DNA of 64,000 bases from Squalus acanthias (GCA_030390025.1 CM059431.1:120840001-120904000), one strand, 5' to 3'; counted from the first letter of the stretch, positions 1 to 64,000 are shown. Made by a program: numbers and translations. Notes: generated from the sequence alone by a model not told the origin.

Positions 1-2
1 TG

Positions 3-2042
3 ACTTGTAGTGGGAAGGTCCCATTGAGCCGATGGTGGTGGCTGCGAAAGCTGAGCAAAACTATGAGAAACTCTTCGGTCGAGTGGGAACGACTGGGTAA
101 TAATACCCATCGGACAATTACGGGGACAGACGGACAAGTGAAAGTCTGTTGGGACAAATGGTGGGAACCGGATGAGGGGATTTATGTATGTATGTGGGGG
201 TCAAAGTACGTTTGCCCCAAAGGCATCTCCATATTTTTTATTAATCAATGGCAGGATAACGGACAGGGGATGAGGTGGGATGCGAGCACCAGGGGGTGCG
301 GAGCCCCATTCTCCCCGATCCCAGTAAATGCCACTGAACTCATTATGCGCCCACGCAAAGCCCCGCCCACGATTCCGGTGGTTCTAGCTGAGGAAGAAGG
401 GTGCCCTAAAACTAGTAAGGGACCCGGGAATGGTTTGGTACTGGTCCCCACAGACCAGATACTCTTTCAGGGGGTACATTACGCGGTGGCCTCGGTGATT
501 TTAAATCTCACTGAGGTACGGTTACCAGAGTGGTGCCCCAAAAAGACGGAACAGTTGTATCAGGTCCTGTTGACCAAGATGTTCAGACAATTTTACGAGT
601 TTGATTTTGCAGAAATTGATAAGACAAGTTTGTACACCGCACCGCAGGAAGTTTTGGATCAAGTAGGGAGGCAAAGAAGGGGTTTGGTGAACGATGCGTT
701 CACTGCTTTTAACACAGGGACATCTGTGGTCAACGCTCTAGACAGTGTGGAGCTGCAGACCCAGATTAATGGTTTAAAAACACAGTTAAAAGACATTCTA
801 ACAGATGAGAATAAAGTGGTAGGGTCAGGTCTACACGAGGACCAAGCCATGACTCTCCATTTAAAGGAAATTATAGCAGAGCTGGAGAAACATGCGCGTA
901 CGGTAAATGCCCTGATCAGGGAAGATCGGAATGCATCCGATCAAGCTGCGCAGAACGAGGTGTGCGTGCTTTACGGGGCGTGGTTACTGGGCGAGGGCCG
1001 CAGTAATTTGGAGGATTTAAAACAAGGTTTGGTTCCGTCCTGGATAAGTAACAAACACCTACGGGCGCTCCACCCTTTTCAGAACGCATTAAGTCCGTGC
1101 CAGCTCAGGCTAGCTTCAGAAGCTTACCCAGTCCCCGTGGACTGCGGACGATCAAACCATACTATTATGGGAATAGTATTACGCATGCCGGTTTTGGGCG
1201 ACACAGCAAAGCCCGCCCCGGTATATCGGGTAGAGAACATTGGTGTCATTCAGGGGGGAGCCCACGTTCGTTATGCAGCGGTTCCACCTTACGTCATCCG
1301 CTGGGAGCAAACGATGACAGGTACAGATCTCTCTGGTTGTCGTGGCAGGGGAGCACACATAATACTGTGCCCCCAGCACTTGAATGCCTTTTTAACACCA
1401 CAGTGCGGGTTCAGAACGGCTGGCGCCAAGTCCATGAATTGCACCATGGAGGCAATGGCACAAGATCATGTGCCTCCGCAGGTAGCATACATCGGGGGTG
1501 GAACATATTGTGTTACCACTGCAGCGCAACACTACCAGCATGGAAACCGTAGCCGGTGTCCGGTGAGTGACAGCAGTTTCTGTTTTAAACCCAGGGCTGA
1601 AGTTCAAGTAGCACAACAGCGAATTATCCCAATCCCTGAACCATCCACTGTTCATCTCACAGTAAAAGAGAATTTCACCGACTTGCAGCGATTTGTCGCG
1701 CATTTTGGATACCTCATTCCCCCTCTCCCTGAACACTTAACCAAACTTCTGAAAGCCGTCGCGGTATCACAGAAACATTTTTATACATTAGAGCAGAAAA
1801 CTGTCGAAATAGGAACAGACATTCTGGACATAGTAGTTCCACCGTGGTGGAATCTGTTCACTAATATTGAAGTGCCTTCATGGATCAGAATAGCCTCCCA
1901 CATTTTAGTCGTATGTCAAGTGTTTATCGTAGTGTACCTATTGGTCATACATTGTAAAAGAGACAAACGCCTCACCAAGCATGAAAACACGGGAGAGTGG
2001 CGAGAACGTTACGTGCGCGTGCACGATGAGAGCACCGTGTAA
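3..2042 (+). CDS. env: Envelope/class I fusion glycoprotein of an endogenous LTR retroelement (F-protein-like, lokiretrovirus-/errantivirus-type), 5' partial
   Basis: Frame is open from the window edge (pos 3) to TAA 2040-2042. Furin site RQRR at 669-680 is followed by a fusion-peptide-like GLVNDAFTAFNTGTSVV, a heptad/coiled-coil region, a Cys-rich ectodomain (DLSGC..IILCP..QCG..YCV), N-glycosylation sequons, a TM segment (IASHILVVCQVFIVVYLLVIHC) and a short tail. It lies directly upstream of PPT+LTR. Confidence 0.85.
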   Translation, partial: TCSGKVPLSRWWWLRKLSKTMRNSSVEWERLGNNTHRTITGTDGQVKVCWDKWWEPDEGIYVCMWGSKYVCPKGISIFFINQWQDNGQGMRWDASTRGCGAPFSPIPVNATELIMRPRKAPPTIPVVLAEEEGCPKTSKGPGNGLVLVPTDQILFQGVHYAVASVILNLTEVRLPEWCPKKTEQLYQVLLTKMFRQFYEFDFAEIDKTSLYTAPQEVLDQVGRQRRGLVNDAFTAFNTGTSVVNALDSVELQTQINGLKTQLKDILTDENKVVGSGLHEDQAMTLHLKEIIAELEKHARTVNALIREDRNASDQAAQNEVCVLYGAWLLGEGRSNLEDLKQGLVPSWISNKHLRALHPFQNALSPCQLRLASEAYPVPVDCGRSNHTIMGIVLRMPVLGDTAKPAPVYRVENIGVIQGGAHVRYAAVPPYVIRWEQTMTGTDLSGCRGRGAHIILCPQHLNAFLTPQCGFRTAGAKSMNCTMEAMAQDHVPPQVAYIGGGTYCVTTAAQHYQHGNRSRCPVSDSSFCFKPRAEVQVAQQRIIPIPEPSTVHLTVKENFTDLQRFVAHFGYLIPPLPEHLTKLLKAVAVSQKHFYTLEQKTVEIGTDILDIVVPPWWNLFTNIEVPSWIRIASHILVVCQVFIVVYLLVIHCKRDKRLTKHENTGEWRERYVRVHDESTV

Positions 2043-2475
2043 TCGAAAAATGGCGTCACTCCCGCTCGCCGCGTGCGCCACGGAAGTTTGTACTCATATA
2101 AGATTTTCAGAGATTGTAAATACGTTGGGAACTCGACATGTTTTAAGAGTTGGGGTTTGATTATTTTGGTGATGGTGTTGATTGTTTGGTTTTTGGGTTT
2201 TGTTTTTTCCTTTCCCTGAATAAAAGACAAATATACAGGTGATACGAGAGGTATCGGCCTGGTTACGCCGGGAAGGAAAACAAGTGGTGTAAGTTTAAGG
2301 GCAAATAATGCCTACGGTGATGTAAAATGTGATTTTCTTGGGAAATAAGGACGACACAGAGACCCTAGCTAAGTTAAAAATTATGGGATTAATTTACTGG
2401 ATTCGGAGAGAAATCGAGATAATATTGCTCACCACTGTGATTTTTGATACGATAAGCGGAGTTATTCGCATCAAC

Positions 2476-2484
2476 AGGAGGGAC
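2476..2484 (+). other. Polypurine tract (PPT) of env-bearing LTR element
   Basis: AGGAGGGAC immediately precedes the TGTA start of the LTR at 2485. Confidence 0.7.
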
Positions 2485-4154
2485 TGTAGAATTCGCAATA
2501 TATCGCGATTTGATTAATGAGGAGAAAACACAAGTTTCGTTCAAACAGCTTTTATTTCAGCAGAATGCTGGCAGGTTTAAATTGGACACAAGCAGCCTGT
2601 AAAATGGCCGCCGCACCTCGTGACAGAACATTCTAGACTTTTCAACAGGCAGACAAGATGGCGTTCCAATAAACATTTGTGCAAGATCGATTAAGATGCA
2701 GCACAGTGAAGATAATACACGAGACATTATGGGTTTGCAGTATAAACATAGATACTGGAATCGGTCTCCCAGGTACAAAGGAAAGCCATTGTACCGAGTA
2801 ATCAAGGGCCCATCCAAAGGACATTAATATGTAAAATCCCAACGACTCTACGATGAGAGAGCCGTTAGCAGGTAGTTATACAGGACACTTGGAAGCCCCA
2901 AACCCCTCCAGGGAGAACACCGACCGATTTAACAATGGGAGAAATATTAACAGGTACTCAGACATTTACGAGTAGCCCCGAAACCCATTAAGAACGGAGA
3001 TCACCCATACAAGACATTTGGGCGCCAAACCCTAAACAAAAGAATGGACATTATAGTTGGGCGGGAAACGGAAGATTTTTGCACTATAATTGCAGGCTCC
3101 AAACCGTCCATTCTCTCTCTTGCTCTTGCATTCGCTCGCTTGCTCCTGTGTTTTATCCGGTCGATTCGTAACCTCGTGGCTGCTCCTGTGTACTCGTAGT
3201 TGGGCTTCTGCTTGCCCGTTGCCTCTTCTGAAAAGACTGTTGAACTTTCTGATCCGTTCGGATCTACCTCGTGTCGCGTAACGAAGACCTATGTTGGTAA
3301 CTGGCAGCGGAACCAAAGGCCCGAGATGAGATGAGATGAGATGAGATGAGAGGAGAAGAGAGGAAGACCATATCCATCGCCACGGTCAGTAAATCCCGAC
3401 CGCGCCTGTAGGTCGATCAGCCAAGTTTTCCTCGCCAGGAAGATTTCTATTTTGAACTTTTAACAAAACATATTGCATCGACGATAACGGGACTGTGTCT
3501 AAGGAGACTGGTACGTGAAACCAACCAACAGAGATCTTCATCACAGCAGACGGTCCAGCCTACTAGCCGGAGCAGCAGAAGCAAGTAAACAAGTGGGACC
3601 AGGAGATCTCCTGACCGACACGTGGGTGCTGCGGTGAAAAACATCCGATCAGCTATTCGGAATTTCTCCGAGTTATCACGAGTGGTGAGCATGAGTCTCG
3701 AGATCCTACGAAGCTAGTTTAGGATAGATATTGATAGGGGAGGGTTTAAGGATTAAGGATATTTGTAATGTGTGCCCCTATTTACTTTGTGCCGTTCGTT
3801 CCTCGTTTCCCTAAGATCGACTATATAACTGTTTGTAAGATTGTACTGTCATTAATCTGTGCTTATGACATGTATTTCATAATTTTAAGTATCATGCAAT
3901 AAAGATTTTCCATTTCGTACCTTTCAAACCAAGTCTACATGAGTTTTATCTCCATTACTGCTCTCGCATCTAAGTCCAGTGTCTAGAACCGTAAGGGAGA
4001 GTGATTCGAACCACTCACAGGTGTGTCTAGTGTTCCCAGACTGGCTGGAGACCAGAACAGGCAACCAGGCCTAGACCCGCACTGACATACAGGCTGCACA
4101 GAGCCGCGTGAATCTCACAGGCTGCGAGACACGCAGGGTCAGGAATCCCTTACA
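2485..4154 (+). mobile_element. 3' LTR (1,670 bp) of env-bearing endogenous retroelement
   Basis: TGTAGAATTCGC...CCCTTACA termini. Homologous to the reverse complement of 4155-5393 and 19993-21679. Contains TATATAA 3822-3828, AATAAA 3898-3903 and a (GAGAT)n microsatellite at ~3323-3350. Confidence 0.85.
3822..3903 (+). promoter_or_regulatory. Putative LTR TATA box and polyadenylation signal
   Basis: TATATAA at 3822-3828 and AATAAA at 3898-3903. An equivalent AATAAA is on the minus strand at 20200-20205 in the homologous solo LTR. Confidence 0.5.
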
Positions 4155-5393
4155 ATACTTCGGAGAATTTTAAAGTGAGGCGCTCGGCTCGTTTCGCTGC
4201 AGCGCCTGACTGTCACGTGTTTTGAGGGGTCTCTGTACCCCACTTGTTAATCATCGCTGCTGCTGCAAGCAGGCTGGGCTCCCCGTTGTCATGAAGAACT
4301 CGACAGCACTCGGGCCCGGCTGTAGAACTCAAAGAAAAGTCTTCCTGGACCGACACCAGTTGCCGGTAGAATTCAAAGAAGAGTCTTCCTGTATCGACAC
4401 CAGTTGTCGATAAAATTCGAGGAAGAGTCTATGACCAGTTCATGCAGTAACTGATAGAGTTCGTATAAATTCGGCACGGTCGGGGTTTACTGACCGCGGC
4501 GGCACGTGGATTCTTCTTCTTCTCTTCTCATCTCGTCTCGTCTCGTCTCTTCGGGCCTTCGGTTCCAAAACACCGTTTACCGACACTCGGGATGGTGCAC
4601 CCGGTTACTCGCCCTTCGTCGAGGCGGCTCGTCCCGATTGAGCTCCACCCAACATTCGAATAACCGTCCAGTGCGGCTAAAAGTCCAGAGTCAACAGTCC
4701 AGAGAAACAAGAGCACGAATCAAGCGAATAAGAGTCGAATCAAGAGCATCAGCTGAGATAAGAGAAAAAATAAGAGAGCGATGGACATTTGTTGTCTATA
4801 GTTATAGTGCTGTGTTCCCTTATCTCCCGCTCAAATCTTAATGTTTGTCCTTTATGAAATATTGGCGCTCAAAACTCCCAGCATGGGGTGATTCTTGTCT
4901 TTAACAGGTTTCGGTAGCACCTGAGACTGGCCAACTACCCGTTAATGTTTTCCCCATTGTTGAACCGGCTCGGAGCCTCCCTGGCTGGGTTTTGGGGGCC
5001 CCCGAATACTTGTTTAATCACCTGAGAATGGCTCTCTCATTGTAGAGCCGTGGGGGTATTTGCATATTGATGTGTCTGGATGGGCCTTCGATTGCCCAGT
5101 ACAATGGTCCTTACTTGTGCATGGAAAACGATTCCAGCACTCATATCTTTTGCTATTGTCACAAATGCAAACAGGTTGCATCCTGTCTTTATCAGTGCTT
5201 ATCGAAAATGTTTATTCGAACGCCATCTTGTCTGCCCACTGTACTTCTGGAAACTTCTGCCACGATGCGCGGTGGCCATTTTACAGGCTTCTGTGTCTTG
5301 TTTAATCATGACAGCATTTCGTTTAAATAAACTGATCAAACGAATCTGCTTCTACCTCGTTATTTCGAATCGCGATAATTGCGAAACTTTACA
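4155..5393 (-). mobile_element. Part of a related-family LTR, opposite orientation, interrupted by the env-bearing element
   Basis: Collinear with 20425-21679 (ATACTTCGGAGAATTTTAAA... to ...GCGAAACTTTACA). Begins exactly after the CA end of the LTR at 4154. Confidence 0.85.
4323..4430. repeat. 44-bp period tandem repeat (~2.5 copies) within LTR U3
   Basis: Units start TAGAACTC 4323, TAGAATTC 4367, TAAAATTC 4411. The same array recurs at ~20593-20705. Confidence 0.8.
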
Positions 5394-5689
5394 CTTTTGA
5401 AAGTTACTATTGAATCTGCTTTCAACATCCTTTGAGTTCATAACAACTCGCTGTGTTTTTTTCCCCTCATGTCACCTCAGTTTCTTTTGCACATTACCTT
5501 GATTATGTATAGTCATCTTATCAAATTGCTATATCACTTCCTTTTGTACCCTTCCATTATTACTATCACATTCTTCTGTGAAAAATTGAAGAATAGTGCT
5601 CATTTAGTATCTTCACCATCCCATCATCCTTTTTACTTTTCTAATCAGTCACAGACTTCGTTTAACTTTTCTTAACTTGTTTATACAAC

Positions 5690-6685
5690 CACAACAACAA
5701 CTTGTATTTATATAGCACCTTTAACGTAGCAAAGGCGCTTCACAAAGCGTTATTAATCAAAATCTGACACCGAGCCACAGAAGGTGATAGCAGGACAGAT
5801 GACCAAAAACTTGGTCAAAGAGGGAGCATCATGAAGGAGGAGAGAGAGATAGAGAGGCAGAAAGGTTTAGGGAGGGAATTCCTGAGCTTAGGGCTAGGCA
5901 GTTGAAAGCACGGAGCGATTAAAATCGGGGATGTGCAAGATGCCAGAATTGCAGGAGCACAGAGATCTGAAAGGCTTCTAGGGCTGGAGGAGGTTACAGA
6001 GATAGGGAGGGGTGAGGCCATGGAGGGATTTGAAAACAAGGATGAGAATTTTAAAATTGAGGCCTTGCTTAACTGGGAGTCAATGTAGGTCAGCGATTTA
6101 CTCTTTTTTACTACAAGCTTACCTAAGTCAAGTGCAATTCTGGTATAAATGGCAGAATTTCTGGAACCCTAATTTTTACCCTAATTATTCCGTCATTTTG
6201 AGGCATTGCTTCAGACAGTTGTCATGGAAACGGATGGAGTCGGTGGCTAGGGAATGAAGTTGGTGGGGGGGACTGAAGAAAATGGCAACGTAGGTCAGCG
6301 AGCACAGGTGTGATGGGTGAACCGGACTTGGTGCGAGTTAAGATATGGGCAGCAGAGTTTTGGATGAGCTCAAGTTTATGTAGGGTGGAAGATGGTAGGC
6401 CAGCCAGGAGAGCATTGTAATAATCAAGTCCAGATGTAACAAAGGCATGGATGAGGGTTTCAGCAGCAGATGAGCTGAGGCAGGAGCGGAGTCGGACAAT
6501 GTTACAGAGGTGGAAGTAGGCAGTCTTGGTGATGGAGCGGATACGTGGTCGGAAACTCATCTCAGGGTCAAATACGACACCAAGGTTGCAAAGGGTCTGG
6601 TTCAGCCTCAGACAGTTGCCAGGGAGATGGATGGAGTCGATGGCTAGGGAACAAAGTTTCTGGCGGGGACCAAAAAAAATGGCAA
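5690..6685 (-). mobile_element. L2-type LINE 3' fragment
   Basis: ORF 6222-6560(-) RSITKTAYFHL..AAETLIHAFVTSGLDYYNALL..IQNSAA is typical of the L2 ORF2 C-terminus. (TTG)n tail near 5690-5700. Confidence 0.8.
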
Positions 6686-7464
6686 TGGAATATGTGTTTA
6701 TAAAATCCTACACCATGTCGCTTTACATTCCATGCTGGTCAATTTTTCTTACCTCTCTTAGCCTTTCTGATCGTGCTGTTTGCTTCCCTATATATTTTTT
6801 ATATTCTACATGATTAGTCTTGGATTTGTCATATGCCTCTTTATAAAATCTTATTTTAAGGTTAATTTCTCTACTTCTCTAAGGAACTGCACTTTTGCTG
6901 AACCCTTCATGGCAAAATGTCTGGTTTGAACCTTAATCAGTTCCTGTTTGGAAGTTTCTATTGTTTGTCCACTTTTTTATATGGCAGTTTTTCTTTCTAA
7001 TTTAACTGATCTAAGTCCTTCTTTCTCAATGATATTGGCTTTCAGTCAAGTACCTTTACTTTTGACTGCTCCCTCATCTTTCAGTTTTTATATGGAACCT
7101 AATTATTTTATGGCTTCACCGGCAATAGTTTGAGAGTACCAAACATTCCCACTACCAAAGATAAATGAGGCAGCAAGGCATTGACTCTCTTTCACAGGAG
7201 GAGTTCGAGCAGGCATTTAATTCCAACCTCTGAGATAGAACTGAAACTGTCAGGATGAGTGCCAGAGAGTCAAACTTCTTATTGACAACCAAGGAACAGC
7301 ACCAATGGCAGCTGTGGAGATTAGCAGCCAAGAAGATATCACCTTCTAGCTGAGGAGGTAGCAGTAGAAAATAGCAAGGCTGAAAGAAAATTGGTGACAA
7401 TATATCCAACGGACTTGGCATCAGCTTCTAAAATGAGTTAATGCGTAATATTAACATCTTTTTC

Positions 7465-8005
7465 TTATTCATTCATGGGATGTGGGCATCGCTGGCAAGG
7501 CCAGCATTTATTGCCCATCCCTAATTGCCCTTGAGAAGGTGGTGGTGAGCCGCCTTATTGAACCGCTGAAGTCCATGTGGTGAAGGTACTCCCACAGTGC
7601 TGTTGGGGAGGAAGTTCCAGGATTTTGACCCAATGACAATGAAGGAGCAGCAATACATTTCCAAGTCAGGATGGTGTGTGACTTGGTGGGGAACTTGCAG
7701 CTGGTGGTGTTCCCAAGCGCCTGCTGCCCTTGTCCTTCTAGGTGGTAGAAATCATGAGTTTTGGAGGTAATGTTGAAGAAGACTTGGTGAGTTGCTGCAA
7801 TGCATCTTGTTGATGCTACACATTGCAGCCACGGTGTGCTGGTGGTGGAGGGAGTGAATGTTTAAGGTGGTGGAATGGATGCCAATCAAGCGGGCTGCTT
7901 TGTCCTGGATGGAGTCGAGCTTCTTGAGTGTGAACTCATCCAGGCAAGTGGCGAGTGTTCCATCACACTCCTGACTTGTGCCTTGTGGATGGTGGAAAGG
8001 CTTTG
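7465..8005 (-). mobile_element. CR1/L2-group LINE 3' fragment (same family as 13740-17112)
   Basis: Reverse complement matches the 16540-17095 3' end (KAQVRSVMEHSPLAW; LDSIQDKAARLIG). Confidence 0.85.
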
Positions 8006-8019
8006 GTGAGACACTCGCA

Positions 8020-8553
8020 AGGGCTTCCATTCCCTCAATGTGCAGATCATCTGCAACCATAGGAAGATCATCAGGCATGTTTGCACCAAGTTCCCTGACA
8101 GCTGTCATGACTCTTTCGTTCTGCGCCAGTCCACCATCTCTCAGTTCTTCGCACCGCCAAACAGACTTACCAGCTGGCTGCTTGGAGACAAGGGCTATCC
8201 ACTGAAGATGTGGCTCATGACACCTTTGAGGAGGCCAAGTAATAAGGCTGAGGAACGTTATAATGAAAGTCACATGTCTACCAGATATGTCATAGAGTAG
8301 ACAATAGGCATGCTCAAAATGCACTTCAGATGCCTTGACAGATCTGGAGGAGCCCTTCAGTACACACCAGCCAGGATCTGCAGAATCATTATGGTCTGCT
8401 GAGCCCTGCAGCAGCGAGGATTAGCGCTGCATGAGGAGCAAGGCGCAGAGCGCACAGCCTCTTCAGAGGAGGAGCATCAGGTGAAAGACGAGGATGAGGA
8501 AAACTTGAAGGAGCTGGCAGTCCAGATGCCACCAGTACATGAGCACATTGCTG
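8020..8553 (+). pseudogene. Harbinger/PIF DDE transposase (HARBI1-like), C-terminal fragment
   Basis: [68 protein letters not shown], with an internal stop. The reading continues after the LTR insertion at 10234. Confidence 0.85.
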
Positions 8554-10233
8554 TGAAGGGATAATTACAAGTACTAGCCCTTTCGGACTTCCCCAGATCA
8601 GGCGTATTCCCCAGATGTTTACCTTCAACTAAAGTTTGCGGTAGCTGGATCCTATAAGATGCTTAATTGGGTCTAAAGGTCAGACTACCTCTCCCTAAAG
8701 GAAAGAAACGGTCTAAAGATGTTACCGTACTCCAGATAGTACTTTTAATAAGTTTAACTAGACTGTAACCTTCCGGATATTATAAGGGTCCAGAATACCC
8801 CCAGAATTCTGCAACTCCTTTGAGTGTACAGAATTTGAGTTCGCAAGATGATACAGAAATACTCTCTTTGAGACAATTCTAACAATATATAGATTTATTA
8901 ACGAACCGACATTTAGATAACATCTGTTGTATCCATCGCAACATTACAGTTCAAAATACAAATAGCTTCTATTTCTTATCAGAGATCCTTATTCTCAAAT
9001 CTTAACTTCGTTACATTTCCACACTTCTACTTATTTCTTATTCCAGAATATCCACCAAAATCAAATAAGAGTACCAAGATCCCCGAGACTCAAAAGTTAA
9101 AAACTTACAGAGAATGTCTGTTAAGTTGAGAAACGCTTGCCTTCTCAGCGACTTCTGACTTTCTGTTTGAAAAGGTCTATTTTTATATCTTTATTGGGTG
9201 GTTTATCCTTTGAAGTTTTCCTGATGATGTAAGCTTAATTGTATCAAGTCATTCTTTGCTGACTTTGATCTATTCTTTATTGATATCTCTGTTGAATGCT
9301 TTCTGTCTTTACTGTCAATTTAGCCATTGCATGCATAATTATGTTTCTACCGTCGATGTTTCAAAAACCATCATAAACACAATGACAGCAATGGTTTATG
9401 TTTGATGCAATACTTATCGAAGTCTTTCTATTGAATTTCTAATACTACTTTAACTGGTCTTTATCAGACGTTGTGACTCCGTGGTATTCCAAGTTCAATA
9501 CAAGAACAATGTAATTGCTTGGTGTCATTTTCAAAGTCTTTCTGTAGGTATCATATTTACAATATGTAAATTGAAAACACTTCTCTAGTATCTTCATGCA
9601 TTTCTAATTTACTTCAATTGGTTTTTATCAGACCTTGGGACTCCATCTTTCAAGCTTAACATTAAAACTATTTGTTCAGCAGGCATTTATTTTACTTGAT
9701 GTCATTTCTTCAAAGCCTTCTGTAGGTATTATATGTACAATATGTAAATTGAAAACACTTTAACTCAGTGTTTACTTGTTTTCTAGCTATCTGAATTGGT
9801 TGCATATTTAATCATGTTTCCTGTTTCTAAGTTTAACATAAAACTATTTTACGACAGGTATTTCTTACTTGATGTCATTTTTTCAAAGGCACTTGTTTTT
9901 TTTAATGTTCTGTGCACCTGTTTGACGTGTTAGCTTATAACACTTTACTTGGGTCATTCCATTGTTTTGATTCCAATGTCCAGACGCTCTGGAAGCAAAC
10001 CTTTGCTTTATCAATAGGGCTGGTTTCTTGGTCAATAATCCATTCCCATTTCAAAGCCTGTGGTGTTTTACAACTTGTCAATAACTGATCTTTATCTCAA
10101 AAGCCTGTATTGTGCCTGCAGCCTATGTCTGCTAAGGCTTATGTCTTTTAAACCCAGTATGTCATTTATTAATAATTTCAGAAATCTGTTTTTAGTATCG
10201 TGTTTTTTTCTGAATCCTGGCTATTCCTTCACA
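8554..10233 (-). mobile_element. Solo LTR (1,680 bp, AT-rich) of a separate family inserted in the Harbinger transposase
   Basis: TG...CA termini with inverted ends (TGAAGG/CCTTCA). 4-bp TSD GCTG at 8550-8553 and 10234-10237. Removal restores CACATTGCTGCCCATGAG. Internal 178-bp period duplication. Strand is inferred. Confidence 0.75.
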
Positions 10234-10548
10234 GCTGCCCATGAGGCCAGATTTACTTAACTTTGCGCAGCACAGCCATGTGGCTGGCACATGCGTAGCC
10301 AGGTTGGCTACACCCCACATCCATGCCATAAAGTATCCCTACAATGACCAGTCCATTCTTTTCACAGTCACCACCATTGCTGGAGCTTAAGGTAGCCCTG
10401 ACCGTTCACTCTGCCACGTCCAATTCTGCACACAAATTTATCACAGACCGCAAAGTTTTGAAAATAAATGATTTTATACAAAAGATTATTTTAACGTAAA
10501 CCTAACAATAACATTGAAGAAAACACCCAAGTGACTACCCTTGTGACT

Positions 10549-12428
10549 CTATTTGTGTGTCTTCTTTCGCTTTTGTGTGCTTCTACGTGATGGTACGCCT
10601 GCGGCTTCAGCAAAGGTAGAGGAAGTCTCCTCACTTCCCTGCTGTGCCTGTAAAGATGCCTTTGGCGGTCGTCCTCTGGGTTTTGGAGCCTGTGAGGGTT
10701 CCGCCAAAGTCTGCTCCTCCTGTGACTGTGCAGGGGCAGACTCGGCCATCTGGGGCTCTGACTGAGGAGTTGGCAATGGGGGAGAAGTGCCAGCACTTGG
10801 AGAGGAGCCCCCACTTCCATGTCCCCTCCCACCATCTTCCCTCTCATGGACCACCCAAACTTTCCTGCTAGCAAGGAGCTGGAAAGCACCTTGCTGCACA
10901 TCAGTGGGGCGATGAGGACCCATGTCTACACTGACATCCCTCCTAGAAAGGATGTCTATGAGCCTCTGGGTTCTATCTTCCAAAAATAGGCATCTATCCT
11001 CCATAGATGCCCATCTATTTTGCATAGAGACCATGTGCTCGTGTGACTGGCACATTAGGTTCTCCATGCAGGTGGCCATCCTAGCCATGGAGGAACCTAC
11101 AGTGCGACTGTCTGCACCATGGTGGCGCTCATGTTGGAGATGGACTCTGCCATTCTCTACACACTCGCAGTCACCGCGGTCGCAAAACCAGTCAGAGCCT
11201 CCTGCACTTGTTGCTCCAGCACCAGGATTGCCCTCTTCCTTGATGGCCCCCGAGGCCCAGCGTCTGCATGCAGCTGAGTAGACCTAGGAGACTTCTGCGC
11301 CCTCCGCCGAGGAATCTCTACTGCTGACCCTGTCTCCACCATCTGCTCTTGCTCACGTATGCTGTGTGAGACACCAGGTATCAACACTACTCTATGTCAT
11401 GACGATCCCACCGAGGTCTGCATATCTGCGCTGGTGCTGGGTAGCCTTGTCTCAGATGATGCTGTGCCCTCAGAGGCTAGAGGCTCCTCGTAGGGTCCTC
11501 TTGCTGTTCCTCCTGGTCAGCGGGGGTAGCTCTTGATGGACCTGTGGGAGAGTAAAGATATCAGTTAGTTATATCATATGTAGATTGCATACCGATACCA
11601 TTATGCACATGATGAGCATTCAATGTCTCCTGACATCAGCCCCCATATGAGTGACTGATGAGTGCCGTGTAGCTGTATGGAAACTGATTCTGCCACCAGG
11701 TTGTTGTGATGAGCCCCTCTCTCCGTCCCCCACTGCCGGCTGGTTCCCCACTCCAGAGATCTCCAGGGCAGTCTCCTCCGCACTGGTGAGGATCACGAGT
11801 GATGCAGGGCCTCCTCCCATTCTCTGCCTCTCCCTCGTGTTGTGGGCTCATTTTCCATGCAAGGAGGGAAAGAAGAGAAGGTTGAGTGAGATTGATGGAA
11901 TGAGTGTAAGGAATGAATGGGTTACATGTGTAGAGGGTGACTATGATGGAGTGGGATGGCAATACCAAGTGTGTTGTTAGTTGGTATGATTGCACTAGGA
12001 TGAGGGTGAGTGTGAGGGGTGGCTAGTAAGATGGTGATGTGGTAATGTAGATACAGAGAGAGGGATGGGTGGAGGTGCAAGGGATGTTGGTGTGAGTAAG
12101 GATGCGCAGGAGTAGGGCTGGAAGGCAGAGTGATGGGGAAGTGATGACAGGCACAGCAGCATAAAGTTAAGTGTGGCTTTCTACTCATCTTTCCTGATCT
12201 CACAAGATCACTGAAGTGCTTGCGGCACTGCACCCAGGTCCTCATCACCACAGACCTGCTGGTCACCTCCTGCGCTATCTGCAGCCAGGCTGCCTTGGTC
12301 TCTTGGGGAGGTCTTTTGCGGCCACTGGCAGGGAAGAGAAACTCCCTGCGTGCTTGGACTCCCTCCACAAGAACATGAAGGGAGTCATCGGAGAACCTGG
12401 GTGCAGTCCGCTGCCTCTGTGAACTCAT
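10549..12428 (-). pseudogene. Harbinger Myb/SANT-like (trihelix) accessory protein gene, intron-containing, degenerate
   Basis: MSSQRQRTAPRFSDDSLHVLVEGV..AWLQIAQEV..RTWVQCRKHFSDL, later R..GGG motif and a low-complexity C-terminus. Convergent with the transposase at 8020. Confidence 0.8.
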
Positions 12429-13739
12429 CTGTCTTTATGTTCACTACAACCAAGGGATAACGATAGCGTCCACACTCCTAGATGAACCTTCAAATGCAAT
12501 GTGGACATGGCCCCTTTAAATATACTGGCACCAAACGCGTCAGCGCTGACATCACCAGACCTGCACCTTTTAATTGGGCCGGGCAACGTGCTGGGCGGGC
12601 GTAACAAGCCCCATTACCGGAAATTATTTTTTTGCAGTGGGATGCAGGTAGCAACGGGCTCACGGCCCGCCACGAACTCCGACAGCACCGGACTCGCACA
12701 GGTCGGGAAAATCGCGGCCATTATGAATCCTACTCATGTATAAAATAAGTTCTCTAACTTGACCTCTAAATAGTGGCATAAATTTCCTGCAAGTGTATAA
12801 AATGCAAACAATAAATAGCCACAAATTTAGCTTAGTCCTAACTTTCCTGCAGTTAATTAAGCTGTGTACTCATGACTTGTATGACTGCAAATGGTTCCTG
12901 TGATGATTAAATTAAAGCCATAGGCTGCAACTAAGGTAGTTAATCAACCCTTGGTAGCTATTTGTTGCTGAGGACACTCTAAACAATGGAAACTAATGCT
13001 AATATGCAATATTAATTGCTCTGTGATACAACATTTAAATTGATTAACTATGCGAGTGCAGCCAGAAACAACTATAATAAGATTTTTCTCAGAACCAACC
13101 AGCTTGGTTGCTGGAGGCATATATTAAAAATAAACTGCAGTTGTACTTGAATCCAAATTGGCATGTCACATATTTTCCACAGCCTAATTCTCACTCCATC
13201 AACCCTGCATCAACCACTGATAAGCTTCTTATCGCTGGTGTTCAAGCTCCTGTTGACAAGGAGCAAATGATGCAATCAACAACATTGATATTCTGTGCGA
13301 ACTTCTTGGATTGATCAAGTAAATTTATGATTCATGAGCATGATTCACTGTCAGTTTGCCAATAGTCACAGCCACCTGTAGGAAAAATTAGAAGGAAAAC
13401 CTATAGGATAGTGCTGAAGCTCTATTTTTGATATATAGAGAGATTCTCATCAACACAAAACTCTTTCTGTGTTTAAGGTGCTGATATCAAAGGCCAGGCC
13501 AGGCCAGACCAGGAGAGGACGCAAAGTGAAGAAAGGCTTCATGGCTGTGAAATATTTCCTAGTTGCTAAGCATCTAAATTGGCGAAGCAGCTAAGCTCTT
13601 GCCAAATCATTTTTTTACAACAGACTAATGCAAAAGATATACCACCATCTAGTTTAAACTGTTGATAACAAATGGTAAATGCTTACAAAGAGACTCTTCT
13701 TTTGAAAACATTTGAAAAAATACCTTCTTTGATCAGTAG

Positions 13740-16700
13740 GAGGCCAATAGGTAGCATAGTGGTAATATCACTGGGCTAGTAATCCAGAGGCCTGGACTCA
13801 TGATCCAGAGACGTGAGTTCAAATCCCACCACGGCAGCTGGGGAATTTAAATTCAGTTAATTAAATAATTCTGGAATTAGTACTAGTACCAGTAATGGTA
13901 ACCATGAAACTATCGGATTGTCGTAAAAACCCATCTGCTTCACTAATGTCCTTTAGGGAAGAAAATCTGCCGTCCTTACCTGGTCTGGCCTATATGTAAC
14001 TCCAGACCCACAGCAATGTGGTTGACTCTTAATTGCCCTCTCAAATGGTCTAGCAAGCCACTCAGTTGTAATAAACCGCTACGAAACAAAACAATAAAAA
14101 TGAAATCGGACAGATCACCTGGCATCGACCTCGGCAACGGCTACGGACACGGCAACGGCACACCCAGCTCAGTCAACCCTGCAAAGCCCTCCTCACCAAC
14201 ATCTGGGGACTTGTGTCAAAGTTGGGAGAGCTGTCCCACAGACTAGTCAAGCAACAGCCTGACATAGTCATGCTCACAAATCATACCTTTCAGCTAATGT
14301 TCCAAACTCCTCCATCACCATCTCTGGGTATGTCCTGTCCCACTGGCAGGACAGACCCACCAGGGGTGGCGGCACAGTGGTATACAGTTGGGAAGGTGTG
14401 GCCCTGGGAGTCCTCAACATTGACTCTGGACCCCATGAAGTCTCATGGCTTCAGGTCAAGCATGGGCAAGGAAACCTCCTGCTGATTACCACCAACCGCC
14501 CTCCCTCAGCTGATGAATCAGTACCATGTTGAACACCACTTGGAAGAAGCACTGAGAGAAGCAAGGGCACAGAATGTACTCTGGGTGGGGGACTTTAATG
14601 TCCATCACTAAGAGTGGCTCGCTAACAGTACTACTGACCGAGCTGGCCGAGTCCTGAAGGACATAGCTGCCAGTCTGGGCCTGCGAAGGGTGGTGAGAGA
14701 ACAAACACGAGGGAAAAACCTACTTGACCTCGTCCTCACCAATCTACCTGTCGCAGATGCATCTGTCCATGACAGTATTGGTAGCACTGACCACCGCACA
14801 GTCATTGTGGAGATGAAGTCCCGTCTTCGTACTGAGGACACGCTCCATTGTATTGTGTGGCACTTCCACCGTACTAAATGGGATAGATTCAGAACAAATC
14901 TAGCAGCTCAAAACTGGGCATCCATGAGGTGCTGTGGGCCATCAGCAGCAGTAGAATTGTATTCCACCACAGTCTGTAACCTCATGGCCCAGCATATCCC
15001 TCACTCTACCATTACTATCAAGCCAGGGACCAATATGATAGCAAAATACTGCGGATGCTGGAAAATTGAAACAACAGCAGGGACCAACCCTGGTTCAATA
15101 AGGAGTATAGAAGAGCATGCCAGGAGCAGCACCAGGCGTACCTAAAAATGAAGTGCCAACCTGGGAAAGCTGCAATACAGGACTACATGCATGCTAAAAA
15201 GCGGAAGCAGCATGCTATAGACAGGGCTAAGCGATCCCACAATCAATGGATCAGATCAAAGCTTTGCAATCCTGCCACATCCAGTCGTGAATGGTGGTGG
15301 ACCATTAAACAACTAACGGGAGGAGGAGGCTCCATGAATAGCCCCATCCTCAATGATGGTGGAGCCCAGCACGTGAGTGAAAAAGACAAGGCCGAAGCGT
15401 TGGCAAACATCTTCAGCCAGAAGTGTCAAGTGGATGATCCATATCGGCCTCCTACTGAGGTCCCCACCATCACAGAAGCCAGTCTTCAGCCAATTTGATT
15501 CACTCCACATGATCTCAAGAAACGGCTGAGCGCACTGGATACAGCAAAGGCTATTGGCCCTGACAACATCCCAGCTATCGTGCTGAAGACTTGTGCTCCA
15601 GAACTAGCCGTGCCTCTAGCCAAGCTGTTCCAGTACAGCTACAACACGGCATCTATCTGACAATGTGAAAAACTGCCCAGGTATGTCCTGTCTACAAAAA
15701 GCAGGACAAATCCAATCTGGCTAATTACCGCCCCATCAGTCTATCCTCAATCATCAGCAAAGTGATGGAAGGTGTCATCGACAGTGCCATCAAGCGGCTC
15801 TTACTCACTTATAACCTGCTCACTGATGACCACTTTGGTTTCCGACAAGACCACTCGGCTCCCGACCTCATTGCAGACTTGGTCCAAACATGGACAAAGG
15901 AGCTGAATTCCAGAGGTGAGAGTGACTGCCCTTGACAGCAAGGCAACATTTGACTGAGGAGGAGCCCTAATAAAACTGCAGTCAATGGGAATCGGGGTTG
16001 GGGGGGGGGGGCGGGGAAACTCTCCACTGGCTGGAGTCATACCTAGCAGAAAGGAAGATGGTTGTGGTGATTGAAGGTCAATCATCGCAACCCCAGGACA
16101 TCACTGCAGGAGTTCCTCAGGGTGTGTCCTTGGCCCAACCATCTTCTGCTGCTTCATCAATGAACTTCCTTCCAACAGAAGGTCAGAAATGGGGATGTTC
16201 GCTGATGACTGCACAGTGTTCAGTGCCATTCACAACTCCTCAGATAATGAAGCAGTCCATGCCCGCATGCAACAAGACCTGGATGACGTTCAGGCTTGGG
16301 CTGTTAAGTGGCAGGTAACATTCGCGCCACAGAAGTGCTAGGCAATGACTATCTCCAACAAACGAGAGTCTAAACACCGCCCCTTCACATTCAATGACAT
16401 TACCATCGCTGCATCCCCCACCATCAACATCCTGGGGGTCACCATTGACCAGAAACTTAACTGGACCAGCCACATAAATACTACGGCAACAAGAGCAGGT
16501 CAGAGGCTAGGTATTCTGTGGTGAGTGTCTCACCTCCTGACTCTCCAAAGCCTTTCTACCATCTACAAGGCACAAGTAAGGAGTGTGATGGAATACTCCC
16601 CACTTGCCTGGATGAGTGCAGCTCCAACAACACTCAAGAAGCTCGACACCATCCAGGACAAAGCAGCCCGCTTGATTGGCATCCCATCCACCACCTTAAA

Positions 16701-17112
16701 CATTCACTCCCTCCACCACCAGGCGTACCGTGGCTGCAGTGTGTACCATCTACAAGATGCTCTGCAGGAACTCGCCAAGGCTTCTTTGGCAGCACCTCCC
16801 AAACCCGTGTCCTCTTCCACCTAGAAGGACAAGGGCAGCAGACACATGGGAACACCATCACCTCCAAGTTCCCCTCCAAGTCACACACCATCCTGACTTA
16901 GAAGTATATCGCCAATCCTTCATTGTTGCTGGGTCAAAATCCTGGAACTCCCTACCTAACAGCACTATGGGAGTACCTTCACCACACAGACTGCAGCGGT
17001 TCAAGAAGGCGGCTCACCACCACCTTCTCAAGGGCAATTAGGGATGGGCAATAAATGCTGGCCTTGCCATCGACACCCACATCCCATAAAAATGAATACA
17101 TTTAAAAAAAAA
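13740..17112 (+). mobile_element. Near full-length CR1/L2-group non-LTR retrotransposon (APE endonuclease + RT, frameshifted) with tRNA-like 5' head
   Basis: APE start TNIWGL..QPDIVML, GDFN, LLDLVLTN, TDH. RT motifs GPDNIP, NYRPISL, GVPQG, FADD, YKAQVRSVMEYS. A-rich tail at 17100-17112. A/B boxes at 13752-13762 and ~13815-13826. Confidence 0.88.
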
Positions 17113-17744
17113 TGTAAATCCTTGACCCAGATTGATAGACATTGAAGCAAGGTTTTGCAATAGATACAAGGCGCAGAGATTTTCAGTAAATACACCAGAA
17201 AGGGAATACTCCAGTTCTAAGGAATAAATTATTTACAGTTCAAGTTGCCCAATTTATTTTTGTTTTTTGAGACATAAGGAAATAATTTTGCCATAAGCTC
17301 TTGGGGGATTTTTGAGATTTTGTTAGACACAGAACCAGAATGTAATTTGACATGAAAAGCAAAAAGAACTCAATTCTGTTCAGTGAGAAGTAGTAAATAT
17401 TTTCAAAGTACAAGAAATATAGAGTAACAGACAAAAAGCAACATTGAGGATGCCTGATAAAGTGGAAATGATGGATGATTGTGATGAACTCTGAGAAGAC
17501 ATAACCTTGATGCAATTAGCAATACATCAGAGAGAAAGAAGTAACCAGCACAAAATGGAGAGAGATGGAAATAACTGTTTGCAATGGAAGATTCAATGTT
17601 CCTGCTCACAACTGTTAAACTTCCAAGCTTCTGGCCACTTTCTAATTCCATCTTTATCACATGAGAAATGATAATCATAACATCACTGAGTGCAATACAA
17701 CACATCTACGGTTTATGTTACAAATTTGTGCTGCAGAGCTTCAT

Positions 17745-18267
17745 GGCTATGGGGATAGAGCGGGGGAATGGGACTGACTGGATTACTCTACAGAGAGCCG
17801 GCACAGACTCGATGGGCCGAATGGCCTCCTTCTGTGCCGTTATGACTCTATAAGCTGGGGTTGTTCTCCTTAGAGCAGAGAAGATTGAGAGCAGATTTGA
17901 TAGAGGTGTTCAAAGTCATGAGGGCTCTGGACAGAGTAAATAGAATGAAACTGTTCCCATTGGCAGCAGGGTCAAGAACCAGAGGACACAGATTCAAGGT
18001 GATTGGCAAAAGAACCAAAGGCGATGTAAGAAAAAACTTTTTTACGCAGCGCGTGGTTAAGATCTGAAATGCGCTGCCTGAAAGGCTGGTGGAGGCAGTC
18101 TCAATCTTATTTTTCAAAAGGGACTTGGATAAGTATCTGAAGGAAAAAAAATTGCATGGCTACAGGGAAAGGGCGGGTGAGTGGAACTAGCTGAATTGCT
18201 CTTGCAGAGAGCTGGCACAGGCTCAACGGGCCGAATGACCTTCTTCTGTGCTGTAACCATTCTATGA
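17745..18267 (+). mobile_element. CR1 (HER1-like) LINE 3' fragments
   Basis: FSLEQRRLRADLIEVFK..LFP..TRGHRFKV..FFTQRVV plus CR1 3' UTR ending ATTCTATGATTC. Confidence 0.85.
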
Positions 18268-19059
18268 TTCACCTGACAGGAGCACACACTCCGTGCAATT
18301 CGGGCAAAAAGTTCCTTTGCTGAACCCTGACCTTCATGCTTCAAGTCCCGAAAATTGCCTAGACTCCCAGCAGGGAAGGCTCCTTGCAGGTAATGCAAGT
18401 GCACAACTCCACCCTCTTATCAATGTTTATTTTAAATTGTTCTTCGGATGCGGGTGATGCGAGCAAGGCCATTTTTATTGCCCATTCCCAGTTGCCCTAA
18501 GAAGTGCTGCAGTCTTTGTGGTGATGATGCTCTTATTTGTATTCCTGGAGTTCGACAAGAACTGCTGTACCCAAAGTGGACAGTGAGTGATGACTTACAC
18601 AATTAATATCTTAAAATAATTGTTTTATGTGCGAGTGTTTATAAGAACTACTTTGTTACTTCATTAGGTTAAGGAAAAGTTAACACATTAAAATATTTAA
18701 TTGCAAAAATGTTCCCAAGAGAGTATCATCAAAATAAATACTTGTAAGTCTTGAATGCATTATACAGGTTGATTTAGTGATGCTAGCTTAAACAAAACCG
18801 TCGCAACTGCTGTGCGGTGGCCAAATCGCATCCTGGCAAAGTGCTAAGCTGGCACGGTCTGTTCATAAATATCATGTAAGTATACTCCCTGCACCACTTA
18901 AAGAAAGGATTATGACTAAGAGACAAAATCTAAGGCTCAAAATGATTTAAAAATATACATTTTGGTCTTTCCAAAGGTCATATGGGGAGGGGCTAAAAGG
19001 TGACAGGTGACAACAAAAGAAAACACACCACTAAGGTACAAACCAGAGTTAATAGGAAG

Positions 19060-19330
19060 TTGCTAAAAATGGTGCTGCACCTAACATCCTGTATGATGGC
19101 TGGCAAAGTGGACATAATGCTGCTTGAGGTGGGTGCAAGGAAGGTTGTTCTGTTCTTCACTCCAGGACACCCTCCCCACAAGATGCCAGTGTACAATACA
19201 TGTCAGGAAATGGTGGCCAGGCTGAAAGCTGTTTACAGTGCTTGCTGTACCTGGAGACTGTTCTGGGAGAAGACGGCACTTGTTAAGGAATCTGGCAAAC
19301 GAAGAACAGTACCATAATCCTGAAAGATGG
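19060..19330 (+). pseudogene. Degenerate Harbinger Myb/SANT-like exon
   Basis: LLEVGARKVVLF..G.PP...EMVARLKAV..CTWR resembles the Myb-like exon 1 at 12428 and 47451. Confidence 0.45.
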
Positions 19331-19992
19331 CCCAAGACTGCATGCCTGTCACCCTGTTCCACGTATACTGCTCACCAATGCCGAACCCTCACACACCTTA
19401 GCAGCTCTTTCACGGCTTCTCATGCAGACCCATACCTAGGCAGGGCACACATCCAACATGCAACGTACAACTGAAAGCCTTATTACACTCACATTTTCAA
19501 GTGTTTCAAGCATCAAACCACTGTAAAACAAACAAACAGTCACTTCTGGGTGCCCAAGGAAAGGTTTTAGATTGAGCACATGGCAGCCACCAGTGAATCC
19601 TTTACTTTGGAAATTGCAGCTGTGTAGTGAGACATTGGCCAGCTATATAATTCTATCCAGTAGGAAAGGAGATGAAAGTGCTGGCCATTTTGAACAGCAC
19701 ATCAGTTATGTGATTGACGCTTGTGTGGACAACACGTTAGCTGATATTTCAGTGCTAGCCAGGAATGAGCTGAAGGCATAAACGTTAAGGATGCTGCTGA
19801 CCGGGGCACTGTTGACCAACCATTGTCTTTATCTGCAGGTGTCCTTGCTGCAGCTGTCAAAGCTCTGCACCAGGCTCCCTACTTATCTGCAATCTGAGGC
19901 AGTTGTTCTCAGTCATTAGCAGGTTGGTGTGCGAAGCACTGCCGATAAAGTGTGGCGTCTGCTGATTTCCCTGGAATATCTTTTATCACCTT

Positions 19993-21679
19993 TGTAAGGG
20001 GTTCGGTCGTAGGTGCTGGTGCGGGGTTAGGCCTTCGTTGCCTAATACTATTGCTTGCTCTGGTCTCCGGCCAGCCTTGTTGCAATAAGCACCTGTGAGT
20101 GGTTCGACCCACTCGCCCTTACGGTTCTAACACTGGACTTAGGTGCGAGAGCAGTAATGCAGAGAAAAACTCCCGGTAGAATAGTACGAAATGGAAATCT
20201 TTATTGCATAGCATCCAAAATCATGAAGTACATGTCATAGGCACAAATTAATGACAGTACAAGTATACATACATTCATAAAACTTGGTCTAGGGTAATGA
20301 GGAACGCACGGCATATCGTAAAAAAGGGAACACATTATATTTATCCTTAATAAAACCACCCTCCCCTATCAATACCTACACTAATCTAGATTTGTAGGAT
20401 CGGGAAACATGCTCACCACTCGTGATACTTTGGAGAATTTTAAACGAGGCACTCGGCTTGTTTTGCTGCAACACCTGACTGTCACGTGTTGGAAGGGGTC
20501 TCTGTACCCCACTTGTTTATCTTCTCTGCTCCGGCTAGCAGGCTGGGCTCCCCGTTGTCATGAAGAACTTGACAGTGCTCGGGGCCTGGCTGTAGAACTC
20601 AAAGAAAAGTCTTTCTGGACCGACACCAGTTAACCGGTAAAATTCAAAGAAGAGTCTTCCTGTATTGACACCGGTTGTCGATAGAATTCGAAAGAGAGTC
20701 TTCCATTGGTTCGACAGCAACCTGATAGAGTTCAAAAATGGTCGTTATATTTACGGGCGCGGTCGGGGTTTACTGACCGCGACGGCACGTGGATTCTTGT
20801 TCTTTTCTTCTCATCTCGTCTTGTCGGGCCTTCGGGTCCAAAACACCGTTTACCGACGCTCGGGATGGTGCACCTGGTCACTGGCCTTCGTCGGGGCGGC
20901 TCGTTCTGCTTGAGCTCCACCCAACATTCGAGTAACCGTCCAGCACGGCTAGAGTCCAGAAGCAACAGATGGCTGCTCGTCCAGCAGAATTCAGCCTGAG
21001 TCAAGAGTCCGCAGAGATAAGAGCACGAATCAAGGGAATAAGAGACCGATGGACATTTGTTGTCTATAGTTATAGTGCTGGGTTCCCTTATCTCCTGCCC
21101 AAATCTTAATGTTCATCTTTTGTAAAATCTTGGCGCTCAAAATTCCCAGTATGGGGTGATTCTTGTTTGTAATGGGTTTCGGTAGCACCTGAGACTGGCC
21201 AACTACCCGTTAATGTTTTTCCCATTGTGGAACCGGCTAGGAGCCTCCCTGACGGGGTTTTGGGGGCATCCGAATACTTGTGTAAGCACCCGAGAATGGC
21301 TCTCTCATTGTAGAGCCGTGGGGAATTTGCGTATTGATGTACCTGGATGGGCCTTCAATTGCCCAGTACAATGGTCCTTACTTGTGCATGGAAAACGATT
21401 CCAGCACTTATATCTCTTGCTATTGTGTCGAATGCAGACAGGTTGCATCCTGTCTTTATCAGTGTTTGCTGCGTATTAACCAATCTTATACTGAAATGTT
21501 TATTCGAACGCCATCTTGTCTGCCCACTGAAAATTCTGGAAGCTTCTGCCACGAGGCGACGGCCATTTTACAGGCTTCTGTGTCCTGTTTAATCATGACA
21601 GCATTTCGTTGAAATAAAATTGATGAAACGAATCTGCTTTATCTCGTTATTTCGAATCTCGATAATTGCGAATTTTACA
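19993..21679 (-). mobile_element. Complete solo LTR (1,687 bp) of the env-element LTR family
   Basis: TG...CA termini. 4-bp TSD CCTT at 19989-19992 and 21680-21683. Homologous to 2485-4154 and 4155-5393. Confidence 0.9.
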
Positions 21680-21754
21680 CCTTGTATCCCTTGAATCAGG
21701 AAACAACTGCATTTGAAGTCCTTTTAAAAACAAATTTATTGTAAGCACTACACA

Positions 21755-22110
21755 ACAGAACTGCCATTTATATATCACTCTTAACGACTTCAGGACATCT
21801 CAAAGTGCAGTCACTGCTTTAGTGTAAGAAACTTGGCAGTCAAATTGTGCGCAGCAATGTCCCACAAACAGTACTGGGATAATGACCAAATGTAATGTTG
21901 GTTGAGAGATAAATATTGTCCATGACACCAGGAGAACTCTCCTGCTCTTCTTCATCTTTTAAGTCCACTCGGTTTAACATCTCATTCGAAAGACGGCACC
22001 TCTGACAGTGCAGCACCCTTAGTACTGCACTGAAGTACTAGCCTAGATTAAGAATTCCTTGGAGTGGGATTTGAACCCACAACCTTCTGATTCAGAGGCA
22101 AGAGTGCTAA
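21755..22110 (-). mobile_element. Deu-domain tRNA SINE (SacSINE1-like), degenerate
   Basis: Matches the copies at 41208-41650 and 55183-55630. Confidence 0.7.
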
Positions 22111-22383
22111 ATAAAAATTGGGCCTCCAAAAAAGGTTCCAGTGTGGCGGATCGCCACCTAAACGGGCATAACCCACTTTTCCGTCTGTGGACAATATATC
22201 GGTGAACCTTCCCTTTAAGGCAGCTTACCTTTAAGACAGGAGTGGTCGGGGCTTCAGGGTTTTTCCAGAGAATTCTGGGAGCAGCTTTCTCAGCCATTTT
22301 TGTGTGCCATGCAGTGAATTAAAGTTTCTTGTTTTCCACATATGGATTCAGCCTCCATTCGTGTTTCGCGGCAGCCTCAACAT

Positions 22384-22397
22384 TGGTGACCCCGACG
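22384..22397 (+). other. Primer binding site (tRNA-Trp)
   Basis: TGGTGACCCCGACG one base after the 5' LTR end. Confidence 0.9.
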
Positions 22398-22422
22398 CTC
22401 AGAACGTATTCCGAGCACTGCA

Positions 22423-25400
22423 ATGGCGGACACGAACGCAGTTTCCGTGAAACTGCTGGAGTTTTGGGAAAACCAGCCCGAAGCCTGGTTTCTCCAAGCT
22501 GAATCTCGCTTCTGGCTGCGAAATATGACCACAGATGGGACGAAGTACGACTATCTCGTCACATCACTCAGTAGCGCCGCAGTTTCGAAGGTTTGGACAA
22601 CGCTGCAGAACCCACCAGAGGAAGGCAAGTACGCACATCTCAGGACAGCGCTCCTTAAAAAATTTACGGCCTCGGCATATCAGCGAAACTGCCACCTCCT
22701 CGACCTTCCAGGCCTCGGTGATGCCTCACCGTCAGACCTCCTCTCCCACATGCTCTCCCTCACCGACGAGAGCCCACCCGGATCCCTCTTCCGCACGCTG
22801 TTCATCCGCCAGCTCCCTCTCAGCATCCGCCCAGCGATCGTGGCGTCCGGCCTCACGAACCTGGAAGCCCTGGCCGATGAGGCCGATAAGCTGCTGTCCG
22901 CTCACTCCAGCCGCGACGTCACTCCGGACCTGGCAGCCAATGCCTGGGCGCGCCCCTCACCATCCAGCACGCAGCCACAAGGGCCTGTCACCAGGCCCAC
23001 GGGGCCTTCACGCCCCACTAACCCGGGCCACTGTTACTACCACGCACGGTTCGGCGCCAGGGCACAACGGTGCACATCTCCCTGCTCTTTCAAGTCCGCC
23101 CCCGTACCAGCCCCCGCGATGGCTGTGGGCCACGCGGGCTCCCTGCTGTTCGTTACGGATGACAAAACCGGCCGCCGGTTCCTGTGCGACATTGGGGCTC
23201 AGCACAGCATCATCCCGGCCTCCTCCCTCGACATCCAAAAGGGCGAACGAGGACCGGCGCTGGCTGCTGCTAACGGCTCGGAAATCCGGACGTACGGCAC
23301 CCGGACAGTCACCCTCGACCTCGCTGGTCGCCGCTACCGATGGGAGTTCATCACTGCCAAGGTGCTCTCCCCTCTCATCGGCGCAGATTTCCTGTGCGCC
23401 CACAGCCTACTGGTAGACATCCCCCGTCACCGCCTCGTGGACATGAACACCATGTTCCCCAACCTGGGCACCATGGCCCCCCGTCAACCCGCCGACATGG
23501 CGTCACAGTGCCACGCCCGGGCCACGGATGACTACTCGGCACTCCTGGCCGAATTCCCAGCCCTTACCAATCCGACCTTCTCCGCGGAGGCCGCCAAACA
23601 CGGGGTGGAACACTTCATCCCCACCACAGGCCCCCCAGTGTACGCCCACGCCCGCAGGCTGGACCCGGCCAAACTGGAGATCGCGCGGACCGAGTTTGCC
23701 ACCATGGAACAGCTCGGCATCATCCGCCGCTCCAACAGTCCCTGGGCCTCCCCACTCCACATCGCCCCCAAACCAGGCGGAGGTTGGCGCCCCTGCGGGG
23801 ATTACCGCCGCCTCAATGACGCCACCACCCCTGATCGGTACCCCGTGCCGCACATTCAGGACTTCTCGGCTAGACTGGCCGGCCGCTCAGTCTTTTCCAA
23901 GGTCGACCTGGTGCGCGGCTACCACCAAGTCCCCGTCCACCCCACGGACGTCCCCAAGACGGCCGTAATCACCCCCTTCGGCCTGTTCGAGTTCCTGCGG
24001 ATGCCCTTCGGCCTCAAAAATGCGACCCAGGCATTCCAACGGCTCATGGACTCGGTCCTTCGGGACCTGAAGTTCCTGTTCGTCTACCTGGACGACATCC
24101 TGGTAGCCAGTTCCTCCAAGCAGACCTCGAACACCTCCGCATCCTGTTCAGGCGCTTCAGCGACCACGGGCTCATCCTCAGCCCAGCCAAATGCCAGTTC
24201 AGCCTGGACATGATCGACTTCCTCGGCCACCACATCACCCATGCTGGGGCCATTCCCCTGCCCACCAAGGTGCAGGCCGTCCAACAATTTCCCCGCCCCA
24301 CCACCATCAAAGGCGTCCAGGAGTTCCTCGGGATGGTGAACTTCTATAACCGCTTCATCCCCAAAGTGGCGTCCCTCATGAGGCCCCTGTATGAAACCCT
24401 CCGGGGCAGGAGTGCAAGATGGCAGTCGAATGGACGGAAGACGCGTCAGCCGCCTTCGACTCCACCAAGACCGCGCTCGCCAACGCCACCCTGCTCGCGC
24501 ACCCACGGCCCAATGCCAGGGTAGCGCTCACCACGGCCGCCTCCGACCACGCGGTCGGCGCCGTGTATGAGCAGTGGGTCGACGGCGCCTGGCAACCACT
24601 TGCCTTCTTCAGCCGCCAACTACGCCCCCCGGAGGTCAAGTACAGCACCTTCGACCGCGAGCTCCTCGTGCTGTTCCTGGCGGTCCGCCAATTCCGGTTT
24701 TTGCTTGAGGGCCACCCCTTCACGGCGTTTGTCGACCACAAGCCCCTGACATTCGCAATGGCAAAGACAACCGACCCCTGGTCTGTCAGGCAGCAGCGCC
24801 AGCTCGCGGCAGTGTCCGAGTTCACCATGGATATCCAACACGTCTCCGGCCGAGACAATGTGGTAGCCGACTGCCTCTCCCGCCCCGCCATCCACGCCGC
24901 ACACCTAGCAGTCGAATACGCTCAACTCGCAGCAGACCAGATCACCGACCCGGATCTGCTCTCCGCACCCACCAACATACCAGGGCTACGCCTGGCCGAC
25001 GTCGCCTGTGGCCCGACCGCAGTCACGGTCAAGTGCAACATATCCCTATGTCAACCTTGGCCCGTCGTCCCAGCGTCCTGGCGCCGCCGGGTATTCGACA
25101 TTCTCCACAACCTCTCCCACCCCGGTGCCCGCGCATCCATTAAATTGGTAGCCAACCGCTTCGTCTGGCGCGGCCTTCGCAAGGATGTGCGTACTTGGGC
25201 CAACTCCTGCCTAGCCTGCCAACGGGCCAAGGTACAGCAACACACGAAACCACCCCTCGAGGAGTTTACCGTCCCCTCGCGGAGATTCGACCACATCCAC
25301 GTGGACATCATCGGGCCCCTGCCGCCGTCGCAAGGCCACACGCACTTGCTGACCATCGTTGACCACACCACACGCTGGCCTGAGGCAATTCCACTGACCT

Positions 25401-26230
25401 CTACCACCACCGCCGACATCGCCAGAGCCTTCGTCAGCACCTGGGTCGCACGGTTCGGCGTCCCCTCCGACATGACGTCGGACAGAGGTCCGCAATTTAC
25501 CTCTGAACTCTGGACCGCCGTTGCACGCAATCTCGGGGTGACCATTCACCGCACCACAGCATACCACCCCCAAGCCAACGGACTGTGTGAGCGGTTCCAC
25601 AGATCCTTGAAGGCATCTCTTCGAGCCAGCCTCCAAGACGGCGCCTGGACCGACCGACTTCCGTGGGTCCTCCTTGGCCTGCGCACCGCGGTTAAAAAAG
25701 ACCTCCACGCATCGGCAGCAGAGCTCGTGTACGTTCAGCCGCTGCGCGTACCCGGCGAGTTCCTGCCCACCGCCACGACACCCTGGTCAGCCGACCAGCA
25801 ACGCCACGACTTCGCCTCACCGGCGCTGCAGTTCGCCCCGGTGCCCATTGCTCGACACGGCGAATCCACCTCACACGTCCCACTAAGCCTGCACCAGGCA
25901 CGGTTTGTTTTCGTCCGGCACGACGCCCACCGCGGATCCCTTCAACCCCCGTACGACAGGCCCTACAAGGTGCTACAGGCTGGGGACAAATTTTTAACCC
26001 TGCAAGTGGGCGACAGGACCGAAAAAGTGTCGGTTGACCAACTCAAGCCAGCACACTCGGAGCCCGGTGAGCAGGTCCCTGTAGCTCGTCCACCTCCACG
26101 CGGCCGACCTGCCCTCAAGCCGGTTCACCCGGCTGCTCCACGCCCGGCCGTTCCACGTCCACCGGCGTCCTACAAGAGCCGCTCCGGCCGGCCCATCAGA
26201 CCGCCGCACCGTCTCATCCACACCTCCTAA
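22423..26230 (+). pseudogene. gag-pol: Gypsy gag-pol polyprotein with two frameshifts (~24120 and ~24410)
   Basis: Gag CX2HX9CX3C (CYYHARFGARAQRCTSPC), protease FLCDIGA, RT WRPCGDYRRLN..MPFGLKNA..YLDD, RNase H ASDHAVGAV..YSTFDRELL, integrase H..H..C..C and DDE (HVD, SDRGPQF, NGLCER). Confidence 0.93.
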
Positions 26231-26674
26231 GCGGATTCTGGGGGGAGCTGTGTGGCAGATCGCCACCTAAACGGGCATAACCCACTTTTCCGTCTGTGGA
26301 CAATATATCAGTGAACCTTCCCTTTAAGGCACCTTACCTTTAAGACAGGAGTGGGCAGGGCTTCAGGGTTTTTCCAGAGAATTCTGGGAGCAGCTTTCTC
26401 AGCCATTTTTGTGTGCCATGCAGTGAATTAAAGTTTCTTGTTTTCCACATGTGGATTCAGCCTCCATTCGTGTTTTGCGGCAGCCTCAACACCAGAATAC
26501 ATATTAATTAACATTTCAGAACTATAGATAAAAGTCTCCAATTAGAAACAACGATGTATTGAAAAGGAGCTGTAAAGCTGATGGCAATGGCAAGAATCAT
26601 GTTTTTTAGCAGAGTATTGGATGACAATTATGCATTGGCACAGAAAGGCTAAGGTGTGACCCAAAAGATGTCTT

Positions 26675-27045
26675 TAAAATTATGAAAGGTTTTGGTAGCG
26701 TAGACACAGAGAGAATATTTCCATTGTGGGGAAGAGCAAAACTAGAGGCCATCAATATAAGATAGTCAACAAGAAATCAAATAAAGGAATTCAGAAGAAA
26801 CTTCTTTACCCAGAGAGTGGTGAGAAAGTGGAACTCGCTACCAGAGGGAGTAGTTAAGGCGAATAGTATAGATGCATTTAAGGGGAGGCTAGATAAGCAT
26901 ATGAGGGAGAAGGGAATAGAGGGTAACGCTGATAGAGTTAGATGAGGAAGGATGGCAGGAGGCTCGAGTGGAGCATAAACACTGGCATGGACAGGTTGGC
27001 CGAACGGCCTGTTTCTGTGCTTTATATTCTATGTAATCCTATATG
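26675..27045 (+). mobile_element. CR1 LINE 3' end fragment
   Basis: ACTAGAGGCCAT..TTCTTTACCCAGAGAGTGGTG..GGCCGAACGGCCTGTTTCTGTGC, CR1-type tail. Confidence 0.75.
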
Positions 27046-27969
27046 CAAAGTGTCATCAATTAGAGCCTGGGTGAAAAATTGGCATTGAAGATACCTTTTC
27101 TGGCACCAGATCGGGTCCTCTTATGCAACTGGCTGAAGTTGGCTCTCTTTAGGATCTCCAAAACTATATTTTCAAAAGGACTAGGTCTTCTTGGTTCCGT
27201 TGGTGGAGCTATTTCTCCCCCTTCAAGTGGCAGCTTGGCTCAGTGTTAGCACTCTCACTTCTGAGTCAAAAAGCCAAGAGATCAAGCCCCACTTCTGGAC
27301 TTGGGCACAGAATGTAGGCTGACACTTCAATGGAATTCTTACAGAGTGACACATTGTCACAGACGCTGGGGATGATTTTCATCTTGCTACCATTCCATTT
27401 GCACCTAAATTGTGTGGCAGCAGCAGGACACAAATTGGAAGAAAAATACTCATTTACAGCTGGCAGTCCACCGATTCTGATTTTCAGACAAAGCTTGATC
27501 TAGGAAGCTAACACTCCCATCAGAAACAGATGGGGGTCTAACTCAAATAAGGGTCAATTGACATGGTCAGGACTTCAACTGTCAATGAGCCCTGCGATTG
27601 CAACTTTTTCAACCTGCCCAAAAACCATTGGTGTTTTAAATGAGGAGAAATCGATCTACAGTACTAGTTAAAGGAATCCTTATCTGAAGTCAGAGAATGC
27701 TAGAAGTAGCTCTGGCACTCATTGTTCCTGCAGAGTTTTGAGCCTTAAGGGTTTCCATGAGTTTATCTCCTTGCTGCTGTGTGTGATCATAAAATTTCCC
27801 TGCCACTGAAATTTGCTGCTTTGTTTATCTCCTATACCTCCAACCCTCCCTTTTAAGTGCTGCCATAGGCCCATAATGAGCATCTGTCCTGCTGGATATC
27901 CTGCCCTTCCAAACCGTGAGCTGCCCACATGTAGCGCAATTAATGCTGGCAGCTTAGCTGCTCTATGAT

Positions 27970-28185
27970 AACAACAACAGCGTGCATCTATATAGTGCCT
28001 TTAGCGTAGTGAAATATCCCATGCTGCTTCACAGGAGCGTTATCAAACAAAATTTGACACCGAGCCACATAAGGGGATATTAGGGCAGATTTGTCAAGGA
28101 GGTAGCTTTTAAGGAACGTTTTAAAGGAGGAAAGAGAGGTAGCAAGGTGGAGAGATTTAGGGAGGGAATTCCAGAGCTTAGAGTG
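27970..28185 (-). mobile_element. L2 LINE 3' tail fragment
   Basis: Homologous to 5690-5890; LWNSLPKSL..SLSSFKTFLK. Confidence 0.75.
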
Positions 28186-31100
28186 AGGCCTGACCATTTG
28201 ATAGGCCCTCCTGCCAACGTCATCAGTTGGGTGGAACAGACTCCTTGCCCACTACCTGCCCGATCTCTGCTCTATACTAAAATCAACCCAACTATTTTCA
28301 GATGAAATGATAAGCCAAATCCCTATCTGCTTGTTCAGGTGCATGTGAAACATCCCGTGATACGATTTGACTAAGAACAGGGGAGTTTTGCCTTCAAAAG
28401 TAATCCATTGACTGCAAAGTGCTTTGGTACATCCTGAGGACTTGAAAAGTACTATATAAATAGCAATGCAGTTCTAAAGGTGACCAGAAAGCTTTCAAGA
28501 GCTGCTGGTGTAGAATATGCCACATTTGACCCCAGCGCATCATTAGATCTGCACCAGTAGTGCTGGTTACTTTGTTGACTTTGTTTTATAGTGGAAGGTC
28601 AGCTCACAGCACTGCTCGAATGCACAGTGTTGATTTTCAGCCAACGTACTGGATTATCGGCCTTTCAATTCTTTAGTTTTGAAACTTCTTTCTGGGAGCA
28701 AAGAGTAGGGGAGGCACTGCTCATAGAATCTACATATAAACATCGGCGACCTGGGCCTGGATTGTGCTAGTATTGCAAAGTAAATGTTTTGCTCAAGTTT
28801 CCACTGAAGCTCATTTGCATATCGCCAAAAGTAAAATCTTCCATGAACCAGCGCAATCTGGCAACATTTTAGAACTTCATTTTTTAAGAAATGTTGCATT
28901 AAAAATATTCCTTGATATACTTAAGAGTGGAAACCTGATACAGTTTTATTAATACAGCTGAAAATGGGTTTATCACAAAAAATAAGCATTTTTAGAGTGT
29001 CTAGTCCACCATCTGTGAGTAACCCGATTTTAAATAACAGAAAATGACTTTAAAAAACTATACAGCACCATTTACTAGTTTCATTGGTGCACAGTAGTCA
29101 GTTTCTTAGTAAACTTAAATAAAATAGTATTTTAAAGGTTTTTAAAAGGTGCCAAATAGTGCGCTTCTGCCTAAAAACAACCATCTTAATTTGAAAAGCC
29201 TCCTCAAAGGCCCGCAAAACAGGCGCAATTAGCAGAAACTTGCAATGGCGATCAATTTGATCTGGGACATGGCCAGTTTTGTGGGCGGGGTTGGCTTCCA
29301 GCCCCATGTTTTTTAAACTAGCGCAAAAGATTGCAACATTTCAATTTGTGCTGGATGGAATTTGCGCAATTCCCCAATCTTTTGCGCTGATTCAGCCGAT
29401 TTTGGGCGAATTGCGTTGCTGAGCAGAAACTCCCAGCCGTAATACTGATCACCGAAAGCAAACAGGTGCTCAAGATCGCTGGAATATGTCCACTCACACT
29501 GTCATCTCCCTTGTTACCTAATCCATTAAAGTAAAAACCATAGCCCATTGCACAGTGAAGAGTTTCTGTCCTGCGCTGAATTGCAGCTTTTTTGTTTTGT
29601 TCTCCAATGGACTTGTTTTCAATTAGTTGCCACTTGGCAAGGGCTGTGAAATGATATCTCAACCAGTTAGTTTGCTATTGCTGTGGTGTAACAGTAGCAG
29701 CTTGTGCCAGGTGGCAAGGAATATAATTTATTCAGCAAAGACTTTGCGCAGCATATCTTAGCCTCTCAAAATCTGCAGCGAGTCTTCCACAGATATAACG
29801 GCTTCAGTTTTCCCAGATGATGATCAGACTTTTGCTATGGATTGCATGTCTTCCCCTGTATTTCCTCAGTGGTTGGCTTGCATCTTTATATGAATGAAAA
29901 TAAGAAAAAGAAGCATGAAAACAATTAAACTGTTTCGATTTCTCTCTCTCTTTTGATAGATATTTCTTTTCTTTTTCAGTATCTTTGCATCTTTCCTGTT
30001 TATTGCTTTGCCTTTTAATCTGGAACTGGCATAAAAAACATTTTGAGAGAAAAATACCCAGAAATGGTACTTGACTTTTAATCAACCTTTAATCTCCTTA
30101 TAAACAACAGAGCAGGGATAAGAATTTATATAACCTCGTTTAAATGTTGAAAAGGGACAAATGAAATAAAACAGAAAGAAGTAACATTGCTTGAATGAGA
30201 AGATCTGAAAGTTCAAAGGAAGAGGGTTGGCTTCAACCAGTGAAAGATACTAACATGGAATTATGCCAACAAGTAAAAAGTACAAGAAACATGGGGGAGA
30301 TTTTAGTTACCCTAAATTAAAATCGAGTGATGGAAGGGTTCTTTCAATAGTCGGTTCATTTGATTCATTAATGCAAGACTCCATTCTGATGTAGTAGGTC
30401 AGATTTTTGAATCGTCTTTTTCATTGTGGAGGCGCAGAACAGGCGCAAGAGATTACTAAATTTGAGGAGCAGGCCTTAGACATATTTTGTACCTAAATAC
30501 TTCTGTCCATCATTTTCCATCTGGTTGCATTTTACGCACACACACTTTGGGGTAAATTGTGATCTCCGGATCTAGCCTGTATTGCATGTCTGGAGTTTGG
30601 GCAATCTTTCCTCATTTTGAGGCCATTCATTTCACTAAAGATGAAAATTTACCCTTTCAGTCATTGCCTCATTAAGACCCCTGAGTGCTTACAAATATTT
30701 CATTGTACTTTTCTGGCTTTTGCATGAGGATTGAACTTTTTCTCTATAAAGCCCATTCTGAATGATTACGAGGGAAGTTCCATGTGCAATGGGGCTCTTG
30801 AAGGGGAATATGTTTTATGAGTTATTTGTTGGTTTTTAAGTACCCCCAAAGAATAATTCATCATTGTCCTCTGAAAAATGGGTAGGAGTACTTGAGTATC
30901 AGTGATCATAACACAATTCATTTTGAATCAGAACAAGACATAACAAAATAACAAAATTAGAATTCATCAAGCAACTTTGAAAACCACGAGGATTGATATA
31001 ATGGGGATAACTTGTGAAAAAAGGATAAACAAAATTGGAATGTTTTAAGGATGCTGGTGGATTTGCCAACATGTGGCTCGTGGTGAGTTGGAGGAAATAA

Positions 31101-33338
31101 CATTTTATAATGACATGAGGATTATACCACATCTGACAAAAAATGTATTTTTGTCTAGTGTTAAATTTAGTGGCTGGCCCTTTAAATCTAGTCATGTGCA
31201 AGGGGGAGTTTAATAACCAGTTGAAAGCAAACTCATGCAGCAAGCCAAAACCAACAGATTTGCAGAAGTTTCATCAGTCACAGGCTTGAGAAAGAGATAA
31301 TTCAAACAGAAGGAATTTTCTGTCATCAGTTCTGTTTGTATTTGACTAATGGTTTCTTTTTAATTTCAGAGGACAGATACTCAATATCCAGAAGGTCCTG
31401 GTAACTTTTATCCAGATATTTAAAACAAAATTCTGTTTAAATTGGAGCAGATGGAAAATCCCTTGAGAAGAGGCAGTTTAAAATATCAGAAAAACAACCA
31501 ACCAATCAGTACTGGAGATTTTTGATACATTGTGCATATTTAAAAGTTATTTACAAAGATTTAGATCTTAGAATTGCAATCTTTTTCTCATCTGGTCCAC
31601 TCGAGGAGCTGGTGGAAGGATAGCTACTGTAAATGTACGACTGTGAGGCATAACAGTTTTTTATCTGCTTTGTTTATCTTCTAGTAAAAGAAATTTGCTT
31701 GATAATTTATTTGCTCACTTCTTAGACATGTTATCGAAAGCCCAACTAGGATTGGCACTCTTGAAGAAATGGGGAGTTAGGACATACCCATAAGAGTGAG
31801 TTAAGATGCAGCAGCCAAAATGATTAGGGTAAGAATGGAACTGGCCTGGGTAAATTGGAATCAAAGATTGGCAGGCAAAACTGTAATCAAACAATGGGCT
31901 GCCTTTAAAGAGGAGATGGTTCGGGTACAGTCGAGGTACATTCCTACAGGTGGAAAAGGTAGGGCAAGCAAAGCCAGAGCTCCCTGGATGACAAAAGAGA
32001 TATAGAGTAAGATAAAGTAAAAAAAAGGGGGCGTATGACCGATGTCAGGTTGAGAATACAAGTGAGAACCAGGCTGAATATAAAAAGTTCAGAGGGGAAG
32101 TGAAAAAGGAAATAAGAGGGGCAAACAGAATATGAGAATCGATTGGCAGCTAACATAAAAGGGAATCCAAAAGTCTTCTATAGGCATATAAATAATAAAC
32201 AGGTAGTAAGAGGAGGGGTGCGACTGATTAGGGACCAAAATGGAGAACTACACATGGAGGCAGAAGGTACTAAATGAGTACTTTGCATCTGTGTTTACCA
32301 AGCAAAAAGATGCTGCCAACATCATAGTGAAAGAGGAAGTAGTTGAGATACTAGATGGGCTAAAAATTGATAAAGAGGAGATACTAGAAAGACTGGCTGT
32401 GCTTAAAGTAGATAAATCACCAAGACTGGATGGGATGCATCCTAGGATGCTGAGGGAAGTAAAAATGTAAATTGCAGAGGTACAGGCCATAATCTTTCAA
32501 TCCTCCTTAGATACAGGGGTGGTGCCAGAGGACTGGAGAATTGCAAATGTTACACCCTTGTTCAAAAAACAGTGTAAGGATAAACCCAGCAATTACAGGC
32601 CAGTCAATTTAACCTCGGTGGTGGGGAAACTTTTAGAAATGATAATCCGGGACAAAATTAACAATCACTCGGACAAGTGTGGATTAATTAAGGAAAGCCA
32701 GCACGAATTTGTTAAAAGCAAATCGTGTTTAACTTGATGGAGTTTTTTGATGAGGTAACAGAAAGGATTGATGAGGGCTATGCGGTTGACGTGGTGTACA
32801 TGGACTTACAAAAGATGTTTGATAAATTGCCACATAATAGGCATGCCAGCAAAGTTGAAGACATTGGAATAAAAGGGAGTGACAGTAAACAGAGAGTAGT
32901 GGTGAACGGTTGTTTTTTGAACTGGATGAAGGTATACAGTGGTGTTCCCCAGGGGTCGGTTCTAGGACCACTGTTTTTCTTGATATATATTAATGACTGG
33001 ACTTGGGTGTACACGGCACAATTTCAAAATTTGCAGATGACACAAAACTTGGAAGTATAGTGAACAGTGAGGAGGATAGTGATAGACTTCGAGAAGACAT
33101 AGACAGGCGGTGGAATGAGCAGACATGTGGCAGATGAAATTTAACACAGAAAAGAGCAAAGTGATACATTTTGGTAGGAAGATGAGGAGAGGCAATATAA
33201 ACTATAAGGTACAATTCTAAAGGGGGTGTATGAACAGAGAGACCCGGGAGTATATGTATACAAATCGTTGAAGGTGGCTGGGCAGGTTGAGAAAGCGGTT
33301 AAAAAAGCATACAGGATCCTGGGCTTCATAAATAGAGG

Positions 33339-33482
33339 TCATGATGCGGAGATGCCAGTGTTGGACTGGGGTGGACAAAAATGAGAAGTCGCACAACACC
33401 TGAAGAAGGAGCAGAGCTCCGAAAGCTCGTAATTTTAAATAAAACTGTTGGACTATAACCTGGTGTTGTGCGACTTCTCATT
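33339..33482 (+). mobile_element. Short Penelope-type terminal insertion with inverted repeat and hammerhead motif
   Basis: Flanking direct repeat TTCATAAATAGAGG at 33325-33338 and 33483-33496. 23-bp inverted repeat at 33378-33400 and 33462-33484. Core CTGAAGA-aGGAGCagaGCTCC-GAAAGCTC. Confidence 0.65.
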
Positions 33483-33564
33483 TTCATAAATAGAGGCATG
33501 GAGTACAAAAGCTAGGAAGTTATGATGATTCTTTATAAAATATTGGTTCGGCTTCAACTGGAGT

Positions 33565-34297
33565 GGGCTGGATTTTGCAAATGGGGAGCTTTTGGAGGCG
33601 GGACTCCCACTTGTCGGGTTTCAGTCCCGCCTCCATCAACTTCTGGCCAACCCTCGCTATTTTCCCTTGATTGACCTTGTTAAGCCCGCCCATTTTGACA
33701 GATGAATTGTCATCGCTTGACAGCTCTGTGAAGCTGTCAAACACTGACATTCTCTGTAGTTTGATGAGGTCTTGAATTCAAGACCTCATCAAACCTCTTT
33801 CTTCTGCAGAAATTAGATGGTTGTTGCATTGAGAATGCAACGGCCATCTGTCATCTCTGCCGCGGAGGTGCGAGACTCTCCGCATACCCACCGATTGAAG
33901 CCTGCAGGAAGAAACAAAGGTAAGTAAAGTTTTTCTAAGACTTTCCACTCACCTCACATACCCACCTCTCCACACTTGCACCCATCACTTACCTTCACAG
34001 CGCACTTTTGCACCCCGCAGACCCCCACAGACCCACTACTCGCCTCGGTGACCCTGGTGGGGTTCGGAGCCTTCGGGAAGCCTGCACTTGTGTGGGCAAA
34101 ATGGGGATAATCCTCTTATCTGCCTGTTAACTACCTGTTAACAGGCAGATAAGTGGCACTAATCCCCTTCCCGTCTCCTGGCAAGATGGCACGGAGGTGG
34201 GTTGGGGGCGGGTTGGGCACCCGCCCCCATATTCTGCCATTTTCCCGGCAGTCCCGCCTCCATACCCGCCTCCCTAGGGCTGGCAAGATTGCGTCCC
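33565..34297. mobile_element. Non-autonomous Harbinger-type element (MITE) inserted in CR1
   Basis: GGGCTGGATTTT left end. Homologous to 34837-35614. The CR1 reading resumes at 34298. Confidence 0.7.
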
Positions 34298-34701
34298 ATT
34301 GTGCTCAATTCTGAGCACCGCACTTTTGGAAAAGATGTGAAGGCCTTAGAGAGGCTGCAGAAAAGTTTTACAAGAATGGTTCCAGGGATGAGGGACTTCA
34401 GTTATGTGGATAGACTGGTGAAGCTGGGGTTGTTCTCCTTCGAGCAGAGAAGGTTGGGAGATCTGATAGAGGTGTTCAAAATCATGAGGTGTCGAGACAC
34501 AGTAGGTAGAAACTGTTCCCATTGGCGGAAGGGTCGAGAACCAGAGGACACAGATTTAAGGTGATTGGCAGAAGAACCAAAAGCGACATGAGGGAAAACT
34601 TTTTTACGTAGCGAGTGGTTATGATCTGGAAAGCACTGCCTTGAAAGGGTGGTGGAGGCAGATTCAACTGTGGCTTTCAAAAGGGAATTGGATAAGTCCC
34701 T

Positions 34702-36000
34702 TGTAATGTATTATCACATGGTTTATCACATGGTTTCATATGAGCATGTTCAGTTCGCTCTGGCCTAGTAAACAAGCACCTTGAATAGCAACTCATTGTA
34801 TCTCTGTCCTTCATTTGTTCTACCCACATATATAACGGGGGCGATTTTGTGAATGGAGGCGAGTTGGAGGCGGGACTGCTGCTTGTCGGGTTTCAGTCCT
34901 GCCTCCATCGAGTTGTGGCTAACCCACGCTATTTTCCCTTGATTGACCTTGTTAAACCCACCCAGCAGGCTTAGCAGGCCAATTAAGGGAAAGCCGGTTG
35001 TAGAGAACGTCAACGTATGATGTTTCATCTGTGAAGCTATCAAACAGTGACAATCTCTGCAGTTTGATGAGGTCTTGCATACAAGACCTCATCAACCTTC
35101 TTTCTTTTACAGAATTGAGATGTTTGTTGCATCCGGGAATGCAACGGCCATCTCTCATCTGCAACACGGAGGTGCGAGACTCTCCGTATAGAAACCGACT
35201 GAAGCCAGCAGGAAGAAACAAAGGTAAGTACACTTTTAAAAACACTTATGACTTACCTCAGATACTCACCTCTACACTCTTGCACCCATCACTTACCTTC
35301 ACACCACACTTTTGCACCCCCCCGACCCCCGCAGACCCAGTACTCGCCTCGCTGAGCTGGCGGGTTTTGGAGCCTGTGAGGGTAAAAACGGGATAATCCT
35401 ACTTTCTGCCTGTTAACTACCTGTTAACAGGCAGTTAATAGGCTTTAATCCCTTCCAAGGAGACGGGACCCAGCGCAGAATGACTACCCGCCTCCTAGGA
35501 AGATGGCATGGAGGCGGGTTGGGGGCGGGTTTGCCACCCGGCCCCAAATTCTGCCATTTTCCCGGCAGTCCCATCTCCATACCCGCCTCCTCGGGGCTGA
35601 GAAAAATCGCCCCCCACATTTTTGGCAACAAGAATAGGATTCCAAAACCATTTTTAGGGATCATGGACGGACACAGTGTTCAACCTTCGAGTGAAAAAGT
35701 CTAAGCTGAATTTGGGACACCTAAATTGAATTTTTTGCGATGTTTTACTGTTAATGCTGCTGCAGAATTGTCTGTGCTTCGCCTTCGGGTGTATGTACAA
35801 ACAGCAACAATGGCGTTGATTCTCACAGGTACACAGGTAGCGTGCTGAGTCACTGTTCAAAGGGATCAGGACAATCATGGCCGTGCCTACGGGATTCATC
35901 AGAAGCCCTGGCATGTATGACCGAGCTCGTGAACCATTCAGTTCTTATATTGAGCGGATGGAGATGTTTTTAAAGGCGAATAACATTATTGAGACTGAAG
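34702..36000 (+). mobile_element. 5' remnant of a second Gypsy element (short LTR, degenerate PBS, gag start), LTR interrupted by MITE
   Basis: TGTAATG start; LTR end ..TATAAC[MITE]..A. PBS-like TGGCAACAAGAATAGGAT (CpG-decayed tRNA-Ser type). ATG at ~35877 reads MAVPTGFIRSPGMYDRAREPFSSYIERMEMFLKANNII, like Gypsy Gag N-termini. Confidence 0.6.
34837..35614. mobile_element. Non-autonomous Harbinger-type element (MITE)
   Basis: TIRs GGGGGCGATTTT / AAAATCGCCCCC; near-TSD AAC/CAC. Confidence 0.75.
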
Positions 36001-36574
36001 GTGCAGATGAGGGGGAAGGTGGGGGCTGAAAGCACTGAGGATAGACCTGGGACTAAGGAACGGGTGTTAGGAGTAGAAATACTAGGGGGGAGATAGGGTT
36101 GTGAACCACTGATGTTTGGGGTTGGAAGCTGCAGAGTCAGGTCCAGAGTATAGGCCTGGATCCCAAGTACTGGCCCAAGTCGGGAAGTGACTAGACCCAG
36201 GAATGTAGCATAGGCACCAGCTGGGAGCACAATAGTGATGCCTCACCAGAGTCTGGCAGATTGGGTGAGCAGGATGTCCAGGAAGCACGTAGCTTGGGGG
36301 AATGACCCAGTGGGACCTTGAAATACCGAGGGCAGATGGGCAAGTGAGTTAGCAGGCTGGGCAGCACTCAGAGTGGTCATAAGCTAGTAGACTGGGAATC
36401 ACTCAAAGCAAGTGGGAGGGCCGAAAGCACTCAGGATAAGCTAGCGAACGGGTAGGTAGGTGGGCTGAGTTAAAATACTCTAGGCCTCATTCTTGGAGCA
36501 CCTCCCAGCTCCACATTCAGTTCCCCCTGAATATACAGATAGGCCACAAAACACTCACGCTGGGTGATCAAGTG

Positions 36575-37570
36575 CATAGAGTCATAGAGTCATAGAGTCA
36601 TAGAGTTATACAGCACAGAAAGAGGCCCTTCGGCCCATCGTGTCCACGCCGGCCATCAAGCCCTGTCTATTCTAATCCCATTTTTCAGCACTTGGTCCGT
36701 AGCCTTGTATGCTATGGTGTTTCAAGTGCTCATCTAAATGCTTCTTGAATGTGGTGAGGGTTGATGCCTCTACCACCCTTTCAGGCAGTGAGTTCCAGAT
36801 TCCAACCACCGTCTGGGTGAAAAAGATTTTCCTCAAATCCCCTCTAAACCTCTTGCCCCTTACCTTGAAACTATGGCCCCTTATTATTGACCCCTCTACT
36901 AAGGGGAAAAGTTCCTTTCTATCTACCCTATCTATGCCCCTCATAATTTTGTACACCTCAATCAGGTTCCCCCTCAGCCTTCTCTGCTCTAAGGAAAACA
37001 ACCCCAGCCTGTCCAGTCTCTCTTCATAGCTGAAGCGCTCCAGCCCAGGTAACATCCTGGTGAATCTCCTCTGCACCCTCTCCAATGCAATCACATCCTT
37101 CCTATAGTGTGGCGACCAGAACTGCACACAGTATTCCAGCTGTGGCCTAACTAGCACTTTGTACAGCTCCATCATAACCTCCCTGCTCTTATATTCTATG
37201 CCTCGGCTAATGAAGGCAAGTATCCCATATGCCTTCTTAACCACCTTATCTACCTGTCCTGCTGCCTTCAGGGATCTATGTACATGCACACCATGGTCCC
37301 TCTGATCCTCTGTCCTTCCTAGGGTCCTACCATTCATTGTGTATTCCCTTGCCTTGTTAGTCCTCCCAAAATGCATCACCTCTCACTTTTCAGGGTTAAA
37401 TTCCATTTGCCACTGTTCTGCCCATCTGACCAACCCGCCTATATCGTCCTGTAGCCTGAGGCTTCCCTCCTCGCTATTTACCACCCCACCAATTTTCATG
37501 TCATCTGCAAACTTACTGATCATACCTCCTACATTCATATCTAAATCATTAATGTACACTGCAAACAGCA
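36575..37570 (-). mobile_element. CR1 (HER1-like) LINE 3' fragment, young
   Basis: Intact 235-aa ORF 36672-37379 (LVRPQLEYCVQFWSP..LERVQRRFTRM..LGLFSLEQRRLRG), upstream KFADD, tandem (CATAGAGT)n tail at 36575-36607. Confidence 0.92.
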
Positions 37571-38081
37571 CAAGCCAGCAATTACTGGGGGTAGGTGAGA
37601 ATGCAGGATAGAAAGCACTTGGTAGGGACAGCCTATGGTAGCCTATGCCTCGCTCAACCCGACCATAGCAGTTGTCAATCCTCTCTGCTGGTTTTCTTTG
37701 GAGCTGTGTCAGAGCTATGTAGCTGCATAATTGTTTTGTCAGAGATGGGGCCATTCAATTATTGATCAGGTTTCATCAGAATGTTGGGGCCCAAGTCTTA
37801 AATCCAGGCCTGCGTATTTGGAGCAAAAAACAAACCAGAGCAGTATTTAGTATTCCTGGGAGGGGATGAGTAGAGAGGCTGGGCAATGAAAGGATGGGAG
37901 TGGTGAACAACAATAAACAATGTACTTTAATAAACATACATTGCATAGAGAAACAAGTTCTTATATATGGTTATTTACATTATTCACCACAAATCATTCA
38001 ACGGTACATGGTTTACATTGTTTTGATGTTTTATACAAAATAATTAGTTATCTCACAGGCATTAGGCCTCTTCCATCACTA

Positions 38082-38691
38082 ATAGAATCATAGAATGGTT
38101 ACAGCACAGAAGGAGGCCATTCAGCCCGTCCAGCCCGTGCCGGCTCTCTGAAAGAGCACTTCAGCTAGTTCCACTCCCCCGCCCATTCCCTGTAGCCCTG
38201 CAATTTTTTTTCCTTTAGGTACTTATCCAATTCCCTTTTGAAAGCCATGATTGAATCTGCCTCCACCATCCTTTCAGGCAGTGCTTTCCAGATCATAACC
38301 ACTCGCTGTGTAAAAAAGTTTTCCTCATGCCGCCTTTGGTTCTTCTGCCAATCACCTTAAATCTGTGTCCTCTGGTTCTTGACCCTTCCGCCAATGGGAA
38401 TAGTTTCTCTCTATCTACTCTATCCAGACACCTCATGATTTTGAACATCTCTAACAGATCTCCTCTCAATCTTCTCTGCTCTAAGGAGAACAATCCCAGT
38501 TTCTCCAGTCTATCCACGTAACTGAAGTCCCTCATCCCTGGAACCATTCTTGTAAATCTTTTCTGCACCCTCTCTAAGCCCTTCCCATCCTTCCTAAAGT
38601 TCGGTGCCCAGAATTGGACACAGTACTCCAGTTGAGGCCGAGCCAGTGTTTTATAAAGGTTCATCATAACATTCTTGCTTTTGTACTCTAT
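38082..38691 (-). mobile_element. CR1 LINE 3' fragment (continues at 40169-40203 after MITE insertion)
   Basis: ORF 38293-38706(-) LARPQLEYCVQFWAP..LERVQKRFTRMVPG. Confidence 0.9.
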
Positions 38692-40168
38692 GCGCTGGAT
38701 TTTCATTGACCCGTGGAGGCGGGTTTGGAGGCGTGTGGGGGGTTAAAATTGCGAAAACTGGCGGGCGGGCACAAGTCCGCCTCCATCCCGCCTCCACGCA
38801 ATTTTCATTAAATCGTGTCTGCTGGTCCCGACTCCGTCCCACCTCTAAGAGGCGGGATAGGCTGTTAAGACCCTTAACAAGCACTAAATTGCCTCTATAA
38901 TGCCATTTTGAAAGGCCTTTGTGATTTTAACCCTTTTTCTACATGAAGCACGCCTGTTCTGAACCACGAATGTGAAACCTGGCAGGAGCACATTTGGATA
39001 GCAGGCAGGCAGGCAGGCTGGCTGGCTGGCTGGCTGTGCATATGTGGATGGATGGATGTATATATGGATGGATGGAGAGGAGACATATCTGGGAGTGGTG
39101 GTGTAAAAATATCTGGGAGCAGACTTAGGACTGCTGCTGCTCATTTTGCAGGTCCTCTCACAGCAAAGGCCAGGCAGTCTCTGAAGACCTTCAATGCAGC
39201 AGCAATGATGACATCACCAGAGGCGACTTTCAGACTGAAAACACTAAGGGGTAAAAATTGAGTCGCGCCCCATTTGGGGCGCTAACCTCGCCGGGGCGCG
39301 ACTTTTAGCGCCCCGAAAAAATTAGCGGCCCCGCGCCGGAACTTCAGTAGTTGCGCCCCAAGAGGGAAGCGGGGCGCCACTGGAAGCACCCCGCATCCCT
39401 CTTGGGGCGCTGCGAGGGAATATCCTGGCGCTACGTGCCGCAGCGCCATGCGCTGCGGCACGTCGCGCCGCGGTATTGCAGGCCTTCCTCCCCTTCTTAA
39501 AGGGGAGGGACCCTGCGCAGCGCGAACCGGGGCCCAGCTGGGCCCCCAGGGATCGGGAGTGCCGGCAAAAGAGCCCGGCACTCAAGAGAAGTGCCGGGCT
39601 CTTGGAGCGCAGCCGGCACTTCACGGTGGGGGGGCTTCACGGGGGCCGGGGACAGCAACGGGGGCAGGTGCTGGCAGGCGGCCAGCAACAAAAATGGCCG
39701 CCTGCCACCTCCCCTTTAAATATCGCCGCCCCGGCCGCACGTACGCCTCCCTGAACCCGTCGGACATAGCGTCTGGTGGTAAATCAGGGGGCGCGACTGA
39801 AGATCACGGCCGGGGCGCGAGCGGGGTGCTGCGCACGGCGATGACGTCATCGCCGGCGGCGCAGCGCCACAGGGCGCTACCGGCTGCCACCGCCGCTAAC
39901 CTCCCGCTGAATTTTTCGGGAGGCGTGGGCGGCGCTGCGCCCGGGCGTTAGCTGCTTTACGCCCCATTAGCGCCCTCTTAAGGTGCTAACGGGAGGCGCA
40001 AGCAGCTGAATTTTTCCCCCTAAGTGATTCATGGGTTCCCACATGCTGGAACTCAATTGCCCAATTAGGTGAAAATTGCATCAATCTCCCACATCCAATT
40101 GCAGTCAGGTGGATAACAGGAAAGTGGATGACACGACCCCAACCCGCCCCAGTATCAAAATCCAGCCC
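38692..40168. mobile_element. Harbinger-type MITE (host of nested MITE)
   Basis: Ends GCGCTGGATTTT / AAAATCCAGCCC. 3-bp TSD TAT at 38689-38691 and 40169-40171. Removal restores CR1 TACTCTATGCCTCTATTT. Confidence 0.8.
39248..40020. mobile_element. Young GC/CpG-rich Harbinger MITE (773 bp)
   Basis: TIRs GGGGTAAAAATTGAG / CTGAATTTTTCCCCC. TSD TAA at 39245-39247 and 40021-40023. Subterminal CGCCCCATTTGGGGCGCTAA is shared with the left end of the 47108 element. Confidence 0.88.
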
Positions 40169-41207
40169 TATGCCTCTATTTATGAAGCCCAGGATCCCAT
40201 ATGCTCAATGGAAATAATTTATTTCAGTTCATTTAAACCTGTAAACGCCTGGTTTTATCGGTGCCAAAAAAGGCACAGCTAAAGGCAAATGTTGATATAG
40301 TGTCTACTTCATCTTGGTCAGCAGCAGCTCTGTCTTTCCTCCTTATTGAATGCACTTCTGATGCCATCCAAAACAAACAGGAAATCAGCATTTTTTTTAA
40401 GAGCTACATCAGACTAAACTCTCATCTTTAAAGATAACACTGGAAGAAAGAAATTGAAGGAATTATTTCTGTCCTGACATGTGCCAATATGACAAGTACC
40501 TTCAAAATGAATTTGCTCATTATTGGAAAGATTAAGGAGTCACCTGGTTTCCATGGAGTCAATCTTAATCTGCTGTATAGCAAATGTGAGGCAAACTTCA
40601 AGGTGTGGATGACTTCAGCGAGTAGCTGAATGGGATTAATGATCAGCAAATGCACAAGGTATGAAATCTGCAATCATTCGGGACAATTGCACATGTCTTA
40701 CCTTGACAAATGCAAACTAATTTATTGGCTCCAAACACATAATTGATATAGGTGATGGACCCAAGTTTTAATTAAAAAGTTAAAGCAGCATTACAGGAGT
40801 AGAATGGGGGATCAAATGTTATGTACCATTGAAGATGGCAGTGAATGGACAGGATCACAAATAGCCAAATTGATTAATTTCCCTCCTGCAATTCCTACGT
40901 TGATTTCTGCCTAAAGTGCAGCGAAAGCTACAACAATTAAAAATACTGCTTTGCGAAAATTGATGTGTCTCTGTATCTGATGAAGAAACTACTATGATGG
41001 AGAATGTGCAGTCAGCTGTGGGAATAACTGCTGACTAACTTGAGCAGCTGGTTGGAATTGACAACACAGCACAGTGCTCTGGACTTATGACTGATGCTGA
41101 CATCTGTCAATCTGCACTGGTAGGAATAGTACTGAAGTAGGAGGGAATGATAATGTGTGCCACCTTCACTGAAATTTGGAAGAGACTACAAATGCCTTGA
41201 AGAGAGA

Positions 41208-41650
41208 AAGAAAGACTTGCATTTATATAGCACCTTTCAGGACCTCAGGATGTCCAAAGTGCTATACAGCCAATGAAGTACTTGTGAAGTGTAATCGCTG
41301 TTGTAATGTAGGAAATGCGGCAGCCAATTTGTGCACAGCAAGCTCCCACAAACAGCAATGTGATAATGACCAGATAATCTGCTTTAGGGATGTTGGTTGA
41401 GGGATGAATATTGGTCAGGACACTGTGAAAATTTCCCATGCTGTTCTTCAAAATATTACCATGGGACCTTTTACGTCTACCCTTGAGGGCAGACAGGGCC
41501 TCAGTTGAACATCTCATCCAAGAGACAGCACCTCCAACAGTGCAGCACTCCCTCAGTACTCTCCAGATTTTGCACTCAGGTCTCTGGAGTGGGACTTCAA
41601 TCCACAACCTTCTGACTTAGAAGCAAGAGTGCTACCACTGAGCCACAGTT
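41208..41650 (-). mobile_element. Deu-domain tRNA SINE (SacSINE1-like)
   Basis: tRNA-like head on the minus strand near 41590-41650, Deu-type body, L2-like tail (GCTATATAAATGCAAGTCTTTC). Confidence 0.8.
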
Positions 41651-44600
41651 GAAACCATACACTTACATCCAGGCTTCAGTGGCTGTCATAATTGTGATAT
41701 AGAGACAAGCAACTGCTGCTGAAGCTTTGTATCTCCAATGGATAGAACCACTATTTAATAAGGTATGTTATACGTGCATGTTGCGATCAGGAGGATAGTG
41801 GCAATTTACTGATATATTTTTAGGTGATTAATGCTGCTCACAATGCCACTTGTGAGGTGTTCCTGGTACCTGTTTTTCACCTAATGAGAGCTTAAACCTA
41901 TTTTTGTCAGTTGTCTAATGACCAGTTAAGGACTATCCATTTTGGGGGAGAGGTTGATAGAATCATTCTAGGGTCAAGATTGAATTGAGTGACCCCTCCG
42001 TGGCAGTTTTGGATATTCAATACCTGTGCTCAGCATGTTTACAGTATTCCAGAACACACAGCTGACGATTGACTAGCCAGCCTTGTCCATTAGTGGGACC
42101 TTGAGGAGTAGATCTTGTTAAATGGTCCTATTGTCTCAGAGCCTCCTTTCCTTTACAAACAGTAGTCCTTGAACACTCCCGAGTTCCAAACACTTTTTTA
42201 ATGCACACACAACAAAGCCAGACCACACAGTGCCTCTTTCAGCTCTCCAACTCCCTGCCTCTTTCAGGCCCCTACTGCTCCTGAACCTTCCCTTTTATGT
42301 TCACTTGGCTGGGGAAAGTCTCCTCCCACTCCAGGCGCAATTATCTTTAAAGGGGACGTTTTTAAAGGGGCCATACCCTTACACGAGGGTCAGAACCCTC
42401 ACCAGCCTGCGGCTGAAATACTGGCCCTCAATCGCCCTGCTGCAATCTGCATTGGGACGCAGCGGCCCGAATTCCATTGTTGGTTTGCTGGCAAGCTGCC
42501 TGGGGTCTCCCAGACTGCATCTGCAGCTTGCTGGTCTCATTCAAATGAGGCTCGGGCTGATCGGGAGGGTGTGGTGCAATCAGGAGAGGGAGGGATAGGG
42601 GCAATTGGGAGGGGCAATAAGTGGTCAGGAAGGAAGAGGCCGATCGGGAAGGGGCCGAGTGGGGGCCGGCAACCATCTTCGGCACTGCAGTACAGCCAGG
42701 AGCAACTCTCCTGCCCCGTACTTACATAGCAAAGGGCTGTTACGTCCATAAAACGGACACAATGTCAACCAATTTCTAGGCCAATGTGTCCTATATCAGG
42801 CAAACAGAAACTCTACCTGCGTGAATTTCTCAACAGGTTGATTGAAGACTTTTTAGCAGGAGTTTCAGTGTATATCACACACCCGCTGACCAAAAAAAAT
42901 GTTGAGCATCTTCTGACATTTGATACATTAGATAACTGCATCCACCACGTACTGTTTGGCAGAATGGGAAGACAGGCCAAGAATTATTGCTGTTGTTGTT
43001 TTAACTGTTGCTCTTAATTTTTGTACCATCAACCAGGTTTACCTGCTTTTGAATGTTTCAAAAATAAATAACTTAATTTGAATTAAAGTATTTGGAGATG
43101 CTTCTCTCACTTTTTCTAATTATGTCAAATGCTTTGCTTTTTTTTTAAGAGTTATGTGCATATAATATTTTTTCTTTGTTAGATTGGCAATCATTATATT
43201 CACTTTGTTTACACAGAGGGTTATTAAAAATTGGGCTATTATACTAAACAAATTTGATTACATTTTGCGTGATAGCAGAGGTCTGGAGGGAAAAGAATAA
43301 CTGATCTGAAATGTGAGACTAGCTTCAAAATTATAATTAATTGGGGAAAATATATATATTTTTTAAACTCAAGACTGTGCCTCACTAGAAAAAAGATCAG
43401 ATCATTGGGGCTCCACACCACTTCAGTTTCTGCAGGATTTAGTGGGTGATAAATGCTGTTTTTATTTCCCAGAGATGTACTCATAAATTATGTAAAAAAT
43501 TCTCTTGCTCTGCCAGCAGATCGAGGGAAATGCATATTTCCCTTGGCTACTCAGATTTTCATCTCGCTCACTCTTATTGTGAAACACTGTTATAAGCATA
43601 AAACTGTTCAAATGTCAGCAGTAGTTTTGTCACTATAACATAAACCCATGTAGCTAATATATAATTCAATTAAAAATAAAAGCATTTAACCACTACTTTC
43701 TGCTTGGTTGTTCCTCCCTATTGCCTTCTACCCTCTTCTCTCATTCATTTTTTTAAAATTTAATTTTAATTTCTTCCAATCTAATCTGACATAATCTTCT
43801 CCGTGCCTTTATTTTTATTCAAAATAAACTTGTATGAAAACATTTTACTTGTTTAATCTTACCTTCGGGCCTCACTACCTATTTTAACGTTTCCAAAAAA
43901 GAATGGTCTTTCAATACCTGGAAAAAAAAAGTGCAAAGCAAAAACCTAAACACTTGGTTGTATCTGTGACTAAGTCAAACTCCGACACGTAAAAATGTGT
44001 CCAATTTGCCATTGAATGAGTAAATGTATCCCTGCACTAAGGGCTAACGGAGAGCAATTTACCTTTTAAAATATACTTCTCAATATCTTGCAAAGTCTTC
44101 AAAATCTGACATAATGTCATTTATTGTGTATAAAATAAATTAATTATTGTCTCTCTGTTTTGCAGAAAGCAATATTGTCAACGCACCTTCAGTTCGCGGA
44201 CAATTTAATTTCAGCAGTTAATGCATGTTTTTCATATTTCTACAGATGATGCCTGCGTATTAATTTCTTTAGAGTCTGCACAAAAAGACACAACTGTCAT
44301 TTCAGAGGCAGAGAGGGAAATTACCAGGATGCAAATGAGTTACCTACAAATGGGAGCACAACACAGCCTCAATGTCAAAGGAACTGAGTTCCACTTCATT
44401 GACTGTTTTATTATTGCGAGAACTTCATATCTTTGGCAGGATTTATCATAAATTCTTATCTGGATGGACCAAACAAGGAAGTGAGTCTAGTGAAAAAGGA
44501 TATTGTTACAGATGAAATACATTGAACAGCAGACTATTACTCATCAGTTCCACCACACACCCACAGCACAGTAGAGTAACCATGAAGGTTGTTAGATTGC

Positions 44601-44654
44601 CATACAAACTTAATTGGCTCACTAATGTCCTGCAGGAAAGGGATGTGCTGCCCC

Positions 44655-45464
44655 CACGCACCACCCCCCCCCCCCAACTGGTCTGGCCTACTTATGGCTC
44701 CAGGGTCACACATTGGGCTGGATTTTGCTGTAGAAATAATGGTGAGGCTAACAGCAACCTTCAGCAACCCCACATACACACTTACATGCGGAAATGCAAA
44801 AGTTGCTGTCCGAGTTGCCCTGCTCCTCCAGAAGCTGTGCTATATCAGTATCTTGCCGAAAGACTCGCCATTGAAATACATGGAACAGCGCAAAGTTGCT
44901 GTGCTTACGTGATAGATACACACTAAACTTGCCAGAAATAGTTAGGGATTGTCCATTCCAGTGTAAGTGAATTTTTAATGGGTGATAAGTCTTAATTACT
45001 GCCAAACAACCTCTCTGGTACTGAAAATTAGCCTTTACAAGTATGGAGTCTCAATCCTTCAGATTTTAATTGTTGTTGGAGATTTAAAAAAATACAAAAT
45101 GTAATTTTGCTTTATTCTTTCTTTCCGTCTCTTTTATCTCTCACTCTTAATCTCATCTTTCTATCCATCTCTTTATTTTGCTTTCTGTACCTGATTTGAC
45201 ATTGAATTAAATATTCGAACTGACACTTCCTAATCAGACTCTGCGGTGCACGTTAACAATTCTTCAATCTCATTGGTTAAGGAGATACACAGTTGTGCGG
45301 CCTGTTTACACAGGTCCCAGATCCCCTGTAGAGGGCGCTGCACCAAAATGGCTCTCTAATCACAGTAAGTTCCAGTGCAAAATCCCATCGAAGGTCTGCA
45401 GGCAAGTGCAAGTGTAATGACTGGCTGGCGCCATTCATTCGCCACTGAGCACAAAATCCAGCCC
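44655..45464. mobile_element. Harbinger-type non-autonomous element
   Basis: Termini GGGCTGGATTTTG (near 44715) and CAAAATCCAGCCC (45452-45464); left boundary approximate. Confidence 0.55.
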
Positions 45465-46554
45465 TATGTGATTGACTCTTAGTGCCCTCAGGGCAGTTTA
45501 GATTGGGCAACAGATATTGCCTTGCCAGTTATCCTCATATCCCAAGAACAAATTTGTAAAAATTATCCAACATGTTAGCAATTCAGAATGTCTCTGAATC
45601 TGTACAGTTTGATCCAGGTGCCAATACATGCCAGTAGTTAATCATATGATGCAACTTGACTAAATGTAGTTAGAAGAGAAAATTGGCTCTACAGTTAATC
45701 TACCTACCATGTTGAACTTCTTCACAGTTCCAGGATGTGAACCATAGAACTCATTTAGGTCAATCTGTGGGGATTGTAGGGCCAGAACCCACTGCCACTA
45801 TGGTTGAGGTATCACTTCATCCAAAGTCTGACTGTAGAGGGGGTTTTGAGAGAAGTGTTCTCTCAAAGCTTTGCACATGGTACTTTGTAAATTATGTAGA
45901 CCGTGAACAAATACATTCAATTAGTGAGAAATTTTCATCTAAAGCACATCAATAGCACATGGGGAAGTGTGTGTTACACTTCAAAGGGTCACAGATGCAA
46001 AGTGTACCTCACACTTTCTAAATCAATTGCAAATATCCGATTGACTCGAAGATCCATTACCTGCAAGTTATGATGATTTGGTGAAATTCAGACAGATAGG
46101 AAAAGTTACCAATCCACCAGCGTACACAAAACTAACTAATCAAATGGCTAAAATAAAATTCAAACCTGTCCAATGTTTAGATAAAAGTAGTGAGATCCAA
46201 GATAGAACATAAAGCCCTGTCACCATACTCTGGACTATTACTTGTACCCCAGACTGAGTTCTGGTGTCATACAATATCACTCAAGGTAATTTCCAAATTC
46301 ATTTAAAAATATCCCTAAACAAATGACATTAAAAATAATATGGCTAAGGTTTTCCACTCCTATGCTCAGCAGCCAACATGATTCCACCTGTTAAAGTGAA
46401 TGGGTGAAAAATTGCAAACTGGTAAGTATAGAAGTTGAAAGTTCTGGCCTGTCGCTTATAACTAGATTAGGTGGTCAGCCATTTGCAGGATTCATAATGT
46501 TCCTACCCATACAAATAAAGCTGACAAACAAACAACACGGCTGGATTTTTTTTA

Positions 46555-46975
46555 TTTTTTCATTCACGGGATGTGGGCATTGCTGGCCAACATTTATTGT
46601 CCTTGAGAAGGTGGTGGTGAGTCACCTTCTTAAATCGCTGCAGTCCGTGTGGTGAAGGTACTCCCATAGTGCTGTTAGGTAGGGAGTTCCAGGATTTTGA
46701 CCCAGCGACGATGAAGGAATGGCAACATGTTTCCAAGTCAGGATGGTGTGTGACTTGGAGGGGAACTTGGAGGTGGTGGTGTGCCCATGTGCCTGCTGCC
46801 CTTGTCCTTCTAGGTGGTAGAGGTCGTGGGTTTGGGAGGTGCTGTCGAAGAAGTCTTGGCGAGTTGCTGCAATGCATCTTGTAGATGGTACACACTGCAG
46901 CCACGGTCTGCTGGTGGTGGAGGGAGTGAATATTTAAGGTGGTGGATGAGGTGCCAATCAAGTGGGCTGCTTTGC
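46555..46975 (-). mobile_element. CR1/L2-group LINE 3' fragment (13740 family)
   Basis: KAAHLIGTSSTTLNIHSLHH..YKMHCSNSPRLL..SWNSLPNS. Confidence 0.85.
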
Positions 46976-47450
46976 CTAAGGATGCTTGTATTTGAATTGG
47001 ATGGCTTGATGCCTTGAGTTGTTCCAAAGATTTTGAATTACTTTGACTGACATATTGGGGTATCTCCATTCAAAGGCAATGACATTACTCAACCCACAGA
47101 TATCAAAGGGCTAGAAACTCGGTATCGCCCCAATTGGGGCGCTAAATTTAAAAAGTTGTAGAATTAGCGCCAGGCACTAATCCTTCTGACCTCCCACTAA
47201 ATTGATTGTTCGCGCTCCAAGAAAGAACTGGAGTGCTAAATCAAGCACTAATCACCAGACTTACGGCACTAAACACAGAGAGTGGGGCGCTACCCGCAGA
47301 GCGATTACCAATTTCAGGTGCAGTCCAATTCACACTAGCTCCTTCCAGTTCTTAAAGGGGAGGTTCAATCATTCTGCACAATCTCATTCTCAACATTGCT
47401 GGCTCTGAAGGTGATCTCCAAGCAACTCAACAGCTACACCTCTTATCCTC

Positions 47451-49315
47451 ATGGCTGATCGCAGTCCCAGGGAGAGAGCTTGCCGTTTCAGCGACAGGCA
47501 TTGGAGGCATTGGTCGTGGCAGTCAAAAGGAGGGCAGTGCTGTTCCTGGCAGGAGGACATTGCCCCAGGTCTTCAGGGCAATGTGGAGGGAAGTGGCTCA
47601 GGACGTCTCGGCCAGCAGTGTGGTCCTCAGGACCCTCACACAGTGCCGTAAAAAATTCAACGACCTCACTCGGGTGGTCAGGGTGAGTACATGCTTCAAC
47701 AAGTCCCACATACCAGCATCTGAACCTCAGTCTGTACACACTGCACAAACCACCACACCCCCACCACTCACCCACCAAGCATCTCCACCCACTAAAACTC
47801 ACATCCACATCTCACGCCTTGCCTACAATCACAGCTATTCAACTATGGCAGGCACATCTCCCAAACACATAGCTGCACACTCACTCACACACTTTCCTTT
47901 CTCTTGCAGGCCAAGCTGGCCCATAATAGGAGGGAGCAGGAACAAACAGGCGGTGGTGAAGTGGGCATCCAACAGCTTACAGACCTGGAGGAGCGAGTGT
48001 TGCGAGTCATTGGGCGCCAGGTGGTGGGCGCCGTGACCGTCGGTGACATTGACCCCCTTGGGGACAACAATGGTATGTTCATCTCCTCTCCTTCTCTCAT
48101 CCCAATTCCCCCTCACACCACAAGCCTTTTCCACTTTCCAGCTCATTATACTGTCAACATTCCTTGCTCCCTTCCTGCCCCCCTGCCCTCACCTTAACGC
48201 GAGTCTTGTGCCTTTATGCTTTCAGGTAATCAGCAACCAGCTGACCAGCCTGTCCCTGAGCCTCCCAGTGAGAGTGAGGCGGGAGAAGAGGAGGAGGAAG
48301 AAAGCACCATGTCTCACCCGCAGGCACCACCTCAGATACTGGGACAACACAATCTTTAGAGGAAAGTTTGGTAGAGGGGTCTGCACTGGGTGATGCACCG
48401 GGGACGAGCGGGCTGCAGCAAGGCCAGGGGGAAAGGGTAGCTCGGGAGCCAGCTCCCTGGAGGGCGAGTTCGCACGTGAGTTCTGCTGCACTCAACTCAG
48501 ATGAGGACCTCGATGGGGAGGCGTTCACAAGAAGGGTGATGCACACTGAGATGATAGGTGCAATGGCAAGGGTGCCTGAGAGCCTGTCAGAAATAGTAAG
48601 GAGCATGGAGGAGTCCACCTCCAACATTGCACAGAGCTCTGCGCCACACCATGGAGCCTATCCTTGGTAGTCTGCAAACGATAGTGGATTCCCTGAGAGA
48701 CCGTGGTGACCCAGACCTCATGCCGCGTGTCATGGGCGATGTGGCAGCATCCACTGCAGCACAGGCGGAAACCACACAACTTCTTAGTACTGTAATGCAG
48801 TCAATGGTTGCTGCCACCGAGTCGCAGACTGTTTTCATGCAATCTCAGCTGTATGCCACACCAGCTCTGACTGCTGCCATCATTGCTGGGTCCACACAGT
48901 CCACCGGGGATCTCATGCTGTTGCAGCAGGCCAGCAATCTGTGCTCCAGCAGATTGGTAGGGATGCTGAGGTGCTGCCCCGGGGGAGTGACAGTTGGTCA
49001 ATGGAGCAGGAACCTGCTCTCCTCTCTCAAGATGACAGCATTCCTGCTCCCACCACTGGCACTCCGCCACTGCCTGTCATCCGGCCAGCCCAGACTGCCG
49101 CTGCCCAGCCTGAGGTGGTGCAGTGTACAGCCGGGCCTTCCAGACTCAGAGCTGGTCGAGGGAATCCTGCAAGGCCATCTGCAGTCTCTGGCACCGACAC
49201 GCAGCAGCCTTCCACCAGCCCTGCTGCAGCCACTGGGGAGACACTACATAAGAGTAGTAGATTAGGAAAAGGGATTGTAAAGAGGGGAAGTAAGGGTTTT
49301 CACAAGGGTGATTAG
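47451..49315 (+). pseudogene. Harbinger Myb/SANT-like gene, 3 exons (~47451-47682, 47910-48072, 48227-49315), frameshifted
   Basis: MADRSPRERACRFSD..MWREVAQDV..RTLTQCRKKFNDLTRV|AKLAHNRREQEQTGGG, with GT-AG introns. Confidence 0.8.
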
Positions 49316-49480
49316 TTAATATTGTTGTTGTATATATGTGTTTATTGAATGTTGATAAACTTATTAATCAAATTTTGCAGAAATTGTTCTGTCTCTCATT
49401 TCAGCTTTGCGCTGTAATATGGCAAGCAAAATGGATGAAATGATGGGGATATGGTCAGCAACCGAGATTTGGGGTAGAAT

Positions 49481-50600
49481 TTATTGGAACCGCAGTCTGA
49501 TCAGGCGGTCATGGACCACCCTTCCAGAAGGCCAATTGTGTGGCTGCCTCCTCCCTAGCTGCTGTTGCTCCTCCTCCTCCTCCTCCTCCTCCTCCTCTTC
49601 CTCTTCGTCCACCTGAGGTGGTCCCACTATGCCTGGTGGCAAGGGCTGGGCCCTCATGATGGCCAAGTTGTGGAGCATGCAGCACACCATGACCAAAAGG
49701 GACACCCTCTCAGCCGAGTACTGGAGGGCTCCTCCCGAGCGGTCAAGGCAGCGGAACCGTTGCTTGAGCACTCCGATGGTCTGCTCGATGATGTTCCTGG
49801 TGGCGCCATGGCTCTCATTATATGAATGCTGGGCAGGAGTGTTGGGGTTGCGGAGGGAAGTCATGAGCCAGGTGGAGATCGGATAGCCCTTGTCTCCGAC
49901 CAGCCAGCCACGAGCTGGAACACCGGTCTGGTGCAGGATGAAGGCATCGTGGCTGCTGCCAGGATAGTGGCCATTGTCGGTGAGGATTCACTGTCTGTGG
50001 TCGCACACCAATTGGACATTAAGTGAGTGGGAGCCTTTGCGGTTACGGAAGACCTCAGGATTATTACGGGTGCCTGCAAAGCGATGTGGTGCAGTCAATG
50101 GTGCCTTGCACCATGGGGAAACCCGCTATCCTGGCAAAGCCACATGCACACTCGTTCTGCTTCTCTCTGGTCATGGGGAAGGAAATGTAGTCCCTTCTTC
50201 TGTAGAGAGCCTCTGTGACCTCCCAGATGCAGCAATGGATGGTGAACTGTGATATGTTAGATATGTCTCCTGTTGCAGACTGGAAGGATCCACTGGTGTA
50301 GAAATTGATGGCGACGGTGACCTTGACTGCCACTGAGAGAGCCGTGGTGATCCTGATCTGAGGCTCGAGGTCTGGCTGCGGGAGGTGGCAGAGCTCTGTG
50401 ACCACGTCCTTGGTGGAGCGGAGCCTTCTAAGACACTGCTCCTCAGTTAAATTTATGTAGGAGAAGTGCTCCCGGAATACCCTGGGAGAGCAAGTCCTCC
50501 TGTTGACAGCCCTGTTGGCCCTCCTCCCTCTGGCCACATTTTCCAATGTTTGTCTCTGCCTCCGCTGCCTCCGACATTGAGTGCCAGTACAGCCCCCATT
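49481..50600 (-). pseudogene. Harbinger DDE transposase (HARBI1-like), frameshifted
   Basis: FYTSGSFQ..ISQ..GFPMVQGTIDCT, VGDKGY, YNESHGATRNIIEQTIGVLKQRFRCLDRSGGALQY..CCMLHNL, poly-Glu tail from (GAG)n. Confidence 0.9.
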
Positions 50601-51304
50601 AATGTGACCAAATGTAGGACTTCGAAATCTTAGCAGAATGAAAGTGACAAAGTTTTAGAAGGCAGAACACTCCTGAAAGTAAGAAACATTTAACTCACTG
50701 TAAACGGCTGTTTCGCGATGTCAAACTGAGCAGGCAGCATTGATTGACGACTAAAATGAAAGAGGATGTTGATGCCTTTAAATACCGCTCCTACGGCGGC
50801 CATCCGACCTCATCACGCCTCCTCTTCCTGCCGTTGTTCAGGCCAGGCGCTAAGGCAGGGGGCGGCAGTCAATTTTGCATTTGGGCCGTTAACGGGGCGT
50901 TCCAAACACATTGACGTCACGATCTGGCAGCGCTAAATCCCGGGTGAATTTCTCGTGCGGCGTTGGATTCGCCACGCCCCACCGCAAACCCATTAGCACC
51001 CCGTTGACACTAACATGCCAAATTTCTCCCCCAAAGAATCCATCACAGTCTAAAAGGTGTTATTGTTGTCACAGAAGTTTTCACAGTTTAATTGGTTCAT
51101 AGTTGCAAGTTTCTTGCTTGCCAGTAAAAGCAAGAAAATCCAACAGATATGAACTCATTAGGAAAATCATTAACATTCTTATCTATTATACATTCAAACA
51201 GTTGAGAACTAGATGCATGTATAAAGAAGAATTTTCTCACACATTACAAAATTAACGAAGAGCTGAAACATTATCAGGATGCATTGCTCAGGATCAGGTT
51301 TGTC

Positions 51305-51755
51305 AAATGATAGCTGTGCTAAAAGGGTTAAATTATGGAGGACACATTGCAGAAACTTGGGTTCTATTCCCTTGAGTTTAGAAGTTTGAGATGTGACCTA
51401 ATTGAGGGGCTTAATATTATGAAAGGATTTGATAGAGTAGATACAGAGAAGTTATTTCCTCTGGTGAGGTATTCCAGAATAAGGGGGCCATTAGAGCTAG
51501 ACAATTCAGGAGTTAAATCAGGAAGCAATTTTTCACCCAAAGTGCAGTGAAAATGTGGAACCCTCTCTAACAAAAAGGTATGGATGCTGGGTCAATTGAA
51601 CTTTTCAAGATTGAGATTGACAGATTTTTATTAGGTAAGGGTATCAGAGGATGTGAAGCAAAGGCAGGTAAATGTAATCAAGGTACAGATCAGCCATGAT
51701 CTAATTAAATAGCAGAACAGGCTCGAGGGGCTCAATGGTCTACTGCAGTTCTTCT
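51305..51755 (+). mobile_element. CR1 LINE 3' fragment, old
   Basis: LGFYSLEFRSLRCDLIE..MKGFDRVDTEKLFPL; CR1 3' UTR. Confidence 0.75.
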
Positions 51756-54700
51756 GTTTTACTGCTACTTCTAATTTCCTGCGCCCCTTTCATGATTAAC
51801 TCATTTAGAAGAAAATAAAGTGATTAAGTATTATATAAGTTTTATAAAATGTTTCCTCTAAATTTTGTACATTTGTGGTTGTCTTATTTTTGTCCATTTA
51901 CACTACTTTGACGTCATCTGGCTGCAATCATTGGTTCGAAGTTAGCAAAATTACCTAGACATTAACAAAAAATTGGCATCTATTAGAAATGGGTTTTACT
52001 GGTTTGGGAAAATGTTAAAGAGTTTATAAGCTTACTGAACATGTTAGCTTGAAAATGGTAGTTCTTAAAATGACCAAGTCCATGGGAATTCAATCTCTAA
52101 TTTATGAAACCCATTATTTGTGGTGAGGTGTTAAATTAGAATTGTAGCAGCTGCACAAATGATTTAATTGTTCGATCCTGTACTGTGTAAATATAAAATA
52201 GCAAGGGCGGCAAATAATTTATAAATAAATGAAACCAATTTCAAATTAGGCACAAAACCAAGACAGAAGGTATAAATTAATCTTAAAATCGTATGTGCAG
52301 TAACAGGATCCTTAATATATAGATATCTGTATAGTTATTAACATCCTCAGTCGCCCCTCATTACCAGGTTCCATAATTTAAATTGCTATTTCAAACTCAC
52401 GTGGAGGTGACAACTGTATGAATATTTGTTGCTGCAATTACCTGTCGTTTATGCAATCCTGTAATTATTTTTAACTATTAACAATTATAAAATATTTCTA
52501 ACTTCAAAACTTCTAAATCATGAATTTATGCATGCAGAGAATAAAATCAGAAGGGTCTCCAACGTTTTCCTATTTGTCCAGGTACCCTCTTATTCCTTCC
52601 ACAGGCCCTGCTTTCTCTCCCTCTCCTCGTTAATTAAACAGGCTGAAACTACAGCAGGCAAAGCTTTCCTTATCCCTACAGGATGAATGAAACTCCTCTG
52701 GAATCACTGCGGGTTATAGAAATTGAAATTAAAGAAAATCAGAGACAGTGAGGGATTGTGTCAAATGGCACAAAATCTTCAGATTGACTAAAGCCTGTAA
52801 GTGGCTTTCCTTCGGAGAGTCACAAAGAAAGAGAACATGAAGAATGTTGAGAGAAAGATACTGGAGCTATTGAAAACAGATTTTTTAATTGGATATCTTG
52901 AGGGGAGATTTTTTTAAAGTGCAGAATGCAAATTAAAATGTTATTTTTATTCAATTAGAAATATTTCTAAATGTGTAATCATCTTGGATGTATGCTATTC
53001 CTTTAGAAAGAAGTTTTCTTAGACGATTATTCCAATATTTTAACATCTGCCAATCAAAATGCAGTCAGTTACTGTTTTCCTCCTAGTGAATTTGTGAAAC
53101 ACAAGTTAGATACCACTCGTGATAGAAAATCAACCAGCAATGCCTCATCTGCAATAATGCTCTTTTCACGCTTCAGAAACACCTCATTTGGCATTTAACC
53201 AGGAAGATTGGTGAAGGTGCATTTAATCAAACTGTGCAGTGAGCAAACATTAGGGGAAATACCCCAATGAAGATTTTACAAATCCAAAATTTGACTCCCA
53301 ATGTGACCCCCTCATGACCAAACTGGAACCCCTGATGTCAGGCCTCCAGACCAAATCCAGACTCTTAGGGAGCTATTTTAACCCTACTCGCTCAGCAGAA
53401 ACCTGGCAGGTGGGCAGTTAAATTCGCCCTGGCTCTTACCTGTCCGAAAGCCGCCATGATAACAACACCTGCAATTTCAGCCTGCTCTCCTGAGCAGGCA
53501 GCAAGGACATGCGCCCGGAGCCAACAGGGTCCTTCTTTTCATGTGCAAGTTGCAGCCCGATGACATCATTGTGACCCGACTGTAATTTTAACTCAGCCCT
53601 GAGTGGGGAATCCACCTGGAGTTAAAATCATGTTAGCCTTTCATACTTGACTTGATGGCCACTCACACACTGAATTGAATGAACTTGCCATGGAAGTGTG
53701 CCATGGAAAGGCTTTGATATTAAATTATGGCTGTATATTTTACATGAGACTGAAATAAGTGAAGTACTCATACACTCCAATGAAAGAATTTAAGGCTTAC
53801 TTACATAATGACCTCAACTCTTTTGATGCCACTTCTCTGAAAGTGACTGGCCAATTTATACAAACCTAACCAGACTGGGGCCCTACCTCAGCGTGGTAAT
53901 TGCAAATGAGATACAAAAACAAATGTTTTGTTGGTGAAACCTCATGGCAGTTGGAAGATTAGAGAAGAGAAAAATTGAGCCTTTGATTCTAATTAAGATG
54001 GTATTTTATGGGCTGAGTTATTCATTTTATGAAGCATTATTTTGAACTCCAGATATTCTAGTAAACTGAATGTATTTTCAGTGTCTATCCACAACATGGC
54101 CATTTCCTAATGAGAACAGGGATTATAATTTCTAATGCAATCATTCACTGTCTGCACACTAAACAGTTTTGAAATGTAGTCATTTGAAATTCACAACTTT
54201 GACTGTCATCCAGAATTTAATAAGTGTAGCAGAAATGACAGATGGAAATAAGTCACTTTGGTATAATCATTATTCCATTCCAGCAGCTGATTGTAAAAAC
54301 CTTGTTATTGTTGAGCCTTCAGTTCAAATACGCAATAGTTTCAGTTCTATCTCAGTCTATAATGAGCTGTTTGAAAAGGAAAACCATCGTTAAAACAAAG
54401 TTCTATCTTGCCCAGGGGTTTGCAAATGCCATCACCAGCTACCTCACATGCAGACTTCCCAATGCTACAGAGCTGAATTGGAGGACTCTCTGCCTGGAGG
54501 AGTCTTTGTGAGTGTCGGTCTTCTTGATGGATATCATTATTAGGTCATAAAGGAGTTCAGAGCCAAACAAAAAAACATAGAATATACACTTCCAGAATAA
54601 AAATGCTGCTGAAAATAGTCTTGTCACTTTTCAGATTTCTTTCTGCAAGTGATAGCTAGTGACATTCAGTACTGATTAGATGTCATGCCTGGTGTACACC

Positions 54701-55182
54701 TGGGTCTTTCTCCTACTCTAATTCAACCTATCTTTAACCTTTTGTTGTGCCTGCCATCCATAATAAGCTCATTGCATAGCCATAGGGTGTCCCGTTAGTT
54801 GATTTTTCACTGCTTAAATAAAGAGCATTGATTGACATGTTATGCTTCTTGGGTGCAGTCATTGTCCAGGTTTGATGACCTGTGACGGGTGATGGATATA
54901 ACCATTGTTAATTTGTTTCACTGGAAGCCGTCCCGCATGTGTCTGTGTAACAGCAATACGTCTAGAAAGTGCTCTGGGCAATTCTTCATGTTATATATCT
55001 GCCTTCGTTAGCTTCAACTTATGTCGGCATCGCATGTGGAGAGGTCATGCTAGACTTTGTGGAAAGGCAGTGCAGCGAAAAAGAAGTCTAGCAGGGGGCA
55101 TTCTCAATCTGAGGCAAAGTAACCACATGTAGCCTATTGATCACTTCTCTCAGTTGATACAGGGGAATGTACAGGGAAAATA

Positions 55183-55630
55183 AAGAAAGACTTGCATTTA
55201 TATAGCACCTTTCAGGACCTCAGGACTTCCCAAAGTGCTTTACAGCCAATGAAATACTTTTTGAAGTGTAGTCACCGTTGTTATATGGGAAACGCGGTTG
55301 CCAATTGCGCACAGCAAGCTCCCACAAACAGCAATGTGATAATGACCAGATAATCTGTTTCTGTTATGTTGATTGAGGGATAAATATTAGCCCAGACACT
55401 GGGGATAACTCCCCTGCTCTTCATCAAAATAGTGCCATGGGATCTTTTACATCCACCTGAGAGATCAGACAGGGCCTCGGTGTACCGTCTCATCCGAAAG
55501 ATGGCACCTCTGACAGTGCAGCACTCCTTCAGTACTGCACTGGAGTTTCAGCCTAAATTTTTGTGCTCAAGTCTCTGGACTGGGACTTGAACCCAGAACC
55601 TTCTGACTCAGAGGCGAGTGTGCTACCCAC
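55183..55630 (-). mobile_element. Deu-domain tRNA SINE (SacSINE1-like)
   Basis: GATCTTTTACATCCACCTGAG..CTCATCCGAAAGA Deu-type core; tRNA head GGGTTCAAGTCCC on the minus strand. Confidence 0.82.
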
Positions 55631-56542
55631 AGGAGACCGGTGAATGCACATGAACCCAAAGTGTCAAAATGTCAAATATCTGAAATTATACTGTATCTGT
55701 AATTTACTGTTATATATATTAATTCCATTATTGAAAATATAACAACCATTTCTGAATCTGAGATTTCCCATTGTAATTGAAATCCTCAATCCATTATGAT
55801 TCTGTGGCTTGTTTTCGTTACATTTCTATTGCTAAACTAAACCATTTTATAGACATCTTACTTGTAAAACTATACATTATTCCTTTGCACTTAAAATTGA
55901 TTCAATCTAAAGCAAAATTGGAAATATGTGCCCTGAATTTGCGGGCCTCCGGCAAGTGGGAATGAGGCTGCACTGCCCCGCAAGATGCAGCATGACATTT
56001 ATCACCCCATTCTGATTAGCCCGCCACCATTTTCCTGGGAGCCTTCACCAGGGTGGTCCAGGTGCATAGCTGTTCTAGGTGGGGGCCCATTTGTAATATG
56101 GCGGGCTGGCGTGGTGGGCAGGATAGTCTGCTTGCCTTAAGGGGAAGGGGAATGGGAGCTTGGAGAAAGAGGCCCAAAGAACACTTGACCACTTTTGGAT
56201 CAGCAGACACATACCAAACAATTCCTACCTGTCAACCTTCTTCCCTTATTCATCCTCAGGCCCTTTTAGTCATCGGACACCTTTTGATCTTTCTGTTTAT
56301 TCCCAGTTTTTCCTTTCCTTGTATCTCATTTCTTCAAATTCCCTGTTTCACTTCTCTTATTTCTCTTACTACCACCTCAGTGTTTTTTCTGTTTGTCTTC
56401 CTTTGCTCATGTCCTTCTTTCTCCGCCTTTCATCTCTCTACTTTTTCTATTTCTATTTTTGTCTTCTCATCTGAATTGTACTTAACTATTTTCTATTTCC
56501 TTTCATGCCTTTTATGTTCTACTAACTTGTTCTGCACATTTT

Positions 56543-57417
56543 GGCCGCGATTTTATCGGCACTGAGAGGGCGGGTTTGGAGGCGGGTCAAGGGTTAAAAT
56601 CGTTTTGATTGACGACGGGTTCCGATCCCGCTGTCAACCGGCCTCCAAACAATTTTCCCAAGTGTCGGGTCCCCAATTTGCGCATGGACCCGACACCTAA
56701 TGGCAGGAAGAGGATTAAAGTCACATACCTGCCTGTTAATAGGTACTTGATAGTAGTTGACAGGCTCTTTTTCAATTTTGCCACTTCTGCCTCGGGTTTC
56801 CCGATGTCCAGACACCACACCAGGTAAGTGTGGCATGTTGTGAGTCTGCTGTAATGTTTCTGCATTGATGACAGCTGCAGAAGTGGTGTGAAGGATCCAA
56901 TGGTGCACTGGTGAGTTTCAGCGATAAAAAAATGTTGGGAAAATAATTTTTAATGCATTTACACTTTTCTGTAGGTAACAAGTTTTGAAATCGATGTCTA
57001 TTCCCACCTCATTGGGAGAACCTCTCTCACCAGTGACAGATCGCTTCTGTCACCTCACCTACAGCTGCTATCTGTTCCAGCCTATGGAGGGAGTCATTGG
57101 AGAGCCTGGGTGCAAGAGCTCACCTTTGTACAGTGATTGTCAGTGTTTGCAGCACGTCAATGCTGTCAAACACTGAGAAATCAGCTGTCAAAAAAAATTG
57201 TGCATGGTCCCTTTAAGAAAACCGGCAGATGACTCGCCATCAAGTGACGTCATCTGACCGGCTTCCTCTTAATTGGCCGCCAAGCCCACAGGGAGGGCCT
57301 AACAAGGTCAATCAACGTAAAATCACGCCCGTGGGCCGGATGCAGTTGGGGGCGGGACTGGAACCCGGAAACCACCTGACCCGCTCCCAACCCGCTTCCA
57401 ATGACAAAATCATGGCC
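56543..57417. mobile_element. Harbinger-type MITE
   Basis: Ends GGCCGCGATTTT / AAAATCATGGCC with TTT flanks. Related (inverted) to 33565/34837. Confidence 0.75.
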
Positions 57418-57479
57418 TTTGTCTCTCAGTTTTTATATTTTTTGTTTCCGTCATATGTCACATGTCGTTTTTTTATACC

Positions 57480-58150
57480 GGAAGCATTCGCAACCACATT
57501 CAGCCAGAAGTGCTGACTGGATGATTCATCTGGGCCTCCTCCTGAGGTCCCAACCATCACAAATGCCAATCTTCAGCCAATTCGATTCACTCCACATGAT
57601 ATCAAGAAATGGCTGAATGCAATGGATAAAGCAATAGCTATGGGCCCTGACAACATCCCGGCTGCAGAGGTGAAGATCTGTGCTCTAGAACTAGCCGCAC
57701 TCAAGCAAAACTGTTCCACTACATCTACAACAATGGCACCAACTTGACCAAGTGGAAAATTGCCCAGCTATGTCCTGTCTAAGAAAAGCAGGACAATAAC
57801 AGTCCAGCCAATTACTGCCCCATCAGCCTACATTTAATCATCAGTAAAGTGATGGAAGGTGTCATCGACAATGCTATGAAGTGGCACTTACTCACCAATA
57901 TCCTGCTCACTGATGCTCAGTTTGGGTTCTGCCAGGACCACACTGCTGCAGACCTCATTACAGCCTTGGTCCAAACATGGACAAAAGAGCTAAATTCTGG
58001 AGGTGAGGTGAGAGTGACTTCCCTCGACATCAAGGCAGCATTTGACTGAGTGTGGCACCAAGGAGCCCGAGTAAAAGAGAAGTCAATGGGGAACAAGGGG
58101 AAAACTCTCCACTAGCTGGAGTCATATATACTACAAAGAAAGAAGGTTGT
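57480..58150 (+). mobile_element. Internal RT fragment of the 13740 LINE family
   Basis: Matches 15400-16070 (MEGVIDNA..QFGFCQDH..DIKAAFD). Confidence 0.85.
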
Positions 58151-58468
58151 GGTTATGTTACTGGACTAGTAATCCAGAAGACTAATGATCTGGAGATGTG
58201 AGTTCAAATCCCACCTCGGAATTTAAATTCAGTTAATTAAATAAATCTGGAATAAAAAGCTAATATCAGTAATGGTAACCATGAAACTACCGAATTGTCA
58301 TAAAAGCCCATCTGGTTCACTAATGTTCTTTAGGGAAGGAAATCTGCCATCCTTACTTGGTCTGGCCTGTATGTGACTCCAGACCCACAGCAATGACTCT
58401 TAGCTGTCCTCTGAAATGGCCAAGCATGCCACTCAATTGTAAAAAACCTACTACAAGAAACAGTAATA
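58150..58468 (+). mobile_element. Second copy of the tRNA-like head of the 13740 LINE family
   Basis: Matches 13760-14090. The continuation AAGAATAAAACTGGA resumes at 59889 after the Penelope insertion. Confidence 0.75.
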
Positions 58469-59881
58469 CTTTGCCTCCAATTTCCACCCTTCCCTACCTT
58501 CACATGGTCCATCTCCGACTCTTCCCTCCCCTTCCTCGACTTCTCCGTCTCCATCTCTGGGGATAGGTTATTGACCAACATTCACTACAAGCCCACTGAC
58601 TCCCACAGCTACCTGGACTACACTTCCTCCCACCCCACCTCCTGTAAGGACTCTATTCCATTCTCCGAGTTTCTCCGTCTCCGCCGCATCTGCTCCGACG
58701 ATGCCACCTTCCATACCAGTGCTTCTGACATGTCTTCCTTTTTCCTCAACTGAGGATTCCCCTCTACCATGGTCGACACGGCCCTCGACCGTGTCCGTTC
58801 CATCTCCCGCACTTCTGCCCTCACCCCGGCCCCTCCCTCCCGGAACCACGATAGAGTTCCCCTTGTCCTCACCTTTCACCCCACCAGCCTCCACATTCAA
58901 CGGATCATCTTCCGCCATTTCCGCCACCTCCAACGTGATCCCACCACCAAACGTATCTTCCCCTCACCTCCCCTTTCAGCATTCCGTAGGGACCGCTCCC
59001 TCCGAGACACCCTAGTCCACTCCTCTATCACCCCCAGCACCCCTTCCCCTTCACCCGGCACCTTCCCGTGTAAGCACAGGAGATGCAACACCTGCCCTTA
59101 TACATCTCCCCTTCCCACTCTCCAGGGCCCCAAACACCCCTTCCAGGTGAAACAGCGATTTACTTGTACTTCTTGCAATCTAGTATACTGTATTCGCTGC
59201 TCACGATGTGGTCTCCTCTACATTGGGGAGACCAAACGCAGATTGGATGACCGCTTTGCGGAACACCTCCGTTCAGTCCGTAAGGGTGACCCCGAGCTTC
59301 CGGTCGCTTGTCATTTTAATTCACCCCTCCACGCCCACTCAGACCTCACCATCCTCGGCCTCTTGCATTGTTCCACGGAAGCGCAGCGTAAGCTCGAGGA
59401 ACAGCACCTCCTCTTTCGTTTAGGCACTTTACAGCCTTCCGGACTCAATATCGAGTTCAACAATTTCAGATCATAACCCCGGCCCCTACCACATATGTAT
59501 ACATTTTATCCACTCCTTTGGTCCGTGCCTTTTTCCTTTTTTTCTCTCTCTCCCCCCACGGCAGCTGTCTCTCATTCTGCCAGCATTTCACACCTCACCT
59601 TTTGTTTCTTAACCTGTCCCATTATCATCTCGTCTTGCCTTGAGCATCTCTTAATGTCTCTACTTACCATAGACCCCCCCCTTTTGTTCTTTTATTCCTC
59701 CCCCCAACGTCCCCCTTGCATTTTTATCTGTTTAATTTCCTGCTCTTTCAGTTCCGACGAAGGGTTTCGACCTGAAACGTTAACTCTATTTCTCTCTCCA
59801 CGGATGTTGCCTGGCCTGCTGAGGTTTTCCAGCGTTTTCTGTTGTTATTTTGGATTTCCAGCATCCGCAGTATTTTGCTAT
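58469..59881 (+). mobile_element. Penelope-like element, 5'-truncated (RT thumb + GIY-YIG endonuclease + terminal repeat)
   Basis: HYKPTDSHSYLDYTSSHP..SEFLRLRRICS; ORF 58769-59476 with C..C and NLVYCIRCSRCGLLYIGETKRRL..RFAEH..GLN. Flanks AGTAATA at 58462-58468 and 59882-59888. Confidence 0.92.
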
Positions 59882-62221
59882 AGTAATAAGAATAAAACTG
59901 GAAGGACCACAGGAGACCAGCGTAACCTCCTGTGAAATGGTGGAAATCCAGCAGAACTTGGTTCTGCTGGGCTTCTGCCAGTATTTTGGTGGGTTCTGCT
60001 GGTCTCCTGTTAGAGTTACGACAGGAGGCCAGCAGAAACAGTATGGAGAAAACCTCTGAAGAATTTCAGAAGCGATTGTGTATTCTACTTTTCAACAAAG
60101 CAAACCACAGGTGTTGTTAACCACATGTATTGTTTAATTGTTTATCAGGTAAAAATTGAAAAGTTCACAATTGAAAGGAAGCAGTTGTTAATATTTTTTA
60201 ATGTAACACTTACCTGAAATAAGGGTTTGAAAATGCAATCTAAAATTGTGCTTCGAAGTCTTTTAAAACAAAAGAAACTTACAAATCCTCACAGGTTGAG
60301 GGGGGACAATTCTGCCAACTGCATATGGTCAGAATTGCACAGACTGTTCAACACTGTTCAACTGTTCTGGGGAAAAGTATTGACTCAAAGCTTAACCTTT
60401 TGAAACAATCTGAAGCCTTTAATAAAATATTGCGGTGTTCGATCACCAGCCGCAGCCCGTTGTCTTCCGATGCTAATGAGGCTCGGCCCTCAAAATGGCG
60501 TTTCACTGGCCATCTGCCAAAAGTCCTCTCGAGGGGGGGATATCTACCCCATGATGGCAACAGTGTGACATTACGCAAAATAAATCTTATGTAACAGGAA
60601 ATGCATGCAGAAGGAAGGTTTTTAACATGGAATAGATTGTAGAATCGCACGCCACAAACTGGGGAAGCAGCACCTAATGCTGGTAATTGTGACTTTCATG
60701 TAAAACATACGAGATCGGCTCAGTCACCCGTTAAACACCTCTCCCCGTTGTCATTTACATTGAAGTCAACAGGTGGCCAAGCTGATAGCGCGCATTTTAC
60801 ATAATCATCCAAAGTCTAAATTACCCCCAAGATCCAGTTCCCAGCATAGAATGGAAGATTCTGAATGGTGATATAATTCTGATCATACCACAGAAAATAG
60901 ATTACTCCTCAGGATCTACAAACAATGTTTGCCACATTGTTCTGATTTACACTTTGTTTGTTGACTTGTATAAGGAGGTAAAAGTGAGGCAACTAACCCT
61001 GCCTATACAAATGAGTGGTCACTGTCCTTCAGGCAGGCAACTACTGTTGACTCGTTTTCCTGGCCTGTTTTGGTTTGTTTTCATCCACTTGGTCTTATTT
61101 TGTTCTTCTGTGGCGTGTGGAGGGGACGGGGGAGGGGAATTATATTGTGTGCCCTCCAGGAAAGGGTGAAGACTGCTTGTTTTTTTCCCGGCTGAGGCTG
61201 GACATCACTTGTTCCAAAATGAAAGCATTCATGAGTTAAACAGTCTCCATTATTTTGTCCAACAGTTCTCTGCAGTTTCAGACTACACTTGGTGGGAATG
61301 GGTTTAAACAGAAGTGTGGTGTGTCCCCAGAGGAGGCAGGAGGACACAGCTCTGCTGGGTAATACTAACTGGCTGCAATAACTTCTGTTGTATCATAAAA
61401 ATTTTATAATATGGAAATCCATATTTCTCTTCATCTTTTATGTTAATAGGCTAAAATCTGTTCATAAACAGTTTCATTGATATTTCTACAATTTGTTTCT
61501 CAAATGGATTCCTGCTCTGTAATCACATTTAACTTTGGATTTACTTTGCTATCTTCCACAGTGTATAAAGCTTTTTTGTTTTATAAGTATCTGCAGGCCA
61601 AAAATCTCAGTTTACAGCTATCATTTCCGCACTACTCTTGATTGTATCATTTCCACTAGGACCTACTCCAGTGCACCCCAGCTCCCTGATATATGACCCG
61701 CAATCCATTTGCAAGCATCTGGGGTAGCAAGTACTAAGTAATCATCTGGACTATTGCTTGTCACAGTGAATCAGTGAATATCTGTTATCGTCTGTCCTTT
61801 AATGGAAGAAAAACATTATTTTGTAACACATTAGTCCAAAGCCAGGCAAGATAATCCAGCTGGAACAATGCTTGATGGCTGCAATGAAAATATCCTCCAC
61901 ATAATTTTCACTGAGTGACTACATTAGTTGCCAAGTTACAATACAACTGAGTACTTCCTTTCAATGCAATTGTTCATTTCAGTCATATTTGATTGCAATG
62001 GTGACTTGTTGCTCAATGCTTCTTACCCAACAACTTCAATAAAACTGACAGATTTTGCTTTGAAGTGTTTACTTAACTACAGTAGCCTGCAGCTCACAGA
62101 GTATGATAGCTTTGTCCAGATAATAGTCTTGGCACTTGTTCCAATATCTATTACTATGGCTGCATGTTAGAGAATGTTCTTCTTGTTTAAACATCCTTGC
62201 TGTTTCTAACTCCCCCCAAAA

Positions 62222-62470
62222 ATGAAAGACTTGCATTTATATAGCGCCTTCCATGACCTCAGGACCTTGAACATCCACCCGAGAGGGCAAACAGGGCCTT
62301 GGTTTAACGTCTCAAACAAAAGACGGCACCTCCGACAGTGCAGCACTCCCTCAGCACTGCACTGGGAGTGTCAGTCTAGATTTTTGTGCTCAAGTCTCTG
62401 GACTGGGACTTGAACCCACAACCTTCAGACTCAAAGGCAAGAGTGGGACCAACTGAACCACGGCTGACAA
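62222..62470 (-). mobile_element. Deu-domain SINE with internal deletion
   Basis: Head and tail match 55183-55630 but ~200 bp of the body is missing. Confidence 0.75.
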
Positions 62471-62528
62471 AAATGACGAGTGCTAAACTGTTAATGGCTG
62501 AGAATTTGGTTAGACTCTGGCAATCTTT

Positions 62529-62648
62529 TGAGGGTGAAATTCGTCTTGGGTGGAAGTCAATGGAAACAAAAATCCGACGGCTGTAAAACAGGCGACTGAT
62601 CTATTATTGCCCATTTCACGCTACTGCCCAAGGTGAATTTCACCCTCA
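62529..62648. mobile_element. Short (120 bp) MITE-like palindrome
   Basis: TGAGGGTGAAATTC..TTGGG / CCCAA..GAATTTCACCCTCA inverted ends. Confidence 0.55.
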
Positions 62649-63643
62649 TTCTGTATAAAAGATTAAATTGTTAAAGTAAGCAATGAATTAAACATCGACA
62701 GTTGAAAAGGTTGACAGAGAACATAGATTATCGGATGTTATGGGTGTAAATACTTGGTCAACTACTTTATTTGGTTTTATATATCAGTGTTGTTCAATAC
62801 ATTAGCCACTAGACACATGCAGCTAATTGGGAATCCAGATGTGGCTAATTGCATTTATGATTAGTAAATAAAAAATGAGTAATAGACACTGTTTTTGGGC
62901 ATGTAATCTCAAAACTCATATTCGTATGGCGTCTGCATGTGTACTTTAGCCTTTTTCTGTATTTGTTGGCAAGATGGCAAGCAGAGAGTACAAGTATGTT
63001 TAAATGTTTACATAGTACTTTACAGTTTAGACAAAATTGACAGAAAAGCTTCATTCAAAAACACAATAACAGGAATAAGGTTTGTGACAGGGATGGGTAA
63101 AAAAATTAGGCCTTGCCAGAGGTGTCCACATCACGGGAACAGACTAAAAAAGGAGGCTCATGCTATATTGAAGACTTTTAACATATATGTATATATATAA
63201 TATATATGTGGGTGCTTTACTTCCTTGGTTACCGAATGGTGGTAGATGTTTGATAAGTAAAAATATATATAGGTGAAGTGCATTTACCTGTACTGTGTGA
63301 ATGTATGTAAAGTGTTTTCTACTAAAATATCTGTGGTTAGTCAGAAATTTCTATTGAACAAAACTGTTATATATAACAGCATTTTAATGAAATAAAATAT
63401 TTCCACCATCAGTCCATATATAAACTAGATAAGGACCTTGAAAGTCAGTTTTTATTGCTGATTTCAAAACCTCAGTTTTTTTTCAGTTTTTATTTTTAGT
63501 TTCAAAAGCCGGTTGAAAACCACGGGAGGAGAAATAGGTCCCCAAACCAGGGTAAATTTGGAGAGAATCAGTAAACAATTATTTTTTATTTAAAATATAC
63601 TAAACCTCAAGAAAACAAGCAAGCGATGAACTTTTAAAGAACA

Positions 63644-63878
63644 GAAAACGCTGGAAAAACTCAGCAGGCGAGGCAGCATCCGTGGAGAGAGAAACAGAGT
63701 TAACGTTTCAGGTCGAAGACCTTTCATCAGAACTGTTCTGAAAAGTTCTGATGAAAGGTCTTCGACCTGAAACGTTAACTCTGTTTCTCTCTCCACGGAT
63801 GCTGCCTCGCCTGCTGAGTTTTTCCAGCGTTTTCTGTTGTTATTTCGGATTTCCAGCATCTGCAGTATTTTGCTATCA
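63644..63878. mobile_element. Short Penelope terminal-repeat insertion forming a perfect inverted repeat
   Basis: 95-bp arms at 63640-63734 and 63744-63838 with a 9-nt spacer. 15-bp TSD AACTTTTAAAGAACA at 63629-63643 and 63879-63893. Homologous to 59745-59881. Confidence 0.88.
63744..63780 (+). ncRNA. Minimal type I hammerhead ribozyme motif (Penelope-associated); mirror copy on - strand at 63698-63734
   Basis: AGTT-CTGATGA-aAGGTC(TTC)GACCT-GAAAC|GT-T-AACT: intact core, stem I AGTT/AACT, stem II hairpin, loopless palindromic stem III. Confidence 0.7.
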
Positions 63879-63894
63879 AACTTTTAAAGAACAT

Positions 63895-64000
63895 GGCCTA
63901 GAAATTAGTTCACACCCAACTTTGGGCATGAGCCCAGTGGCAAGCATGAATCGCCGGGCAAGAGATCCAGGCGGAATTGGCTGCCTTGGGTCACCAGACC
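63895..64000. mobile_element. Start of Harbinger-type MITE running off the window
   Basis: GGCCTAGAAATT terminus, the reverse complement of the AATTTCTAGGCC end near 42771-42782. Confidence 0.45.

Follow-up and report, generated by a model that had tools for sequence, protein, structure and literature searches.

A young endogenous retrovirus family in Squalus acanthias with an envelope of predicted paramyxovirus-F type and a probably snakehead-retrovirus-like backbone

Envelopes that resemble the fusion protein F of paramyxo- and pneumoviruses have been recognized in retroviruses before, by sequence in lokiretroviruses (2020, PMC7947760) and by structure in foamy viruses (2024, PMC11468914). 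Lokiretroviruses (lokiorterviruses) are retrovirus-grade elements that possess a tether together with an RNase H and encode a paramyxovirus-F-type Env with a polybasic site; this Env matched the Fusion_gly model PF00523 at E 2.2e-7, and none of the cartilaginous fish screened contained such an element (Wang and Han 2020, PMC7947760). The foamy Env gp130 (PDB 8rm0) likewise has a long F-like subunit, and its receptor-binding domain lies between two F-like subunits (PMC11468914). Snakehead retrovirus (SnRV) and its endogenous relatives form another point of reference. SnRV is described as having a Gag whose N-terminal part forms a coiled coil and which has one zinc finger but lacks a myristoylation signal, and as expressing pro-pol by readthrough (PMC2717909, PMC1224870). 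Its genome is complex, with accessory ORFs and a 3'ORF, and its Env tail has 136 residues. SnRV-like endogenous retroviruses (ERVs), which constitute the clade 'Huo' of Xu et al. 2018 (PMC6001957), have been reported from sharks, coelacanth and frogs (PMC4977317) and from a chimaera, the elephant shark, whose lineage I CmiERVs have been dated to about 75 My (Han 2015, PMC4422223).

The stretch of Squalus acanthias DNA analysed here, 64,000 nucleotides long and referred to as the window, opens within a retrovirus of this general kind. Positions 3-4154 hold the 3' portion of a provirus that is complete at 12.8 kb and whose 5' LTR, gag and pol adjoin just upstream; coordinates are those of the window unless stated otherwise, and all features placed in it lie on the plus strand, save for the target-site duplication, which has no strand. 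We consider it probable that the element is a complete ERV with an Env of the F/foamy type, that it belongs to a young family that has spread with reinfection, and that its gag-pol is SnRV-like and not lokiretroviral. The layout is 5' LTR, tRNA-Arg primer-binding site (PBS), gag, a UGA stop, pro-pol, env, polypurine tract, 3' LTR and a 4-bp target duplication. The 3' LTR (2485-4154; 1,670 bp, TG...CA) is real, because blastn recovers a matching 5' copy at 1370-3039 of L031, a stretch that includes 10 kb upstream of the window; for this copy alone, the two LTRs are 99.88% identical over 1,672 aligned nucleotides, with two differences. The 3' LTR is directly preceded by the polypurine-tract-like run AACAGGAGGGAC (2473-2484) and followed by the duplicated target site ATAC (4155-4158), whose other copy flanks the element at L031 1366-1369, upstream of the window. 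A TATATAA (3822-3828) and an AATAAA (3898-3903) within the LTR are the only motifs from which the U3/R/U5 borders would be placed. All 18 nt of the PBS can pair with the CCA-bearing 3' end of the genome's own tRNA-Arg(TCG); a tRNA-Arg PBS is also used by SnRV. No plus-strand ORF of at least 80 aa was found in the 3' UTR between env and the polypurine tract (2043-2472), so an accessory gene is absent after env, and none was found within the LTR. An Rfam search of the window gave no match, and contigs from three sequencing runs, which may derive from DNA, span the element and contain no splice joint. The LTR pair, the ATAC duplication and the open env thus bear out a first-pass annotation, which from the sequence of the window had proposed an endogenous LTR element whose envelope gene is intact. 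Its remark that the other long transposable-element ORFs are broken holds roughly, as illustrated by a Gypsy element at 22.1-26.5 kb, whose pol is broken into two frames, of 607 and 611 codons.

The upstream gag-pol that the annotation suggested retrieving was found just ahead of env, with a pol of PR-RT-tether-RNase H-IN order. The gag of this copy is frameshifted, whereas pol and env of the same copy are intact. Gag contains an N-terminal coiled coil and one CCHC finger, CYGCGKTGHWRKHC, and lacks Gly2; its TGA stop is followed by pro-pol in the same frame. Pfam domains in pol are protease, RVT_1, a tether (RT_RNaseH_2/RT_RNaseH, pol 447-579), RNase_H (627-770), Integrase_H2C2 and rve. The degenerate tether with a second RNase H is a lokiretroviral feature; it is, however, common to canonical retroviruses too. 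From end to end, the RT-tether-RNase H part aligns with the RT of MLV/XMRV (E 2e-69) and with the PR-RT of foamy virus (E 1e-62), and PFV integrase is the best match of the integrase (1.4e-33). Two word-based searches with Pol returned no exogenous virus.

Inside the window, the env frame stays free of stops over 679 codons (3-2042, aa 158-836 and then the stop codon) and runs off the 5' end, in agreement with the uninterrupted ORF of more than 670 codons noted at first pass. With the upstream 10 kb included, the full ORF counts 836 codons from the first ATG, 468 nt ahead of the window; translation probably begins at Met54, 309 nt ahead of it, which gives a protein of 783 aa. The same frame is open in 65/65 scored genomic copies and is therefore not a chance occurrence. 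The annotation's extra Trp/Cys-rich N-terminal region is present (aa about 72-290, with its C-terminal part at 3-401), shares 38-72% identity across eight relatives and is a putative receptor-binding part. It is followed by an F2-like segment (aa 291-379, 402-668; model pLDDT 76-91) that aligns to F residues from about 26 and contains the conserved Cys291 and Cys335, kept in 12/12 and 13/15 sequences. The polybasic, furin-type cleavage site RQRR (aa 380-383, 669-680) is the sole R-x-[KR]-R of the ectodomain, and sites of this type occur at the matching alignment position in most relatives. Directly after it comes GLVNDAFTAFNTGTSVVNAL, and the putative fusion peptide GLVNDAFTAFNTGTSVVNALDS (681-746) occupies the site expected from F1. 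A long HRA-like helical region (aa 386-497, 687-1022; model helices 386-427 and 435-497) aligns to postfusion F, and a beta-rich head (aa 530-700, 1119-1631) contains the conserved Cys538, 603, 613, 625, 637, 660, 676 and 684. An HRB-like model helix (aa 733-764, 1728-1823) belongs to a model range that aligns to F up to 765-768. The transmembrane anchor (aa 783-806, 1878-1949), the sole Kyte-Doolittle window above 1.6, leaves a cytoplasmic tail of about 30 aa that ends at the stop codon (2040-2042). The post-cleavage subunit is 453 aa including anchor and tail, of which 399 aa are ectodomain; its length, the cleavage site and the heptad repeat, here seen as HRA-like model helices, agree with the first reading, as do the polypurine tract and the LTR length. 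A CX6CC motif is likewise absent from Env, the nearest approach being C676-x7-C684.

What kind of fusion protein might this be? In the AlphaFold2 model of Env, residues 290-700 have a pLDDT of 75-94, against a mean of 55.9 for the whole model, and residues 1-287 are unmodelled. When this model was compared with the PDB by Foldseek, all of the 37 matches listed were paramyxo- or pneumovirus F, the best being hPIV3 F (E 1.7e-11). The predicted fold agrees with F from the start of F2 to HRB (hPIV3 1ztm, Nipah 8dmj, RSV 3rki), and the order of cleavage site, fusion peptide, HRA, head, HRB and anchor is common to both, whereas identity is only 6-17%, no profile match exists, and the shark protein is retrovirus-encoded and has an extra domain of about 220 aa ahead of its F2-like part. 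The top BFVD matches are arli-, chu- and filovirus glycoproteins, baculovirus F and WEHV-1 Env; walleye epsilonretrovirus Env models are likewise among the structural matches, and feature neighbours in the ESM Atlas fall into Gypsy-env/Baculo_F and Fusion_gly clusters. Features of the F type (subclass Ib) thus appear both in the predicted model (F2 strand segment, HRA, beta-rich head, HRB) and in the sequence (RQRR, an adjoining hydrophobic fusion peptide, a single C-terminal anchor). The model therefore suggests a class I fusion glycoprotein of the paramyxovirus-F/foamy-Env structural type, in line with the F-like architecture, distinct from a conventional gamma-type SU/TM, that had been proposed at the outset. 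The annotation had also read the long F1-like subunit as a mark of paramyxo-/pneumovirus F, baculovirus F/errantivirus Env and lokiretrovirus Env; such a subunit is found in foamy Env as well (PMC11468914).

By sequence, this Env is isolated. Pfam gave no match for Env alone, and the Fusion_gly (PF00523), Baculo_F (PF12259) and foamy Env models matched 0/31 env family members at E <= 0.01; one chimeric relative gave a sub-threshold Baculo_F match (E 0.0011). Searches of PDB sequences with Env singly and as a 31-sequence profile returned nothing significant, the best matches being a coronavirus spike HR2-TM stretch (E 0.014) and an F0 chain (E 1.6), and no viral glycoprotein model was matched significantly. 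The family, which thus has no sequence model and of which no description was found in literature searches, counts only 50 representatives among 1.84 billion proteins. Its closest members come from cartilaginous fish, a profile search gave close elasmobranch relatives only, env and pol relatives together occur in sharks, coelacanth and frogs, and several env relatives carry host-gene annotation. The N-terminal domain has no nameable fold, because its mean pLDDT is 35 when it is folded alone; we infer that it is a lineage-specific receptor binder.

How might such an Env work? A signal peptide at Met54 would be followed by the N-terminal domain and the F2-like segment, and a furin-type cut at RQRR|G would expose the fusion peptide, leaving HRA, a disulfide-rich beta head, HRB, the anchor and a short tail in the post-cleavage subunit. 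We envision that Env would act like F, as a cleaved metastable trimer that is triggered upon receptor binding: HRA would extend and insert the fusion peptide into a membrane, and HRB would then pack back and draw the membranes together.

The RT words LDISNGFWS, LPQGFH and INPKK occur in SnRV only, among the references printed in the supplement of PMC7947760. Aligned by hand, RT is about 47-50% identical to SnRV and 34-36% to the printed lokiretrovirus consensus (RT core, about 93/186 against 63/186). These words and by-hand identities suggest that the gag-pol backbone is most like the SnRV-like lineage, between epsilon- and spuma-like retroviruses. The Gag design (coiled coil, single zinc finger, no myristoylation signal), the gag-stop-pol arrangement in one frame and the dual RNase H are also shared, as are the host groups (cartilaginous fish, coelacanth, amphibians). 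In contrast to SnRV, the shark element has no accessory ORFs, an Env tail of about 30 instead of 136 residues and an LTR of 1.67 kb, and in contrast to the elephant-shark elements of about 75 My its family is nearly undiverged. The element might alternatively belong to a deep retroviral lineage distinct from both the SnRV-like and the lokiretroviral one, with an F-type env of its own. We regard this as unlikely, although several observations lend it some weight. In a quick tree, the set for which was without named SnRV, lokiretrovirus, foamy and epsilonretrovirus references, the element and its sole close relative, P0070, sit on a long private branch whose links to other groups reach only 85-90 SH-aLRT; the nearest named relatives, from frogs and coelacanth, are only 39-46% identical in RT-RNase H; the env family is rare; and the simple genome and the short Env tail are unlike SnRV. 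Against this stand the Gag design, the readthrough strategy and the SnRV-specific RT words, and the occurrence of env and pol relatives in just those host groups from which SnRV-like ERVs have been reported (PMC4977317).

The first-pass annotation proposed a lokiretrovirus-like or novel env-bearing lineage; in the former case the element would be the first lokiretrovirus from cartilaginous fish. An F-like Env combined with a dual RNase H is indeed what lokiretroviruses have (PMC7947760), and a 40-residue stretch of the RT thumb is nearer to the printed lokiretrovirus consensus (19/40) than to SnRV (13/40) when compared by hand. We nevertheless consider a lokiretroviral assignment improbable. 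PF00523, which detects lokiretroviral Env, is matched by none of the 31 env family members; none of six env words, of which three stem from the Xenopus tropicalis relative, occurs in the supplement that prints lokiretrovirus consensus translations, including that of X. tropicalis; the lokiretroviral RT motifs ANGFWT and CPFGYSNSP read SNGFWS and LPQGFHNSP in the shark element; and the RT core, compared by hand, is 34% identical to the lokiretrovirus consensus but 50% to SnRV. In the screen of Wang and Han, moreover, 0/3 Orectolobiformes were positive and Callorhinchus was without a mark (PMC7947760). As regards the pol lineage, the novelty of a first chondrichthyan member fails as well, because SnRV-like ERVs are known from chimaera (PMC4422223).

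The SnRV-like family is very young and present in high copy number. Copies scored in the genome number at least 65 for env, 128 for gag and 31 for pol, with 97-100% protein identity and nearly all open: the env copies, spread over many contigs, are 99-100% identical and without stop (65/65), 115/128 gag matches are open over 627 or 631 codons, and 30/31 pol matches lack a stop. The 836-codon env ORF was recovered from 25/30 fetched loci, which diverge by up to 2.55% in nucleotides; among their codon variants, 93 are synonymous and 24 non-synonymous (pN/pS 0.08, a ratio biased downward because the sampled loci were best protein matches). Within the limits of that sample, env has been under purifying selection while the copies diverged, which implies spread by germ-line reinfection, not by intracellular copying alone. 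That the copies arose mainly by intracellular retrotransposition or segmental duplication, with env conserved otherwise, for instance by a host function, is very improbable: a pol-deleted gag-env derivative does account for 14/32 env-gag pairs and forms tandem LTR-internal-LTR arrays, and the host-gene annotation of several env relatives would favour a host function, but copies are spread over many contigs, this one has a target-site duplication, and such an excess of synonymous variants in dispersed, LTR-flanked copies is hard to obtain without env-dependent replication.

Three further assignments were rejected. Spumaretrovirinae are ruled out by the CCHC finger of Gag, the in-frame gag-TGA-pol and the N-terminal position of the extra Env domain, whereas foamy Gag lacks zinc fingers, foamy Pol is made from its own mRNA and the foamy receptor-binding domain is internal. 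A Ty3/Gypsy errantivirus-like element is ruled out by the dual RNase H, by the end-to-end RT-RNase H alignment with MLV and foamy virus, and by the quick tree, in which Gypsy sequences form a separate clade (branch length 1.68). A domesticated host gene was considered and rejected on the env variation in dispersed LTR-flanked copies.

If the SnRV-like reading is right, the F-type fold, as predicted here, would occur on a third retroviral backbone, in cartilaginous fish, which bears on the origin of retroviral envelopes and on how frequently they are exchanged. Possibly, though we put this forward tentatively, the family is still active and perhaps an infectious elasmobranch retrovirus, constitutes an undescribed genus-level lineage near SnRV, and possesses an envelope type that was common among early retroviruses. 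The F type (subclass Ib), and not the gamma-type SU/TM, would then be the common envelope of early-branching retroviruses, uniting the shark family with foamy viruses, lokiretroviruses and walleye epsilonretroviruses, and the shark Env would add to it a new N-terminal receptor-binding domain. With dozens of near-identical copies that are open in gag, pol and env, this is among the youngest and most intact ERV families for a shark or ray, and germ-line invasion in an early-branching vertebrate becomes directly testable.

The envelope frame is open without interruption for 679 codons at window 3..2042 (+), passing the 5' window edge, and reaches 836 codons when the 10 kb fetched directly upstream (L031) are included. 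This confirms the uninterrupted ORF of more than 670 codons described in the first-pass annotation, whose RQRR site at 669-680 is likewise present, followed by a hydrophobic Gly/Ala/Thr-rich stretch, and whose remark that no CX6CC-type motif is evident holds for the whole of Env. The proposed post-cleavage subunit of ~453 aa before the transmembrane segment has the right size, but this figure includes the anchor and tail, and the ectodomain measures 399 aa. The env feature is real and, save for that subunit size, was correctly described. A single transmembrane segment was found, at aa 783-806 of the full Env (window 1878-1949, +). The family shares eleven conserved cysteines, two of them N-terminal to the cleavage site and nine C-terminal to it. 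A CXXC motif in the N-terminal domain (CLTC, aa 156-159; L031 9997-10000 to window 8), kept in some relatives, is reminiscent of the CXXC found in the SU of gamma-type Envs, although the CX6CC partner is absent here. Among 25 env copies, codons 1-52 of the 836-codon frame carry one synonymous and ten non-synonymous variants, and three of 30 env loci have a stop within codons 1-53 (L031 9532-9690) and can start only at the next Met. Based on both patterns, translation probably starts at Met54, which opens the hydrophobic MERILVLLVAIGCGLA in signal peptide position.

Neither Env nor any of 31 family members matched a Pfam family, and nothing significant was found among PDB sequences, even by profile search. 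When 1.84 billion representative proteins were scanned in full with HMMER, only 50 relatives emerged. Of the 20 looked up, three are unnamed run contigs and 17 carry host names, namely the elasmobranchs Rhinoraja, Pristiophorus, Mustelus, Chiloscyllium, Heptranchias, Heterodontus and Scyliorhinus, the coelacanth, and the frogs Xenopus tropicalis, Pelodytes and Mantella. An AlphaFold2 model built on a 31-sequence alignment is confident over residues 290-700 (pLDDT 75-94), shows two long helical stretches (386-497 and 733-764), and adopts a postfusion-like shape. All 37 PDB matches listed by Foldseek are paramyxo- or pneumovirus fusion proteins (F), the best being hPIV3 F (E 1.7e-11). The F-protein-like envelope suggested at first pass is thus supported by the predicted fold. 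Among predicted viral structures, the model best matches the glycoproteins of arli-, lispi- and chuviruses and of one fish filovirus, along with baculovirus F and walleye epsilonretrovirus Env, with feline foamy gp130 matching more weakly; feature neighbours in the ESM Atlas, which serve as leads only, fall into Gypsy-env/Baculo_F and Fusion_gly clusters.

How might such an envelope work? The additional N-terminal region noted before the F-like part proved to be a domain of ~220 residues that eight relatives retain at 38-72% identity, for which AlphaFold2 yielded no confident model. The domain order is [extra domain]-[F2-like]-RQRR-[F1-like], whereas in foamy Env the receptor-binding domain sits inserted between the subunits (PMC11468914). 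By analogy with paramyxovirus F, we envision a furin-type cleavage at RQRR; the N-terminal domain might then bind the receptor, and the F-like helical region HRA would extend before HRB zips onto it.

The provirus measures 12,785 bp in total. The 430 nt 3' of the env stop hold no ORF of 80 aa or more, and no accessory ORF was found between env and the LTR. A polypurine tract and a 1,670-bp LTR had been described after env, and both are there: the purine-rich run AACAGGAGGGAC (window 2473-2484) precedes a TG...CA repeat unit (window 2485-4154) with a second, 5' copy at L031 1370-3039. The suggested comparison of the two LTRs, made with blastn, gave two differences over 1,672 aligned nt (99.88%), and ATAC is present at both flanks. 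The primer binding site, 18 nt starting 5 nt past the 5' LTR, pairs without a mismatch to the 3' end, CCA included, of tRNA-Arg(TCG), whose gene occurs hundreds of times in the assembly (a 22-nt pattern matched 460 places). Outside the window, these genes form extended tandem arrays that repeat every ~1.62 kb (contig C26, ~38.99-42.22 Mb). Snakehead retrovirus (SnRV) is said to use a tRNA-Arg primer.

Gag and pro-pol, which the annotation had proposed to seek upstream, lie in L031. The gag start codon overlaps the primer binding site (L031 3040-3062), leaving no untranslated leader between them. The window copy has its gag broken into one frame of 309 and one of 291 codons. Of the 128 gag matches scored across the genome, 115 have a continuous frame (627 or 631 codons) and agree with the window copy only as far as residue 295, and the same one-base length difference appears in contigs of three public runs; a frameshift near codon 295 therefore interrupts gag in the window copy. 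Gag lacks Gly2 and has a long N-terminal coiled-coil-like part and one CCHC finger. Pro-pol continues in the gag frame after the gag stop TGA, a readthrough design like that of gamma- and epsilonretroviruses and, according to two reports, of SnRV (PMC2717909, PMC1224870). The 1,484-aa Pol comprises an aspartic protease, RVT_1, a degenerate RNase H-like tether, a second RNase H, an integrase zinc domain and an integrase core. Against solved structures, RT-tether-RNase H aligns end-to-end with MLV/XMRV RT (E 2e-69) and foamy PR-RT (E 1e-62), and the integrase best matches that of PFV. Env begins after pol without overlap.

To which lineage does this backbone belong? A Ty3/Gypsy organisation was rejected, because the Pol domain order and the RT-RNase H alignments are of retrovirus grade. 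The lokiretrovirus-like lineage proposed at first pass fares better in one region only: over 40 RT thumb positions, aligned by hand from printed sequences, 19 are identical to the lokiretrovirus consensus and 13 to SnRV. In the 186-position RT core the same hand alignment gives 93 identities to SnRV and 63 to the lokiretrovirus consensus, and all 226 positions together ~47% and ~36%. The lokiretrovirus Env is described as resembling PF00523 (E 2.2e-7), and the Pol as carrying a dual RNase H (PMC7947760). No PF00523 signal was found in our Env or the 31 family members, and six env words, of which three were taken from the Xenopus tropicalis relative, do not occur in the supplement printing the lokiretrovirus consensus translations. 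Within that supplement, the RT words LDISNGFWS, LPQGFH and INPKK occur only in SnRV, whereas lokiretrovirus RT has ANGFWT and CPFGYSNSP where our element has the SnRV-type words. With the PF00523, env-word and RT-word evidence all against it, the lokiretrovirus label is not supported. The published lokiretrovirus screen had no match in cartilaginous fish (Orectolobiformes, none of three genomes; Callorhinchus unmarked; PMC7947760 supplement).

We provisionally regard the backbone as SnRV-like, judging from sequence. The nearest named Pol relatives, frog and coelacanth proteins (53-55% identity in the RT core, 39-46% over RT-RNase H), have the same SnRV-type motifs. In a quick tree of 29 sequences, with no named exogenous virus among them, the element and one close relative (P0070) share a long branch that lies between the clade of frogs and coelacanth and a clade of canonical ERVs bearing MLV-integrase and Gag_p30, with links supported at only 85-90 SH-aLRT; Gypsy sequences lie far away. 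SnRV-like ERVs are reported to be the main coelacanth ERV class and to occur in amphibians and zebrafish (PMC4977317); in elephant shark they reportedly constitute the lineage I CmiERVs, dated at ~75 My (PMC4422223), and a clade related to SnRV, 'Huo', reportedly infects every major vertebrate lineage (PMC6001957). Our element departs from SnRV in that its genome is simple and its Env tail short.

Only the best candidates were scored in searches of the 3.71-Gb assembly, and copy counts are therefore floors: at least 65 for env (all 65 scored without stop, at 99-100% identity, from 12,719 first-look candidates) and at least 128 for gag, with 30 of 31 scored pol matches lacking a stop (open frame 1,507 codons). 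The 836-codon ORF is present in 25 of 30 fetched env loci. These 25 diverge pairwise by 1.23% of nucleotides on average (maximum 2.55%). Compared with the window copy, their codon variants number 93 synonymous and 24 non-synonymous (74 and 5 in the F2-like part plus F1 ectodomain). The pN/pS is 0.08 for singleton and shared variants alike, a ratio biased downward by the choice of loci as best protein matches. Since neutral copies diverged by 1-2% would each have ~20 or more amino-acid changes, purifying selection on env while the family spread is the reasonable reading. The two LTR differences in 1,670 place the window copy at ~0.3 My with the mammalian rate used in PMC7947760, or ~2.7 My with the ten-fold slower rate assumed for chimaera in PMC4422223. 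Contigs from public runs that bear the labels of four coded organisms, in five studies, each contain about half of the sampled 31-mers of window 1-4154, indicating near-identical copies beyond the assembled individual, possibly in sister species too.

A non-autonomous derivative (C792:43698-49452) keeps gag, the C-terminal pol tail and env. It lacks ~3.6 kb corresponding to L031 4887-8506 (protease, RT, RNase H and integrase), replaced by ~245 nt of unmatched sequence. When the 65 env places were paired with a subset of 45 gag places out of 128, 14 of 32 pairs had its short spacing, 17 the full-length spacing and one another. Derivatives form tandem arrays (period ~7.7 kb) in which neighbouring units have an LTR in common, a single LTR lying in one array between the env of one unit and the gag of the next. 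The pol tail (L031 ~8540-9378) extends ~280 residues past integrase and is acidic, proline-rich and without Pfam match; because the derivative keeps this stretch, it may hold cis signals, for example an env splice acceptor.

Elsewhere in the window, a GC-rich (60-62%) Ty3/Gypsy element at 22141-26491 encodes DUF7041, RVT_1, RNase H-like and integrase domains, with pol in two separate frames and terminal repeats (22141-22382 and 26250-26491) 97% alike. An open frame at 58754-59473 weakly matches a GIY-YIG nuclease (E 6.6e-5), as in Penelope-like retroelements. The DNA directly 3' of the provirus (4169-5200) is a repeat with a second copy at 20438-21467 (86-92% identity). Within 20195-21556, that second copy is flanked by fragments that resemble portions of the provirus LTR (77-86% similarity) in inverted orientation and may have been left by an older, related element.

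In the literature searched, lokiretroviruses were not linked to cartilaginous fish and no F-type Env was described in a shark ERV; a J Virol 2023 paper on cartilaginous-fish endogenous foamy viruses may bear on the point. Taken together, the best reading is of an SnRV-like retrovirus of a cartilaginous fish that is very young, multi-copy and dependent on env, with an F-type Env that carries a new N-terminal domain.
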